This document shows, one piece after another, positions 1 through 64,000 of a DNA stretch of 64,000 bases. The translations under genes were made by a program, and so were the position numbers. The stretch is taken from assembly GCA_044220955.1 (NCBI GenBank), contig JBGAQA010000001.1, forward strand, positions 158,777 through 222,776, written 5' to 3'. The DNA comes from Sandaracinaceae bacterium (GTDB lineage Bacteria > Myxococcota_A > Polyangia > Polyangiales > Sandaracinaceae). Under the pieces are notes generated by a model that did not search any database, was not told where the DNA came from, and saw only the letters and a list, made by a program, of their open reading frames with translations. Position 1 is the first letter of the stretch. Each line of letters starts with the position of its first letter.

Positions 1-20
1 CGGCGCCACGGCCGGGCCCC

Positions 21-1013
21 TCAAGGCCATGCACGCCACCATGCGAGCAGCTCCACGCGATTGCTCGTGCCCGTCCGCTCGTAGAGGCGCTCGAGCATCG
101 TCTTCACCGACGACGGGGCGTTGCCCATCGCCGATGCGATCGCCGCGTTCGTCAGCCCGCGCGCGAGCAGGCGCAGGAGCTCGCGCTGACGCTCGGTGAG
201 CTCGATCGGTGCTTCGGCGAACCCCTGGCCGTCGAGCACGGCCAGGAACGCGATCGCGCGCCCCTCCGTGCAGGGCGAGACGTGGATGACCCGCTCGCGC
301 GCGCGCAGGACCGTGCTTGGTCGCGGCATCGTGGCCACGGCCTGTCGGAGGACGTCCGGCAGATCGCGATCGCGCCGCAGGACCTCGAACGCCGCGCGCG
401 AGGCGTCGACGACCCGGCCGCGCGCGTCGAGCGCGATGACGGCCTCGTCGCTGGCGTCGAGCATGCGCATCAGCGGCGAGCGCTCCGACGAGGCGGCGAC
501 GAGCGCCGCGACACGCAGCGGCACCACGAGCGCCGCGCCGGTGTCGCGCAGGCGCGTGCGCTCCTCCTCGCCGAACTCCGTGCCCTCCGGGATCGCGACG
601 CCGACGAGCGCGACCTGCCGCTCGCCGGCGCAGATGGCCACACGGCCCTGCTCCAGGACGCCGAAGCGGCGCGTGAGAGGATAGAGCGTGCTCTTGCGCC
701 AGCTCTCGTGGGTCGCGATGCCCTCGCGAAACGGCTCGACCCAGCGGTTGCGCTGGGCCTCGGGCACGTCCGTGACGTCGTAGGCCGACGTGCGGACGTA
801 CGCGAGATGCGGCACCTCGAGCGGCACGAACGCGCCACGCTCGAGGACGCGCATCAGGCCCTGCCGCTCCGAGTGCGGCCCGCGCGCGGTGAAGCCGAGG
901 GCGACGCCGCGACCGCAGGCCTCGTGCATCGCGCGCACCGCGAGCTCGAGCACGCGCGCCTCGTCGGTGAGGAGGGAGACGGCGCTCGTCAGCTGCGCCA
1001 GCGCGTCGGCCAT
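21..1013 (-). CDS. LuxR-family HTH transcriptional regulator
   Basis: C-terminal LTERQRELLRLLARGLTNAAIASAMG...SVKTMLERLYERTG..NRVEL is a LuxR HTH; start taken at MADALAQL. Confidence 0.85.
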   Translation of the reverse strand: MADALAQLTSAVSLLTDEARVLELAVRAMHEACGRGVALGFTARGPHSERQGLMRVLERGAFVPLEVPHLAYVRTSAYDVTDVPEAQRNRWVEPFREGIATHESWRKSTLYPLTRRFGVLEQGRVAICAGERQVALVGVAIPEGTEFGEEERTRLRDTGAALVVPLRVAALVAASSERSPLMRMLDASDEAVIALDARGRVVDASRAAFEVLRRDRDLPDVLRQAVATMPRPSTVLRARERVIHVSPCTEGRAIAFLAVLDGQGFAEAPIELTERQRELLRLLARGLTNAAIASAMGNAPSSVKTMLERLYERTGTSNRVELLAWWRAWP

Positions 1014-1023
1014 GCGACCGACT

Positions 1024-1251
1024 CTACGCGCTCGCGAGCCGGTCGCGCAGCGCCTCGAATCCGCCGACGAGCTCGTCACCGAAGAAGACCTGCGGCACCG
1101 TCTTGCGACCGGTCCGCGCCACGAGCGCGTCGCGCGCCGCCTCGCTGGACGCGTCGCGCTCCTCGTACGCGATTCCCTTCGTGCGCAGCAGCCACTTCGC
1201 GCGGATGCACCAGATGCAGAACGAGCGCGTGTAGATCGTCACGTTGTCCAT
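1024..1251 (-). CDS. Glutaredoxin (Grx3-like)
   Basis: VTIYT..CIWC..AK.LL...G; TGRKTVPQVF; VGGF. Confidence 0.85.
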   Translation of the reverse strand: MDNVTIYTRSFCIWCIRAKWLLRTKGIAYEERDASSEAARDALVARTGRKTVPQVFFGDELVGGFEALRDRLASA

Positions 1252-1319
1252 GCGCCCACGATGGCGGCGCGCGCAGGATCGGGCGATCCGCCGATCGGCG
1301 GACACGCGCGCCCGTCGAG

Positions 1320-1808
1320 TCAAGGGAAGGCGAGGCAGCCGCCGGTGCAGCCCGGCTCGCCAGGGCTGCAGGTCGGCATGCACTGGTTCGTGCAGCCGGG
1401 GATCCCGCACGGGTAGCAGCAGCTGAGGCCCGAGCCGCAGTCGCTGGTCGCGGCGCAGGGGTCGCCGGACGTGCCCGTGCCGCGCGGCGCCCAGCAGCCG
1501 CCCTCGCAGACGTAGCTGCCCATCTCCGTGCCATCCCCGCAGGGGCAGCACCCGCAAGGCGCATCGCAAGCGGCTCCGCAGATCGGCGGCGCGCCGCAGC
1601 CGATCGTCGAGCAGTCGATGCCGGCGTCCACGTCGGAGGCCGCGTCGAGGCCCGGCGTCGCGTCCGCGCCCGCGTCCGGCCGGACGTCGGCGTCGTTGCC
1701 TCCGCCGCCCGCGTCGGCGCCCCCGTCGGCGGGCGTCGTGGAGGCGCGGCAGCCGATCGCGAGGACGAGAGAGGTGGCGACGCACAGCACGACGGCATTT
1801 CGCGGCAT
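1320..1808 (-). CDS. Small Cys-rich lipoprotein
   Basis: Lipobox LAIGC, DAG-rich linker, Cys-rich C-terminus. Confidence 0.7.
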   Translation of the reverse strand: MPRNAVVLCVATSLVLAIGCRASTTPADGGADAGGGGNDADVRPDAGADATPGLDAASDVDAGIDCSTIGCGAPPICGAACDAPCGCCPCGDGTEMGSYVCEGGCWAPRGTGTSGDPCAATSDCGSGLSCCYPCGIPGCTNQCMPTCSPGEPGCTGGCLAFP

Positions 1809-1873
1809 GCCGCGGTGCAAGCACGGAGCGGGCCCGCGCGAACGTGCCGTCCCGTGCCACGGGCGAGCCGCGG

Positions 1874-3412
1874 TCAGGCGCCCACGCTCGACTCCGGCTC
1901 GTCGGACGGCCCCTCGCGGCGCAGGGTGATCGTGACCTCGGCGCCGCCGAGGGCGGACGAGTCCCCGAGGGCGAGGGTGCCACCGTGATCGGAGACGATG
2001 CGGTCGACGATCGCGAGGCCGAGCCCGGTGCCGTGCGACTTGGTCGTGTAGTACGGCTCGAGCACCGCGGCGCGCGCGTCGGCCGGGATGCCGGGGCCGT
2101 TGTCGGCGACGACGATGCGCACGCCGTCGTTCTCGGCGCGCTCGAGCCGGACGATCACGCGACCGCCCGTGTCGCCCTGCTTCTCGCGCGCGGCGTCGCA
2201 CGCGTTCTGCACGAGGTTCACGAGCACCTGCGTGAGCTGCTCGCGGTCGGCGCGCACGCTCGAGAGCTTCGGCTCGGCCGCGACGAGCTCCACGCGCACG
2301 CCCTTGGCCGCCTCGGGCAGCGTCGCCGCGGCCGCCGGCAGGTCGTGCATGGAGACGACACGCAGGACCACGTCGGTGACGTCGAGCGACTCGGCCTTCG
2401 GCCGCGGCATGCGGGCGAAGCGCGAGAACTCCGTCACGATGTGCTCGAGGCGCGCCGTCTCTTCGAGCACGGTCTTGGTGGACTCCTCGAAGATCTCGTC
2501 GAAGTCGGGGTGCCTGCGCGCGTGCGTCTTGCGCAGCGTCTCCATCGCCATCTTGATCGGCGTGAGCGGGTTCTTGATCTCGTGAGCGATCCGCCGTGCG
2601 ATGTCGCGCCAGGCTGCGATGCGCTCGGCGCGCGCGAGCCGCGTCCGCGCGTCCTTGAGCTCGCGCGTCATGCGGTTGAAGGCCGACGCCGTGGGGCTCG
2701 ACCCGTCGAGGGTCACGTCGAGATCGCCCTCGCCCACCCGGCGCGCGGCGGCCTCGAGCTTCGCATCGGCGCGTGGACCTCCGCCGCCCGCCGCGAAGAA
2801 GCCGACGAGCGCGGCCAGCAGGCCTGCGAGGCCCGCGAAGAGGAGCGTCTGTCGGCGGGGCTCGGGCGAAACACGCTCGACCGGAGCCCAGGTGACGATC
2901 TCCGGCCCGGTCGCCCCACGGCGCACCGCCTGGCGCCGCGCGTCGTCGGGGATCGGCGTCGCGTCCTCGTTGCCGACGAGCGCCACGTGTCCGATGGGCG
3001 CGACCTCCTCTTCGAACGACCCGAACGCCCACCGGCGCTGGACGATCCGGCCGTCCGCACACGCATGTGTGATGGTGACGCACGGCCCCTCGATCATGTG
3101 CACCACGCACGAGGTCGAGACGAGCTCGTCGTAGGGACCCTCGGCGCCCGCGCTCTCCGCGCGCCACTCGGCATACTCGGGATAGGGGAAGGGCTGCGCC
3201 TGCGCGTCCGCGCAGGCCGAGCCGAGACGCCGCGTCGTCTCCGACACGACGCGGCCGAGCAGCGTATCGAGCCGGGTCGCTCGTTCGTCGACCGCCGAGT
3301 CCGCGCGCTCGACGGCCGCGGCGCGCTCTGCATCCACATGGAGTCGCGCCGGGACGGCGACGGCGCCTGCCGCGACGAGTGCCGAGCAGAGCGCGAAGAG
3401 GGCGCGCCTCAT
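1874..3412 (-). CDS. HAMP-domain sensor histidine kinase (NtrY-like)
   Basis: H-box RRIAHEIKNPLTPI, N-box NLVQNA, DNGPGI, GTGLGL; two TM segments and HAMP. Confidence 0.9.
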   Translation of the reverse strand: MRRALFALCSALVAAGAVAVPARLHVDAERAAAVERADSAVDERATRLDTLLGRVVSETTRRLGSACADAQAQPFPYPEYAEWRAESAGAEGPYDELVSTSCVVHMIEGPCVTITHACADGRIVQRRWAFGSFEEEVAPIGHVALVGNEDATPIPDDARRQAVRRGATGPEIVTWAPVERVSPEPRRQTLLFAGLAGLLAALVGFFAAGGGGPRADAKLEAAARRVGEGDLDVTLDGSSPTASAFNRMTRELKDARTRLARAERIAAWRDIARRIAHEIKNPLTPIKMAMETLRKTHARRHPDFDEIFEESTKTVLEETARLEHIVTEFSRFARMPRPKAESLDVTDVVLRVVSMHDLPAAAATLPEAAKGVRVELVAAEPKLSSVRADREQLTQVLVNLVQNACDAAREKQGDTGGRVIVRLERAENDGVRIVVADNGPGIPADARAAVLEPYYTTKSHGTGLGLAIVDRIVSDHGGTLALGDSSALGGAEVTITLRREGPSDEPESSVGA

Positions 3413-3451
3413 CGTATTGACCAGCTGACCAGGCAGGCGCACGCTGCCCCC

Positions 3452-3700
3452 ATGACGAAGGCACGGCGCGTCGGTGTGCTCGAAGCGAAGACGCACCTCT
3501 CCCGGCTGCTCCGTGACGTGGAGAACGGCGCCGACGTCATCCTCCTGCGCGCGGGCAAGCCTGTCGCTCGCATCACGCGGCTCGAGCGCGCACGCAAGCC
3601 CAAGAGCTCGTACGGGATGTTCCGGGGGAAGATCGAGATGAGAGACGACTTCGACGCCGAGAGCGACGAGCTCGCCGACCTCTTCGGCATCCCGCGATGA
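3452..3700 (+). CDS. Phd/YefM-family antitoxin
   Basis: EAKTHLSRLLRDVENG..V.L.RAGKPVA; ATGA overlap with PIN toxin gene. Confidence 0.9.
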   Translation: MTKARRVGVLEAKTHLSRLLRDVENGADVILLRAGKPVARITRLERARKPKSSYGMFRGKIEMRDDFDAESDELADLFGIPR

Positions 3701-4068
3701 GGCTGCTGCTCGACACCCACGCGGTGCTCTGGTGGCTCGCCGGCAGCGCACGGCTGGGGACGCGCGCACGGACCGCCATCGAGCGAGCGGGCCCCGGCGC
3801 GCTCGTGAGCGCGGCCAGCGTGTGGGAGGCGGCGATCAAACGAGCTGCCGGGAAGCTCGAGTCGCCCGATCTGGCCGACGCCGCTGCGGCCGCCGGGCTC
3901 ACGTTCATCCCCATCGACGAGCACCACGCGAAGCTCGCCGGCGCGCTCCCGCCGATCCATCGGGATCCCTTCGACCGCATGCTCGTCGCGCAGGCGATGG
4001 TCGAGGACCTCACGCTCGTGACGGCCGATCCGCACATCCCGAAGTACGACGTGCGCGTTCTCTGGTGA
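3697..4068 (+). CDS. vapC: VapC/PIN-domain toxin
   Basis: LLLDTHAVLW, SAASVWE, HRDPFDRMLVAQA, LVTAD. Confidence 0.9.
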   Translation: MRLLLDTHAVLWWLAGSARLGTRARTAIERAGPGALVSAASVWEAAIKRAAGKLESPDLADAAAAAGLTFIPIDEHHAKLAGALPPIHRDPFDRMLVAQAMVEDLTLVTADPHIPKYDVRVLW

Positions 4069-4073
4069 GCGCA

Positions 4074-6528
4074 TCACGGGGTCGTCCCCGCGTCCTGGCC
4101 CGCCTCTTCGGCCTCTTCTTCCTCGAACTGCTGCATCAGGAACGCGCTCGGATCGAGCACGCCGGCCTCGCGGGCCGTCTCGGTCGGCTGCGTGCCCTCG
4201 ACGAAGACCTCGTCCATGGCGTCGGCCTGGCCCTCGTACGCGAGCAGGCCACTGGCCGGATCGATGCTCGCGTGCACGACGCCCGGCGGCTCGGGGAACG
4301 CGACGGCCGGGCGGCCTTCCGTCGCGTGGCGCACCACGTCGATCCAGATCGGCAGCGCAGATCTCGCGCCGCTCTCGCGCCGTCCGAGCGCTCGCATGTC
4401 GTCGAAGCCGACCCACACGACCGCCACGGTGTCCGGCGTGTAGCCGGCGAACCACGCGTCGCGCGCCGAGTTGCTGGTGCCCGTCTTGCCGGCGATCGGG
4501 CGGTGGAGCGTCTGCGCGGCGACGGCGGTGCCGCTCGTGACGACGCTCGTGAGCATGCTCGTGAGCACGTAGGCCTCGGCCGCCGTCATCGGCTCGCGCG
4601 GCGCCTCCGCCTCGGGCAGCGCGATCGGATCGCCCGCCGCGTCCTCGATCGCGGTGATGATGCGGTAGGGCGCCCATTGCCCGCCTGCCGCGAACGTCGC
4701 GTACGCGTTGCAGAGCTCGATGGGGCGCACCTCGCTCGCCCCGAGCGCGAGCGCGAGCGAGGGATCGAGCGCGCTCGTGATGCCGAGCTGCTCTGCGAAG
4801 GGGACCACCGCCTCCGGCGTGACGTCCTCGATCACCCGCACCGCGACCTGGTTCACGCGAGTTCGCGAGCGCGTCGCGAAGCCGCATCTGCCCGTGGTAC
4901 TCCCACGTCTCGAAGTTGTGCGGCTGCCACTGGTCGTAGACGCCGGGCGCGTCGACGACGATCGAGGCGGGCGTGTACCGACGTGCGTGGATCGCGTAGC
5001 CGTAGACGATCGGCTTGAACGTGGAGCCCGGCTGGCGCAGCGCGCGCGTCGCGCGATCGAAGCCGGCGCCTGCCTCGTAGGCGCCGATGAGCGCGCGCAC
5101 CTCGCGCGTGCGCGGATCGATCACGACGGCGGCCCCCTCCGGCCCGAGCTCGAGGCGCGCCCGCGCGTGGGCGCCCTCCTCTCCCTCGTCGGGGATCGAG
5201 AGGATCGAGACGCGCAGGCGCGCCCCGTCGTCGACGAACGTGGTGGGCGTGGACTCGGCCGCCGTGTAGCGCCCGAGCTCGCCCATCGAAGCGACGGCCG
5301 TGTGACCGCCGACGTCGAGCGTGATCGTGCGGGCCTCGTCGTCGCGACCGGTCACGGACGCGTCGTACGTCGCGCCGACGTGCAGCGTCTCCACGTGCGG
5401 CAGGGGCGGCAGCGTCCGCTGCCCGCGCGCGGGACGCGAGCGTCGGAAGGGCGGCGCGATGGACTGCCTCTCGTCGTACGCGCGCAGGCCGTCCTGCAGC
5501 GCCGTGCGCGCCGCGGTCTGGAGGTCGGCGTCGATGGACGTGTGTACGACGTAGCCGCCCTGGTGCGCCGCCGTCTCGCCCACGAGCTCGCCGAGCGTGT
5601 GCCGCGCGATCTCGACCACCTCCGGCGCCGCCTCGCGCGTCTCCGGCAGCGGCGCGAGCTCGACGTGCGCCTCGCGCGCCGCCTCGATGTCCTCGAGGCT
5701 GAGATCGGGCCAGTACTCGTCGCGCTTCTGCTCGAGCTGATCGAGCACGAAGCGCTGCCGCCGCCGCGCCGCCTCCGGGTGCGTCCGCGGCGAGAGGTGC
5801 GTGGGGGACTGCGGGATGCCGGCCATCAGCGAGGCCTGCGCGAGGGTCAGCTCGCTGACGTCGCAGCCGAAGTAGTAGCGCGCCGCCTCCTGCACTCCGT
5901 AGCGGCCGTGCCCGAAGTTGATGTGGTTGAGGTAGAGCCCGAGGATCTCGTCCTTGGTGAACTCCTGCTCGAGCTGCCGCGCGAGGATGAGCTCGCGGAC
6001 CTTGCGGCCGAAGGAGCGTTCCGGCGTGAGCAGGAGGTTCTTCACCACCTGCTGCGTGATCGTGCTCGTCCCCCGGAAGTCGCCGCCGCTGAGCACGCCC
6101 ATCACGACGGCGCGCAGCAGCCCCGGGTAGTCGAGCCCCTCGTGGCGGTAGAAGTCGGCGTCCTCCGCGGCGAGCACGGAGAGCACGAGGACGCGCGGGA
6201 TGCGGTCGAGCGGCACCACCGTGCGGCGCTCGGTGAAGATCTCGCCGAGCACCTCGCCGTCGCGATCGAGCACGCGCGTGATCTGGGGCTCGTGCAGCGA
6301 GCGCAGCGAGCGAACGTCGGGGAGGTCTTGCCCGTAGTACGCGACGAGACCGAAGGCGCCGCCGGCGGCGAGCAGGGCCAGGACCGCGAGCGCGACGAGC
6401 GCGCGCACCACCCACCGCCCCCAGCCGGGCCCCTTGCGCGTCGAGCGCCCGCCGCGCGGGCGGCGGACGTCCCCGATCGACGAGCGCGTCGAGAGGCTCG
6501 TTCTGCCGCTCTTTTCGCGCGACGCCAT
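4074..6528 (-). pseudogene. PBP1A-family bifunctional penicillin-binding protein, frameshifted near 4857 (real lesion or sequencing error)
   Basis: Transglycosylase motifs EDADFY.H.G and GTSTITQQVVK plus RQPGSTFK in frame 3409..6528; VN..., KTGT and DAWFAG continue in frame 4074..4856. Confidence 0.8.
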
Positions 6529-6606
6529 GGTCCGGGCCGAAGCTACAACGTGCGGAGGGGCGAGGCACCTTCCCCGCGGCGCGCGGAAATCGCTATGGTT
6601 CGCGCG

Positions 6607-7251
6607 GTGAGCTACCGGGACGACGGCGATGCGCTGCGGAGCCGCGTGGACGCGCTCGAGGAGCAGCTCGCGCGCTCCGAGCGAGAGGCCGCGCAGCTTC
6701 GGGTCGATCGCGATCGCGCGCTCGCCGCGGCGGCGAGCCCGCCCCCCTCACCGGGCGCGGCGCGGTACGGACCCGCCACGAAGGTCTTCGTCCTCTGGGG
6801 CGGGAAGTGGTGGCCCGCGACGGTGCTCCACGAGACCGGCGCCGGCCTCTACCGCATCCACTACGACGGCTGGTCGTCGAAGTGGGACGAGACCGTCGGG
6901 GCCGATCGGATCGCGCCGGCAGATCGGCCGCCCCCGGGCCCGCGCGCGGGGGGCGGGCCGACGCTCGCGGTCCTCATCGCCCTGCTCCTGGTCCTGGCGC
7001 TCCTCGCGATCGGGGTCTGGCTCGCGGCCGCGAGCCGCGCGCCTCGGTCCGTTCCCGCGTCGCCCCCCGGAGCGGCGGTCGCGTCGGCCGGCAGCCTGGC
7101 GCCGGGCGACGCCGTCTGGATCGACTGGAACGGGATCTGGTACGAGGGCGTCGTCGTGTCGGTGTCCGATCCCACGATCCGGGTGCACTACGCCGCGTAC
7201 GCCGACGCATACGACGAGGACGTGCCCCTCGAGAGGGTGCGCGCGCGATGA
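6607..7251 (+). CDS. Membrane protein with two Tudor/Agenet-like domains
   Basis: Repeated W.G.W(W/Y)...V......(I/V)HY.....(W/Y)DE.V units either side of a TM helix; N-terminal coiled coil. Confidence 0.65.
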   Translation: MSYRDDGDALRSRVDALEEQLARSEREAAQLRVDRDRALAAAASPPPSPGAARYGPATKVFVLWGGKWWPATVLHETGAGLYRIHYDGWSSKWDETVGADRIAPADRPPPGPRAGGGPTLAVLIALLLVLALLAIGVWLAAASRAPRSVPASPPGAAVASAGSLAPGDAVWIDWNGIWYEGVVVSVSDPTIRVHYAAYADAYDEDVPLERVRAR

Positions 7252-7526
7252 CGCTCGCCCCGGCGCACGGCGCGCGCTTCGAGCTCGCGCGCGAGACCAC
7301 GTCCTCGGCGGGCGCCGTCTACCGCGTGTCGGTGCTCGACGCGCAGGCGCGCCACGAGGCGAGGGTCTCGCTCGAGGCGGCATCGCTCGAGATGCGCTGG
7401 GTGAGCGAGCCGCCGCCCTGGATCGCCGAGACGGTCCATGGGTTCGTGAAGATCCTGCAGAAGAACCACGCGCACGACGGGTCGTGGCCGGCGCGGCTCG
7501 TGCGCTGGCGTAGCGAGCGGACGTAG
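7248..7526 (+). CDS. Hypothetical protein
   Basis: ATGA overlap with upstream gene; protein-like composition. Confidence 0.55.
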   Translation: MTLAPAHGARFELARETTSSAGAVYRVSVLDAQARHEARVSLEAASLEMRWVSEPPPWIAETVHGFVKILQKNHAHDGSWPARLVRWRSERT

Positions 7527-7530
7527 CGAG

Positions 7531-8988
<1,458 letters not shown>

Positions 8989-9009
8989 GGCGCGGGCGAA
9001 CCTATCCGC

Positions 9010-9537
9010 TCAGCGCTTCCACTTCACGCTGCAGCCCATCGCGGGGTGGACGGTGAAGTCGATCGCTTTGCCTGCGAGCGCGAGATCGATCGCGCGCGCG
9101 AGGTCGCGCGACGTGACCTTGGACGGATCGCGGGAAGCGTCGTCGATGCGTCCCGCGTAGACGAGCTTGCGCGACGCGTCGAAGAGGAAGGGATCCGGCG
9201 TACACTTCGCGTCGAGCGCGCGCGCGACCTCCTGCGACTCGTCGCGCAGGTAGGGAAACGGAAAGCCCCGCTCCTGCGCGCGCACCTTCATCGCGTCGAG
9301 CGAGTCGCCCGGGTGCGTCGTGGCGTCGTTGGGGTTGATCGCCACGAGCGCCACGCGCCCGGCGTACTGCTTCGCGAGCGCGACCAGGCGCTCCTCGTAC
9401 GCGATCGAGACCGGGCAGTGGTTACAGGTCACCACCAGCAAGAGCAGCGGCTCGCGGAAGTCGGCGCTGGACCACGTGCGGCCGTCCACACCGGGGAGGG
9501 AGAACGAAGGTGCAGGCGAGCCGAGGGGGAGCTCCAT
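9010..9537 (-). CDS. Thioredoxin-family (AhpC/TSA-like) protein
   Basis: TCNHCP, AINPND, FPYLRDESQ, YAGRIDD, GCSVKW. Confidence 0.88.
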   Translation of the reverse strand: MELPLGSPAPSFSLPGVDGRTWSSADFREPLLLLVVTCNHCPVSIAYEERLVALAKQYAGRVALVAINPNDATTHPGDSLDAMKVRAQERGFPFPYLRDESQEVARALDAKCTPDPFLFDASRKLVYAGRIDDASRDPSKVTSRDLARAIDLALAGKAIDFTVHPAMGCSVKWKR

Positions 9538-9607
9538 GCGCCGAGCTTCGGTTCGACCCCCTCGCGACGCAAGGGGAACGACGGTCCGCTCGGAGGCTGT
9601 ACCGGGA

Positions 9608-9746
9608 GTCGACGGCCGCCGCGGGCATGACGAGGCCGGTGCGCGCGACGAGCGGCGTGCCTCGCGAGGCGAGCGGTAGCGAGCCGAGTCGGTAGACGCA
9701 TCCGGCTCTGCCGGTGCGTCGAGGGGGCGGCTCACGCCCACTGAAA
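9608..9746. repeat. Dispersed structured intergenic repeat, copy A
   Basis: Aligns with 28956-29104; two hairpins at 9695-9720 and 9725-9739. Confidence 0.8.
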
Positions 9747-9747
9747 T

Positions 9748-10734
9748 TCAGAGCGCGGGGCGGCCGAACCCGCAGACGCCGGCGGCGGAGCAAGCGGGCT
9801 CGGGCGGGCGCGCGCAGGGACGCGCCGGGCAGACGTCGATGCCGTGCGTCGCGGCGCAGAAGAGGTTCCACGACGCCTGGTTCGCGGCCGCCGCGCTCGC
9901 GAGCGCCGGAGAGGGGCAGCCGGGGCAGTAGCAGTCCGCCTCGCTCGTGACGGGCGTGGGGTAGAACGTCAGCGCGCACTCCGCGTCGCTCGAGCAGGTC
10001 GTCGGCGCCGGCAGCGCGGGGAAGAACACCTGCGTGGCCACGATGCTCACCGCGCCGGTGCGCCGGTTGCGCACGTTGTGGCCGGTCGCGATCAGGCCCT
10101 GGCCCGCGAGCGCCGTGCCCACCGCGTCGCGCTGTGCGTCGGTGAGACCGGCCGCTCCGAGATCGAGGTCCGAGAGCATGCGCTCGAGCGTCGAGTTGAG
10201 CTTCTGCTCGTGGATCGAGAAGCAAGGCGCGCGCACGCAGCGGATGCCCGCGTCCTCGAGCGCGTAGAACACTCCGTCGGCCACGCCGTCGTTGGCAGCG
10301 ACCCAGCCGCGCTCGGCGTGCATCACGGCGTACGTGAGCGTCCCGTTCGTCTCCGTGCGGATCGTCCCCTCGATCACCGCGCGGCCGCTCGCGAACGACG
10401 AGGACAGCGCGCTCGCCTCGTCCGCCGACAGGCCGATCGCGGACGCGTCGAGCTGCGCGACGTAGCACTCGCTCGCGCTGCTGCCATCGGCGCACCGGGT
10501 GGTCGTGCGGTTCGCGCGGCTCACCCAGAGCCCACCGCAGAAGGGCCAGGCGCAGCGCCGGAAGTCCTGGCGCGCGATGAAGTGCGTGGCGCTCGAGGCG
10601 GCGGAGTCGGCGGCGCCGAGCGCCACGTCGTTGCCGCTCTCGGCCGAGTCGTCCAACCACTCCGGCGCATCGGAAGCGCATCCGGAGACGGTCAGGGCGA
10701 CGAGGGCAGCGAGAAAGAGGCGTGACGGGGTCAT
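9748..10734 (-). CDS. Lipoprotein, DUF6748-like, with Cys-rich tail
   Basis: Lipobox VSGC; RQDFRRCAWPFCGG, TRCADG....CYV, GIRCVRAPC. Confidence 0.7.
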   Translation of the reverse strand: MTPSRLFLAALVALTVSGCASDAPEWLDDSAESGNDVALGAADSAASSATHFIARQDFRRCAWPFCGGLWVSRANRTTTRCADGSSASECYVAQLDASAIGLSADEASALSSSFASGRAVIEGTIRTETNGTLTYAVMHAERGWVAANDGVADGVFYALEDAGIRCVRAPCFSIHEQKLNSTLERMLSDLDLGAAGLTDAQRDAVGTALAGQGLIATGHNVRNRRTGAVSIVATQVFFPALPAPTTCSSDAECALTFYPTPVTSEADCYCPGCPSPALASAAAANQASWNLFCAATHGIDVCPARPCARPPEPACSAAGVCGFGRPAL

Positions 10735-10830
10735 GTGCGTGCTCCGGGCCAATTGGCGGTCTCTTCGTACCCGCACCTACCATGTGGTCAAGACGAATTC
10801 GGCGAGCGCACGGGGTAGAGTCCCTGGCGT

Positions 10831-12006
10831 ATGCCGCGCTTCCCGAACGTCGCCGAGACCTCGCTCGGGCTGAGTGATCGCGTCTTCGGCGCGCTCGTCG
10901 CCAAGGCGCGCGCGCGCGGGGGTCGGGTCCACGCGCTGCACGTCGGCGACACGTACCTCGACCCGCTGGAGTCGGCGCGGGCCGAGGCGCAGTTCAGCGC
11001 CGAGCACCCGCGGCTGCACAACTACGCGCCGGTGCAGGGCGAGCCTGCGCTCCTCGACGCCGTGCTCCGGCACGTGCAGCGCCGCGCCGGCGTGTCGCTG
11101 GATCGCGAGCTCGTGCAGATCGTGAGCGGCGCGACCGCAGGCATCGCGGTGGTCGTCGACTCGCTGCTCTCGCCGGGCGACGAGCTGGTGCTGCTCGCGC
11201 CGTTCTGGCCGCTCGTTCGCGGAACGTCGGCCCGGCGCGGCGTGAAGGTCGTCGAGGCGCCCTTCTTCGACCGGCTCGAGGCGCTCACGACCGCCGACGC
11301 GGTGGAGAGCTACCTCGAGGCCTACGCCTCGCCGCGCTCGGCCGCGGTCTACGTGAACAGCCCGCACAATCCCACCGGCGGCATCCTCGCGCCGCACCAC
11401 GTCGAGGGCATCGCGCGCTTCGCCGAGCGCCACGGCCTCTGGGTGATCTCGGACGAGGTGTACGAGGAGCTCTGGTTCGACGCGCCGCCCGAGCCGATCT
11501 GGACGCACCCGTTGATCCGGCCGCGCGCGGTCGTCGTGCACTCGGTGAGCAAGGCGTACGGCCTGGCCGGCGCGCGCGTCGGCTTCGCGCACGGTCCGCC
11601 CGAGGCGATGCAGGCGATCCGCGGCGTGCAGACGTTCGTGACCTACTGCGCGCCGCGCCCCTTCCAGCTCGCGGCCGCGCGCGTGCTCGACGAGGGGCAG
11701 GGCTGGATCGCGCGCGCGCGCGAGCACTACGGCGAGCTCGCGAAGAAGGCGGCCGGCGCGCTCGGCGTCCCCGCGCCTCCGGCCGGCACCTTTCTCTTCG
11801 TGGACGTGCGCGCGCACATGCGCGAGGGCGAGGCCGACGCGACCGGCTTCCTCGAGCGCTGCGTCGAGGCGGGCGTGCTGCTCACCCCGGGTCAGGCGAG
11901 CGGCAAGGACTTCGGGACGTGGGTGCGCCTCTGCTTCACCACCCTGCCGCCCGACGAGCTCGACGAGGCCCTCGCCAAGCTCCGCACGGTGCTGCGCCGG
12001 GGCTGA
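10831..12006 (+). CDS. PLP-dependent aminotransferase class I/II
   Basis: NSPHNPTG, SDEVYE, SVSKAYGLAGARVG. Confidence 0.92.
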   Translation: MPRFPNVAETSLGLSDRVFGALVAKARARGGRVHALHVGDTYLDPLESARAEAQFSAEHPRLHNYAPVQGEPALLDAVLRHVQRRAGVSLDRELVQIVSGATAGIAVVVDSLLSPGDELVLLAPFWPLVRGTSARRGVKVVEAPFFDRLEALTTADAVESYLEAYASPRSAAVYVNSPHNPTGGILAPHHVEGIARFAERHGLWVISDEVYEELWFDAPPEPIWTHPLIRPRAVVVHSVSKAYGLAGARVGFAHGPPEAMQAIRGVQTFVTYCAPRPFQLAAARVLDEGQGWIARAREHYGELAKKAAGALGVPAPPAGTFLFVDVRAHMREGEADATGFLERCVEAGVLLTPGQASGKDFGTWVRLCFTTLPPDELDEALAKLRTVLRRG

Positions 12007-12012
12007 CCCGCC

Positions 12013-13470
<1,458 letters not shown>

Positions 13471-13595
13471 CGCGCCGACCTCCGCACGGGATCGAGCCAC
13501 GTCGTCGCTTCGATGACAACCGGGACGACGCCCGCAGGTCCGCGCGCTCGGCGTGCACCGCGCCCGGCGCGAAGCCGCGTGCGACACTGCCGGCC

Positions 13596-14138
13596 GTGAG
13601 GACCCTCGGGCGCGGCCCGCGCAACCTGCTGCTCGCCTTCCACATCCTCTTCGCCGCCACCTGGCTCGGGGGCGTGGCGGCGCTGATCCTCGTCTCGGTG
13701 CTGCACCCGCGGCCCTCTTCGAGCGAGGCGCTCGTCGTCGTTCGCACGACGATGCAGTGGATCGACTGGACGTTGATCATCCCCTCGTGTCTCGGCTCGC
13801 TCCTCACCGGCTTTCTCTCCTCGCAGCTCACGCCCTGGGGCTACTTCAAGCACCACTGGGTGGTCGTGAAGTGGGTGCTGACCGTGGGGATGGTGCTCTT
13901 CGGGGCGCTGGCCCTCGGGCCCTGGGTCGACGCCACCGCGACGCACGCGAGCGAGCGCGGGATCGCGGCGCTCGACGAGCCCGCCTACGCGGGGCTCGCC
14001 GGGCGGGTCGTCGCGTTCGCGATCGTGCAGCTCGTGCTGCTCCTGGTGATGCTCGGGCTCTCGGCCTTCAAGCCTTCCCGGATCCTCGGCGGGGCGGCGC
14101 CTCGCTCGCCCCGACCCGAGCGGGACCGGCCGGGGTGA
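13596..14138 (+). CDS. Integral membrane protein (DUF2269-like)
   Basis: H....TWLGG, LLTG....LTPWGYFKHHWVVVKW, FKP; four TM helices. Confidence 0.7.
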   Translation: MRTLGRGPRNLLLAFHILFAATWLGGVAALILVSVLHPRPSSSEALVVVRTTMQWIDWTLIIPSCLGSLLTGFLSSQLTPWGYFKHHWVVVKWVLTVGMVLFGALALGPWVDATATHASERGIAALDEPAYAGLAGRVVAFAIVQLVLLLVMLGLSAFKPSRILGGAAPRSPRPERDRPG

Positions 14139-14157
14139 GGCGGGGTGCGGCCGGAGA

Positions 14158-14631
14158 TCAGCCGAACGCCGCGTAGCGGGCGGTCATCACCCACACGGTG
14201 AGGATGGCGGCGCCGAACGAGGGCACGCCGAGCGCAGCCCAGATGCGGGCGTAGCGATGGAACAGAGGCGGGATCTCGGTCCCCTCGCGGAGCGCCGTCT
14301 CGGCCAGCGCGCGCATGCGGAGCTGGAGCCAGGCCGCGGGCAGCCACGTGACGCCGGCCACCGCGTAGCCGCAGAGCCCCCAGAGGACCCAGCCCGACGT
14401 CCAGTCGTGGCCGCCACGAACCGCCAGCCAGAGCCCGCTGAGGGGCAGGAGCACGCCCGCGGGCACCGTGAAGAGCCAGTCGGCGAGCACGATCTCGCGC
14501 GCGGCCCACACGATCACGCGGACGTCGCCCGATCGGTCGGCGCGCCACTTGTACCAGGCGGAGCCCAGGCCGGTGCCCAGGAAGAGCACGGCGGCCAGGA
14601 TGTGAACGACCTTCAGCGCGAAGTAGAGCAT
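14158..14631 (-). CDS. DUF2269-family membrane protein
   Basis: HILAAVLFLGTG, VLADWLFTVP, WLPAAWLQ.RM, WAALGVP.F. Confidence 0.8.
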   Translation of the reverse strand: MLYFALKVVHILAAVLFLGTGLGSAWYKWRADRSGDVRVIVWAAREIVLADWLFTVPAGVLLPLSGLWLAVRGGHDWTSGWVLWGLCGYAVAGVTWLPAAWLQLRMRALAETALREGTEIPPLFHRYARIWAALGVPSFGAAILTVWVMTARYAAFG

Positions 14632-15383
14632 CGTCGTGCCAGTACCCAGGTTCCCGCGATGATCGGGAGGTTCTTGATCAGGGGTCCGAACGGATGCACC
14701 AGCATCTCGGGGTGCGCAGCGACCACGAGGGCCGGTAGCACGACCAGCGCGGCGAGCTCGAGCAGGAGCAGCGGGCGCAGGAGCCGGGGCGGGAGGAAGA
14801 GCATCGCGACGCCCGCGGCGATCTGCGCGAGGCCCACGAGGTGCACGAGCAGCGACGCCGTGCTCGCGTCGACTCCGATCACCATCACGACGTCGAGCTC
14901 GAGCGGGCTCTGGAAGATCTGCTTGGGGAAGAGCCCCTCGGTGATCCAGATCGCACCGAGGGTGAACCGCAGCACGCGCTCGACGCGCGGACCGTGGCCC
15001 TCGCGGCGGAGCAGGTACGCCGCCCAGACGGCGCCGATCAGGGGCACGTTCTTCGTCAGGACGCCGAAGGGGTGCACGAGCAGGAGCGGCTCCTCCGCCG
15101 CGAGGATCGCGGTGAACGCGAGGACCGGAGCGGTCTGCGCGAGCGCCTGCCAGACGTCGGTCGGGCGGAACACCAGCGCGAGCGCGAGGAGCACCTCCGC
15201 CGCGCAGGTCACCACCATCACCGTGGGCGACATGCCGAGCGGCGCGAGGTACCGCGCGCCCACCTCGCGGTAGTAGGGATGCAGCACCGAGATGCCGGTC
15301 AGGAGCCACACCGCGGCGACGGAGACGCGCAGCAGGCGCTCGTCGCGCTCGGCCGGGTCGCGCGAGCCCGCCACGGCGCTCAC
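14613..15383 (-). CDS. DoxX-like membrane protein (two tandem repeats)
   Basis: Duplicated HPFG(V/P)L(T/I)KN(V/L)P motif; adjacent to DUF2269 gene. Confidence 0.7.
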   Translation of the reverse strand: MSAVAGSRDPAERDERLLRVSVAAVWLLTGISVLHPYYREVGARYLAPLGMSPTVMVVTCAAEVLLALALVFRPTDVWQALAQTAPVLAFTAILAAEEPLLLVHPFGVLTKNVPLIGAVWAAYLLRREGHGPRVERVLRFTLGAIWITEGLFPKQIFQSPLELDVVMVIGVDASTASLLVHLVGLAQIAAGVAMLFLPPRLLRPLLLLELAALVVLPALVVAAHPEMLVHPFGPLIKNLPIIAGTWVLARRCSTSR

Positions 15384-15487
15384 GGCGCCCCCACGAGCGC
15401 AGTCACCCTGCGGACGGGCATGGGGGACTCTCGCCGCGGCGTCCTCCGAAGGCAAGCCCCCGGGAGCGCCGCGAGCCCGTCGATCGC

Positions 15488-18112
15488 TCAGCGCGTGAAG
15501 AAGATCGGGTTCGAGACGGCGAAGGGCATGCGGCCCGGGTGCAGATCGTCCATCGCCGTCTCGCCGCTCGCGTGGAACACCACCCACGAGCCGAGCGTTC
15601 CGACCGCCACCGGGACGTCGATCATCTCGTCGAACACGATCGTCGGGTCGACCTCGGTGCGAGGCCCCGGAAGCGTCAGGGTGCTCGTCGTCGCCCCGTC
15701 CACGATGACCTCGAGCGAGCGCACCTCGACCCACTCGGCGGCGCGAACCACCACGTGCACCGTCTCCATCGCCGCCGCCCCCGCGACCGTGTCGCCGGGC
15801 CCGGCGCCGCCCATCGTCGTGACGTCCATGTAGACGCCGCCCGAGATCACCGCGTGGCCCGCGTTCGTCGCGTCGCGAACGTCGTTGGCGTCGACCATCC
15901 GAGGATCGTCGGTCCCGAGTGCGAGGCACGTCCGCGGGTAGCCGGTGGGCGCCTCGTAGAGGTGGTGGCTGTCCGAGCTGCCGACCGCCCAGACGTGACG
16001 TCCCATCCGCAGGAACGAGAACCAGTCGGGCACCGTCGTCGTGCGGTTCGACTCGAAGCTCGAGTCGTTCGCCAGCTCGATCACCTGGAAGTCCTCGTCC
16101 CAGAAGTCCGGGCGATCCGCCATGCCCGTGACGGGGTCGTACCCCGCGATCGCGAAGTAGCCGAAGCCCAGCGCATTGATGCGCGGGTGGTTGATGATCA
16201 ACGCCGGATCCTCGGGACGCGCGCGAACCTCCGCGAACACGGGCGGAGGAGTGCGGCCGACCCACGGGATCGCGCCGGCGCTCGGCCGCGACGGATCCGG
16301 GATCAGCGGGAACACGCCGAAGTGGCCCCACTCGAAGGTCGTGAGCTCGAGCCCCGAGATGCCGAGCGCCCACGCCGAGACGCCGAGCGCCGTGACCACC
16401 TCGCCGAAGTCCGCGACGTACTGGTGATCGCTCCGCACGGCGATCTCGAGGCCGTCCGCGACGAGCGCCGTGACCTTGTCCGCGCCGTCGTCCTCGGAGT
16501 CGGGAGAGCGGGTGGTGTGGACGTGATAGTCGGCGCAGAGCCGGCCCGTGGTGTCCACCGAGTGCTGCATGTCGGCGGCGACCTCGACCGTCGCGCCCGC
16601 GGCGACGGTCACGGTGCGGTCGTCGAGCTCGTACTCGTAGCCGCGCGAGACGACGACGCGCCACGAGCCCGCGGGCACCCGGAGCGTGCTCTCACCGTCG
16701 AGCGCGAAGTCGACGTGCGTGCGCCCCGTCGTGACCGCGACCTCGCCGAAGGTCGCCGGCACGGGCGCCGGGGACCCCGAGGAAGGGAGCACCTGGACTC
16801 GCACCGGCAGCGGCATGCCGCCCTCGGTCGCCAGGACGTGGATGGTCCCGTAGGCGGGGAGCGAGACGTTCGCGCTCGCCGGATCGCCGGCCGGCACGTC
16901 GACGTCGGCCGTCGCGAAGCCACGACGGTAGGCGCGCACGCGTGCGCTGCCCGCGGCCGGGATCTCCATCGAGAAGGTTCCGTCCGCCGCGACCTGCGCG
17001 CGCGTGAGATACGTGCCGCCGACCTCGACGTGCACGCGGGCGTCGGCCGCCGGCGTCGTTCCGTCGGCCTCGGTGACCCTGCCGCGGAGGGCTCGGAGCG
17101 GGGTTCCTTCTGCGCGGGCCATGGACGCGACCACGGCGGGCAGATCCCGGCCGATGACGAGGCTCCCGATCGGGATGTCGACCTGGGAGCACGCCGGGAG
17201 CGTGGCCGGGCCCATCGAGATGACCTGGACGCCGGAGATCTCGATCAGCACGGCGAGCGAGCGACCGGCGGGCGCACGCCAGCCCCACGCCGCGTTGCCG
17301 TGGATGTCGTCGTACGCGAGGTAGGGCAGCATGCCGCTGCGCGACGCGAAACCACCGCCCCCCGGGGCGAGCGTCGGCATGCGAGACTGCTGGAAGACGC
17401 CCAGCAGCATGCGGCTCGCGCGCCGCTCGACGCCGTCGGGCTGGAGCACGTGCACGCTGACCTCGACGGCGTCGGCGCCGGGCGCGAGGCTGTAGTCGAT
17501 CGCGACCTGCCAGTCCTCGAACACGTCGGAGCGCGACGTGATCGCGGACAGGATGTCGCCGGCGAAGTCGATCGCGTGCAGCGGTCCGCTGGCACGAATG
17601 ACGGCTGGCCCTCCTGCCGAGCCGTCGGCGATCACGCCGACGTGATCCGTCTCGGGCTGGAACGTGGCGAGGCCCATCAGGAGCTCGTTGAAGTCGGCGG
17701 CATCGACGAGCGCGCCACCCTCGACGCGCGCGACGCCGACGGGACGTCCGCCCCACGTGTCGTAGAGGTCGCTCACGCCCACGTCCTCGACGAGCAGCGC
17801 GACGCGGTCGTTGGCCAGCACGAAGTCGCCGGCGGACCACGTGGCCAGGCCGGTCGCGCTCGCCGGGAGCATCGCCGCGGTGAGCCGGCCCGCGCGGGCC
17901 TCGGTCGCGCTCGCGCCGAGCGGGGACGCGTGCCCGTCGCCCCCGTGCGCGAACGGTGGCGGCGGCGTGTCGCACGTCGGCATCGGCCCGGCGTCGGTCG
18001 GGCCGACGTCGGCCGCGGCATCGCCGCTCGCGGCGTCGACGGGCGCCGGTGGGGGGTTGTCACAGCCGGCGGCGAGGGCGACCAGCACGAGGGGAAGCGT
18101 CGTCCGAAGCAT
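15488..18112 (-). CDS. CehA/McbA-like PHP-fold metallohydrolase lipoprotein
   Basis: Lipobox AAGC; DYHVHT..SPDS, SDH, GHFGVFP, INHPR, GSSDSH, SNPIF. Confidence 0.82.
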   Translation of the reverse strand: MLRTTLPLVLVALAAGCDNPPPAPVDAASGDAAADVGPTDAGPMPTCDTPPPPFAHGGDGHASPLGASATEARAGRLTAAMLPASATGLATWSAGDFVLANDRVALLVEDVGVSDLYDTWGGRPVGVARVEGGALVDAADFNELLMGLATFQPETDHVGVIADGSAGGPAVIRASGPLHAIDFAGDILSAITSRSDVFEDWQVAIDYSLAPGADAVEVSVHVLQPDGVERRASRMLLGVFQQSRMPTLAPGGGGFASRSGMLPYLAYDDIHGNAAWGWRAPAGRSLAVLIEISGVQVISMGPATLPACSQVDIPIGSLVIGRDLPAVVASMARAEGTPLRALRGRVTEADGTTPAADARVHVEVGGTYLTRAQVAADGTFSMEIPAAGSARVRAYRRGFATADVDVPAGDPASANVSLPAYGTIHVLATEGGMPLPVRVQVLPSSGSPAPVPATFGEVAVTTGRTHVDFALDGESTLRVPAGSWRVVVSRGYEYELDDRTVTVAAGATVEVAADMQHSVDTTGRLCADYHVHTTRSPDSEDDGADKVTALVADGLEIAVRSDHQYVADFGEVVTALGVSAWALGISGLELTTFEWGHFGVFPLIPDPSRPSAGAIPWVGRTPPPVFAEVRARPEDPALIINHPRINALGFGYFAIAGYDPVTGMADRPDFWDEDFQVIELANDSSFESNRTTTVPDWFSFLRMGRHVWAVGSSDSHHLYEAPTGYPRTCLALGTDDPRMVDANDVRDATNAGHAVISGGVYMDVTTMGGAGPGDTVAGAAAMETVHVVVRAAEWVEVRSLEVIVDGATTSTLTLPGPRTEVDPTIVFDEMIDVPVAVGTLGSWVVFHASGETAMDDLHPGRMPFAVSNPIFFTR

Positions 18113-18216
18113 GGCCCGAGCGTGCCGCGGGAACGCCGCGGGTTCAACGCTCCGCGGCGCCGGGCGCTCCGGCGGGTGACAAGGGGCCGCGGCGCACGCG
18201 ATGATGCGCTCGCACC

Positions 18217-18657
18217 ATGGCGCTCTCCCAGCTGATCTACCTGAGCCACGCGACCGAGAAGCTCTCGCTGCGCGACACGATGAGCATCGTCGACGTCGCG
18301 AGCGAGAACAACGCGGCGGCGGGGATCACCGGACTGCTCTGCTACGGCGGCGGCTACTTCCTCCAGGTGCTCGAGGGCGAGGGCGACGTGGTGAGCCGGA
18401 CGTTCTGCCGCATCATGCGCGACCCTCGCCACGCCGACGTCCGACTGGTTCACTTCTCGGTCATCGGCGTGCGCCGCTTCGACGACTGGTCGATGCGCCT
18501 GATCAACCTCGACGACCCGAACCGGCCGGAGGACATGCGCCGACCGCATCGCTACCGGCTCGACCGGACGCATCCGTTCTTCAGCACCGATCCGGATGTC
18601 GCGTTCTGGATGCTCTACGACCAGAAGCTCGCGACGCTCGACGATCGGGGCCGCTGA
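18217..18657 (+). CDS. BLUF-domain blue-light sensor
   Basis: LIYLS, NNAAAGITGLL, FLQVLEG, DPRH, RRFDDWSM. Confidence 0.9.
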   Translation: MALSQLIYLSHATEKLSLRDTMSIVDVASENNAAAGITGLLCYGGGYFLQVLEGEGDVVSRTFCRIMRDPRHADVRLVHFSVIGVRRFDDWSMRLINLDDPNRPEDMRRPHRYRLDRTHPFFSTDPDVAFWMLYDQKLATLDDRGR

Positions 18658-18724
18658 CGCGGCTCCTGGCCCGACCCGTCCACGCGCCAACCCTCCACGC
18701 GGATGCGAAGGGGGCCAGACGACC

Positions 18725-19204
18725 CTACTGGGCGCCCTCGATGGGGTCGGAGCCTCCCCCGAGATCGCCGAGACCGAGGTCGTCGCCTGTGCCCGTGCCC
18801 GTCGCCGACGGCGGGTGTGCGTGATGCGCGCCGTGATGCGCGGGGGCGTCGATCCCCGCGTCGTGCGGCACGACGGCGGCGTCCGGGTACACGAAGGCCG
18901 GCCCCGTGTCGGGCGGCGAGTACATGAAGATCGGCAGCACGCTGTGCGCCACCTCGGGGAAGCTCTCGCGCAGCGCGTACACGGCCCCGACGAAGGCGCC
19001 GGCCCCGACGACCACGATGCCCAGGACGAGCGCCCACGGAAACGCGCGCGCCTTCTTCTCCTCCTCGGCGAGACGCGCCTTGGCGGCCTCGCGCACCATC
19101 TCGGTCTTCGCCTTCTGGACCTCCATCTCGCGCTTGAGCGAGTTCAGGCTCATGCGCTCGAAGTCGGTCTTGCTCTTCGGCGGATCATCCCCCTCGTCGG
19201 CCAT
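18725..19204 (-). CDS. Hypothetical single-pass membrane protein
   Basis: Coiled coil, TM helix, Pro/His-rich tail. Confidence 0.6.
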   Translation of the reverse strand: MADEGDDPPKSKTDFERMSLNSLKREMEVQKAKTEMVREAAKARLAEEEKKARAFPWALVLGIVVVGAGAFVGAVYALRESFPEVAHSVLPIFMYSPPDTGPAFVYPDAAVVPHDAGIDAPAHHGAHHAHPPSATGTGTGDDLGLGDLGGGSDPIEGAQ

Positions 19205-19271
19205 GAGGCGGACTATCTCACACCTGGGTTGACCGGACGTGTGGACGTCTTATCGTCCGCCGAATTCCGCC

Positions 19272-20336
19272 ATGGGCCAGAAGCGCGACTACTACGAGGT
19301 CCTGGGCGTCGAGCGCACCGTCACGACCGTCGAGCTGAAGAAGGCCTACAAGAAGGTCGCGCGCGAGCTGCACCCCGACGTGAACCCGGACGATCCGACG
19401 GCCGAGGAGCGCTTCAAGGAGGCGTCCGAGGCGTTCCAGGTGCTCTCCGACGACCAGAAGCGCGCGATCTACGACCGCCACGGGCACGCCGGGCTCGAGC
19501 AGCGCGGCGGCGTCGGCTTCGGCGGGATCGAGGACATCTTCTCGTCCTTCGGCGACATCTTCGGCGACATCTTCGACTTCGGCGGCCGCGGTGGGCGGGC
19601 CCGCGGCCCGCAGCGCGGCGGAGACGTGCGCGCGGGCGTGCGGCTCACCCTCGAGGAGGCCGCGTTCGGGACGACGAAGGAGGTGAAGCTCTCCTTCCCT
19701 GCGCCTTGCACCGCGTGCAACGGCACGGGCGCCGAGGGCGGGAAGCTACAGACGTGCGCCACCTGCGCCGGCCACGGCCAGGTCGTGCAGGGCCGCGGCG
19801 GGTTCATGCTGCGCATCACCTGCCCTGCCTGCCGCGGCGCCGGCCAGCAGGCCGTGAAGGCGTGCCCCACGTGCGGCGGCCGCAGCGAGGTGCCGATCGA
19901 GCGCACCGTGAAGGTGAACATCCCCGCGGGCATCGACGAGGGCCGCAGCCTGCGCCTGAGCGGGCAGGGGCAGCCCGGCCGGATGGGCGGCCCTGCGGGA
20001 CACCTCTACGTGGTGATCGAGGTCCTCCCGCACGAGCGCTTCCAGCGCGACGGCGACGACCTCGTGCACGAGCTGCACGTCTCGTTCACGCAGGCGGCGC
20101 TCGGGGCGACCGTGCCGCTCGAGCTGCTCGGCGGCGAGAAGATCGAGGTGAAGATCCCTGCCGGCACGCAGCCGGGCGAGGCGATCAAGGTGAGCGGCAA
20201 GGGCGTCACCAGCCTCGAGGGGCGCGGGCGCGGCAACCTCGTCTGCGTGACGCAGATCGACGTGCCCAAGAAGCTGAGCGCGAAGGCCAAGAAGCTCCTG
20301 CTCGAGCTGCAAGAGGCGTTCGAGAAGGACGCCTGA
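19272..20336 (+). CDS. dnaJ: Chaperone DnaJ
   Basis: KRDYYEVLGV, HPD, G/F region, four CxxCxG zinc-finger repeats, C-terminal domain. Confidence 0.95.
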   Translation: MGQKRDYYEVLGVERTVTTVELKKAYKKVARELHPDVNPDDPTAEERFKEASEAFQVLSDDQKRAIYDRHGHAGLEQRGGVGFGGIEDIFSSFGDIFGDIFDFGGRGGRARGPQRGGDVRAGVRLTLEEAAFGTTKEVKLSFPAPCTACNGTGAEGGKLQTCATCAGHGQVVQGRGGFMLRITCPACRGAGQQAVKACPTCGGRSEVPIERTVKVNIPAGIDEGRSLRLSGQGQPGRMGGPAGHLYVVIEVLPHERFQRDGDDLVHELHVSFTQAALGATVPLELLGGEKIEVKIPAGTQPGEAIKVSGKGVTSLEGRGRGNLVCVTQIDVPKKLSAKAKKLLLELQEAFEKDA

Positions 20337-20344
20337 CGTCGCGC

Positions 20345-20764
20345 GAGCCGCCGGGCTCGAGGGGATGCATGCGCGCCGCCGCGAGCCAGTCGAGCTTCTC
20401 GGCCGAGTGGTGCACGGCGTGCAGCGGCAAGACGCTGCGACGGGCGAGCGCTGGTGGAAGACGACGCCGAGCAGATCGTCCGCGTCGTGGAAGGGCCAGC
20501 CGAGCGCGAACGCGAGGACCGCGGCCGCCCCGAGCGTGGCCGAGCGCGTGAGGAGCCCCGTGCCGAGCGGTGTGATCAGCAGTACGCCCAGTCGATCGCG
20601 CGCGTGCGGTCGAGCGCGTGCGGCGTGGCATCGTCGGCAGGCGCGAGCTGCTGCGCGAGCGCGCAGAGCGGCGCGAACACGGCCAGGCCCACGCGGACCA
20701 GGGCCGAGGAGGTCACGTAGCCGGGGTGGAAGCCGCGCCCGATCGCGCTCGTGAGGTCGTCCAC
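20345..20764 (-). pseudogene. Fragmented sterol desaturase / fatty-acid hydroxylase family gene
   Basis: LHAVHHSAEKLDWLAAARMHPLE motif in one frame, hydrophobic N-terminal pieces in two other frames, no C-terminal half. Confidence 0.65.
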
Positions 20765-20767
20765 GGA

Positions 20768-21574
20768 TCACACCGCCAGAGCGCCGAGCGCGTCGAGGAG
20801 CGAGAGCAGGAGCGCCTCGATCCGCGCGACGCCGGCCGCGTCCGGCTCGCCCGTGGCCTCGTCCGCGTAGAGCGCGCGGTTGATCTCGATCTGGATGGCG
20901 TGGACCCCGTGCTCGGGCTGCCCGTAGCGCTGGGTGGACCAGCCGCCCCGATACGGGTCGTCGTGCTTCACCGAGAGGCCGGCGGCCGCGAAGTGACGCT
21001 CGACGAGGTCGATCACGGCCGCCGCGGCGCTCGTCCGTCCGCGCGAGCCGGGGACGATGTCGGCGCGTCGCCCTTGCCCGCCCTTTCCGGTCGAGGGCAT
21101 CGAGTGCCCCGCGACCACGATCGCGTGCCCGAAGCGCGTCCGCTTGCGCTGGATCTCCGCCTCGAGCGCGGCGTGGTAGGGCGTGTGGTAGCGCGCGAGG
21201 CGCCGCTCGAGCTCGACGTGCGTGATCGGCTCGCGCAGCGCCGGCTGGCCTTCGGTGGTCGAGCGCCACACCACGCCCCGGCTCTGCGTCGGGCGCGGCG
21301 CCGGGTGGTCGCGCACGGTCTGCCGGTCGACGTCGTCGGGCGCGCGGTTCAGGTCGACCACGTAGCGCGAGAGCCCGCTCGCGAGCAGCGTGGCGCCGCG
21401 CTCGGGCGCGCGCGCGAAGAGCCGATCGACGTAGAGGTCGGAGTCCCGCAGGATGGTCCCGTCACCGACGACGATCTGCGGCCTCACGTCGGCCGGGATC
21501 GCGAGCCCGGCGTGCGGGACCTCCACGATCACGGGCGTCTCCCTCGACGCGTCCGGGCGCACGAGCTGGAACAT
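20768..21574 (-). CDS. N-formylglutamate amidohydrolase
   Basis: VEVPHAG, DLYVDRLF, SRYVVDLNR, YHTPYHAAL, HSMPS, PYRGG, IQIEINR. Confidence 0.9.
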   Translation of the reverse strand: MFQLVRPDASRETPVIVEVPHAGLAIPADVRPQIVVGDGTILRDSDLYVDRLFARAPERGATLLASGLSRYVVDLNRAPDDVDRQTVRDHPAPRPTQSRGVVWRSTTEGQPALREPITHVELERRLARYHTPYHAALEAEIQRKRTRFGHAIVVAGHSMPSTGKGGQGRRADIVPGSRGRTSAAAAVIDLVERHFAAAGLSVKHDDPYRGGWSTQRYGQPEHGVHAIQIEINRALYADEATGEPDAAGVARIEALLLSLLDALGALAV

Positions 21575-21590
21575 CGCCGTCGCGAGGGTA

Positions 21591-22022
21591 CTACCGAACA
21601 TCGATGCGCGCCGTGGCCTCGGCGTCCACCGCGGCGCAGCGCGACCCCTCGCAGACGTGTCCGTCGACGCGCACGGAGAGCACGGCCGTCCCGACGGACC
21701 GGGCCAGCACGGGAACTCGGAACCGGAGCGGGTCGCTCGCCGGATCTTCGGCGTCGAAGCGGAAGAGACGGCCGCGCACGACCTCGACGGCCGCACCGTC
21801 GACGGTCGGCGTGACGAGCAGCGGGCCACGCGCCGCGTCCTCCGCATGCACGAGCAGCGCGACGTCGGCGTGCTCGCCCGGATGGAGCTCGGCGGGCGCC
21901 TCGATGCGCACCGTCAGCGGCGCGGACTGCGCCCGGGCGAGCGCGGCGAGCGCGAGCGACGTCGCGAGGATGGCCAGGGTTCGCGGCCGCGCCGGGCCGC
22001 GCAGCGCTCCCGCGCGGCTCAA
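21591..22022 (-). CDS. Hypothetical secreted beta-sandwich protein
   Basis: Signal peptide ending ARA, C-terminal CxxxxC; TTG start would overlap the thioesterase stop (start uncertain). Confidence 0.5.
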   Translation of the reverse strand: MSRAGALRGPARPRTLAILATSLALAALARAQSAPLTVRIEAPAELHPGEHADVALLVHAEDAARGPLLVTPTVDGAAVEVVRGRLFRFDAEDPASDPLRFRVPVLARSVGTAVLSVRVDGHVCEGSRCAAVDAEATARIDVR

Positions 22023-22450
22023 GACGGCCGCTTCTCCAGGCGCGCGCGCCGGCGCTCGCTCGCACCGTGGTGGCGGCGCTCGTCGTCGGCGGTCTCGAGC
22101 GCGAGCGGCGGCTGCGGGCACGGCTTGCCGTCCGGCCCGACGGCCACGAACGTCATGTACGCCTCCACGCAGCGCCGTCGCTGACCGCTCGCGCGGTCCT
22201 CGACCTGCACCGAGACCTCGACCTCCACCGACGAGCGGAACGCCGCGTTCACACGCCCCGTCAGGATCACGACGTCGCCCACGCGGATGGGCGAGACGAA
22301 GTTCACGTCGTCCATCGACGCCGTGACCGACACGCAGCCCGAGTGCCGCTGCGCCGAGATCGCGCCGCAGACGTCCATCCAGGCCAGGACCGTCCCGCCG
22401 AACGCCGTGCCGAGCACGTTCGAGTGTTGCGGCAGCACGAGCTCCGTCAT
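22019..22450 (-). CDS. Acyl-CoA thioesterase (hotdog fold)
   Basis: LVLPQHSNVLGTAFGG, VTASMD.V.F..P..VGD, FVAVG..GKP; 5' end complicated by a duplication. Confidence 0.85.
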   Translation of the reverse strand: MTELVLPQHSNVLGTAFGGTVLAWMDVCGAISAQRHSGCVSVTASMDDVNFVSPIRVGDVVILTGRVNAAFRSSVEVEVSVQVEDRASGQRRRCVEAYMTFVAVGPDGKPCPQPPLALETADDERRHHGASERRRARLEKRPS

Positions 22451-22676
22451 CTCGGTGAGAGAGACGCGGGGGAGCGAGCCGCGGGCGGCGGGCTCATCGC
22501 GCGGTCTCCTGCATCGAGCTCTGCGCGCGTGCCGCGCGAGGAGCAGAGCGACGAGACGGAGGGGTGTGGGGCCCCGCATCCGATTCACTCGGTGCGGGGA
22601 GAGGGTCGCCCAGACCCTCTCCAGAGACAGGGTGTTGCGGCAGCACGAGCTCCGTCATCTCGGTGAGAGAGACGCG
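22424..22676. repeat. 45-bp exact direct repeat (22424-22468 and 22632-22676) flanking structured repeat copy C
   Basis: gtgttgcggcagcacgagctccgtcatctcggtgagagagacgcg occurs twice, 163 bp apart. Confidence 0.9.
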
Positions 22677-22731
22677 AGGAGATCGTGCTGCCGGCGTCGT
22701 CATCGGGCAGACGTGCTACCGGGCGCGCCCC

Positions 22732-24579
22732 TCACATGCAAACGAACGCGCCGCCGCCGCCGCCCGTGCGCTGACACGTGTAGGGGGGCGAGCAGGAGCG
22801 GCCGCAGCACGGCTCGCCGTCACCACCGCACGCGACGCACGCGCCGCTGCCGCCGCAGATCGCGTACGGGCCGGGACAGCCGATCCCGCCGCCGCAGCAG
22901 ACCTGGCCGATGGCTCCGCACGAACCACCCTGGCAGCTGCCGGCCGAGCACGTGCCCTCACCGCTGCCGCAGTCGCTGCCCGACGCGACGCACGTGTCGT
23001 TGACGCAGCACGCGCCCGCGCCGCAGGCCTGTCCGGCGCAGCACGGATCGCCGTCGCCGCCGCAGGTCTCGCACATGGGCGTCGTGCCGCCGCCGCCGCC
23101 CACGCAGACCAGTCCGCCGGCCGTGCACTGGCCGCCGAAGCCGCCCGTGCCGCCCGTCGCGCAGCAGCTCTGCCCGGCGCCGCCGCACATCATGGTCGCC
23201 GTGGTGCACGATCCCGCCATGCAGGTGAGCGTGCCGCTGCACATCATGCCGCTCGCGTGACACATCCCGCCGAAGCAGCAGCCGCCGGCCGTGCAGCTCG
23301 CGCCGCCGCAGCACGCCTGGCCATCGCCACCGCACGCCGTCGCCGTTCCGTCGAGGCAGACCTGCCCGCTCGCCAGCGCCTGGCCCGACGCGACGCAGTC
23401 GCCGCCGTCGCAGCACCCGCCGCCGTTGCACATCCCGCCCGCACAGCAGGCCGTGCCCGGGTCGCCGCACACGACACAGTCGCCCCCGGTGCAGCTGCCG
23501 CCGGTCCCGCACATCGCGCCCGAGTCGACGCAGGTGTTGTCGGTCGGATCGCAGCAGCCGCCGCCCGTGCAGGCGCCACCGGCGCAGCACGGATCGCCCG
23601 AGGCGCCGCAGGGCGCGCACATCCCACCGAAGCCGCCGGTGCACGCGAAGCCGGTGTTGCACGAGCCGCCCGCGCAGCACGGATCGCCGTCCGCGCCACA
23701 CGGTGAGCAGGTTCCGGTACCGCCGCCGCCGCCGCCCGTGCAGGCGAGGCCCGTGTCGCAGCTGCGACCGGCGCAGCACGCGTCTCCGTCCGCGCCGCAC
23801 GGCTGGCAGCTCGCCGCGCCGCCCGTCGGATCGGGCGCGCACGCGAGGCCGGTCCCGCAGGTGTTGCCGCCGCAGCAGACGTCGCCCATCGCGCCGCACG
23901 CGATGCACATCCCGGTCGCACCGTCGCAGCGCGTGTTCGCCGCGGTGCACGTCGCGCCGCCGCCCGCGCCGCCGCCGCAGCACGCGTCGCCGAGGCCGCC
24001 GCAGGTGCCGCACGCGCCCGCCGCGCACGCGCCGCCGATGCCGGGGCAGGTCGTCCCGGCGCCCGTGCACGTCCCGCCCACGCAGCAGCCGCCGGCGTCG
24101 CAGGCGTTGCCGGCACAGCACGCGTCTCCGGCCGCGCCGCAGGACATGCACGTCCCGGCGCCGCCCCCGGCGCAGAGCCCGCCGGGATCGCAGAGGCGAC
24201 CCGGACAGCAGGTGCCACCCGGCGCGCCGCAGTCGGTGCACATGCCGGCGACGCACGCCGAGCCGTCGGTGCAGCCGCCGCCCGCGCAGCAGGCCAGGCC
24301 CACGACGCCGCAGGTCACGGTGGTGCCGCCGTCGGTGCCCGCGTCGTTGCCTGCCGTGCCCATGTCGACCGGAGGCACGCCCGTGTCGGGCAGGTTCGCG
24401 TCCGGCAGGTTCGCGTCCACGTTCGCGTCGGGCCGCGGGCCCGTGTCGAGGCCGCCCATGCCCGTGTCGACCGGCGGGACCCCCGTGTCCATCATGTCCG
24501 TCGTGTGCGTGTCGCTGCAGGCCGCAGCCACCGTGGTCGAGCCGAACGCGAGGGTGAGCAAGAGAAGACGTGCGCGCAT
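22732..24579 (-). CDS. Large Cys/Gly-rich repeat lipoprotein
   Basis: Lipobox AAAC; many CGxxGxxCC..C repeats. Confidence 0.8.
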   Translation of the reverse strand: MRARLLLLTLAFGSTTVAAACSDTHTTDMMDTGVPPVDTGMGGLDTGPRPDANVDANLPDANLPDTGVPPVDMGTAGNDAGTDGGTTVTCGVVGLACCAGGGCTDGSACVAGMCTDCGAPGGTCCPGRLCDPGGLCAGGGAGTCMSCGAAGDACCAGNACDAGGCCVGGTCTGAGTTCPGIGGACAAGACGTCGGLGDACCGGGAGGGATCTAANTRCDGATGMCIACGAMGDVCCGGNTCGTGLACAPDPTGGAASCQPCGADGDACCAGRSCDTGLACTGGGGGGTGTCSPCGADGDPCCAGGSCNTGFACTGGFGGMCAPCGASGDPCCAGGACTGGGCCDPTDNTCVDSGAMCGTGGSCTGGDCVVCGDPGTACCAGGMCNGGGCCDGGDCVASGQALASGQVCLDGTATACGGDGQACCGGASCTAGGCCFGGMCHASGMMCSGTLTCMAGSCTTATMMCGGAGQSCCATGGTGGFGGQCTAGGLVCVGGGGGTTPMCETCGGDGDPCCAGQACGAGACCVNDTCVASGSDCGSGEGTCSAGSCQGGSCGAIGQVCCGGGIGCPGPYAICGGSGACVACGGDGEPCCGRSCSPPYTCQRTGGGGGAFVCM

Positions 24580-24708
24580 GGTGCCTCCGGGAACCATCTA
24601 CAGTGCCCGAATCGCGCCCGGGCCGGCAACTACGGCGCGACGCAGCGCGTCGAGACCCGGCGGCGGACCCGGGTGCGCGCCGGGCAGCGTCCGTGCTATC
24701 CGGACGCG

Positions 24709-25764
24709 ATGACCGAACCGAAGACCCAGGCGTACATCTCGGGCACCGGGGGCTACGTCCCGCCGCGCGTGGTCACCAACGACCAGCTCGCGAGCGAGTA
24801 CGGCATCGACACCACCGACGAGTGGATCAAGCAGCGCAGCGGCATCTCGGAGCGGCGCTACGCCGACGAGGGCGTGGGCTCCGCGGAGATGGGCTACTAC
24901 GCCGCGAAGAAGGCGATCGAGAACGCGAAGCTGACGCCGAAGGACATCGACTTCATCATCTTCGCGACGCTCTCGCCCGACGTGCACTTCCCGGGGAGCG
25001 GCGTGTTCATGCAGCGCCGGTTCACGGAGCTCTTCGAGGGCGACATGCCCAAGTACGTCCCCTGCCTCGACATCCGCAACCAGTGCTCGGGGTTCCTCTA
25101 CGGCCTCGGCACCGGCGCGGCGCTCGTGCAGGCGGGCCAGTACAAGCACGTCCTTCTCGTCGGCAGCGAGACCCACTCGGCGGCGCTCGACTTCACGACG
25201 CGCGGTCGTCAGGTCACCTCGCTCTTCGGCGACGGCGCGGGCGCGGTCGTGATCAGCGCCACGACGGACCAGAGCCGCGGCCTGCGCCGCTGGAACTGCG
25301 GCGCCGACGGCCGCCACGCGGAGGCGCTCTGGCTGCGCGTCTTCGACATCACGAAGCGTCCCTACGCGCCCCTCAGCGGTGACCGCATGAGCGACGGCAT
25401 CCTGAAGCCCGAGATGATGTGGCCGCAGATGGAAGGCAAGGTCGTCTTCCGCCACGCGGTCGAGAAGATGTGCATGTCGCTGATGCAGGTCTGCTTCGAG
25501 ATGCAGCTCTCGGCGAGCGACATCGACCTCTTCGTTTTCCACCAGGCGAACATGCGCATCAACCAGTACGTCGCGCAGTCGCTCGGCATCCCGGACGAGA
25601 AGCTCATCCACAACATCCACAAGTACGGCAACACCACGGCCGCGACCATCCCGCTCCTGCTCGCCGAGGCGGAGGAGACCGGACGCCTCAAGCCGGGCAT
25701 GAAGGTCGCGATGGCGGCGTTCGGCGCCGGCTTCACGTGGGGCGCGGCCGTCATCGACTGGTAG
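24709..25764 (+). CDS. fabH: 3-oxoacyl-ACP synthase III family
   Basis: EWIKQRSGI.ERR, NQCSGF, LFGDGAGA, FHQANMRI, YGNTTAATIP, FGAGFTWG. Confidence 0.88.
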   Translation: MTEPKTQAYISGTGGYVPPRVVTNDQLASEYGIDTTDEWIKQRSGISERRYADEGVGSAEMGYYAAKKAIENAKLTPKDIDFIIFATLSPDVHFPGSGVFMQRRFTELFEGDMPKYVPCLDIRNQCSGFLYGLGTGAALVQAGQYKHVLLVGSETHSAALDFTTRGRQVTSLFGDGAGAVVISATTDQSRGLRRWNCGADGRHAEALWLRVFDITKRPYAPLSGDRMSDGILKPEMMWPQMEGKVVFRHAVEKMCMSLMQVCFEMQLSASDIDLFVFHQANMRINQYVAQSLGIPDEKLIHNIHKYGNTTAATIPLLLAEAEETGRLKPGMKVAMAAFGAGFTWGAAVIDW

Positions 25765-25844
25765 GGGGCCGCTCGCCCACCTCGCGCAGGGACGAGCCGC
25801 GGCGTGGAACGACGCAGCCACGCGTTTCGTGGGACGCTCGGGCC

Positions 25845-26144
25845 ATGGCCTTCGTCCACACGTTCGTGGCTCGCGCCGACGTGATCCAGGAGCTGCTGCA
25901 CGGCCGACACCGCCACAACCTCGAGGCCTGGCAGTGCACGAGCTGCCCGCGGCTCCACGTTCGCATCCGTTCGGCGATGCTCACGCCCTTCTCGGGCGAG
26001 CTCTCGCTGCCCGAGGGCACGCAGGTGGACGTCGACAAGGACTGGCGCCGCGGCCAGGCCGCCGCAGCCACGGTGCCCGTCTGTCCTGCGGACGGCACCG
26101 CCATGATCCGCCTCGATCGCGATCACCCCGTTCGCTTCGCGTGA
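25845..26144 (+). CDS. Hypothetical small protein, possible zinc ribbon
   Basis: WQCTSC and VCPADG pairs. Confidence 0.5.
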   Translation: MAFVHTFVARADVIQELLHGRHRHNLEAWQCTSCPRLHVRIRSAMLTPFSGELSLPEGTQVDVDKDWRRGQAAAATVPVCPADGTAMIRLDRDHPVRFA

Positions 26145-26160
26145 GTCAGCGGCGCCGAGC

Positions 26161-26766
26161 TCACGCGAGGCGCGGGTCTTCGCCGTCGAGCTGCGGCGCC
26201 GCGGCCACGAACGCCCAATCCTGCATCCCGCTTCCGTCGAACACGAGGCGAGCGGCGCCGCCCGGGCCCTCGAACGTGATGGTGTGGATCGCGTCGCCCG
26301 GGACCGGGCCCGCGCCGCCCTCGACGCGGTAGCGACCGGCGTGGTCCTCTTCGTCGAGGAAGGCGCCGAGCGCGGCCGCGCGCGCCTCGGGATCGTCCGC
26401 GCGGACGCGCAGGTGGCAGCCGGCGGCCGTGCGCGTGGCGCCATCGCTCCGCGCGATCTCTGCGAGGGTGGCGCCGCCGAGCTCGAAGCCGTCGCCCCAG
26501 AAGAGCACGAGCCGGTCCACGCGCAGGATCTCGGTGTCGGCGAGGCTGCCCCGCACGAGGAAGCGTGTCCGCTCGCTGAGCGGCCACTCCAGCCCGCGTC
26601 GCGCGGCCATCGCCGCGAGCGGCTCCGGCACCACGGCCATCGACCAGGGCGCGGGGTCGGTGCGCTCGAAGCGCACGAAGGCCTCGCGGAGCGCGCGCAG
26701 CTCGGCCTCCCAGGCCGCGGCGGCGGTGACGTCGACGAACTCGGCCGCCTGCATGATGACGCCCAT
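26161..26766 (-). CDS. Hypothetical protein
   Basis: Protein-like composition in the 3' part of ORF 26161..27681; no recognised motif. Confidence 0.5.
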   Translation of the reverse strand: MGVIMQAAEFVDVTAAAAWEAELRALREAFVRFERTDPAPWSMAVVPEPLAAMAARRGLEWPLSERTRFLVRGSLADTEILRVDRLVLFWGDGFELGGATLAEIARSDGATRTAAGCHLRVRADDPEARAAALGAFLDEEDHAGRYRVEGGAGPVPGDAIHTITFEGPGGAARLVFDGSGMQDWAFVAAAPQLDGEDPRLA

Positions 26767-26841
26767 GCCGCGAGGCCTACCACGAGCGCGGCGTGAGCTC
26801 GGCCGATGGATCGGCGCCACGGCGCGGCGCACACTCGAGCG

Positions 26842-27537
26842 ATGAGGGTCGGATGGCTCGCGCTGCTGCTGGTGCTCGGCCTGTGCTCGGCGGCTCGGGC
26901 CGACGTCGTGGAGCCGCCACCGACGGACTGCATCGCAGGCTCGCGGGGGTTCACGTGCCACGGCGGCGTGGGGTGCGAGCCGGTCCACTGCATGCTCGAC
27001 TCGGACTGCGCGGCGGGCGAGCGCTGCGAGCTGCGATCGCTCTGCGTCGGCTCGTTCGACTGCTTCTGGAGCGGCCCGCAGCCGATCGTGACGGGGCCCT
27101 GCGAGTCGGAGCCGTGCGTGGCGGGCAGCATGTGCGTGAACACGCGGTACTGCGTCCGGGGCAGCGCGCCCGACTCCGGCCCGCCGCCCGTCGACGCCGC
27201 GACGACGCCGGTGGACGCGGCCACACCCATCGACGCGTTCGTCGCGGTGGACTCCGGCAGCACCGGGGACGCGGGCGACGGACGCATGCTCACCCTCGGC
27301 GGCTGCGGGTGTGGCGTGGCGGCGCGCGGAGGCCACCCGGGACTCCTCGTCGTCGCGCTCGTGACGCTGGTCGCGGGGCGCGCCCGGCGGCAGGGGCGCA
27401 AGGGCCGCCGCGTCTGGCCGACACGTCGATCCGAGGCGCAGAATGGGGTAGGTCATGAACACCCTCAGGCTGACGAACGCGACCGACGCGGAGAACGCAG
27501 CGGCCGGGAAGCTCGACCCGGCCGAGGTGCGAAGTGA
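26842..27537 (+). CDS. Secreted Cys-rich protein with MYXO-CTERM-like tail
   Basis: Signal peptide ARA|D; GGCGC...hydrophobic...RARR; frame runs on into the next gene. Confidence 0.65.
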   Translation: MRVGWLALLLVLGLCSAARADVVEPPPTDCIAGSRGFTCHGGVGCEPVHCMLDSDCAAGERCELRSLCVGSFDCFWSGPQPIVTGPCESEPCVAGSMCVNTRYCVRGSAPDSGPPPVDAATTPVDAATPIDAFVAVDSGSTGDAGDGRMLTLGGCGCGVAARGGHPGLLVVALVTLVAGRARRQGRKGRRVWPTRRSEAQNGVGHEHPQADERDRRGERSGREARPGRGAK

Positions 27538-27871
27538 GACGGTGGAGGGGCTCGTCGACACGGGCGCGACGTCGCTGGCGATCCCGGAGGATCTCGCGAT
27601 GCGTCTCGGTCTCCGCTTCGCCGGCACCCGCAACGTCCGGATGGCGAGCGGCGAGAGGCACGCGCTCCCCTGGGTCGGCAACCTGACGCTCGAGATCCTC
27701 GGACGCGCGATGACCTGCGACGCGCTGGTGCTCCCCGTCGGCGCTCCCGTGCTCGTCGGGCAGATCCCGCTCGAGGGCCTCGACCTGATCGTCGATCCGA
27801 AGAACCGTGAGCTGCGGGTGAACCCGGAGTCGCCCGACGCGCCGCTGCTCGACCTCTACGCGGTGGCCTGA
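27455..27871 (+). CDS. Clan AA (retropepsin-like) aspartic protease
   Basis: LVDTGAT, VLVGQIPLEGLDLIVDP. Confidence 0.85.
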   Translation: MNTLRLTNATDAENAAAGKLDPAEVRSETVEGLVDTGATSLAIPEDLAMRLGLRFAGTRNVRMASGERHALPWVGNLTLEILGRAMTCDALVLPVGAPVLVGQIPLEGLDLIVDPKNRELRVNPESPDAPLLDLYAVA

Positions 27872-27939
27872 CCGGTCCGCGCCTGACCGCACGAGCAGGC
27901 GGCGGTCGCGCCGGGCCCTCCGGCGTGCTCTAACTCGGC

Positions 27940-28413
27940 ATGTCCACCGAGCGAGTCCGTGCCGATCGCGGGAGCCTGTTCGAGAACGCGCAGAAGCGGA
28001 AGCCGAGCCAGCCCGACATGCAGGGCGACTGCAGCATCGGGGGCGCGCCCTACGAGATCCGCGCGTGGCGACGCGAGGAGCAGCTGACCATCAGCATCGC
28101 GCCGCCGCGCGGCGATCAGAACACGTACCCGCCGGATGCCTTTCGCGGCGCGCTCGAGCCGGCGCCCAAGACGCGCGCACGCGGCAAGGGCGACGAGGGC
28201 CCGGCGCCCGTGTGGGCGGGCGACGTGACGGGCGACGACGCGACCTACACCATCCGGGCCTTCGAGAAGCAGGGCAAGAGCGGCACCTACCTCACGCTCA
28301 GCTTCGAGCAGATCGCGCACGAGAAGAAGCCCGTCGAGCTCGCCCTGGCTCAGGACGACGCAGACGACGCAGACGACGCAGACGACGCAGACGACGCGAT
28401 GGTCGACGCGTAG
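27940..28413 (+). CDS. Hypothetical protein with two DUF736-like halves and an acidic tail
   Basis: SLFEN..K.....PDM.G...I.G..Y.I.AW and a second unit ending KSGTYLTLSF. Confidence 0.6.
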   Translation: MSTERVRADRGSLFENAQKRKPSQPDMQGDCSIGGAPYEIRAWRREEQLTISIAPPRGDQNTYPPDAFRGALEPAPKTRARGKGDEGPAPVWAGDVTGDDATYTIRAFEKQGKSGTYLTLSFEQIAHEKKPVELALAQDDADDADDADDADDAMVDA

Positions 28414-28898
28414 ACGAGCTCGATCCCCGTCTCCGTCACGCGCGTGGGACCGCGCACGAAGCCGGCCTTCTCGAGCACGCGCGCGCTGGCAGCGTTCGCG
28501 ATCGCGGTGCGCGCGACCACGCGCTCCGCGCCCAGCCGCTCGCGCGTGACGCGGACGAGCGCGCGCGCGACGTGCGTGCCGTAGCCCTTCCCCCAGTGCG
28601 CCGAGCCGACGAGGTAGCCGATCTCGGGCACGCCGGGCTCGAAGTCGGACACGAACACGCGGCCGCTGCCGACGTACGTCTCGCCATCGAACGCCGCGAG
28701 CACCGCGAGGTAGCGCGGGTCCTCGTCGGCGAGGTAGCGCTCGAGCACCCCGAGCACCTCGTCGCGACGGAGGGGACCGCCGACCGGTCCCATCGTGACG
28801 GGATCGGTGAGGAGCGACGTGAGCCGATCGAGATCGCCGCGCTCGTAGGACCGCAGCGTGAGCGGGCCTTCGTCGAGCGCGGCGACGCGGATCGGCAT
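28350..28898 (-). CDS. GNAT acetyltransferase (RimJ/RimL type)
   Basis: EIGY....HWGKGYGT, N.ASARVLEKAGF. Confidence 0.85.
   Translation of the reverse strand: MPIRVAALDEGPLTLRSYERGDLDRLTSLLTDPVTMGPVGGPLRRDEVLGVLERYLADEDPRYLAVLAAFDGETYVGSGRVFVSDFEPGVPEIGYLVGSAHWGKGYGTHVARALVRVTRERLGAERVVARTAIANAASARVLEKAGFVRGPTRVTETGIELVYASTIASSASSASSASSASS
28354..28398. repeat. (GACGACGCA)x5 tandem repeat
   Basis: Direct reading; last unit GACGACGCG. Confidence 0.85.
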
Positions 28899-28955
28899 GT
28901 CGGCCAGAGTGCCCGACGAAGTCCGGCCGATCGAGCCCACGCGAGGCCCCCCGAG

Positions 28956-29104
28956 GTCGACGACAGCCCCGGGCATGTTCCGCCGGCCGCGCGAGACGAG
29001 CGGTGTGCCGCGCGAGGCGAGCGGGAGCGAGCCGAGTCGGAGCGAGGGGTGAGAGGGATCCGGCTCCGCCGGTCCCTCGAGGGGCCCGCGCAGGGCCCCT
29101 GGAA
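28956..29104. repeat. Dispersed structured intergenic repeat, copy B
   Basis: Aligns with 9608-9746; hairpins at 29053-29078 and 29080-29100. Confidence 0.8.
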
Positions 29105-29106
29105 GA

Positions 29107-29433
29107 TCAGAACAGGTCGCGGAACGTGGCTTCGGGCTTCTTGCGGGCCACGAGGATCGCGTTCACGGCGCGCACGATGCGCGTCTTGGTCGGACCCGCG
29201 ACCGTGGTGCCCGCGAGGGCGCGGTCGATCGCCGGCTGCGTCACGCGGCGGCCGCTGCGCGGCTTGGCCTTCGTGATCGCCTCGTCCTTCTCCATCTTGC
29301 CGGCCTTGATGGCCGCCTTCTTGGAGACGAGGGTGCGGTCCTCCGCGGTCTGGCGCTCGATGCTGCGGCTCGCGCCGACCACGCGACGCGCGTCGATCTT
29401 GTTGTTCTTCAGGTACTCACTGAGCTTCGACAT
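29107..29433 (-). CDS. Small basic protein, possibly DNA-binding
   Basis: Lys/Arg-rich; C-terminal AIDRALAG......K.RIVRAVN......FRDLF resembles the end of a Cro-like fold. Confidence 0.65.
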   Translation of the reverse strand: MSKLSEYLKNNKIDARRVVGASRSIERQTAEDRTLVSKKAAIKAGKMEKDEAITKAKPRSGRRVTQPAIDRALAGTTVAGPTKTRIVRAVNAILVARKKPEATFRDLF

Positions 29434-32400
29434 AGGGGGCGATGTCTACGGGGATCTCGCCGCTTCCGCAACCGCGCGAGCACGAGCCCGGCCAACCCGA
29501 CCGAGAGCCCTCGTCCGGTCCGCGGTCCTGCCCCGGCGCGGCACGCGCACCCGCCGCCCGGCGCAGGCGAGGCCATCCCCGCGTCGGCCCCCGCCCCGCC
29601 GCCGTCCGCCATCGCCATCCCGGCGTCCGGCGCCGCGTCGCACTCGCTCGCATCGCCCGCGATGCAGATCGCGACGGCGTTGCTCGACCCGCTCGTCGCG
29701 CCGTTCGCGAGCACGACGAAGATGGTGTCGGCCGTCGCCGCCGCGAGGTCCACCTGCCCGACGCCGCGGGCGTCGGCGACGAAGAAGCCGTCCCGGAACG
29801 CGACCGCGATCACGTCGACCCCCTCGGGCGCGGCGCCGCCGAGGCGGACGGCGACGTGGTTGCCGGAGACCTCGAAGTAGTGCGCCGAGGCCGGGAAGAC
29901 GCGGCTCGAGAGGGTGCGGTAGGGCAGCGTGACGGCCATGCTCGCGACCTCGGCCAGCTGCTGCCCGCGCCGCGGCCCGCGCGCCTCGTCGACGCGGCTG
30001 CCCGTGAAGAGGAGCCACTCCGCGAAGTCGACGTAGCTCGCGTGGAAGGTGGTCGCGTGGTCGCGCGCGAGCACCACGTCGAGCACGTCGAGCCAGTTGC
30101 TCGTCGAGGCCCCGCTCGTCGTGTCGAGCTCGTCCCAGAACGACACGACCAGCGCGTCGTCGTAGCGCGTCGCGTAGTACTCCCAGACGATGGCCGCGCC
30201 GTAGGCGTAGGGCTGGACGGGCCCGACCGGATCGATCGCGAGCGCGCGGTCGGGGCGCATCAGGAACGCGGCCGAGAAATTCTCGACGTCGGTCTGGGAG
30301 GGGTCGAAGCGCTCGCTCGCCCAGACGGCCGTCGACTCGGACAGGGTGCTGCCCTGCGCCCCGAGCTGGTCGTCGTACGCGGCCTGCACGGCGTGGAAGA
30401 ACTCGTGGCTCGCGAGCAGGCGTGCGCCGTAGTGCACCGACGGATAGCCGAAGCCGACGAGGTCGTTCTCCTGCAGCATGTAGCCGGTGCACCCGCTCCC
30501 GGCGACGCACTGCTCCCGGCGGAACGAGCCGTCGGCGCCACCGCCCGACGCCGCGGTGAAGTCGAGCAGGTACACGTCGAAGAGCGCGTCCCCGCCGTGG
30601 TCCGCCACGCCCGTGTCGGGGCGTGGCGCGCGGAAGCCGAGCGTCGTGTAGGTCTCGAGCACCGTGTCGTACTGGAGCGCCACGAAGTCGACGTAGTCGG
30701 GCGTGCCGTTCGCGTCGGCGTCCGCGGGCGGGACGGCGTTCGTGCCCGCACGCGTGAAGTGGATCCGGAACGCGCCGCCCGGCGACACGATGCTCTCGAC
30801 CGTCTCGCTCGCCGCGTAGTAGGGCGGCCCGTCCGTCGAGCCGGGTGTGTCCGGACGCAGCTCGTCCACGTGCGCGACCGCCGCGGGGTCGCCCGCGCAG
30901 CCGGCGAGCGCCAGGGCCGCTGCGACCGCGCGCGCGCGGCGAGATCGACGGGCGAGCACGAGCGCCAGGACGAGCCCGAGCGCCATGGGGCCCGACGCAG
31001 CGCCCGCGCCCGCCGCGCTGCACCCGCATCCGCCGGACGCCGGAGCCGACGTCCCTGCGTCGCCGGCGCCCGCATCGACCGGACCCGCATCCACCGGCCC
31101 CGCGTCGCGTGGTCCTGCGTCCGGCACGCCCGCCGGATCGACGAGCGCGAGGGCCGCCGCCGGATCGACGATGCCGAAGCCGTAGAGCGGATCGTGGCCC
31201 ATCGCGTCCGGCGTCGCGAAGGGCGCCGGACGCACGCTCGCGATCAGCGCCGCGCGAAGATCGGCCGCGCTCATCGCCGGCCGGCGCGACGCCATCAGCC
31301 CCGCGATGCCCGCGACGATCGGGCACGACGACGACGTGCCGCCGAAGCGGTCGGTCGTGTCGCCCGGGGCGTCGCCATCCGGGCCCGCGACGTCGGTCGT
31401 CAGCGTCCCGGTCGGCGCGACGAGCGCCACGCACTCGCCGCTGTTCGAGAAGCTCGCGGCCTCGTCGAAGGTGTTGGTCGCGCCGACGGTCACGATCCCG
31501 GGGATCGCCTCGAGCTCGTCGTTTCCGAGCACGCGGGCGTCGTTGCCCGCGGCGAACACGAGCAGGGCGCCGACGCCGCCGTGTCCCTGCGTCTGCACCA
31601 TGTTCAGCACGTCGACGAGCGGCCCAGGCGCAGGCGTCGCCTCGCTGAAGCCCCAGCTGTTCGACACGACCGCCACGTCGGGCTGCATCAGCACGAAGTC
31701 GTACGCGCGCACGTCCGTGGAGATCGGGACGAGCGTTCCGTCGGCGCCGAGCAGGCGCACGCAGCGCAGCGAGCACTCCGGGCACGCGCCCGCGACGTCG
31801 ACGCCGTTGTCCGTCGCCGCCGCGACGAGCCCCGCGCACGAGGTCCCGTGGTTGTTGCCCGCCGTCGCCGGCAGGAACGAGGGATCCATGTCGTCGTCGA
31901 GCGCGTCGTAGCCCTGCAGCATGTGCGGCGCGAGATCGGGGTGCGTCAGATCGCAGCCGTCGTCGACGACCGCCACGGTGATCGAGGGGTCGCCGTCCTC
32001 GTGCCGCCACGCGTCCTCGATGTGGATGGTCTGGAAGAACCACTGGCCGCCGTAGAGGGGATCGTCGGGCGGCACGGTGATGGCCGCGCGCGTGTGACCC
32101 AGCGCCAGATCCGGCATCGCCGCGCGGAGCACCCCGCGCGCGACGAGGGGCGCCAGCCGCTCCGCGAGCGCGTAGGGGTCTTCGCCGCGGGTGGATCGGA
32201 TCGCGAAGATCTCCGCGCGCGCGGAGAGCACCTCGTCGATCGCCACCCCCTCCTGCGCGAACGCGCGCGCGGGCCCCGACACGATCACGCGCTCGGTGCC
32301 GAGCGCGGCCGCGAAGCGCATCCCGTCGTCGCGCACCACGACGAGGCCGCCGTTGGGCGCCGGCGACGCCTGCAGCCAGTGCCCGCGATCGAGCCAGCGG

Positions 32401-32477
32401 CCCTGCGCGCCGGCGGTGCTCGCGAGCGAGGCGAGCGCCAGAGCGAGCGCGAGAGACCTCAATCCAAGAAAGCCCAC
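29409..32477 (-). CDS. S8 subtilase fused to an MXAN_6640-like metalloprotease, with internal and terminal MYXO-CTERM-like motifs
   Basis: VAVVDDG / HGTSCAG / GGTSSSCP triad; SHEFFHAVQ; two GGC.C-TM-Arg motifs. Confidence 0.8.
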   Translation of the reverse strand: MGFLGLRSLALALALASLASTAGAQGRWLDRGHWLQASPAPNGGLVVVRDDGMRFAAALGTERVIVSGPARAFAQEGVAIDEVLSARAEIFAIRSTRGEDPYALAERLAPLVARGVLRAAMPDLALGHTRAAITVPPDDPLYGGQWFFQTIHIEDAWRHEDGDPSITVAVVDDGCDLTHPDLAPHMLQGYDALDDDMDPSFLPATAGNNHGTSCAGLVAAATDNGVDVAGACPECSLRCVRLLGADGTLVPISTDVRAYDFVLMQPDVAVVSNSWGFSEATPAPGPLVDVLNMVQTQGHGGVGALLVFAAGNDARVLGNDELEAIPGIVTVGATNTFDEAASFSNSGECVALVAPTGTLTTDVAGPDGDAPGDTTDRFGGTSSSCPIVAGIAGLMASRRPAMSAADLRAALIASVRPAPFATPDAMGHDPLYGFGIVDPAAALALVDPAGVPDAGPRDAGPVDAGPVDAGAGDAGTSAPASGGCGCSAAGAGAASGPMALGLVLALVLARRSRRARAVAAALALAGCAGDPAAVAHVDELRPDTPGSTDGPPYYAASETVESIVSPGGAFRIHFTRAGTNAVPPADADANGTPDYVDFVALQYDTVLETYTTLGFRAPRPDTGVADHGGDALFDVYLLDFTAASGGGADGSFRREQCVAGSGCTGYMLQENDLVGFGYPSVHYGARLLASHEFFHAVQAAYDDQLGAQGSTLSESTAVWASERFDPSQTDVENFSAAFLMRPDRALAIDPVGPVQPYAYGAAIVWEYYATRYDDALVVSFWDELDTTSGASTSNWLDVLDVVLARDHATTFHASYVDFAEWLLFTGSRVDEARGPRRGQQLAEVASMAVTLPYRTLSSRVFPASAHYFEVSGNHVAVRLGGAAPEGVDVIAVAFRDGFFVADARGVGQVDLAAATADTIFVVLANGATSGSSNAVAICIAGDASECDAAPDAGMAMADGGGAGADAGMASPAPGGGCACRAGAGPRTGRGLSVGLAGLVLARLRKRRDPRRHRPLCRSSVST

Positions 32478-33271
32478 TGGAGCCGGATGTTACCCGAGGA
32501 CCCCGGCGTCGTCGGCATCGTGCCGCTCGTGTCGCACGCCGCCTGGTCCGGCGCGTTGTAGTAGCTGACGACCTCGAGCTTCACGTGCCGCATGTTCGCC
32601 AGCTGCACGACGTACACGTTGTGCGACATCGAGACGCAGCCGGGGTACGTCCAGTAGCTCGAGAGGACCGTCGCCGGCGAGCCGAGCCCCGACCCGTCCG
32701 GCACGATCCCGCACGTGCCGCTCGTCAGGTAGACCTCCTCGTGGAACGAGAGGCCCGAGGGAACCGACGTGACCGAGTCGAACGCCGGCGGGCCGCCGGT
32801 GCCCGGGTCGTTCGGCAGCCGCGCGGCCTGCACGCACGAAGGGCCCGACACGCCGCTGTTGAGGCGGATGATGAAGCGCCGGAACGCGATGTCCCACGCC
32901 GTGGACGCGAGCGCGTCCTGATCGGAGATGTCGACGCGGACGAGGCCCGCGTCCGTGAAGCGGGCGTAGACGTAGCTCTCGGTCGGCGAGATGCCGCCGC
33001 CCATCGAGTCGACGTGCGACGCGTGCGTGCCCGCGGGCGCGCTCTCCTCCTCCACGGTGCGCGTGCTGACCGTCGTGAACAGGTCGAGCATCGCGATCTG
33101 CTCGTCCTGGCACGACGGCGCGACGGGACCGCAGGTCATCGGGGCACCGGCGTCGGAGCCCGCGTCGGTCACGACGGCCGCGTCGGCCGCGGGCGCCGGG
33201 GTGCCGCTGCAGCCATCGAGCGCGAGCAGGGCCAGCAGTGAGAAGAGGGCAGAATAAGAGGTACGCCGCAT
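32459..33271 (-). CDS. HmuY-family lipoprotein
   Basis: Lipobox LDGC; WDIAFRRF.IRLNSGVSGP; VKLEVVSYY. Confidence 0.78.
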   Translation of the reverse strand: MRRTSYSALFSLLALLALDGCSGTPAPAADAAVVTDAGSDAGAPMTCGPVAPSCQDEQIAMLDLFTTVSTRTVEEESAPAGTHASHVDSMGGGISPTESYVYARFTDAGLVRVDISDQDALASTAWDIAFRRFIIRLNSGVSGPSCVQAARLPNDPGTGGPPAFDSVTSVPSGLSFHEEVYLTSGTCGIVPDGSGLGSPATVLSSYWTYPGCVSMSHNVYVVQLANMRHVKLEVVSYYNAPDQAACDTSGTMPTTPGSSGNIRLQWAFLD

Positions 33272-33395
33272 CGGTCCGGGATGACACGAGATCGCCGCGA
33301 GCGCACCTCTTTCTCTCCTTCGTTGACCCCGAAAGCGCGGCACAAGTACGCTGGCAACGCATCGCGGCATGGACGCCGCGGTGTCGAGGGAGAAC

Positions 33396-34166
33396 ATGGT
33401 GCCCACGGCTGCTCGATCGACGAACCCACGGGGGTCTTCCCGGACACGCGCCATCGCCATCTCCATCGCGTGCGTTCTCTCCGCCGTCGCGTCCACCGCG
33501 TTCGCCGGGGACGTCCACGGCACGCTCACGGTGCCGGCGGACCTTCCCTCGATGACGCCGCCGCCCTCGGGCGACGAGGCCGTCGCGCGCACGCGCTACT
33601 GGGAAGAGTGGAACGGCCTCGTCGACCCGCGGCCGACGCGGGTCGACCCGGCGCGCGAGATCGCCGTCGTCCTGACCGGGGAAGGCGCGCTGGTCGAGGC
33701 CGATCAGCCGCCCTATCGGCTCCACAACGGCTCGCTCCAGCCGGCGACGGTGGTCGTGCGGGTGGGCTCGGGCTTCCAGATCCGCAACGACGACGGCTGC
33801 TCGTACGAGCTCTTCGCCGAGGGCCTCGACGAGATCGGGCCCGTGCAGACGGCGCCCGGAAACGCGCGACCGCTGACCGTGTCGGCCGCGGGCCACTGGC
33901 CCCTGGCCGAGCGCAACTACCCGCACGTGCGCGGGCACCTGCACGCGATCGCCGACCTCGTCGCGCGCGCGACGGTCGAGCCGAGCGGCAACTACACGTT
34001 CCACGGCGTGCCGGCGGGGAGCTACGTGCTCCACGTCTTCCACGGCGATCACGAGGTCAGCTCGCAGCCGGTCACGGTGACCGACGCCGCGCTCACCATC
34101 CCCGCCATCCAGGTCCAGGCCGCCGCGGCGGCCGCTGCCGCGGCGCCCCCGGCGCCCGCCCACTGA
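33396..34166 (+). CDS. Secreted cupredoxin-like / carboxypeptidase-regulatory-like protein
   Basis: Signal ending AFA; P..VVVRVGS...IRNDD; GNYTFHGVPAGSY.L.VFH. Confidence 0.6.
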   Translation: MVPTAARSTNPRGSSRTRAIAISIACVLSAVASTAFAGDVHGTLTVPADLPSMTPPPSGDEAVARTRYWEEWNGLVDPRPTRVDPAREIAVVLTGEGALVEADQPPYRLHNGSLQPATVVVRVGSGFQIRNDDGCSYELFAEGLDEIGPVQTAPGNARPLTVSAAGHWPLAERNYPHVRGHLHAIADLVARATVEPSGNYTFHGVPAGSYVLHVFHGDHEVSSQPVTVTDAALTIPAIQVQAAAAAAAAAPPAPAH

Positions 34167-34179
34167 GCACAGGAGCCCA

Positions 34180-36069
34180 ATGCTGCCCTTGACGCGGTTC
34201 TGGTCCCTGATCCTGGTGCTCGGCGCGGTGGCCGGCGTGGCCGTCGCGATGATCGGCACGCACGTGATCGACGAGCGCACGGACGACGCCGCGGTCGCGG
34301 CCCTCGCGCGCGATCGCTTCGAGCTCGAGGCGCTCCTCAAGCTCGACGCGCGCGCACGGATCGACGCGATCGCGCCCGTCGCGGCGAACGGCGACGTCCG
34401 CACGGCGCTGCGCACGGCCACGGGCCGAGCGGCCGGCGCCGAGATCGACGAGACGCTGATGACGAACCTGCACGCGCGCCTCGGCGAGCTGAACGGTCAG
34501 CTCGGCGAGATGGCGGGCGACCTCGTCTTCGGCGTCGACGCGAACGGGATCATCGTCGCGCAGGTCGGCGGCACGCCGCCACCGCACGGCGCCGGCCTCG
34601 GCGCGTTCCCGCTCGTGCGCCGCGCGCTCGACGGCTACGTGCGAGACGACGTGTGGGTCTACAACGGAGAGACCTACCGCATGGCGGCCAGGCCGGTGAT
34701 CGACGCCGGCCAGTACGTGGGCGCGGTCATCCTCGGCAAGCGCTTCGACGACGCGTTCGCGGCGCGACTCGTGACGCGCCTCAGCGGCGCCTCGCTCGCG
34801 TTCTTCCTGCGCGATCAGGTCGTCGCGAGCGCGATGCCCGCCACGGGCGATGCGGGCATCCCGCGCAACGAGATCGGCACGCCGCTCGCGGCCGTCATCA
34901 CCGCCGCCGAGTGGGACGCCGGCCAGCTCTCGCCCCCCCAGGATCTGGCGACCGGCGGCGTCGCGGTGTTCGCGCCCGTGGTGGGCAGCGCCTCGTACGC
35001 GCACTTCGGCTACGCGCTCGGCCGGCCCCGGCCGCGGCTCGGGAGCCCGACGGCGATCCTGTCGCTCGCGTCGAGCGAGGACTGGGCACGTCTGCCCTGG
35101 CCGATGCTGGGCGGCATCGCGTTCCTGCTCTTCGTGATCGCGATGTTCACGATCTGGCTCGAGCACAGCCGGCCGCTCACCCACTTCCGGGTCGCCGCCG
35201 ACAAGCTCGGCAAGCGCGACCTCGATCGCCTCGTGCCGCCCGAGTTCGGCGGGCAGCTGCGCACGGCCGCGGCGAGCATCAACGAGGCGCTCGACAAGGT
35301 GCAGGACGCGGCGGCCGCGACTGGCTCGCGCCGCAAGGCAGCCGACCTCGACCAGATCCTCGGCAAGGCGCCCGAGGCGAGCTCGCCGGCGTTCTTCGGG
35401 TTCGGCGAGGACAAGAGCCGGTCCTCGGGCGGCGACTTCGATCTGCCCCCCGTCCCGCCGGCGGCGCCGCCGCCGGCCGCGCCCGCGCCCTCCTCGCCCG
35501 CGATCCCCAAGCCCCCGCTCGCGCCGCCGGCGGCCGCGCCCGTCCCCGCGCCACCGGCCCCCGCGGCCAAGCCCGCCGCGCCGCCCGCCCCCGCGGTTCC
35601 GGCGCCGCCCGGCAAGCCCGCGGCGCCGGAGCGCCCGAAGCTGCAGGATCCCCTCGGCACGACGATGATCGGCGTCGGCTCCGGCGGGACGTCGGGCATC
35701 GGGATGGTGCAGGCGCAGGCCGTGTCGCGGCCCCCGACTCCGGCGGCACCGCCGCCCCCGGCCGACGACGGTGGCGACGACGAGGACGGCGCCACCATGG
35801 TCGCCAAGGTGCCGGACGAGCTCTTGAAGCGCGCGGGCAGCGAGGAGGCCGAGCAGGAGGCGCACTACCGCGACGTGTTCGAGCAGTTCCTGGCGACGAA
35901 GAAGCAGTGCAACGAGCCCGTCGTCGGGCTCACCTTCGACAAGTTCGTGGTGACGCTGCGCAAGAACCGCGAGCAGATCGTGCAGAAGCACGGCGCCGCC
36001 AAGGTCCGCTTCACGGTGTACGTGAAGGAGGGCAAGGCGGCCCTGAAGGCGACTCCGATCAAGGAGTAG
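34180..36069 (+). CDS. MXAN_5187-family membrane protein
   Basis: TM, Cache-like region, TM, HAMP-like region, Pro-rich linker, C-terminal F..FL.TKK.C.E...LTFDKF...L.KN.......VRFTVYVKEGKAALKATP. Confidence 0.75.
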   Translation: MLPLTRFWSLILVLGAVAGVAVAMIGTHVIDERTDDAAVAALARDRFELEALLKLDARARIDAIAPVAANGDVRTALRTATGRAAGAEIDETLMTNLHARLGELNGQLGEMAGDLVFGVDANGIIVAQVGGTPPPHGAGLGAFPLVRRALDGYVRDDVWVYNGETYRMAARPVIDAGQYVGAVILGKRFDDAFAARLVTRLSGASLAFFLRDQVVASAMPATGDAGIPRNEIGTPLAAVITAAEWDAGQLSPPQDLATGGVAVFAPVVGSASYAHFGYALGRPRPRLGSPTAILSLASSEDWARLPWPMLGGIAFLLFVIAMFTIWLEHSRPLTHFRVAADKLGKRDLDRLVPPEFGGQLRTAAASINEALDKVQDAAAATGSRRKAADLDQILGKAPEASSPAFFGFGEDKSRSSGGDFDLPPVPPAAPPPAAPAPSSPAIPKPPLAPPAAAPVPAPPAPAAKPAAPPAPAVPAPPGKPAAPERPKLQDPLGTTMIGVGSGGTSGIGMVQAQAVSRPPTPAAPPPPADDGGDDEDGATMVAKVPDELLKRAGSEEAEQEAHYRDVFEQFLATKKQCNEPVVGLTFDKFVVTLRKNREQIVQKHGAAKVRFTVYVKEGKAALKATPIKE

Positions 36070-36167
36070 AGGCGCGGGTCGTTCGAGGTCCATCCGAGCG
36101 AGCGCGGGGCGCGGAGGCGTCGCCACTGGTGAGGCGTGTACGAGTCCTGACGTACGTCGTGGGACGC

Positions 36168-36908
36168 GTGGACGGCGGGTATTCGGAAGATGGGATCAAG
36201 ACGTTGGGAGAGGGTCCGACGTACGTGAATGATCGGGCCGGGGAGCGACGATGATGCTGCTTCTGCCCGGGATGGACGGCAGTGGCGCGCTCTGGGGGCC
36301 GCTCGTCGCGGAGCTCGGCGGGGTCGAGGTCGAGCGCTGGCGCTATCCGACGAACGTCGGGAGATACGACGAGCTGCTCGACGGGATTCCGCGGATCGAG
36401 GCGCCCACGATCGTCGTCGCGGAGTCGTTCGGCGGGCCGCTCGCGATCCGGCTCGCGGCGCGGGACCGCGGCGTACGTGAGCTCGTCCTGATCGCCTCGT
36501 TCGCGCGCGGCCCGCGGCTCGCGCGATGGACGGGCGCGCTTGCCGCGCTCACCCCTCACCCGCCACCACGCTACGCGGTGCGTGCGGCGTTGCTCGGCGG
36601 CCCGCACCCGATCGAGGACGCTCTGCTCGCCGCGATCGCCGCCGTCGAGCCTGCCGCGATGCGAACGCGCATCCGCGAGGTCGCGAGGGTCGACGTCCGC
36701 CGCGAGCTCACGTCGCTGCGCATCCCGGTCACGTGGATCCACGCGACCCGAGATCGCCTCCTCGGCCCGCCGACGCCGAGCTCCATCCCGATCGACGGTC
36801 CGCACCTCTTGGCTCAGACCCGCCCGCGCGAGATCGCCGCGATCCTCCGACGTACGTCGGACCCTCCCCCAACGTCCTGATCCCCTCTTCCGAATACCCG
36901 CAGTCCAC
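36168..36908. repeat. 59-bp inverted repeat pair (36168-36226 / 36850-36908)
   Basis: 55 of 59 positions match the reverse complement. Confidence 0.9.
36251..36880 (+). CDS. Alpha/beta hydrolase
   Basis: LLLPGMDGSG, AESFGG, HATRDRL, GPHLL. Confidence 0.85.
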   Translation: MMLLLPGMDGSGALWGPLVAELGGVEVERWRYPTNVGRYDELLDGIPRIEAPTIVVAESFGGPLAIRLAARDRGVRELVLIASFARGPRLARWTGALAALTPHPPPRYAVRAALLGGPHPIEDALLAAIAAVEPAAMRTRIREVARVDVRRELTSLRIPVTWIHATRDRLLGPPTPSSIPIDGPHLLAQTRPREIAAILRRTSDPPPTS

Positions 36909-37040
36909 TGGAGGAGCCGCCGTTCGCTCCTCTGGACCTCCGCACGCCGCGCCAGCCCCTGCCGAGCCCCTCCCGGCTCCTGTCCTCCCCGTGAAACGCG
37001 AGTCGCCCCCCCGACCTCATCGGCTATCCTCGTCCGCACC

Positions 37041-38762
37041 ATGACCTCCCCCGACTTCGCGACCGTCGCCCCCCGTGTCTCGTCCACGCCGCGCGATCAC
37101 ATCGACGCCGCCATCAAGCGCCTCGCGTCCAAGAAGCACGAGTGGACGCGCGTCGGCACCGCCAAGCGCGCCGACTACCTCGAGCGCTGCATCGTCAAGA
37201 CGCGCAGCGTCGGGCGCGAGTGGGTGCGCGCGGCGTGCGAGGCCAAGGGCATCGACCTCAAGTCGCCCCGCGCGGGCGAGGAGTGGCTCGGCGGGCCGAT
37301 GACCACGATGCGCAACCTCCGGATCCTCGCGGAGGCGATGCGCTGCGGCGGCGAGCCGCCGATCCCGCGCACGTGGAAGCGCCCGGACGGGCAGGTCGTG
37401 GCGGAGGTGTTCCCGCAGAGCACGCTCGACAAGCTGATGTGGACGGGCGTCAGCGCCGAGGTCTGGATCGAGCCGGGCGAGAAGGCGACGCAGGGCAAGA
37501 TCTACCGCGACAAGCGGAACGCCGCGCGCGCGGGCGGCGCCGAAGCAGCGGGCAAGCTCGCGCTGGTGCTCGGCGCGGGCAACGTCGCCTCGATCGGGCC
37601 GATGGACGCGCTCTACAAGCTCTTCGTCGACGACGAGGTCGTGCTCGTGAAGACGAACCCGGTGAACGCGTACCTGCAGCCGTTCTGGGAGGAGGCGTTC
37701 CGCCCGCTGCTCGACGACGGCTACTACGCCGTCGTGCGCGGCGGCGCCGACGTGGGCGAGTACCTCTGCAACCACCCGGAGATCGAGACGATCCACATCA
37801 CCGGCTCGGACCGCACGCACGACGCCATCGTCTGGGGCGCGGGCCCCGGCCAGGAGGAGCGCAAGAAGCTCGGCCAGCGCAAGCTCGACAAGCCCATCAC
37901 GAGCGAGCTCGGCGCGGTCACGCCCTGCATCATCGTCCCCGGCGAGTGGAGCGAGTCCGACCTCCACTTCCAGGCGCGCCACGTCGCGGGCATGGTCGCC
38001 AACAACGGCAGCTTCAACTGCAACGCCTGCAAGGTGCTGGTGACCAGCGCCGGCTGGCCGCAGCGCGAGCGCTTCCTCGAGCTCGTTCACGAGGCGCTGC
38101 GGCGCACGCCTCCCCGCAAGGCGTACTACCCCGGCGCGCAGGAGCGCTACCAGGGCTTCCTCGATCACTACGAGGACGCGATGCCGCTCGGCGAGCGAAC
38201 CAAGGACCAGGTGCCGTGGACGATCCTTCCGGACGTGCCCGCCGAGCAGGGCGAGTACGCGCTCAGCAACGAGGCGTTCTGCGGCGTGCTCGCCGAGACC
38301 ACGCTGGACGCCACCGACCCGAGCGCCTTCCTCGAGGCGGCGACCCGCTTCGCCAACGAGGACTGCTGGGGCTCGCTCTCCTGCATGATGCTCATCCACC
38401 CGGACACTGCGCGGCAGCACGAGCGCGCGCTCGACACCGCGCTCGCGAACCTGCGCTACGGCGGCATCGGCGTGAACCTGTGGGCGGGCGTGATCTACGG
38501 GCTCGTCACGCCGACGTGGGGAGCCTTCCCCGGCCACCCGCTCGAGGACATCCGCTCGGGCCGCGGCGTGGTGCACAACGGCCTCTTGCTCGACCACCCG
38601 CAGAAGTCGATCGTGCGCGGGCTCTTCCGCATCAGCCCGACGCCCGCGTGGTTCCCCGATCACAAGACGCTGAACGTGCTCGGCGAGATCATGACGGACT
38701 TCGAGGCGGCTCCGAGCCTGCTGAAGCTGCCGTTCTTGCTCCCGGTCGCGCTGCGCGGGTGA
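37041..38762 (+). CDS. Aldehyde dehydrogenase-family protein
   Basis: LVLGAGN, HITGS, SELG.VTP, NGSFNC, EAF. Confidence 0.85.
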   Translation: MTSPDFATVAPRVSSTPRDHIDAAIKRLASKKHEWTRVGTAKRADYLERCIVKTRSVGREWVRAACEAKGIDLKSPRAGEEWLGGPMTTMRNLRILAEAMRCGGEPPIPRTWKRPDGQVVAEVFPQSTLDKLMWTGVSAEVWIEPGEKATQGKIYRDKRNAARAGGAEAAGKLALVLGAGNVASIGPMDALYKLFVDDEVVLVKTNPVNAYLQPFWEEAFRPLLDDGYYAVVRGGADVGEYLCNHPEIETIHITGSDRTHDAIVWGAGPGQEERKKLGQRKLDKPITSELGAVTPCIIVPGEWSESDLHFQARHVAGMVANNGSFNCNACKVLVTSAGWPQRERFLELVHEALRRTPPRKAYYPGAQERYQGFLDHYEDAMPLGERTKDQVPWTILPDVPAEQGEYALSNEAFCGVLAETTLDATDPSAFLEAATRFANEDCWGSLSCMMLIHPDTARQHERALDTALANLRYGGIGVNLWAGVIYGLVTPTWGAFPGHPLEDIRSGRGVVHNGLLLDHPQKSIVRGLFRISPTPAWFPDHKTLNVLGEIMTDFEAAPSLLKLPFLLPVALRG

Positions 38763-39844
38763 GCGTCGTGAGGAGCGAGGCAACGAGGTCGCTCTCGCTC
38801 TCGCTCTCGCTCTCGCTCTCGCTCTCGCTCTCGCTCTCGCTCTCGCTCTCGCTCGTGGGGTGCGGGTCCGCCGAAGGCCACTTCGACGCTTCGGCGGCCG
38901 ATGCGGGCGTGCGCGATGCGGCCGCGCGCGACGCGTCCGCCGTGGCCGACGCGTCCACGATGGACGCCCCCCCGGCCGTCGACGCCGCGCCCGACCTCGA
39001 CGCGACCTGGGGACCCTGCATGGTCGGCAGCACGCCCGGCGTCTGCGAGGACGTCGCGCTCTGCACGGGCATGAACACCGCCGTCAGCGGGCACTGCCCG
39101 GGTCCGTCCACGATCCAGTGCTGCGTCCCGAGCACGACGCCGATGAGCTGCGATCCGACCGTGATGGTGCAGCCCAACGTCGGCGTCGCGGACGAGGCGC
39201 CCGGCGTCGGTGGCTGCCCCGATGGAATGCTCCCCGTCACGACCACGCTCTGCGTCGATCGGTACGAGGCCTCTCTCGTCCGCCTGGACGACGGCACCGA
39301 GTGGTCCCCCTACTTCACGCCGCCCGCGTCGGTCCCCGTGATCGCGCGCTCGCGCGCGGGCGCGGTTCCACAGGGCTACATCTCCGGCGTGGCTGCCGGG
39401 GCGGCATGCACGAACGCCGGCAAGCGCCTCTGCACCGACGCCGAGTGGCTCCGCGCCTGCCAGGGCTCGATGGGCCTCACCTACCCCTACGGCAACACGC
39501 GCATGACCGGCGTCTGCAACGACCACCGCGACGTGCACCCCGCCGTCGAGCGCTTCGGCACGAGCGCCTCCTGGATCTACTCGATGCTGAACGACGCCTG
39601 CATCAGCCAGCTCCCGATGTCGCTCGCGCGCACGGGCGAGTACACGGGCTGCGTGTCCGAGAGCGGCGCCCACGACATGATGGGCAACCTGCACGAGTGG
39701 ACCGCCGACCCGGCGGGCACGTTCCGCGGCGGCTTCTACGTGGACACCGTGCTCAACGGCCCTGGCTGCCTCTACGCGACGACCGCGCACGACACCGGCC
39801 ACCACGACTACTCGACCGGCTTCCGCTGCTGCGCCGATCGGTAG
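38759..39844 (+). CDS. FGE/SUMF1-sulfatase domain lipoprotein
   Basis: CVDRYEAS, KRLCT..EW.RAC, DMMGNLHEWT, TGFRCC; lipobox LVGC; GTGA overlap with upstream stop. Confidence 0.85.
   Translation: MSVVRSEATRSLSLSLSLSLSLSLSLSLSLSLVGCGSAEGHFDASAADAGVRDAAARDASAVADASTMDAPPAVDAAPDLDATWGPCMVGSTPGVCEDVALCTGMNTAVSGHCPGPSTIQCCVPSTTPMSCDPTVMVQPNVGVADEAPGVGGCPDGMLPVTTTLCVDRYEASLVRLDDGTEWSPYFTPPASVPVIARSRAGAVPQGYISGVAAGAACTNAGKRLCTDAEWLRACQGSMGLTYPYGNTRMTGVCNDHRDVHPAVERFGTSASWIYSMLNDACISQLPMSLARTGEYTGCVSESGAHDMMGNLHEWTADPAGTFRGGFYVDTVLNGPGCLYATTAHDTGHHDYSTGFRCCADR
38789..38854. repeat. (TCGCTC)x11 perfect tandem repeat
   Basis: 66 bp encoding (Ser-Leu)11. Confidence 0.9.
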
Positions 39845-39850
39845 AGCGCG

Positions 39851-41029
39851 TCAGCAGAACATCGGCAGAGAGCACATCGGCGGGTTACAGCAGATCGTCC
39901 CGCCCGTGCACGCACCGCTGAACTGCGCGCAGGTACCGGCCGCGTTGCACTGCCACACGCCGCAGTGGACCAGCGGATTCGTGCACGCCGTGCCGGCCGG
40001 CGCCGTAGGGCAACGCTGGGTCTCGCTGCGCGTCGCGCCGACGCAGAGCCCGCTGCCGCACGTGTACTCGGTGCAGTCCCGCGTCTGCATGGTGAGCGGC
40101 TGGCACGTGCCCACGTAGCTGCACGTGCCCGTCCAGGCCGTGCAGGATCTCGGTGCGCAGGTGTCGCCGTCGGTCGGTGGACCCACGCAGCTCTGCGTGT
40201 CGGTCGCGTCCGATCCGACGCACGTGCCCGCCATGCAGCTGAAGCTTCGGATCGTGCGGCTGTGCGTCCCCGTCGTCCCGCAGGCGCCGCTGAACCCGCC
40301 GCACGGGCCGAACGCGCCCGTGATCGGCGCCGGGCAGTCGGCGTCCGTCGCGCACCGCGGCCCCGCGTCTGCGCCCGCATCGCCCGCGCCCGCATCGCCC
40401 GCCCCCGAGTCCGGGGCGCCCGTGTCGGCCCCCACGAACGCGTCGAGCGAGCCCGCGTCGCTCGCGCTCGCGTCGTCCGCGACGAACGCGTCCACCGCGC
40501 CCGCGTCGCCCGCGCCGCCGTCCGCGGACGCGCCCGCGTCCGAGAGTCGGCCGGCCGTTCCGGTCCACGGCTGGGGAACGACGTCGACGGACGTGCACGC
40601 GCCGCCCTCCCCGCACGTCTGATCGCTCCGCCCCGCGCAGGGCATGGTGGAGGCGTCGCACGCGCGCAGCAGATCGAGGCGGACCATCATCGAGCGATTC
40701 GCCGAGAGCGACACGCGCGCCTCGCGCGACACCACGGTCGTGCCCGCCGAGAGGCCGCTCGCCACGATCCGGATCGGTCCGAGCGCGGCGCCGGCCGGCA
40801 CGACGGTCAGCGTGTAGGGGAGCGCCGCGGCGCTCGCCATCGGCTGGCGCTCGAGGTGGTGCATCCCGTCCGGGCCCTGGACGTCGACGTCGATCTCGTC
40901 GAGCTGACCCGGGATCGCGTAGTCGGTGTCGACGACGACGATCAGCTCGGTCGCGGCCGCCTGGCTGCACCCCGCGTGGGATGCGGAGGCGGCGAGCGCG
41001 AGGCCGGCGAGCAAGAGACGACGGGGCAT
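39851..41029 (-). CDS. Cys-rich lipoprotein with TSP1-like C-terminal repeats
   Basis: Lipobox HAGC; TELIVVVDTD domain; CG.TGT.SRT.R and QTRDC units. Confidence 0.7.
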   Translation of the reverse strand: MPRRLLLAGLALAASASHAGCSQAAATELIVVVDTDYAIPGQLDEIDVDVQGPDGMHHLERQPMASAAALPYTLTVVPAGAALGPIRIVASGLSAGTTVVSREARVSLSANRSMMVRLDLLRACDASTMPCAGRSDQTCGEGGACTSVDVVPQPWTGTAGRLSDAGASADGGAGDAGAVDAFVADDASASDAGSLDAFVGADTGAPDSGAGDAGAGDAGADAGPRCATDADCPAPITGAFGPCGGFSGACGTTGTHSRTIRSFSCMAGTCVGSDATDTQSCVGPPTDGDTCAPRSCTAWTGTCSYVGTCQPLTMQTRDCTEYTCGSGLCVGATRSETQRCPTAPAGTACTNPLVHCGVWQCNAAGTCAQFSGACTGGTICCNPPMCSLPMFC

Positions 41030-41076
41030 CGGCCCATCGTGCGTCGGGCAGGCCGGTCCCGGCAAGCTGCACGCGC

Positions 41077-41784
41077 TCAACGACGGCGGTGCCTGTCCAC
41101 GCCGTGGCCGCGCCGGACCCGGAGCTCCTCGCCGGTCGTGCGGACGACGATCGCGTCGCCCTCCACGCTGGCGTGCGCGCTCGGGTCGGTGACCAGCAGA
41201 TCGCGCGCGAAGCTGCCGCTCGACATGCGCCAGACGTTGCCGCTCGCGTCGACGAGCACGATCTCGCCCGGGACCACGACGAGCTCGGTGAACGTGGTGC
41301 CGGTGGAGCTGCCGCGATCGCGCCAGGTCTCGCCGCCGTCGTCCGTCGTCCACACGTAGCCGCTGTCGCCCGCCGCGACGCCGCGCGCGCTCCCCGGCTC
41401 GAACGCGAAGAGCGCGATCGTCTCGAGCCAGCGCCAGGTGAGGGGGTGCCAGCTCACGCCGCCGTCGTCGGAGGCGACGAGGCGCACCGCGAACCCCGTG
41501 TACATGAAGGGGCCGTTCACGTTGGAGAGCGCCGCGAGGATCCGCCCGGTCGCCGGGACGCGCGCGTAGGTGCGGGCGAAGGTGAGCGCGGGGGCGAGCG
41601 GGCCCGCGGGGAAGGCGAACCCCGACGGCTGCCACGCCGAGCAGCGAAACGGCGCGCCCGCCGCGCCACACCACGTCGAGATGCGCTGCACGGAGAGGCC
41701 CTGGCCGAGGTCGATCGCGTCGGGCGCCTGCGCGCGCGCCGAGGCCAGCGCCGAGAGCGCCAGCGCGACCGAGAGCGCGAGCAT
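41077..41784 (-). CDS. Secreted BNR/Asp-box repeat protein
   Basis: SDDGGVSW and TDDGGETW Asp-boxes; signal peptide. Confidence 0.7.
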   Translation of the reverse strand: MLALSVALALSALASARAQAPDAIDLGQGLSVQRISTWCGAAGAPFRCSAWQPSGFAFPAGPLAPALTFARTYARVPATGRILAALSNVNGPFMYTGFAVRLVASDDGGVSWHPLTWRWLETIALFAFEPGSARGVAAGDSGYVWTTDDGGETWRDRGSSTGTTFTELVVVPGEIVLVDASGNVWRMSSGSFARDLLVTDPSAHASVEGDAIVVRTTGEELRVRRGHGVDRHRRR

Positions 41785-41896
41785 GCGCGGGGTGAGCACG
41801 GGTTCCACGCCGAGTGTACGGCGCGCGCGCCGGCTGCGCGAAGCGCGCGCAGACCTCCTCCGTTCCGCGCTCGGTCGCCCGGAGTCTCCGCCGCGC

Positions 41897-42877
41897 TCAG
41901 CGCGCCTCGCGCATCCAGCGCCCGGCGATCCGCGCGAACAGAGGGGCGGCGAGCGTGCCGCCGCTGTAGTCGCTGCCGCGCGCGACCACGTCGACCACGA
42001 CGACGATCTGCGGGTCGTCGATCGGCGCCGCGCCGGCGAAGCAGCCGCGCGTGCCGCCCTCGGCGAGCGGCACCGTTCCGGTCTTGCCCCCCACCCGCAG
42101 ATCCGCGAGCCAGGCGCCATGCCCGGTGCCGTCTTCGCGCACCACCGCCGCCTCGAGCAGCGAGCGCATCGTCCGCGAGGCCTCGGCGGAGAGCACGCGC
42201 TCGGCCGCGGTGGGCGGCTCCCCCTCGCGCCAGGGCGCGTGGTACACGCCGCCGTTCACGATCGCCGCGAACGCGCTGGCGATCTCGAGCGGGGTCGCCT
42301 CGAGCGCCGGCCCGTACGCGACCCGCGTCGCGGCGAGCGCGTCGTGCTCGGCCGACGCCGGGACGGCCACCTCGAGGTGGAGCGCGCGCAGGCCTGCGAG
42401 CAAGTCGGTCGTCCCGAGGCGCTCGAAGACGTGCACGGCCGCGACGTTCGACGAGAAGGCGAGCCCGTCCTCGACGCTCATCGTGCCGTGCTCCTCGCGG
42501 TCGCGGATCGGCTCCCCCGCGAGCGTGACCGGAGCGCCGTCGAGGCGATCGGCGACCTCGATGGCGCCGCGGTCGAGCGCGATCGCGTAGGTGAACGTCT
42601 TGCCGACCGACCCGTGACTGATCCGATCGCGCGCGGGGAGCTCGGGATCGTGCGTGGAGCCGGAGCGGCTCTGCATCGCCAGCAGGTGTCCGTCGTGCGC
42701 GTCGAGCACCACGGCCAGCGCGCTCAGGACGTCGGTGCTCCCGAGCGTCGCGCCGAGCTCGTCGTCGAGGATCGCCTGCGCGCAAGACGGCTCGGCGAGC
42801 GAGGGCCGAGACCCAGGAGCGGAGCCGCAGGCGAGCAGGAGCAGAGCAGGGGCGAGCGGGAGGAGGTCTTTTCGCAT
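41897..42877 (-). CDS. Stand-alone PBP transpeptidase-domain lipoprotein
   Basis: GSVGK (SxxK), SSN, GKTGT; lipobox LLAC. Confidence 0.8.
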   Translation of the reverse strand: MRKDLLPLAPALLLLACGSAPGSRPSLAEPSCAQAILDDELGATLGSTDVLSALAVVLDAHDGHLLAMQSRSGSTHDPELPARDRISHGSVGKTFTYAIALDRGAIEVADRLDGAPVTLAGEPIRDREEHGTMSVEDGLAFSSNVAAVHVFERLGTTDLLAGLRALHLEVAVPASAEHDALAATRVAYGPALEATPLEIASAFAAIVNGGVYHAPWREGEPPTAAERVLSAEASRTMRSLLEAAVVREDGTGHGAWLADLRVGGKTGTVPLAEGGTRGCFAGAAPIDDPQIVVVVDVVARGSDYSGGTLAAPLFARIAGRWMREAR

Positions 42878-43025
42878 GCGGCGCGCCGGGCACGAGCGAT
42901 GCCACGCGGCGTTCCCGGCAATTCGGTGTCCGACTGCGCCTCGGCGTGGCGCGACGCCCACGGGGCGCGTTCCGGCAGACACGCGGGCGTTCGTGCGTCG
43001 CCGCCCGGTGGTGTACGGTGACGCG

Positions 43026-43589
43026 GTGAGCGACGCGAAGCGCACGCCCTACCGCGAGAAGACGCCGGTCGCGTCGCACGAGCCGAAGCCGCGCGGGCCC
43101 CTCGTCACGCGCGCGCCGGAGCCGGAGCTCGACGTCGGCAGCGGGCCCCGCCCGCCGCGACCGATCCCCGCGCTCCGCGGAGAGAGGCCGGCGGCCGACC
43201 CCGATGCCGGCGTCTTCTCCGGGCTCGTCGCGCCGCATCCCGCGTCCTCGGCGGGCGAGTGGTGGGGTCAGATCGTCCTCACGCTCCTGGGTCTTCCACT
43301 CATCGCGAGCACCTTCGTCCTCGTCGGCTGGCTCGACACACGCCGGGCGTACGACGAGCTCGTGCGGCGCGGGCAGGCGGCCACCCGGCCGGTCGGCATC
43401 GCGCACCCGGCGGCGTGGATCCTCGGCGCGGCGCCGATCGGGATCGCATGCGTCGCGGCGCGCACGGGCGCGGACGTCACCGCGCTCGCGCTCGCCGTTC
43501 CGTTCGCCGCGCTCCTCGGTCGCCGGTCGATCCGCAGGCGCATCCTCGAGCGCGAGTCCTTCGCGGCGACCCAGCGCCGGGCGCGCTGA
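43026..43589 (+). CDS. Hypothetical membrane protein
   Basis: Three hydrophobic segments; start uncertain. Confidence 0.5.
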   Translation: MSDAKRTPYREKTPVASHEPKPRGPLVTRAPEPELDVGSGPRPPRPIPALRGERPAADPDAGVFSGLVAPHPASSAGEWWGQIVLTLLGLPLIASTFVLVGWLDTRRAYDELVRRGQAATRPVGIAHPAAWILGAAPIGIACVAARTGADVTALALAVPFAALLGRRSIRRRILERESFAATQRRAR

Positions 43590-43611
43590 TCGATCGCGGC
43601 GGGCGCGCCGA

Positions 43612-45102
43612 TCACGCGACCACGACGAGCGCGCGGCGCGGACGGCTCGGGGCGAGCGCGCCGAACGCCTTCTTCCACGCTGCGAACTTCCCGCCCGCGT
43701 GCACGGCATCCATCACCGCACGGCCCTCGGCGCGGCCGCCCTGCGCGAGCACGTACTCGACCCAGGCCCAGCGGGCGCTCGTGGCGCGCACGTCCACGCG
43801 GCCGCGCAGCCCGCGCCGCAGGCGGTCGAGCCGGTCGTCGACCACGTCGATGCCCGCGAAGGGCTCGCCGTCGAGGGGCGTGTTCCGCTTGGCGATGAAG
43901 GGCGCGATGCCGAGCGCGAGCGGCGCGATGCGGGAGAGCTCCGTGGCGAATTTCACCAGCTCGTCGACGTCGACGTCCTCTTCGCCCGGCACGCCGATCA
44001 TCATGTAGAGCTTCATGCGCTGCATCGCGTGGGCGCGCGTCAGCTCCGCCGCGCGGAGCAGGTGCTTCTCCTGCGCCTTGCGCTGCATCTTGTCGCGCAA
44101 GCGCTGGCTCGCGCCGTCGCTCGCCGTGGTGAGCGTGCGGTAGCCCGCCATCTTCAGCGCGCCGACGAAGCGATCGTTCAGACGGTCGGGGCGCAGAGAC
44201 GAGAGCCCGACCTCGCGACCCTGCCTGGCGAGCGTCTCCACGATGTCGGCGATCTTCGGGTGGTCCGAGACCGCGGCGCCGACGAGCCCGACGCGCCTGG
44301 CGTCGTCCGGGATGCGCGCGAGCACGGTCTCCATCGGGACGATGCGCATGCCGCCGTTGGTGGAGCGGCGCATCACGCAGTACTCGCAGGCGCGCGAGCA
44401 GCCGCGCTCGGCCTCGAGCAGGAACATGTTGGAGAGCTCGGTGTGCGGCGTGCGGATCGCGGCGTAGGCGGGCAAGCGCTCGAGCGAGGCCTTGGCGATG
44501 CCCGGCAGCGCGTCGCCGTGCAGCGAGGGGACGAAGGCGCTCGGGATGGTCCTCGCGATGGCGTCGAGCGCGGCGTCCTTGCTCCCGGTCGCGAAGATCG
44601 CGTCGAGGGCCGCGTGGATCGTCTCGTCGCACTCGCCCATCAGGACGACGTCGGCGAAGGGCGCGAGCGGCAGCGGGTTCGAGAACGTGAGCGGCCCGCC
44701 CATCAGGATGATCGGGTCGCGCGCGCCGCGAGCCTCGGCGAGCGGCGCGATCCCGGCGAGCTCGAGCACCTCGATCACGCCGGCGAGCTCGAGCTCGTAC
44801 GCGACGCTCAGCGCGACGACCGGGAAGTCGGAGACCGGCCGCTCGGACTCGAAGGTGAAGAGCCGGGTCCGCGCGCGGCGGTAGGCGTCGGGATCGTCGG
44901 GGAGGAACGCCCGCTCGGCGGAGCGCCCCTCGCGCTCGTTGATCTCGCGGTAGATGGTCTGGAACCCGAGCGACGACATCCCCGTGCGGTAGGGGCTCGG
45001 ATAGACGAGCGCGACGCGCTCGGCGGCCTCCCGCGCACGGACGCCGACCTCGTCGCTCACGAGCGCGCGGACCGAGGCTCGCAGATCGTGGGTGATGGCC
45101 AT
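43612..45102 (-). CDS. Radical SAM protein
   Basis: RGCSRACEYC; YP..YRTGMSSLG; KLYMMIGVPGE; FIAK.NTP. Confidence 0.88.
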   Translation of the reverse strand: MAITHDLRASVRALVSDEVGVRAREAAERVALVYPSPYRTGMSSLGFQTIYREINEREGRSAERAFLPDDPDAYRRARTRLFTFESERPVSDFPVVALSVAYELELAGVIEVLELAGIAPLAEARGARDPIILMGGPLTFSNPLPLAPFADVVLMGECDETIHAALDAIFATGSKDAALDAIARTIPSAFVPSLHGDALPGIAKASLERLPAYAAIRTPHTELSNMFLLEAERGCSRACEYCVMRRSTNGGMRIVPMETVLARIPDDARRVGLVGAAVSDHPKIADIVETLARQGREVGLSSLRPDRLNDRFVGALKMAGYRTLTTASDGASQRLRDKMQRKAQEKHLLRAAELTRAHAMQRMKLYMMIGVPGEEDVDVDELVKFATELSRIAPLALGIAPFIAKRNTPLDGEPFAGIDVVDDRLDRLRRGLRGRVDVRATSARWAWVEYVLAQGGRAEGRAVMDAVHAGGKFAAWKKAFGALAPSRPRRALVVVA

Positions 45103-45184
45103 GCGGGCTCGTGGGTATGCGGCATCGCCCGGCCCGCGGCCAGCCGCCTACGTTTCGCTCGGCTTCTCGTCTACAGTCCCGGGC

Positions 45185-45994
45185 ATGTCGAAGAAGCACG
45201 CCCGTCGCCCGTGGCTCGCGCTCGCGACGATCGTCGCGCTCGTCTCCCTCGCGCCCGGCGACGCCGCCGCGCACTTCACGCTGATGGAGCCGGAGTCCTG
45301 GCGCGCGCAGGACATCCTCGGCAACCCGCAGAAGCTCGGGCCCTGCGGGGACGACGGCAGCGCGGCGATGAGCGGCGCGATCACCGAGTACCAGACCGGC
45401 CAGACGATCACGGTGAGCCTCGACGAGACGATCTTCCACCCTGGCTGGTACCGCGTGGCGCTCTCGGTGAACGATCGCAGCGAGCTACCGCCCGAGCCGA
45501 TCGTCACGCCCGGCAGCGACTCGCCGTGCGGCACCGTGGAGATCATGGATCCGCCCGTCTTCCCCGTGCTCGCCGACGGCGTGCTGGTCCACACCGCGTC
45601 GCTCTCGGGCACGCAGACGTTCGAGGTGACCTTGCCCCCGGGCGTGACGTGCGATCACTGCACGCTGCAGATCATCGAGTTCATGCAGCACCACCCGCTC
45701 AACATGCCGGGCGGTTGCTTCTATCATCACTGCGCGGACATCTCGATCCACGACGCCGTGGCGAGCGACGCCGGAACGAGCGAGGACACCGGCATGATCC
45801 GCATGGCGGACACCGGGACGAGCGCCGGCACCGACGCGGGCGTGGGCACCGGGATGGACGGCGGCGCGGGCACGCCGCCGGCGCGCGCATCGTGCGGCTG
45901 CGCGGCCCCGGGTCGTGACGCGGGTGGTCTCGGCTGGCTCGCGTTGGTCCCGCTGGCGCTCTTCGCGAGCCGGCGCCGCGCCAGCGTGTCGTGA
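45185..45994 (+). CDS. LPMO-like (SCE4755-type) secreted protein with MYXO-CTERM-like tail
   Basis: Signal AAA|HFTL, KLGPCG, ETIFHPG.YR, CDHCTLQ, YHHCADI; SCGC-TM-RRR. Confidence 0.78.
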   Translation: MSKKHARRPWLALATIVALVSLAPGDAAAHFTLMEPESWRAQDILGNPQKLGPCGDDGSAAMSGAITEYQTGQTITVSLDETIFHPGWYRVALSVNDRSELPPEPIVTPGSDSPCGTVEIMDPPVFPVLADGVLVHTASLSGTQTFEVTLPPGVTCDHCTLQIIEFMQHHPLNMPGGCFYHHCADISIHDAVASDAGTSEDTGMIRMADTGTSAGTDAGVGTGMDGGAGTPPARASCGCAAPGRDAGGLGWLALVPLALFASRRRASVS

Positions 45995-46069
45995 CCGGGA
46001 CATACTGAGCCGAGACTGGGCGATCCGAGCTGGCCGCGGCGCCGGCGGAGCCGTTCCTGTCCTCCGACC

Positions 46070-46831
46070 ATGCACCGCAGCGCACAGCAAGTGGGGATCT
46101 TCGCGGGGCTCGCCATCGCCGGCGCGCTCGGCTGGTACCACGTCGGGCCCTACCGCTGGCTCGCCGACGGGCAGCTGCGCCTGATGAACGCGTACTACCC
46201 GTTCCTCACGTGGCTCGTGCTCGGGCTCGTGATCGGCTTGCCGCTCGGCGCCCTCGCCTCGACGCTCGCGATCCGCGCGAACCTACGCGACGGCTACGAC
46301 GAACTGCTGCTGCGCCACGGCTGGCTCGTGACGTCGCGCGCCGGGCAGCTCTTGCTCGTGGGGCTCGGCATCGGCATCGCCGGTGTGGTGATCGGCGTCC
46401 GCGCGCACGCCGTCGGCGAGATGGTGCCGCTCTCGATCGCGGCGCTCGAGCGCGGAGAGCCTCCGGCGGGCACCTGGGTGGTGCTGACCGACGGCGTGCC
46501 GGATCGATCGCGCGCGATCGAGGTCGACCACCGCAGCTACGTGCCCGTGTTCGCGACGCGCCCGGTGCCCATGGTGTTCGTCCAGCTCCCCGCCGCGGGC
46601 GCCTCCGTCGTGGACCGCGGGCTGCTGGTCGCGGACGGGCTGCCCAACCTCGCGCGCATCGCCTTCGAGGACGCGGAGCTGATCGCGGACCACCACTACG
46701 TGATCGAGGCCGGCGGCACCCCGCGCACGGACGCCGAGGCAGCGAGGGTGCTCGCCGTCCTCGGCCTCGTGCTCTTCGGAGCCGGCGGCACGATGAGGAT
46801 CTTCTCACGACGGGGAACATCGAGCCCCTGA
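46070..46831 (+). CDS. Hypothetical membrane protein
   Basis: Four TM segments. Confidence 0.55.
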   Translation: MHRSAQQVGIFAGLAIAGALGWYHVGPYRWLADGQLRLMNAYYPFLTWLVLGLVIGLPLGALASTLAIRANLRDGYDELLLRHGWLVTSRAGQLLLVGLGIGIAGVVIGVRAHAVGEMVPLSIAALERGEPPAGTWVVLTDGVPDRSRAIEVDHRSYVPVFATRPVPMVFVQLPAAGASVVDRGLLVADGLPNLARIAFEDAELIADHHYVIEAGGTPRTDAEAARVLAVLGLVLFGAGGTMRIFSRRGTSSP

Positions 46832-46859
46832 GCCGCGCACACACGCGCGGCAGGCCTCG

Positions 46860-48680
46860 TCAGTCGGCCTCTTCGAGGGGCGGGAGCGAAACGCCGTAGA
46901 GCGTCGCCCACGCGCGCTGCGCCGCGGTCGCGACGGCCGCACCCGTGTGCCCGCGGATCGAGCCGTACACGTGCGCGATCTCGGCGCGGACGACGCGGCG
47001 GTCCACGACGAAGTCGCCGTGCGAGATGCCGAGCTCGCGCGCGAGCTCCTCGAAGATGACGAGCGCCGCGTAGCTCTCGGGACGCGTCCAGTCGTGCCGG
47101 CTCATCGGGAACGAGACGACGTGGACGAGGTTCGTGAGCACGCGGTCCGGCTCGCGCGCGACCTGCGAGAGGTAGGCCGAGAGCTCCGCGTTGCTGCGCT
47201 CGGCGAGGTGGTTCACGCGCGTCTCCTCCTCCGTACGGCCCGTGTACGCGGCGAGCGCGTCGGGGACGTGCAGCGCGATCCGGTCGTCCTCGTAGTCGAT
47301 GCGGTGCTGCGCCTCGTGCCGCGCGACCGAGCGCAGGTGCGCGGCCTCGAGCGCCTCGTAGCTCGCCCGCATCTCCGGCGTGTCGAGCTCGCGCTGCGCC
47401 GCGCGGACCTCCCCGAGCAGCGCGGGCCCCGCCGACCGGGCGTAGGGCGCGAGCACGTTCGTGTCGTAGGCGAGCGTGCGCGGCGCGCGGATCGTCACGC
47501 CGAGCGAGAGCAGCGCGTGGTTCATCGCGTCGATCGCGATCCGCCGGCGCACCACGGCGGCCGAGAGGTCGATGACGGCGCGCTCGGTCACGACCTGCCG
47601 CGCCTCGCGCGCGAGGTCCTCGTGCACCCAGGTCTCGAAGGGCGTGACCCACGCCACGTCCTGCTCGTCCTCGTAGCCGCGAACGATCCCGCTCTCGTCG
47701 ACCGAGTGGATCGAGGGCAGCGCGCGCTCGATCAGGAAGTCCTCGATGCGCGAGACGAGCACGAGCGCGTGGTGCACCTCCGGGCGCGTGTAGCCGAGGA
47801 GCGAGCGCTCGAAGCTCAGCGTGTCCACGCGCTCGAGGTCGAGGCCGTTCACGACGCGCTCGCCGCTCGTGAAGCGGCGCCGACGCGCGACGTGGAAGCT
47901 CGTGCAGAGCACGCGGAAGCGCGCGCCGCGCACGAGGAGCACCGCGTCCACGTAGTAGGGCACGCCGGCCGCGGCGAGCGCGTCGTCGAGCGCGACCAGC
48001 GCGCCCGTGAGCGCGAGATCGTCGGTGCCCTCCTCGCGGCGCGAGAAGCGCTCGGCGTCGTCGAGGAATGCCGCGAAGGGCGCGTGCAGCGTGGGCTCCG
48101 TCGCGTCCACCGCCGAGAGCACCGCCGCGTGCGTGCTCGCGACGTCGCGCGGGGCGGCTCGCACCTGACCGGCGACGTCGGCGTCGAGCGCGACGACCCA
48201 GTTCGAGAGCTGCGTGACGAAGAGCTCGCGCACCGGGTCGGGCGGCGCCTCGACCTCGGGCACCGCCTCGATCGCGCCGCCCGCCGCGCGCTCGTCCGCC
48301 TGGTGGACGATCGCCGCCTGGAAGAGCAGCCCGACGAAGGGCGCCGCCACCGAGAGGCCCATCCCGGCGAGCGCGAGCAGGGCCGCGACCCACGCCCGGC
48401 TGCCGAGGCGGCGGGCGTGCTCGGGGTTACGCGCCAGGAGCCCGAGCGTGCCGAGCCCGGCGAGCACACCCGCGATCGTCGGCAGAAAGCAGGGATCGAA
48501 GAAGACCGCGAGCGCGCCGAGCGCCAGCGCGCCGCCGCTCGACGCGAAGATCGCCCGCGCCGCGCGCTGATCCCCCTGCGCGAGCTCCGCCTTCTCCTGA
48601 CACGCCGCGCAGATCGGCTCGCCGCTCTCCGAGAGCAGCGTGTCCGCCCCGACCGTCTTGCCGCACGTCGCGCAGTGCAT
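46860..48680 (-). CDS. Membrane-anchored hypothetical protein with N-terminal zinc ribbon and HExxH motif
   Basis: CATC...CAAC, three TM segments, RHEAQH and downstream AELSAYL. Confidence 0.65.
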   Translation of the reverse strand: MHCATCGKTVGADTLLSESGEPICAACQEKAELAQGDQRAARAIFASSGGALALGALAVFFDPCFLPTIAGVLAGLGTLGLLARNPEHARRLGSRAWVAALLALAGMGLSVAAPFVGLLFQAAIVHQADERAAGGAIEAVPEVEAPPDPVRELFVTQLSNWVVALDADVAGQVRAAPRDVASTHAAVLSAVDATEPTLHAPFAAFLDDAERFSRREEGTDDLALTGALVALDDALAAAGVPYYVDAVLLVRGARFRVLCTSFHVARRRRFTSGERVVNGLDLERVDTLSFERSLLGYTRPEVHHALVLVSRIEDFLIERALPSIHSVDESGIVRGYEDEQDVAWVTPFETWVHEDLAREARQVVTERAVIDLSAAVVRRRIAIDAMNHALLSLGVTIRAPRTLAYDTNVLAPYARSAGPALLGEVRAAQRELDTPEMRASYEALEAAHLRSVARHEAQHRIDYEDDRIALHVPDALAAYTGRTEEETRVNHLAERSNAELSAYLSQVAREPDRVLTNLVHVVSFPMSRHDWTRPESYAALVIFEELARELGISHGDFVVDRRVVRAEIAHVYGSIRGHTGAAVATAAQRAWATLYGVSLPPLEEAD

Positions 48681-48703
48681 GGGATGGGTGTACATATGGG
48701 GTC

Positions 48704-48976
48704 ATGGCCAAGGTGCAAGTGTATCTGCCGGACGAGCTCCGCGCGCGCGTGCGCGCCGAGCTCCCGGATCTGAACGTCTCGGCGGTCCTGCAGCAGGCGC
48801 TCGAGCAGAAGCTCGCCGAGCTCGGCCGTCGCAAGGCGCTCGACGCCGCGGTCCGCAGCTACGAGCGGAAGCACGGAAAGATCACCGACGCCCGCGTCGA
48901 CGCCACGCTGGCGCGCGATCGCGCGACCGCCCGCCGTCCCAACGCCCCCGCCCGCGGCCGGAAGCGAGCCGCTTGA
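48704..48976 (+). CDS. RHH/CcdA-like antitoxin
   Basis: KVQVYLPDEL...R....LNVSAVLQQAL; directly upstream of a PIN gene. Confidence 0.8.
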   Translation: MAKVQVYLPDELRARVRAELPDLNVSAVLQQALEQKLAELGRRKALDAAVRSYERKHGKITDARVDATLARDRATARRPNAPARGRKRAA

Positions 48977-48977
48977 C

Positions 48978-49355
48978 GTGAGTCGCTACGTGCTCGACGC
49001 GGGCGCGCTCATCGCGCTCGATCGGAACGATGCCCGGATGTGGGAGCGCTACCAGCGCGCGCGGCGCGACGAGATCCCGCTCGTCACGCACGGCGGCGTC
49101 GTCGCCCAGGTCGTGCGGGGCGCGCGGCAGGCGCGGCTCGCGCAGGCGCTCCGCGCCGTCGACGTCCTCCCGCTCGATCGCGAGCTCGGCAGCGCGACGG
49201 GCCTGCTGCTCGGCGACGCGAGGACGCACGACGTGGTCGACGCAGCCCTGGTCGTGATCAGCCGAGCAGGCGACACGATCCTCACGAGCGACCCCGACGA
49301 TCTCGAGCGCCTGGTCGCCGCCTCGGGTGTCGACGTCACCGTCGTCCCGGTCTGA
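48978..49355 (+). CDS. PIN-domain toxin
   Basis: VLDAGALIALDR, DVVDA, ILTSDPDDL. Confidence 0.85.
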   Translation: MSRYVLDAGALIALDRNDARMWERYQRARRDEIPLVTHGGVVAQVVRGARQARLAQALRAVDVLPLDRELGSATGLLLGDARTHDVVDAALVVISRAGDTILTSDPDDLERLVAASGVDVTVVPV

Positions 49356-49359
49356 GGTC

Positions 49360-50322
49360 TTACTCGCGCGCGAGCTTCTCGCGGTACCAGGCGATCGTCC
49401 GCTCGAGGCCGTCCTCGAGGTCCACGGTGGCGCGGAAGCCGAGCAGCTTCTCGGCCTTCTTCACGTCGGGCACGCGCAGCTCCACGTCGGGGAAGTCCCA
49501 CCTCACGAAGTCGATCGCGGAGGACGAGCCGGCGAGGCGCCGGACGAGCTGCGCGAGCTGGTAGATCGTGATGGTGCTGCGCGCGTTGCCGATGTTGAAC
49601 GACTGGCCGACGGCCTCGTCGTTCTCGAGCGCGAGCAGGATGCTCTCGACGATGTCGTCGATGTAGCACCAGGCGCGGATCTGATCGCCCTCGTTGTGGA
49701 TGTGGATCGGCTCGTTCTTGAGCGCGCGCGTGACGAACGCGTGGACCGCGCCCTCGCCGACCTGGCCGGGTCCGTAGATGTTGAAGGGACGGATCGCGCA
49801 GGTCGGCAGGCCGTACTGCTTCCAGTAGTTGTGCGCGAGGTGCTCGGTCGCGAGCTTGCTCACGGCGTAGGTCCAGCGTGCCTCGCCGACCGCGCCGAGG
49901 CTGGTCACGTCGGCCTCGCGCACGCGGAACGCGTAGCTGCCGAAGACCTCGCTCGTCGAGAAGTCGATGAAGCGGCGGATGCCCTTGGCCGCGAGCGACG
50001 CCTCGAGCGCGTTCATCGTGCCGAGCAGGCTCACCTTCATCGTGAGCACGGGGTTCTTGAGCACGGTGTCGACGCCGGCGATCGAGGCCATGTGCACCAC
50101 GTAGTCGGCGCCGATGGTCGCCTTCTCGAGCGCGGCCGCGTCCTGCACGTCGCCCACCATCAGCTCGACGTTCGGGTGATCGGCCAGGCCCGCGTCCTTC
50201 AGCGCGTTGCGCCGCAGGTTGTCGAAGATGCGGACGCGGTTCTTCTCCACGAGCCGGCGCGTCAGCCCGGTGCCGATGAAGCCGGCCCCGCCGGTGATCA
50301 GGAACGTCGCCCCTTCGATCAT
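49360..50322 (-). CDS. NAD-dependent epimerase/dehydratase
   Basis: TGGAGFIG, STSEVFG, YAVSK, RPFNIYGP. Confidence 0.9.
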   Translation of the reverse strand: MIEGATFLITGGAGFIGTGLTRRLVEKNRVRIFDNLRRNALKDAGLADHPNVELMVGDVQDAAALEKATIGADYVVHMASIAGVDTVLKNPVLTMKVSLLGTMNALEASLAAKGIRRFIDFSTSEVFGSYAFRVREADVTSLGAVGEARWTYAVSKLATEHLAHNYWKQYGLPTCAIRPFNIYGPGQVGEGAVHAFVTRALKNEPIHIHNEGDQIRAWCYIDDIVESILLALENDEAVGQSFNIGNARSTITIYQLAQLVRRLAGSSSAIDFVRWDFPDVELRVPDVKKAEKLLGFRATVDLEDGLERTIAWYREKLARE

Positions 50323-50527
50323 CGGCTCGTCCCTCCGGTCCCTACCGTCCGCGCGCTGGCGCGCGCTTCCGTCCGGGCCCTCCGTGACGAGCACTCCTGC
50401 CTGGTCATGCGCCGCCGCCTACCACACAGCCTTTACAGGGTCGAACCAGCCTGCGACGCTGCGCGTGGGAAATAAGGTGCGCCCGCTGGGCGTACACAGC
50501 TCGGAGCGCCGAGCACGAGGATCGAGC

Positions 50528-51202
50528 ATGGCCATCTTCGACCGTTTCAATCGCGTCCTGAAGTCGAACCTCAACTCGCTCGTCGACCGGGCCGAGGACC
50601 CCGGAAAGCTCCTCGATCAGACGGTGATGGACATGGAGAGCGAGCTGAAGCGCGCCCGTCAGGACCTCGTCACCCAGCTCGGGACGGCCAAGCGGCTCGA
50701 GAAGAAGGTGCTCGAGGCGCAGGAAGAGGTGACGGGCTGGGAGAACAAGGCCGTCCTCGCGCTCCGCGCCGGAGACGAGGATCTCGCCCGCGAGGCGCTG
50801 AAGATGAAGCAGAAGGCCAAGCAGGGCGCCGACGGCGTGCGACGACAGGCCGACGCCGCGAGCGCCGCGGCCACGCAGCTGCAGAGCACGCTCGAGACCA
50901 TCGAGAAGAAGATCGAGGATCTCAAGGCGCGCAAGACCACGCTGGCCGCGCAGGTCCGGCGCGCGCGCGAGGGGGCCGCGGACGGCGGGCAGCGCTTCGG
51001 CGGCGGCACGCTCGACGAGCTCGAGCACCTGTCGGGCCGCATCGACCAGCTCGAGGCCGAGGTCGAGGCCGCGGACGTGCTCGACGACCCGCACCGCGCG
51101 TCGGTCGAGGCGCGCTTCCGCGAGCTCGAGAAGAAGTCGGGCGGCGCGGTGGTCGAGGACGAGCTCTCCGCGCTGAAGAAGCGGCTCGAAGGCAAGTCGT
51201 AG
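50528..51202 (+). CDS. pspA: PspA/IM30-family protein
   Basis: MAIFDRF....KSNLN.L.DRAEDP.K.L.Q...DM; G.EDLAREAL; coiled coil. Confidence 0.88.
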   Translation: MAIFDRFNRVLKSNLNSLVDRAEDPGKLLDQTVMDMESELKRARQDLVTQLGTAKRLEKKVLEAQEEVTGWENKAVLALRAGDEDLAREALKMKQKAKQGADGVRRQADAASAAATQLQSTLETIEKKIEDLKARKTTLAAQVRRAREGAADGGQRFGGGTLDELEHLSGRIDQLEAEVEAADVLDDPHRASVEARFRELEKKSGGAVVEDELSALKKRLEGKS

Positions 51203-51219
51203 GTCCGGGGGCGGCCGGG

Positions 51220-53592
51220 GTGGCGGACGACGGCGAGCGCATCGTCGTGTGGCAGCGCGCCATCGCGCGCGAAGGCAGCGCTCCCCTCGCGGCGTGGTCC
51301 AAGCAGGTCGCCGGGCGCTTCGCCGCGTCGGGCGGGACGCTGCTCGTTCACGTGTCGGGCACGGTCGTCGCGAGCTACCCGCACGGCGACGTGGGAGACG
51401 CCGTCGAGGTCGCGCTCGATCTGCTCGACGAGGCGGAGGAAGCGGCGGTCACCGTCTCGTTCGGCGTCGCGCTCGGCGTGCTGACCGACGACGGGGGGAC
51501 GACGACCGGCGCCGCGATCGAGAGCGCGGAGTCGCTGGCGGTGCGCGCGCGCGCCGGCGAGATCCTCCTCGACCCACGCGCGCGCGACCGCGCCCGCGGC
51601 CTCTTCCTGTTCTGCCGCACGGTCGGCGGCGGCGCCCAGGCGAGCCGCGCAGCCAGCATCGATCGCAGCCACCCGCGGCGCGACACGTCGACGGCGGCGA
51701 TCGCGAGGCTCGGAGCGATCCCGATCACCCCGGCGACGCAGGCGCTCCTGCCGACCTTCATCGCGGCCCTCGCGGGCGAGCGGCCGGCGCTCGTCCTGCT
51801 GCGCGGGCCGGTCGGCGCGGGCGCCGTCGAGCTGATCCGCGCGGCGCGCGCCGATCTCTCGCCGGCCGCCCTCGTCGAGCTCGGGAGCGCGACCGGCGGA
51901 GCCGCGCCGCTCGCGAGCCTGCGGACGGCGCTCACCCGTGACGCGGGCGCGCAGATGCTCGGCCTCGGGCTCACCGACCCCGAGCGCACACCGCTCGACG
52001 CCGTGCAGGCCGGCGCGCTCGTCCCTCACGACGTGCTCCGCGCGGCGCTGGCCCTCGCGATCGAGCGCGCGGGCGGCCCCGTGTGGTTCCTCCTCTCGCC
52101 GCTGGTCGCGATCGACGCGGCGACGATCTCCATCGTGGCCGCCCTGAAGCGCGACGTGCCGCGCGTGGCCTGCATCGCGCGCGTCGGCGTGGACACGCCG
52201 CTCCCGCCCGAGCTCGACGCGATCGCGGATCGGGTGGAGCTGACGCTGCCGCCGCTCCGGACCTCGGACGCGCGCGTGGTCGCGCAGGCGGTCCTCGGCG
52301 AGTCGACCCCGACCGACGTCGCCCGCCGCGTCGCCGTGCTCGGCGGAGACACGCCCGCGTCGGTCGTCGAGGCGGCGCGCGCGATGATCGGCGCCGGCGA
52401 CCTCGTGCTCGACGCGGAGAGCGCGGAGCGCCGGTTCGTGTGGCGCTCGGCCCCCCGCGGCGGCGTGCGCGCCGTCGCCCTCGACGCGCTCCTCGCCGAG
52501 CGTCTCGATCAGCTCGACGACGAGAGCCGTCGCGTGCTCGAGCTGGTCACGCTGATGCCCGAGTGGGCGCCGCGCGCCCTGCTCGATGCCCTCGCGGCCG
52601 CCGACGGCCTGCGTGCGCGGGCGGTCCCGCGCAGCCTCGATCGCCTGCTCCGCGAGGGCTGGCTCGCGAGCGGGGAGACCCCGCGCCCGGCGTCGAGCTT
52701 CGTGCGCCGATTCGTCGGCTCCGCGTCGCCGCCCGCCCGCATCGCCGAGGTCCACCGCTTCGTGTGCGCGCAGCTGCCACCGACCACGCGGATCGCCGAG
52801 GGCGCCGAGCGCGCGCTGCACGAGGTGCTCGGCGGCCGCGAGGCCGAGGGTGTCCCGGCGCTGCTCGACGCCGCGGACGCGCTCGTCGCCGCGGGCTACG
52901 GGGGCGCCGCGGCCCAGCTCGCGCTCGTGGTCCTCGGGACGGAGATCGAGGGAGCCGCGCGTGCGCGTGCTCTGGCGCTCGCCGCGGCGTTTCCCAGGCG
53001 CAGCGCCGCCGCCGTGGGGGGCGAGCCTGCGTCGGTGGAGCTCGCCCTGCCCGCCCCTTCGGCGCTCGCCGCTTCGCCGCCGCCGCGTCGCTTCGAGCCG
53101 CCCACCGAGATGGTCGCGCTCGACGAGGCCGAGGGCGCGGAGACGGAGGGCGAGGAGGAGGTCGGCAAGGACGACGAGACCGAGCTGCACCTCGAGCTGC
53201 GGCAGGCGATCCGCCAGCGCGACTTCGATGCCCTCGACCGGCTCGCCGAGCGTGCGATCGCCGTCGGGAGCGACATGCAGGCCGTCGCGCGGATCCGCGC
53301 GATCGCCGCCGCGCTCCGGGGCGATCTCGCGGGTGCGCAGCAGCGCCTCGACCGGATGCGGGACGGCGAGCACCCGCGCGATCGTCGCGCCCTCCTCGCC
53401 GAGGCGATGGTCGCGCTCCGCGCCGGCCGCAGCAGCCCCGCGATCCGTCTGGCGCTGCGCGCGCTCGCCGACGCGCGCCGCACGGGCGACGAGCGCGGCG
53501 AGGCCGTCGCGCTCTTCACGCTCGCCGCGGGCTTCCGCGCCGCGGGCCGCCCGAACGACGCTGCGCTCCTCGAGGCGCGCGTCGACGCCTAG
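51220..53592 (+). CDS. Degenerate cyclase-like / AAA (STAND-like) / helical-repeat protein
   Basis: N-terminal region resembling class III cyclase, LLRGPVGAGA pseudo-Walker A, GGDTP..V.E, LL.ERLDQL. Confidence 0.55.
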   Translation: MADDGERIVVWQRAIAREGSAPLAAWSKQVAGRFAASGGTLLVHVSGTVVASYPHGDVGDAVEVALDLLDEAEEAAVTVSFGVALGVLTDDGGTTTGAAIESAESLAVRARAGEILLDPRARDRARGLFLFCRTVGGGAQASRAASIDRSHPRRDTSTAAIARLGAIPITPATQALLPTFIAALAGERPALVLLRGPVGAGAVELIRAARADLSPAALVELGSATGGAAPLASLRTALTRDAGAQMLGLGLTDPERTPLDAVQAGALVPHDVLRAALALAIERAGGPVWFLLSPLVAIDAATISIVAALKRDVPRVACIARVGVDTPLPPELDAIADRVELTLPPLRTSDARVVAQAVLGESTPTDVARRVAVLGGDTPASVVEAARAMIGAGDLVLDAESAERRFVWRSAPRGGVRAVALDALLAERLDQLDDESRRVLELVTLMPEWAPRALLDALAAADGLRARAVPRSLDRLLREGWLASGETPRPASSFVRRFVGSASPPARIAEVHRFVCAQLPPTTRIAEGAERALHEVLGGREAEGVPALLDAADALVAAGYGGAAAQLALVVLGTEIEGAARARALALAAAFPRRSAAAVGGEPASVELALPAPSALAASPPPRRFEPPTEMVALDEAEGAETEGEEEVGKDDETELHLELRQAIRQRDFDALDRLAERAIAVGSDMQAVARIRAIAAALRGDLAGAQQRLDRMRDGEHPRDRRALLAEAMVALRAGRSSPAIRLALRALADARRTGDERGEAVALFTLAAGFRAAGRPNDAALLEARVDA

Positions 53593-54065
53593 CGCACGAC
53601 CGAGGCTGCTCGATCCGAGCAGGCCGCGACGTGGGCGGCGTCTGCGACGCGGAGCTGACCACGAAGCTGCTCCGCAGCTTCGCGAGGGCGAGGGGCCAGC
53701 CCCTCGCGCACCCCATCCCGACTCGGTCACGTTCCCCGAGTCTCGCGGCGCTGGCGGGTGCGCGAGGGCGGAGCCATCGCCTCTCACGAATGCGCGGAGC
53801 GCGTTCGTGTGTGGAGGTGTCGAAGACGCCTTGGACAACCAAAGGCCGCCGGGCGGATCGAGGGTAGCGGCGCGGGGCCGGTGCGCCCGTTGTTGAGCGT
53901 CCGAGGACACCGCCGTTCGTGTCCGACGGAGCGAAGCAACGGGGGTACCGGCCCCGCGACGCGGCCAGCACACCCCTCGCTCGCCGCGATCGAAACGCTC
54001 CGGTCCGGGCACCGGCGGCGGCCCCCCTTGCGCGCTCGCCCGATCGCGTGAGACACGATCGACGC

Positions 54066-55892
54066 GTGACGAGCCCGTCCACGATGATCCTCGAGGAGCT
54101 CCTCGACGCCGGGGACCCTCGCTTCTGGGACGAGCTCACGAAGATCCGCGAGCCCCGCGCGACGCGGCCCGCCGCGCGCGGCGGCCATGCGGTGCCGCTC
54201 CCCGCGGGCGAGAAGCTCCCGCGCTCCACGCTCACCTCGTTCGCCGACAAGTGGATCGCGAACACGAGCCCCTTCGCGCGCCGCATGCTGATCCGATACG
54301 TCGACGAGGCGTGCGACCGCCGCGGCCAGCGCCCGCTGGTGCGCCGGATCGTGCAGCGCGCGGAAGAGAAGAACGATCGGGAGCTGCTCGCGCACCTGCT
54401 GGTCGCGTTCGACCGGCTCGTCACGTTCCACAAGCGCCGGCGCTACGACTACGCGACGCGCCAGATGATCCACGTCGTCGTCCGCGCGCGCACGAGCGAG
54501 CGCGCGCTGCGGCGCGCCGGCGAAGAGTGGCCCTTCCCCCTCGTGTTCTCCGGGCGCACGCGGAGCTACCTGCGCCGCCGCGTGCTGCGGGCGTTCCGGG
54601 CGAGCGGCCACCGCGAGCCGGAGCGCTACCTGCGCGAGATCCTCGACGTGCTCGGCCTCTACGAAGACAAGCACCTCGACGCGCCCGAGAAGCTCGTGGC
54701 GAGCTGGTCGCTGCTGCGCATCTTGCACGCGCACTCCCCCGTGCTCGCGAACGACGGCCGGAGGATCGCGGTGCGCGTCGGCCGCCAGCTCGCCGAGCTG
54801 ACACCCGCGCCCATGCACCCCGACGCGTGGAAGGCGGGCTTCGAGCCGATCTTCGCCGCCATGCCGAAGATGCGGGCGCTCTTCGTGCGCCGCCAGATCG
54901 CGCTCCACCTCAAGGCGGTGCACCAGGACGCGCTCGTGGCCCTGCCGCTCGAGCGCCTGCGCCCGCTCCTGCGCTCGCAGCACCCCGACCTCGCGAGCCT
55001 GGGCGCCGAGCTGCTCGCCACGAGCAAGGGCGCCGAGACGATGCCGGTCGCCGAGTGGCTCGCGCTCGCCGAGGTCGACGACCCGACGGCCCTCTCCGCG
55101 ATCGCCGACCGGATGGAGAAGGTGGTCGCACCGGGTCGCGTCACGCTCGCCGACGTCGTGCGCCTCGTGCGCAGCAAGCACGCGCGCATCGCCGACCTCG
55201 GGGTGTTGCTCCTCAAGGAGAAGCGCGCGACCAAGCCGGAGGAGCTCACCGCCGCGATGGCGATGGTCGACGCTCCGATCGCGACGGCCCGCACCGGCGC
55301 GCTCGCTTGGCTCGTGCCTGCGATCGAGGACACCAAGCTCGGCACGGACACCCACGTGCGGGACTTGCTCGACGCCCGATTCGAAGACGCGCGCGCGTCC
55401 GCGCTCGCGCTGATCGAGAAGAGCGAGCGCTTCCGCGACGCGGCGATGCTCTGGCAGGCGCTCTCGGAGTCGCCCTACGACGACGCGCGCGCGTTCCTGC
55501 TCCGCCACCTCGACGCGCGGGCGGCCGCGCTCACGCCGGAGAGCCTCGCACGGCTCTGGGCCACGACGCTGCTCGCGGTCCATCGAGGCAGCCGGAGCAA
55601 GCAGCGCGCGCTCGTGACGATCGGCACGCGGCTGGGCGAGAGGCCCGAGGAAGCCGCGTCGCTGCTCGCGCTCCTCGCGCTGGCGCTCCGCTCCGTCCGG
55701 GAGCCCGAGCGGCGCGGCGGCATCGCGGCCGCGATCCAGGCGGCGGCACGCGTGCCCGGCCTCCGTGAAAAGATCGCCAGCGCGATCCCCGAGCTCTCGG
55801 CGTCGTTCCACCCCAGCCTCGAGCTCCCCGCGCCGCGCGCGCCGCGTGCGCTCGGGACCAAGACCGCCCTCCCGAAGACGGGGACGCCGTGA
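54066..55892 (+). CDS. HEAT/ARM-like helical repeat protein (retron-associated)
   Basis: Leu/Ala-rich helical repeats (LLRS...DL...G, LLDARF.DAR, LSESPYDDAR); GTGA overlap with SWIM gene; start 54066 or 54084. Confidence 0.7.
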   Translation: MTSPSTMILEELLDAGDPRFWDELTKIREPRATRPAARGGHAVPLPAGEKLPRSTLTSFADKWIANTSPFARRMLIRYVDEACDRRGQRPLVRRIVQRAEEKNDRELLAHLLVAFDRLVTFHKRRRYDYATRQMIHVVVRARTSERALRRAGEEWPFPLVFSGRTRSYLRRRVLRAFRASGHREPERYLREILDVLGLYEDKHLDAPEKLVASWSLLRILHAHSPVLANDGRRIAVRVGRQLAELTPAPMHPDAWKAGFEPIFAAMPKMRALFVRRQIALHLKAVHQDALVALPLERLRPLLRSQHPDLASLGAELLATSKGAETMPVAEWLALAEVDDPTALSAIADRMEKVVAPGRVTLADVVRLVRSKHARIADLGVLLLKEKRATKPEELTAAMAMVDAPIATARTGALAWLVPAIEDTKLGTDTHVRDLLDARFEDARASALALIEKSERFRDAAMLWQALSESPYDDARAFLLRHLDARAAALTPESLARLWATTLLAVHRGSRSKQRALVTIGTRLGERPEEAASLLALLALALRSVREPERRGGIAAAIQAAARVPGLREKIASAIPELSASFHPSLELPAPRAPRALGTKTALPKTGTP

Positions 55893-57610
55893 GGTACGAC
55901 CTGCGCTACCTCGGGCACTCCGCCGTCGAGCAAGGGCCCTACCGCGCGAGCGTGAAGTTCGTGCCGAACCTCTCGCGCGAGCGGGTCTGGTTCGACGGCG
56001 AGCTGCTGGATCCGCTGCGCTACCGGGAGGCGATGAGCGCGCTGCACGACGTGGTCGTCGGAGATCTGCGCTTCAAGAAGAAGGACAAGACCGCGTACCT
56101 CGCGTGGAAGGCCCAGGCGCAGGCGGCCGAGCAGCAGCTGCGCGCGCAGCTGCTCGACAAGGAGAAGCGGCGCGTCCTCGAGGCGCAGTCCAAGGAGGTG
56201 CCGCCGCCGAACCTCGACCGCGACTTCCGGCACTGGCACTCGATCTACTGGAAGGCGCGCGTGCAGTGGGCGAACGAGCTCGCGCGCGACGACCCGCAGC
56301 TCTTCCGCTCGCTCGTGCCCTGCGATCCGGTCGTGACCGTGGCGGACGACGTCGTGTTCTTCGAGTGCTTCTCGAAGGACGAGTCGAGCTACGCGGCGCT
56401 CTTCGTCGAGCGCGGCGCCTTCAAGGGAGCGCAGGAGGCGGCGCTCGGCACCACGAACGTCGACTACTCGATCGCGCTCTACGAGCACTTCCAGGGGCTG
56501 CGCACCTACCGCCCGACGCGCCTCGCCGTCGACCCGGCGGGCTTCGAGGTGAAGGTCGAGTCGCGCGAGGACTACCGCGAGGAGAAGATCGATCTGCCCG
56601 CCTCGTGGCTGCGCGGCTTCGGTCAGATCTCGGCGGCGGCGAGCGTGGTCGGGCTCGAGCAGCGACGCGGCGGCGAGACGAGCCGGCGGATCGATCTCGA
56701 CGTGCCCGCGGTGTACTCGCTCCTGGCCTACCTGAAGCGGCACCGCGAGAAGAGCGGACCGCGCTCACTCCGCTTCGAGCTGCGCCGCGGAAAGCCGGTC
56801 GCGATCGTGATCGAGCCCTTCGGCACGCGCATCGAGTCGCACGGCGCGCCCTACGAGGGAGCGCGCGACGAGGACGTCAAGGTCTGGGGCCGGCGGCGGC
56901 TCTCCGTGCTCGCCCGCGTGCTGCCGCTGGCCGAGCGCTTCGAGGTGATGCTCCTCGGCTCGGGCATGCCGAGCATCTGGATCGCGAAGATGGGCGACAT
57001 GCGCCTCGTGCTCGCGCTCTCCGGCTGGACGACCAACACCTTCACGAGCGGCACGAACCTCGATCTGCTGCTCGGCGAGGTGCAACCGGCGGCGGGCGTC
57101 CCCGAGCGCGTGCAGGCGCACCTCCGGAGCAAGCGCACCGACACGCTCGGGGGGATCTCCGCGGCGCTCGCCGCGAGCGAGAAGGACGTGGCGCCGGCGC
57201 TGCACCGGCTCAGCCAGCGCGGGCAGATCGTGTTCGACTTCGACCGCGGCGCGTACCGCTTCCGGCAGGTGGTGGAGGAGCGCGACGGCGCAGAGATGCT
57301 CGGGCCCGAGTCGCCGGAGCTCACGGCCGCGCGGAAGCTGCTCGTCGAGCACAAGGTGAAGGTCGAGCGGCAGGACGCGCTCCCGCAGAACAAGCGGTAC
57401 ATCGCGGCGAGCATCTCGGGCGACAAGACGGAGGCCGTGTTCGACGGCGACGGCCAGTACTCGCGGGCGAAGTGCACGTGCCAGCTCTTCAAGCACTTCG
57501 CGCTGCGGCGTGGGCCCTGCCGGCACCTCCTGGCGCTGCGCTGGACCGTGAGCGGCGGGGCCGAGATTCGTGTGGCGGCGGGGAGCCTCGGTGGAGGATT
57601 CTTCGGATGA
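55889..57610 (+). CDS. SWIM zinc-finger protein (retron-associated)
   Basis: C-terminal CTC...GPCRHLLAL; DPVVTV....FFECFSKDESSY; EEKIDLPASWLRGF; wHTH-like segment before SWIM. Confidence 0.85.
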   Translation: MRYDLRYLGHSAVEQGPYRASVKFVPNLSRERVWFDGELLDPLRYREAMSALHDVVVGDLRFKKKDKTAYLAWKAQAQAAEQQLRAQLLDKEKRRVLEAQSKEVPPPNLDRDFRHWHSIYWKARVQWANELARDDPQLFRSLVPCDPVVTVADDVVFFECFSKDESSYAALFVERGAFKGAQEAALGTTNVDYSIALYEHFQGLRTYRPTRLAVDPAGFEVKVESREDYREEKIDLPASWLRGFGQISAAASVVGLEQRRGGETSRRIDLDVPAVYSLLAYLKRHREKSGPRSLRFELRRGKPVAIVIEPFGTRIESHGAPYEGARDEDVKVWGRRRLSVLARVLPLAERFEVMLLGSGMPSIWIAKMGDMRLVLALSGWTTNTFTSGTNLDLLLGEVQPAAGVPERVQAHLRSKRTDTLGGISAALAASEKDVAPALHRLSQRGQIVFDFDRGAYRFRQVVEERDGAEMLGPESPELTAARKLLVEHKVKVERQDALPQNKRYIAASISGDKTEAVFDGDGQYSRAKCTCQLFKHFALRRGPCRHLLALRWTVSGGAEIRVAAGSLGGGFFG

Positions 57611-57641
57611 AACGAAAGGAGACGAGCCAGAGCGGAGCGAT

Positions 57642-57990
57642 CGGTCGCGAAGAGAGAGAGGTCCGCGTGGAAGCCGGGCGTCCCGAGGACGCCGTGGGCT
57701 GGAGTGACCGCCGTCGGCGGGCCGACACGATCGTGTCGGCTCGGCTTCGCCGAGCGCTCCGGCCCGAGATCGAGCCCATCATGCTGCGGCGCTACGCCGT
57801 GGCGGAGCCTGGCCTTCCATGCAACCCCACGCCCGATGTTCTTTTTGGCGATCCACCACTGGTGTGTCGCCACGGAGGGCAACACCGAGGGTTTGGCGAG
57901 CACACCAGTGGTGGATCGCCATCGGTGATCGGACGTGGTCCAAGGATCGAAGTCGACGGCCCCACGCGGCCCTCTCTCTCTTTCCGACCG
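57642..57990 (+). ncRNA. Retron msr-msd non-coding RNA (predicted)
   Basis: a1/a2-type inverted repeat 57642-57670 / 57962-57990 (26 of 29 match), short hairpins, then a long hairpin 57846-57921; upstream of a retron RT. Confidence 0.85.
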
Positions 57991-58229
57991 GGCCGATACG
58001 CGGCCCGCCCCGTCCGGCGGAGCGGGCCCGGGGCCCCACCCTCGTTCCGCTTGTTCGCTGCGCTCGCTGCGTCCGCTGCGTCGCTGCGCTCCTTCGCTCC
58101 CTGCGCTCCCTCCGCTCGGCGCGGGGGAGCGGGGTCGAGACGAGCGCTCGCGTCGTGGTCCCCGGCACCGGTGCATCTCTCGGAGGACGTGTCCGGCTCC
58201 GTTCGGCTCGCAGCCCTGGAGCGTCGGCC

Positions 58230-60146
58230 GTGAGCTGGTGGAAGAAGGTCGTCGACTTCTTCGCCGGGACGACGCCCGACGCGCCGGACGTGCCGCAGGG
58301 GACGCCGCTCGAGACCGCCGTGTGGCGCGCGATGCGGGCGCACGTCGACGCGGGCACGAGCTTCACCGCGGCCGCCGTGGCCGAGACCGCCACGCGCGGG
58401 ATGAGCCCGCGACCCACCGTCGACGCGATCAAGGTTGCCAACGATCTGTTCCACCGCGGGCTGCTCGAGCCGCACGGCTACACGCGAACGATGGCGGCGA
58501 CGGCCAGCGGGCCGGCGTGGGTCTACCACCACACGAGCTCGCCGCCGCAGGGCGGCGTGCCCACGACGGCCAAGCCGCTCGGTCCGCGCCTCGTCGGCGG
58601 CGCCACGCCGACACCCGCGGCCGCACCCCGCGCGACCGCGGCCGCGACTCCTGGGCGCAGCGCACCCGCCGCCGCGACCACGAAGGCCCCGGCACCGAAG
58701 GACCCCTACGACGTCGGCGCGCTCCTCTCGCTCACCAAGGACGAGCTGCGCGCGCGCGCGCTGAAGATCATCCCCTGGAAGACCGCGTGGATCGGCCGCA
58801 CCGACGTCATCCCGCCCGACAGCGACGAGCGCACGGCGCTGATCGATCGCGGCCTCGAGCTGCGAGGCCTGCTGACGCGCGCGCAGATCTCGGAGATCCA
58901 CCGCGTCGGTGACCTCTGGCTGAAGCACAAGGACTCGGCGCGCCTCGCCGAGACCCTCGCGAAGAAGAACGTCGAGGAGGCGATCGCCCAGCAGCGCATC
59001 GCCAAGCAGCTCGAGAAGGAGAAGCGGAAGGAAGCCGCCCGCGCGAAGGAGGCCGCGCGCGTGGAGGGCGTCGCCAGGCGCAAGCGCGAGGACATCGTGC
59101 ACCTCGGACGCGGCGTCTCGTTCGGCCTCGCGGACCGGCGCTCGCACGTCGAGCGCCTGAAGGAGCTCGGCCTCCCGATGCTCTCGACGCCTGCCGACGT
59201 GGCGCAGGCGCTCGGCATCACGATCCCGCAGCTGCGCTTCCTCTGCTTCCACTCCGACGCCGCGCGGCGCTCGCACTACGTCCGCTTCGAGGTCCCCAAG
59301 CGCTCGGGCGGCACGCGCCTGCTCGCCGCGCCGATGCCGCACCTCGCGCGGGCGCAGGAGTGGGTCCTCGACAACGTGCTCGGCAAGCTGCCGGTGGAGC
59401 CCCCCGCGCACGGCTTCGTGAAGGGACGCTCCACGGTCACCAACGCACGCCCGCACGCCGGGCGCGCCATCGTCGTGAACCAGGATCTCGTCGACTTCTT
59501 CCCGACGATCACGTTCGGCCGCGTCCGCGGCGTGTTCGTGCGCGCCGGCTACTCGCCCGCGGTCGCCACGATCTTCGCGCTGCTCACCACGGAGAGCCCA
59601 CGCCAGGAGGCGACGTACGCCGGGACCAAGTACTTCGTCGCGCTCGGCCCGCGCGCGCTGCCGCAGGGCGCGTGCACGAGCCCCGCGCTCTCGAACCAGA
59701 TCGCGCGCAAGCTCGACCGGCGCCTCAACGGCCTCGCGAACAAGCACGGCTGGCGCTACACGCGCTATGCGGACGACCTCTCCTTCTCCGCGCTCGAGGA
59801 CCGCGTGGACGACGTGCCGCGCCTGCTCGCGCGCCTGCGCCACGTCGTGGGCGAGGAGGGCTTCACGCTCCACATCGCCAAGGGGCGCGTCCAGCGCGCG
59901 GCGCGCAGGCAGACGGTCACGGGCATCGTCGTGAACGAGGCGCACAAGCTCGCCGTGCCGCGCGAGGAGGTGCGCAAGCTCCGCGCCATCCTCCACAACG
60001 CGAAGAAGACCGGCCTCGCGGCCCAGAACCGCGACGGCCGCCCGAATTTCGAGGCCTGGCTGCGCGGCAAGATCGCGTACGTGACCATGGTCGACCGCGC
60101 CCGCGGCGAGCAGCTGAAGCGCGCGCTCGATGCGCTGGCTCGCTGA
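58230..60146 (+). CDS. Retron-type reverse transcriptase with long N-terminal extension
   Basis: PKRSGG.R, AHGF..GRS..TNARPH (region X NAxxH), DL.DFFPTI, LPQGACTSP.LSN, YTRYADDL, QTVTGIVVN (region Y VTG); GGAG before GTG 58230. Confidence 0.93.
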   Translation: MSWWKKVVDFFAGTTPDAPDVPQGTPLETAVWRAMRAHVDAGTSFTAAAVAETATRGMSPRPTVDAIKVANDLFHRGLLEPHGYTRTMAATASGPAWVYHHTSSPPQGGVPTTAKPLGPRLVGGATPTPAAAPRATAAATPGRSAPAAATTKAPAPKDPYDVGALLSLTKDELRARALKIIPWKTAWIGRTDVIPPDSDERTALIDRGLELRGLLTRAQISEIHRVGDLWLKHKDSARLAETLAKKNVEEAIAQQRIAKQLEKEKRKEAARAKEAARVEGVARRKREDIVHLGRGVSFGLADRRSHVERLKELGLPMLSTPADVAQALGITIPQLRFLCFHSDAARRSHYVRFEVPKRSGGTRLLAAPMPHLARAQEWVLDNVLGKLPVEPPAHGFVKGRSTVTNARPHAGRAIVVNQDLVDFFPTITFGRVRGVFVRAGYSPAVATIFALLTTESPRQEATYAGTKYFVALGPRALPQGACTSPALSNQIARKLDRRLNGLANKHGWRYTRYADDLSFSALEDRVDDVPRLLARLRHVVGEEGFTLHIAKGRVQRAARRQTVTGIVVNEAHKLAVPREEVRKLRAILHNAKKTGLAAQNRDGRPNFEAWLRGKIAYVTMVDRARGEQLKRALDALAR

Positions 60147-60167
60147 GCGCGTAGACTGCCCGGCACG

Positions 60168-61154
60168 ATGGACCACACGTTTCTGGGAGGCACGGGCGTC
60201 AAGGTCTCGCGCCTCGCGCTCGGCACGATGACCTTCGGCGGCGACGCCGACCTCGAGACCTCGCGGGCGATCTACCGGCGCGCGCGCGAGGCGGGCATCG
60301 ACCACGTCGACACCGCGGACGTCTACAACAAGGGACGCACCGAGGAGATCGTCGGCGAGCTCGTCGGCCCGGAGCGCGATCGCATCGTCCTCGCGACCAA
60401 GGCGTACTTCCCGGCGGGCGCGGGGCCCAACGATCGCGGCTCGAGCCGCTACCACCTCGTGCGCAGCCTCGAGGGGAGCCTGAAGCGGCTGCGCACCGAC
60501 CGCGTGGACCTCTTCTACCTGCATCGCTTCGACGAGCGCACCGATCTCGAGGAGTCGCTCCGCGCGCTCGATCACCTCGTCGCGCGCGGGCTCGTGCTCT
60601 ACCCGGCCGTGAGCAACTTCGCGGCGTGGCAGGTCACGAAGGCGCTCGGCGTGTCGGCGCTGCACGGCCTCGCGAAGCTCGTGGCCATCCAGCCGATGTA
60701 CAACCTCGCCAAGCGCACGGCCGAGATCGAGCTCTTGCCGATGGCGGCGAGCGAGCGGATCGCGGTGTTCCCGTACTCGCCGCTCGGCGGGGGCCTCTTC
60801 AGCGGCAAGTACCGCGCGTCCGAGAAGCCCTCGGGCACGCGCATCGCCGACTGGCCGCTCTACCGGCACCGCTACGGCGACAAGCTCGAGCTCGCCGAGC
60901 GCTTCGCGGCGCTCGCGGCCGAGGCGGGCGTGCACCCGGCGACGCTCGCGGTCGCGTGGGTGATGAGCCACCCGGCCGTCACGGCCCCGATCCTCGGCGC
61001 ACGCAGCGTCGCGCAGCTCGAGCCCTCGCTCGCCGCCGCCGACTACCAGCTGGACCCGGCGCTCCGCGCGCGCATCTCCGCGCTGGTCCCCGAGCCCCCG
61101 CCGGCGACCGACCGCAACGAAGAGGGCGTGATCGAGGGGCTGGGCGCCCGATGA
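60168..61154 (+). CDS. Aldo/keto reductase
   Basis: VSRLALGTMTFG, DTADVY, LATK, DLFYLH, SNF, QPMYNL, YSPLGGG. Confidence 0.92.
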   Translation: MDHTFLGGTGVKVSRLALGTMTFGGDADLETSRAIYRRAREAGIDHVDTADVYNKGRTEEIVGELVGPERDRIVLATKAYFPAGAGPNDRGSSRYHLVRSLEGSLKRLRTDRVDLFYLHRFDERTDLEESLRALDHLVARGLVLYPAVSNFAAWQVTKALGVSALHGLAKLVAIQPMYNLAKRTAEIELLPMAASERIAVFPYSPLGGGLFSGKYRASEKPSGTRIADWPLYRHRYGDKLELAERFAALAAEAGVHPATLAVAWVMSHPAVTAPILGARSVAQLEPSLAAADYQLDPALRARISALVPEPPPATDRNEEGVIEGLGAR

Positions 61155-62338
61155 GCGAGAGCGGAAGCGAGGCGATGAAGCGGATCGCCGCGGAGTGCGG
61201 GCTCGACCCGAGCTTTCCCGACGCGGTGATGGCCGAGGTGCGCGAGCGCGCGGCGCGCGTGCGCATGGACGATCCCGCGCTGCCCAGCCTCGAGCACCTG
61301 CCCTTCGTGACGATCGACGGGCCGACCTCGAAGGATCTCGATCAGGCGCTCCACGTCGCGTGCGGCGAGCGAGGCCGGCCCTTCACGGTGCGCTACGCGC
61401 TCGCAGCCGCGGCCGACTTCGTCCAGCCGGGCTCGGCGCTCTTCGAGGAAGCGCTGAAGCGCGGCGCGAGCTTCTATCTCCCGGGCTTCTCCGTGCCGAT
61501 GCTGCCGCGCGAGCTCAGCGAGGGGATCATCTCGCTGAACGAGAAGGTCGTCCGGCGCGCGCTCGTGTTCGTGATCGACCTCGACGACGAGGGCCGCATC
61601 CTCGAGACGCGCGTCGAGCGCGCGCGCATCCGGAGCCGCCGCAAGCTCGCCTGGGGCGAGGTGCAGCGGCTCTACGACGGCGCGCCGAGCGATCTGCGCG
61701 GGACCGACCTCGAGCCCTCGCTGCTGGCGCTCCGCGAGGTGGGCAAGCGGCGCGTGGCGGACGCCGCGGCGCGCGACGTGGTGCGCTACCACCGCCGCGA
61801 GGTGCTGGTCGAGATCGATCGAGACGGGCTCGGCGTGTCGGTGGTCGAGGCCGTGCGCGACGAGGTCGAGCTCTACAACGAGCAGATCTCGCTGCTCGTG
61901 AACTCCGAGGGCGGCCGCCTGCTGCGCGAGCAGCCCTCGCCGGCGGTGCAGCCCATCTACCGCATCCACCCCGGGCCCGATCCCGAGCGGATGGCCGCGC
62001 TGCGCAAGATGATCGACGCGGTCGTCGATGCGCACGGCCTGCCTGACGACCCGTTCCGGTTCCGCGAAGGCGAGAGCCTCGCCGCCTACGTCCGCGCACT
62101 GCCGCAGTCGGGGCCGCACGTGCGCGTGGCACGGGCACTCGAGCGCCAGAGCCTGCTCGTGAGCCTGCGCTCGTCGTACGCGAGCGAGCCCGGGGTTCAC
62201 TTCGGTGTCGGGGCCGAGCCCTACGCGCGCTTCTCGGCGCCGATGCGCGAGGTCGTCGGCATCTTCCTCCACCGCCAGATGCAGCAGGTGCTCGCTGGCG
62301 ACACGGCGAGCGAGCGATCCACCGTTCCTTGCGCGTAA
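61151..62338 (+). CDS. RNB-domain (RNase II/R-like) protein, probably 3'-truncated
   Basis: FVTIDG..SKDLDQAL, RG.S.YLP, PMLP.ELS, HFG.....YARFSAPMR; stops ~25 codons after that motif. Confidence 0.75.
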   Translation: MSESGSEAMKRIAAECGLDPSFPDAVMAEVRERAARVRMDDPALPSLEHLPFVTIDGPTSKDLDQALHVACGERGRPFTVRYALAAAADFVQPGSALFEEALKRGASFYLPGFSVPMLPRELSEGIISLNEKVVRRALVFVIDLDDEGRILETRVERARIRSRRKLAWGEVQRLYDGAPSDLRGTDLEPSLLALREVGKRRVADAAARDVVRYHRREVLVEIDRDGLGVSVVEAVRDEVELYNEQISLLVNSEGGRLLREQPSPAVQPIYRIHPGPDPERMAALRKMIDAVVDAHGLPDDPFRFREGESLAAYVRALPQSGPHVRVARALERQSLLVSLRSSYASEPGVHFGVGAEPYARFSAPMREVVGIFLHRQMQQVLAGDTASERSTVPCA

Positions 62339-62370
62339 CGGCGCCCGCGAGGTCCAGAAGGCGGTCGCGA

Positions 62371-62697
62371 TCAGGATCTGGTGCTCGCGCCTCCCTCGCC
62401 GGACGGGACCGCGCGAGGACCGCATAGGCCTTGAGGCTCGCAGCCGTAAGCTCGATCTTTGGCATCCGAGCGCCGAGGGCTGCGGCGCGCCGCTCGCCCG
62501 AGCCGCGCGTGAAGCTCGGTCTCGAACTCGTAGAAGTCGCGCGCGCCCGTCTTGCCGGTCACCGCGTGATCTTCGAGGAACTTCCGCACGCCGTCGAGCA
62601 CGCGATCGTGGAACGAACGCTGCGTCTCGCTCATGCGGAGCGCGCGAGAAACCTCGGGACGAATGGAGCGAACGATGGAGGTGCTGGTCATGCCCAC
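62371..62697 (-). pseudogene. Possible transposase N-terminal remnant
   Basis: DFYEFETELHARL recalls ISKra4-type N-termini; frame degenerates straight after. Confidence 0.35.
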
Positions 62698-63650
62698 GTC
62701 AACACGCGGCTCTCAGCGGAATTCCCTCGATTCGTCGCGTCAGGATCGGATCTACACCGTGAGCTGAGAGAAGGCCTGCCTCGGAGAACGCAAGGAATTC
62801 GAGTGAACTCTCGGCACGTCGAGCACGAGCTAGGCTGCAGGCCGCATCGAGGTAGGTCATGAGTTAACGTAGTCGCAGCCGATTCCGCTCGCCGTAGGCC
62901 ACACAATGACCTCGGTCGGCGTGATCGACGGGTAGGTGCTGCAGACCTCCATCACGTCGGTCGACCTGCACCTCCGTGCTGCGCGGACGACGTGCTCGCG
63001 TCCCAGATCCAGTGGTCAGTCCCGAGAGCTCAATACGCCGGTCGACCTGGGCCCGCTTTGCGCCGCGCTGGATCCGCGTGGGCGACCGTCTCGTGGATCT
63101 CCAGCGGACGCCACCTTCTGCCGAGCAACTTCGGAACGGCACCGTGTTCAAGGACAGGCCGCCACGCAACGCGGCGCGCTCTCTCCCTCAGGCCGCATGC
63201 AGAGGGGCGTGGCGCCGGAGCATCCCCACTCCGTCGGGCGTCCGGGAGGCGTCTCCGTGCCGCAGATGCAGTACGTGCGCGCCCCGTCGACTCCCGAGCC
63301 TCACGCCGGACGAGGTCCACCGCGGCGCGACGAAGCCGAGCGGCACGCGAGGTCGCGTGACGTACTTCGACGGCCGCATGCGCTGGTACCACTTCGGGTA
63401 GCGCGAGGCGCCGGACAGGATGTGCGTCCGGCGCCTCGTTCATTGAAAACACGGGCGACCTCCTCTCCTTCGCCTCGCGCGGATCGGGCCGCGCTCGTTC
63501 TGCATCAAGCTCCGGTCGTCGCGAACGACCCCGTCTCGACCGCTCGCGCCGCGCGAACGAACGCGACGACAGCACATGGAGCCGCCACCCTCAACTTGCA
63601 GCAGACCTCGGGACTACGCCGCTCCGCGCGGCACGCGCGGCCGCATTACC

Positions 63651-64000
63651 GGTTCTCCGACAGGTTTCGTGGGCGTCGCATGCGTGGCCTGACCTCCGGG
63701 ACGAGCTTCGTGGCCGAGGGATTCGCGTGAGGGCGAGGAGCGTGTGACGCGGGAGAAGATGCGCACGACCCGCGGTACGGTTTGGTTCTCTACGCCAACC
63801 GGAACGAGGTGCCGTGCGCGCCACGAGTTTACTCCGACTGCTGTCACGCTTGGGTCCCCAGCACACGGTCGTCGCCGGGTTCGCGATGGACGCGCCCCGG
63901 AAGGCGCTCGTGCTCGACGTGCGGCCGACGACTCGCACGCCCCTCTGCGGCAGCTGCTTCCGGCGGTGCCCGCAGGGCTACGACCATCGACTTCGCGAGT
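63651..64000 (+). mobile_element. ISL3-family insertion sequence, left end (runs off window)
   Basis: Candidate terminal IR GGTTCTCCGACAGGTTTCGTGGG at 63651, followed by a transposase start. Confidence 0.7.
63814..64000 (+). CDS. ISL3 transposase N-terminus (partial)
   Basis: My translation from GTG 63814: MRATSLLRLLSRLGPQHTVVAGFAMDAPRKALVLDVRPTTRTPLCGSCFRRCPQGYDHRLRE; CxxC...YD.R zinc-finger start; GAGGT RBS. Confidence 0.75.
   Translation, partial: MRATSLLRLLSRLGPQHTVVAGFAMDAPRKALVLDVRPTTRTPLCGSCFRRCPQGYDHRLRE

Follow-up and report, generated by a model that had tools for sequence, protein, structure and literature searches.

A type XIII retron RNA from a Sandaracinaceae genome with an apparent host repeat in its a1 arm

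Genes and class of the retron

The window, the whole 64,000-nt stretch of Sandaracinaceae DNA that was analysed, carries a retron in the order HEAT/ARM gene, SWIM gene, non-coding RNA (ncRNA) and reverse transcriptase (RT) gene, all three genes being intact and matching PADLOC type XIII models. The genes, and a repeat that follows the ncRNA, are:

54066..55892, + strand: HEAT/ARM-repeat protein of type XIII retrons, 608 aa from a GTG start placed by the codon model; PADLOC HEAT-ARM_XIII, E = 3.7e-134
55889..57610, + strand: SWIM zinc-finger protein, the primary partner in type XIII, 573 aa; PADLOC SWIM_XIII, E = 3.8e-167; Pfam SWIM
57990..58129, + strand: second dispersed repeat, unrelated to the cruciform repeat described below, between the ncRNA and the RT gene; five other near-full copies in the genome
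58230..60146, + strand: retron RT, 638 aa, frame intact; PADLOC RT_XIII, E = 7.2e-157; NARPH, YADD and VTG motifs

The class of the RT is assigned by profile score, its top PADLOC model (RT_XIII) giving 521 bits against 357 for the runner-up model. In the SWIM protein, a motif search placed a C-terminal CxCx12CxH finger at residue 529, and the first part of the DEDE pattern, which was searched alone, matched at residues 90 and 146. This is the type XIII gene set of Mestre et al., whose group, in the accessible part of that paper, includes Mx162, Mx65, Sa163 and Ne144 and is considered probably vertically inherited and possibly domesticated, with no mechanism given there (PMC7736814). These type XIII (clade 10) retrons share the RT, SWIM and HEAT/ARM gene models found here; the system in the window is of this already known type, and the RNA between the SWIM gene (55889-57610) and the RT gene (58230-60146) is its msr-msd. 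An Rfam scan of 54000-64000 placed no family over the ncRNA or its insert and gave one chance-level match elsewhere, and a promoter and terminator scan of 57400-58300 found neither. The repeat family at 57990-58129 begins where the a2 arm of the ncRNA ends, and its five other copies, 81-85% identical, lie between called genes.

The conserved RNA and its predicted priming site

The arms, the conserved hairpin and the predicted copied segment of the ncRNA are as follows:

57642..57676, + strand: distal part of the a1 arm, pairing with 57957-57990
57770..57773, + strand: proximal part of the a1 arm (TCGA), with its conserved partner at 57953-57956, from the covariance-model alignment
57774, + strand: predicted priming (branch) G in a GAGC context, aligned with a G that is invariant in 20/20 orthologues and immediately follows their a1/a2 helix
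57783..57803, + strand: conserved msr hairpin, 9 bp with a 3-nt loop; 99.4% of cells paired in 20 orthologues
57814..57952, − strand: predicted reverse-transcribed segment (msd), about 139 nt, its start taken from the a2 border
57953..57990, + strand: a2 arm, pairing with a1

The sequence-only reading had recognized a retron msr-msd with long a1/a2 arms, and that identification stands: 57642-57670 and 57962-57990 are 90% complementary over 29 nt, type XIII genes lie alongside, and the 371-nt region folds with z = −10.1 against 100 shuffles. Several stems that it had listed were recovered, with 21 of 21 pairs in the msd stem (57846-57866/57901-57921), a pair probability of about 1.0 for the hairpin at 57677-57693 and of 0.92-1.0 for the stem 57696-57706/57755-57765; the hairpin that it gave as 57787-57799 is present and extends to 57783-57803, where it is likely to serve as the RT recognition stem. 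The palindrome at 57721-57740 is present as sequence, inside the cruciform repeat; for 57696-57765 the proposed three-hairpin (cruciform) form is 0.6 kcal/mol less stable than a rod form, and both are possible. A pairing of 57668-57679 with 57807-57819, which had been thought to compete with a1/a2, can form but is no real competitor, because it costs 10.6 kcal/mol and none of its pairs reached a probability of 0.01.

Conservation was assessed on the orthologous ncRNAs of 20 other genomes, whose RTs are 59-73% identical; L085 (cut at the locus edge) and L034-L040 (apparent duplicates with the same HMM scores) were left out. In their consensus fold 91% of cells are paired and 41 of 62 pairs are changed on both sides, against 38-47% paired in a slid-partner control, although the structure was derived from the same 20 sequences, which favours these support figures. 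The a1/a2 helix covaries (21 of 24 pairs changed on both sides), the CGA/TCG helix is invariant in 20/20, and the computed a1/a2 pairing begins at the base before the conserved G in 19 of the 20, the exception (L087) having its 3' anchor three bases off. Automatic a1/a2 lengths (234-319 nt) come out too long wherever fortuitous pairs prolong the helix, and the comparison therefore relies on the size of the loop and the length of the core: the largest a1 loop is at most 5 nt in the orthologues versus 93 nt in the window, and the core from the G to a2 measures 168-197 nt versus 178 nt in the window.

A covariance model built from the 20 orthologues, with the window excluded, matches only positions 57771-57956 of the window (153 bits, model positions 30-215). 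Among 14 metagenome pattern matches, 12 fit this model end to end at 238-245 nt (two of these are identical, and the remaining two of the 14 are unrelated DNA). With 57677-57769 removed in silico, the helix runs without a break to G57774 (P 0.88-1.0) and the a1-a2 span is 256 nt, similar to that of the relatives and near the 241 nt reported for Mx162.

This alignment makes G57774 the most likely branch G, in place of the G57673 first suggested, because its CGAG context, like the GTCG that opens a2, shows no variation in 20/20 orthologues. G57774 is predicted to be unpaired (P = 0.83); G57673 pairs with C57960 (P = 1.0) and has no conserved counterpart in the orthologue alignment. In validated retrons the priming G directly follows the a1/a2 stem in an AGC-type context, and Mx65 is listed with the same GAGC context as the window (both from PMC6868368). 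The GAGAGGTCCG..AGCC context that had pointed to G57673 is not diagnostic because it is common, with seven occurrences in this genome and matches in 184 of 401 genomes of the phylum. With the branch G placed at G57774, the msr proper is short, a single conserved 9-bp hairpin with a 3-nt loop, and in a test of msr-msd features this hairpin and the one long msd stem fall within the canonical range of one to three msr hairpins. The additional branches, which had been counted as msr, lie 5' of the conserved priming G and inside a1.

The predicted msd would include a basal stem near 57829-57839/57928-57938 and the long stem 57846-57921, and both of its ends (57814-57952) coincide with those of an orphan msd copy in a relative, G023, which supports them independently. 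That copy (L057:1397-1533, − strand, contig C2) is identical to G023's own msd at 137 of 138 bases, begins at CTTCC and stops a single base short of the a2 TCG. Next to it is an ORF whose translation, judged by eye, resembles an IS110 transposase; the copy is located about 90 nt after the stop of this ORF and about 47 nt beyond the end shared by other copies of this IS110-like element. An empty site for it was not found, and the sequence on its right belongs to a low-copy repeat; it is possibly a genomic integration of msDNA, or else a library chimera.

Further variation was seen around related retrons. The ncRNAs of more distant RTs (L020, L027, L028 and L096; 48-52% identical) score 41-54 bits on the covariance model and, by sequence, form a related subfamily beside the 20-orthologue family, and several genomes hold two related retron RTs. 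The ncRNAs of G007 and G023 carry an extra hairpin of about 20 nt within the msr, 3' of the priming G (L010:695-720, and the equivalent site in L011), which is a true, small msr expansion. Tandem 11-nt repeats with CGACTGGCA lie between the ncRNA and the RT start, directly 3' of a2, in L012, L013, L014 and L037, and CGCT-rich repeats resembling the 57990-58129 family sit upstream of the ncRNA in L012-L014.

Origin of the additional domain

In the window the a1 arm is interrupted by about 93 nt (57677-57769), within which two elements were delimited:

57677..57693, + strand: 7-bp hairpin, part of the insert; pattern CCGG-N0-2-GCGTCC-N2-12-GGACGC, with ten other matches in the genome
57696..57765, + strand: cruciform dispersed repeat in a1 (a terminal stem closing three hairpins), from a genome HMM search with a reversed-genome control

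Used as a query against the genome, the ncRNA finds matches on other contigs for its portion at about 57690-57775 alone. A repeat HMM seeded on seven other copies, with the window copy left out, detected 24 non-overlapping loci (the window and 23 others) at a cut-off of E ≤ 0.01, the window copy scoring 4e-14, and returned 0 matches in the reversed genome at the same settings. With a simple codon-model gene caller, by which 93% of the genome is coding, 19 of the 24 loci fall between genes. The repeat has a CCGGAG...CTCCGG terminal stem, often flanked by GATC, that closes two arm hairpins and a central palindrome. The GAGATC that follows the cruciform in the window (57766-57771) matches the right end in the copies of congeners, with the right border uncertain by about 5 nt; the left GATC end of many other copies is absent. 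The hairpin at 57677-57693 is probably a truncated arm of the same family, judging by its sequence; six of the ten other matches to its pattern fall inside repeat copies, and partial tandem copies of the cruciform were seen (L079). GCCG occurs at 57673 and 57691, although the whole copy is not bracketed by these and no clear target-site duplication was found. On these comparisons, we take the extra domain to be a repeat dispersed through the host genome.

The repeat is restricted in its distribution, being carried by four of five congeners (5-33 matches each) and, as one or two weak matches each, by two of 26 other genomes of the family; its HMM matched 0/20 orthologous ncRNAs, and 0/12 metagenome relatives carry it. 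The four repeat-bearing congeners (completeness 81-97%) gave no match to the ncRNA core, the RT or the SWIM protein, and thus the repeat exists without this retron. Families of the REP, REPIN and MITE kinds consist of short elements in many copies, most of them between genes, which are confined to particular lineages and strongly structured, with terminal inverted repeats. The repeat in the window shares these traits but differs in its cruciform shape with a central palindrome and in having no copy near either Y1 transposase gene of the genome, no clear target-site duplication and no Rfam match. The search for a mobilizing enzyme gave two Y1_Tnp-family genes in this genome (88% complete), neither with a repeat copy nearby: L061 (G000:C77:64182-64868), which is flanked by an inverted-repeat pair unrelated to the cruciform repeat, and L062 (G000:C231:59179-60018). 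Six congener stretches with clustered copies hold ordinary genes, with no transposase recognized by eye among the printed ORFs. A cognate RAYT transposase gene bordered by copies, as in REP/REPIN families, was not found in this search.

The insert is not an assembly error, because contigs from three of three DNA runs, belonging to three studies, bridge both of its junctions with few differences, one of these runs being possibly the source sample. One metatranscriptome contig spans 57687-57968 at a depth of 10.6, with the flanks of the ncRNA outside contig cover; it hints weakly at transcription of the repeat together with the ncRNA, as contigs of the RNA run carry no information on strand, start or level and may partly derive from DNA. 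In one contig of run X2, about ten differences and four small gaps fall in 57611-57644, just upstream of a1, against one change within 57645-57990, so the ncRNA with its insert appears more conserved between strains than the preceding spacer. An empty-site allele was sought in congeners, where no orthologue was found, among the 14 metagenome matches and, as a joint across the insert, in the contigs of four runs (contigs drop rare variants), and none was found; because the allele was not seen in the same species or genus, the ancestral state is taken from the orthologues at 59-73% RT identity, with borders uncertain by a few bases.

The description of this RNA as unusually large and multi-branched therefore holds for its stems, which are real, and fails for the expanded msr, since about 93 nt are an insert in a1. 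An evolved, expanded msr, primed at G57673 and using its extra hairpins as a scaffold for the SWIM and HEAT proteins, would be in keeping with hairpins that are stable, with the position of G57673 within AGC and with the presence of the insert in strains from three studies, but we consider it highly improbable because G57673 is paired and not conserved, the motif cited for it is common, and the hairpins, for which a lack of conservation had been named beforehand as a refuting outcome, belong to a genome-wide repeat and are absent from all 20 orthologues and all 12 metagenome relatives. Nothing supports a scaffold role for the insert. The opposite direction of transfer, in which the repeats stem from the retron and were copied out by its RT, has been proposed for the repeats of Nannocystis exedens, and for Retron-Nex1 PMC6868368 reports msr/msd duplicates that lack an RT; the orphan msd copy of G023 also fits such a process. 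Retron-Nex1 is, like the present case, a retron that shares sequence with a dispersed repeat in a myxobacterial genome, but there the repeats copy the msr/msd, whereas the repeat of the window is located upstream of the priming G, beyond the copied template, and has apparently moved into the retron. Since the repeat is also abundant in congeners where the retron was not found, the window copy is without the left GATC end of many others and the msd has no second copy in this genome, we regard the retron as a source of these repeats as scarcely credible.

Effect of the insert on priming

We consider it very probable that this RNA is an ordinary type XIII ncRNA, about 256 nt long, with a host repeat of about 93 nt interrupting its a1 arm, the insert being most likely a tolerated passenger. 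The repeat would have entered a1 4 bp from the priming G, as one whole cruciform copy and a probable truncated arm. By analogy with retron biochemistry, a1/a2 pairing would set G57774 beside the template start near G57952; the RT would prime from the 2'-OH of G57774, forming a 2'-5' branch, copy about 139 nt and stop near 57814, and the resulting RT-msDNA complex would partner the SWIM and HEAT proteins. The insert would fold on itself and loop out of a1, outside the copied segment, and may be trimmed together with the 5' leader; in retrons, sequence upstream of the priming G is often removed, according to PMC6868368. In its a1/a2 arms, short msr hairpin and long msd stem the window ncRNA is canonical for type XIII retrons, from which it differs by the 93-nt repeat-derived insert, with a predicted msDNA of about 139 nt.

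We caution that a repeat of the same origin might nevertheless cripple or alter the retron, an effect on function that we hold to be unlikely but deserving of serious weight. The break in a1/a2 comes four pairs away from the priming G, and with the insert in place the conserved proximal helix has P = 0.02, while a register shifted by 6 nt, pairing with an upstream TCGA (57947-57950), is favoured at P 0.79-0.88; little msDNA, or msDNA about 6 nt shorter, would follow. Retron Eco1 tolerates little change around the priming G and beside a2, as described in PMC11257497. However, the energy gap between the two registers is just 2.1 kcal/mol and several orthologues fold poorly in the same test, three of the 20 giving equally low values for the proximal helix; moreover, the three genes are intact, the core scores 153 bits on the covariance model, and the insert is found in three studies and in one contig of an RNA run. 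A retron that stays active and puts the insert to use, whether by shifting the priming register and the msDNA 5' end or by handing the RNA to a host protein that binds the repeat, seems improbable; if true, a mobile repeat would have rewired the priming junction of a retron in nature.

In the literature covered, from which most subscription papers are absent and to which supplements listing an ncRNA family could add, no report of a repeat insertion into a retron RNA was found. Under the favoured interpretation of a passenger repeat, a false lead is removed, in that the extra size of this RNA would not reflect a novel scaffold, and the priming G moves to another position. The orphan msd copy of G023 is relevant to the question of whether msDNA can return to the genome. 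The alignment of 20 sequences delimits a type XIII ncRNA family that covaries well and for which msDNA ends are predicted, and if the retron of the window is active, its a1 arm accepts about 90 nt of structured cargo beside the priming site, which would be relevant to retron engineering.
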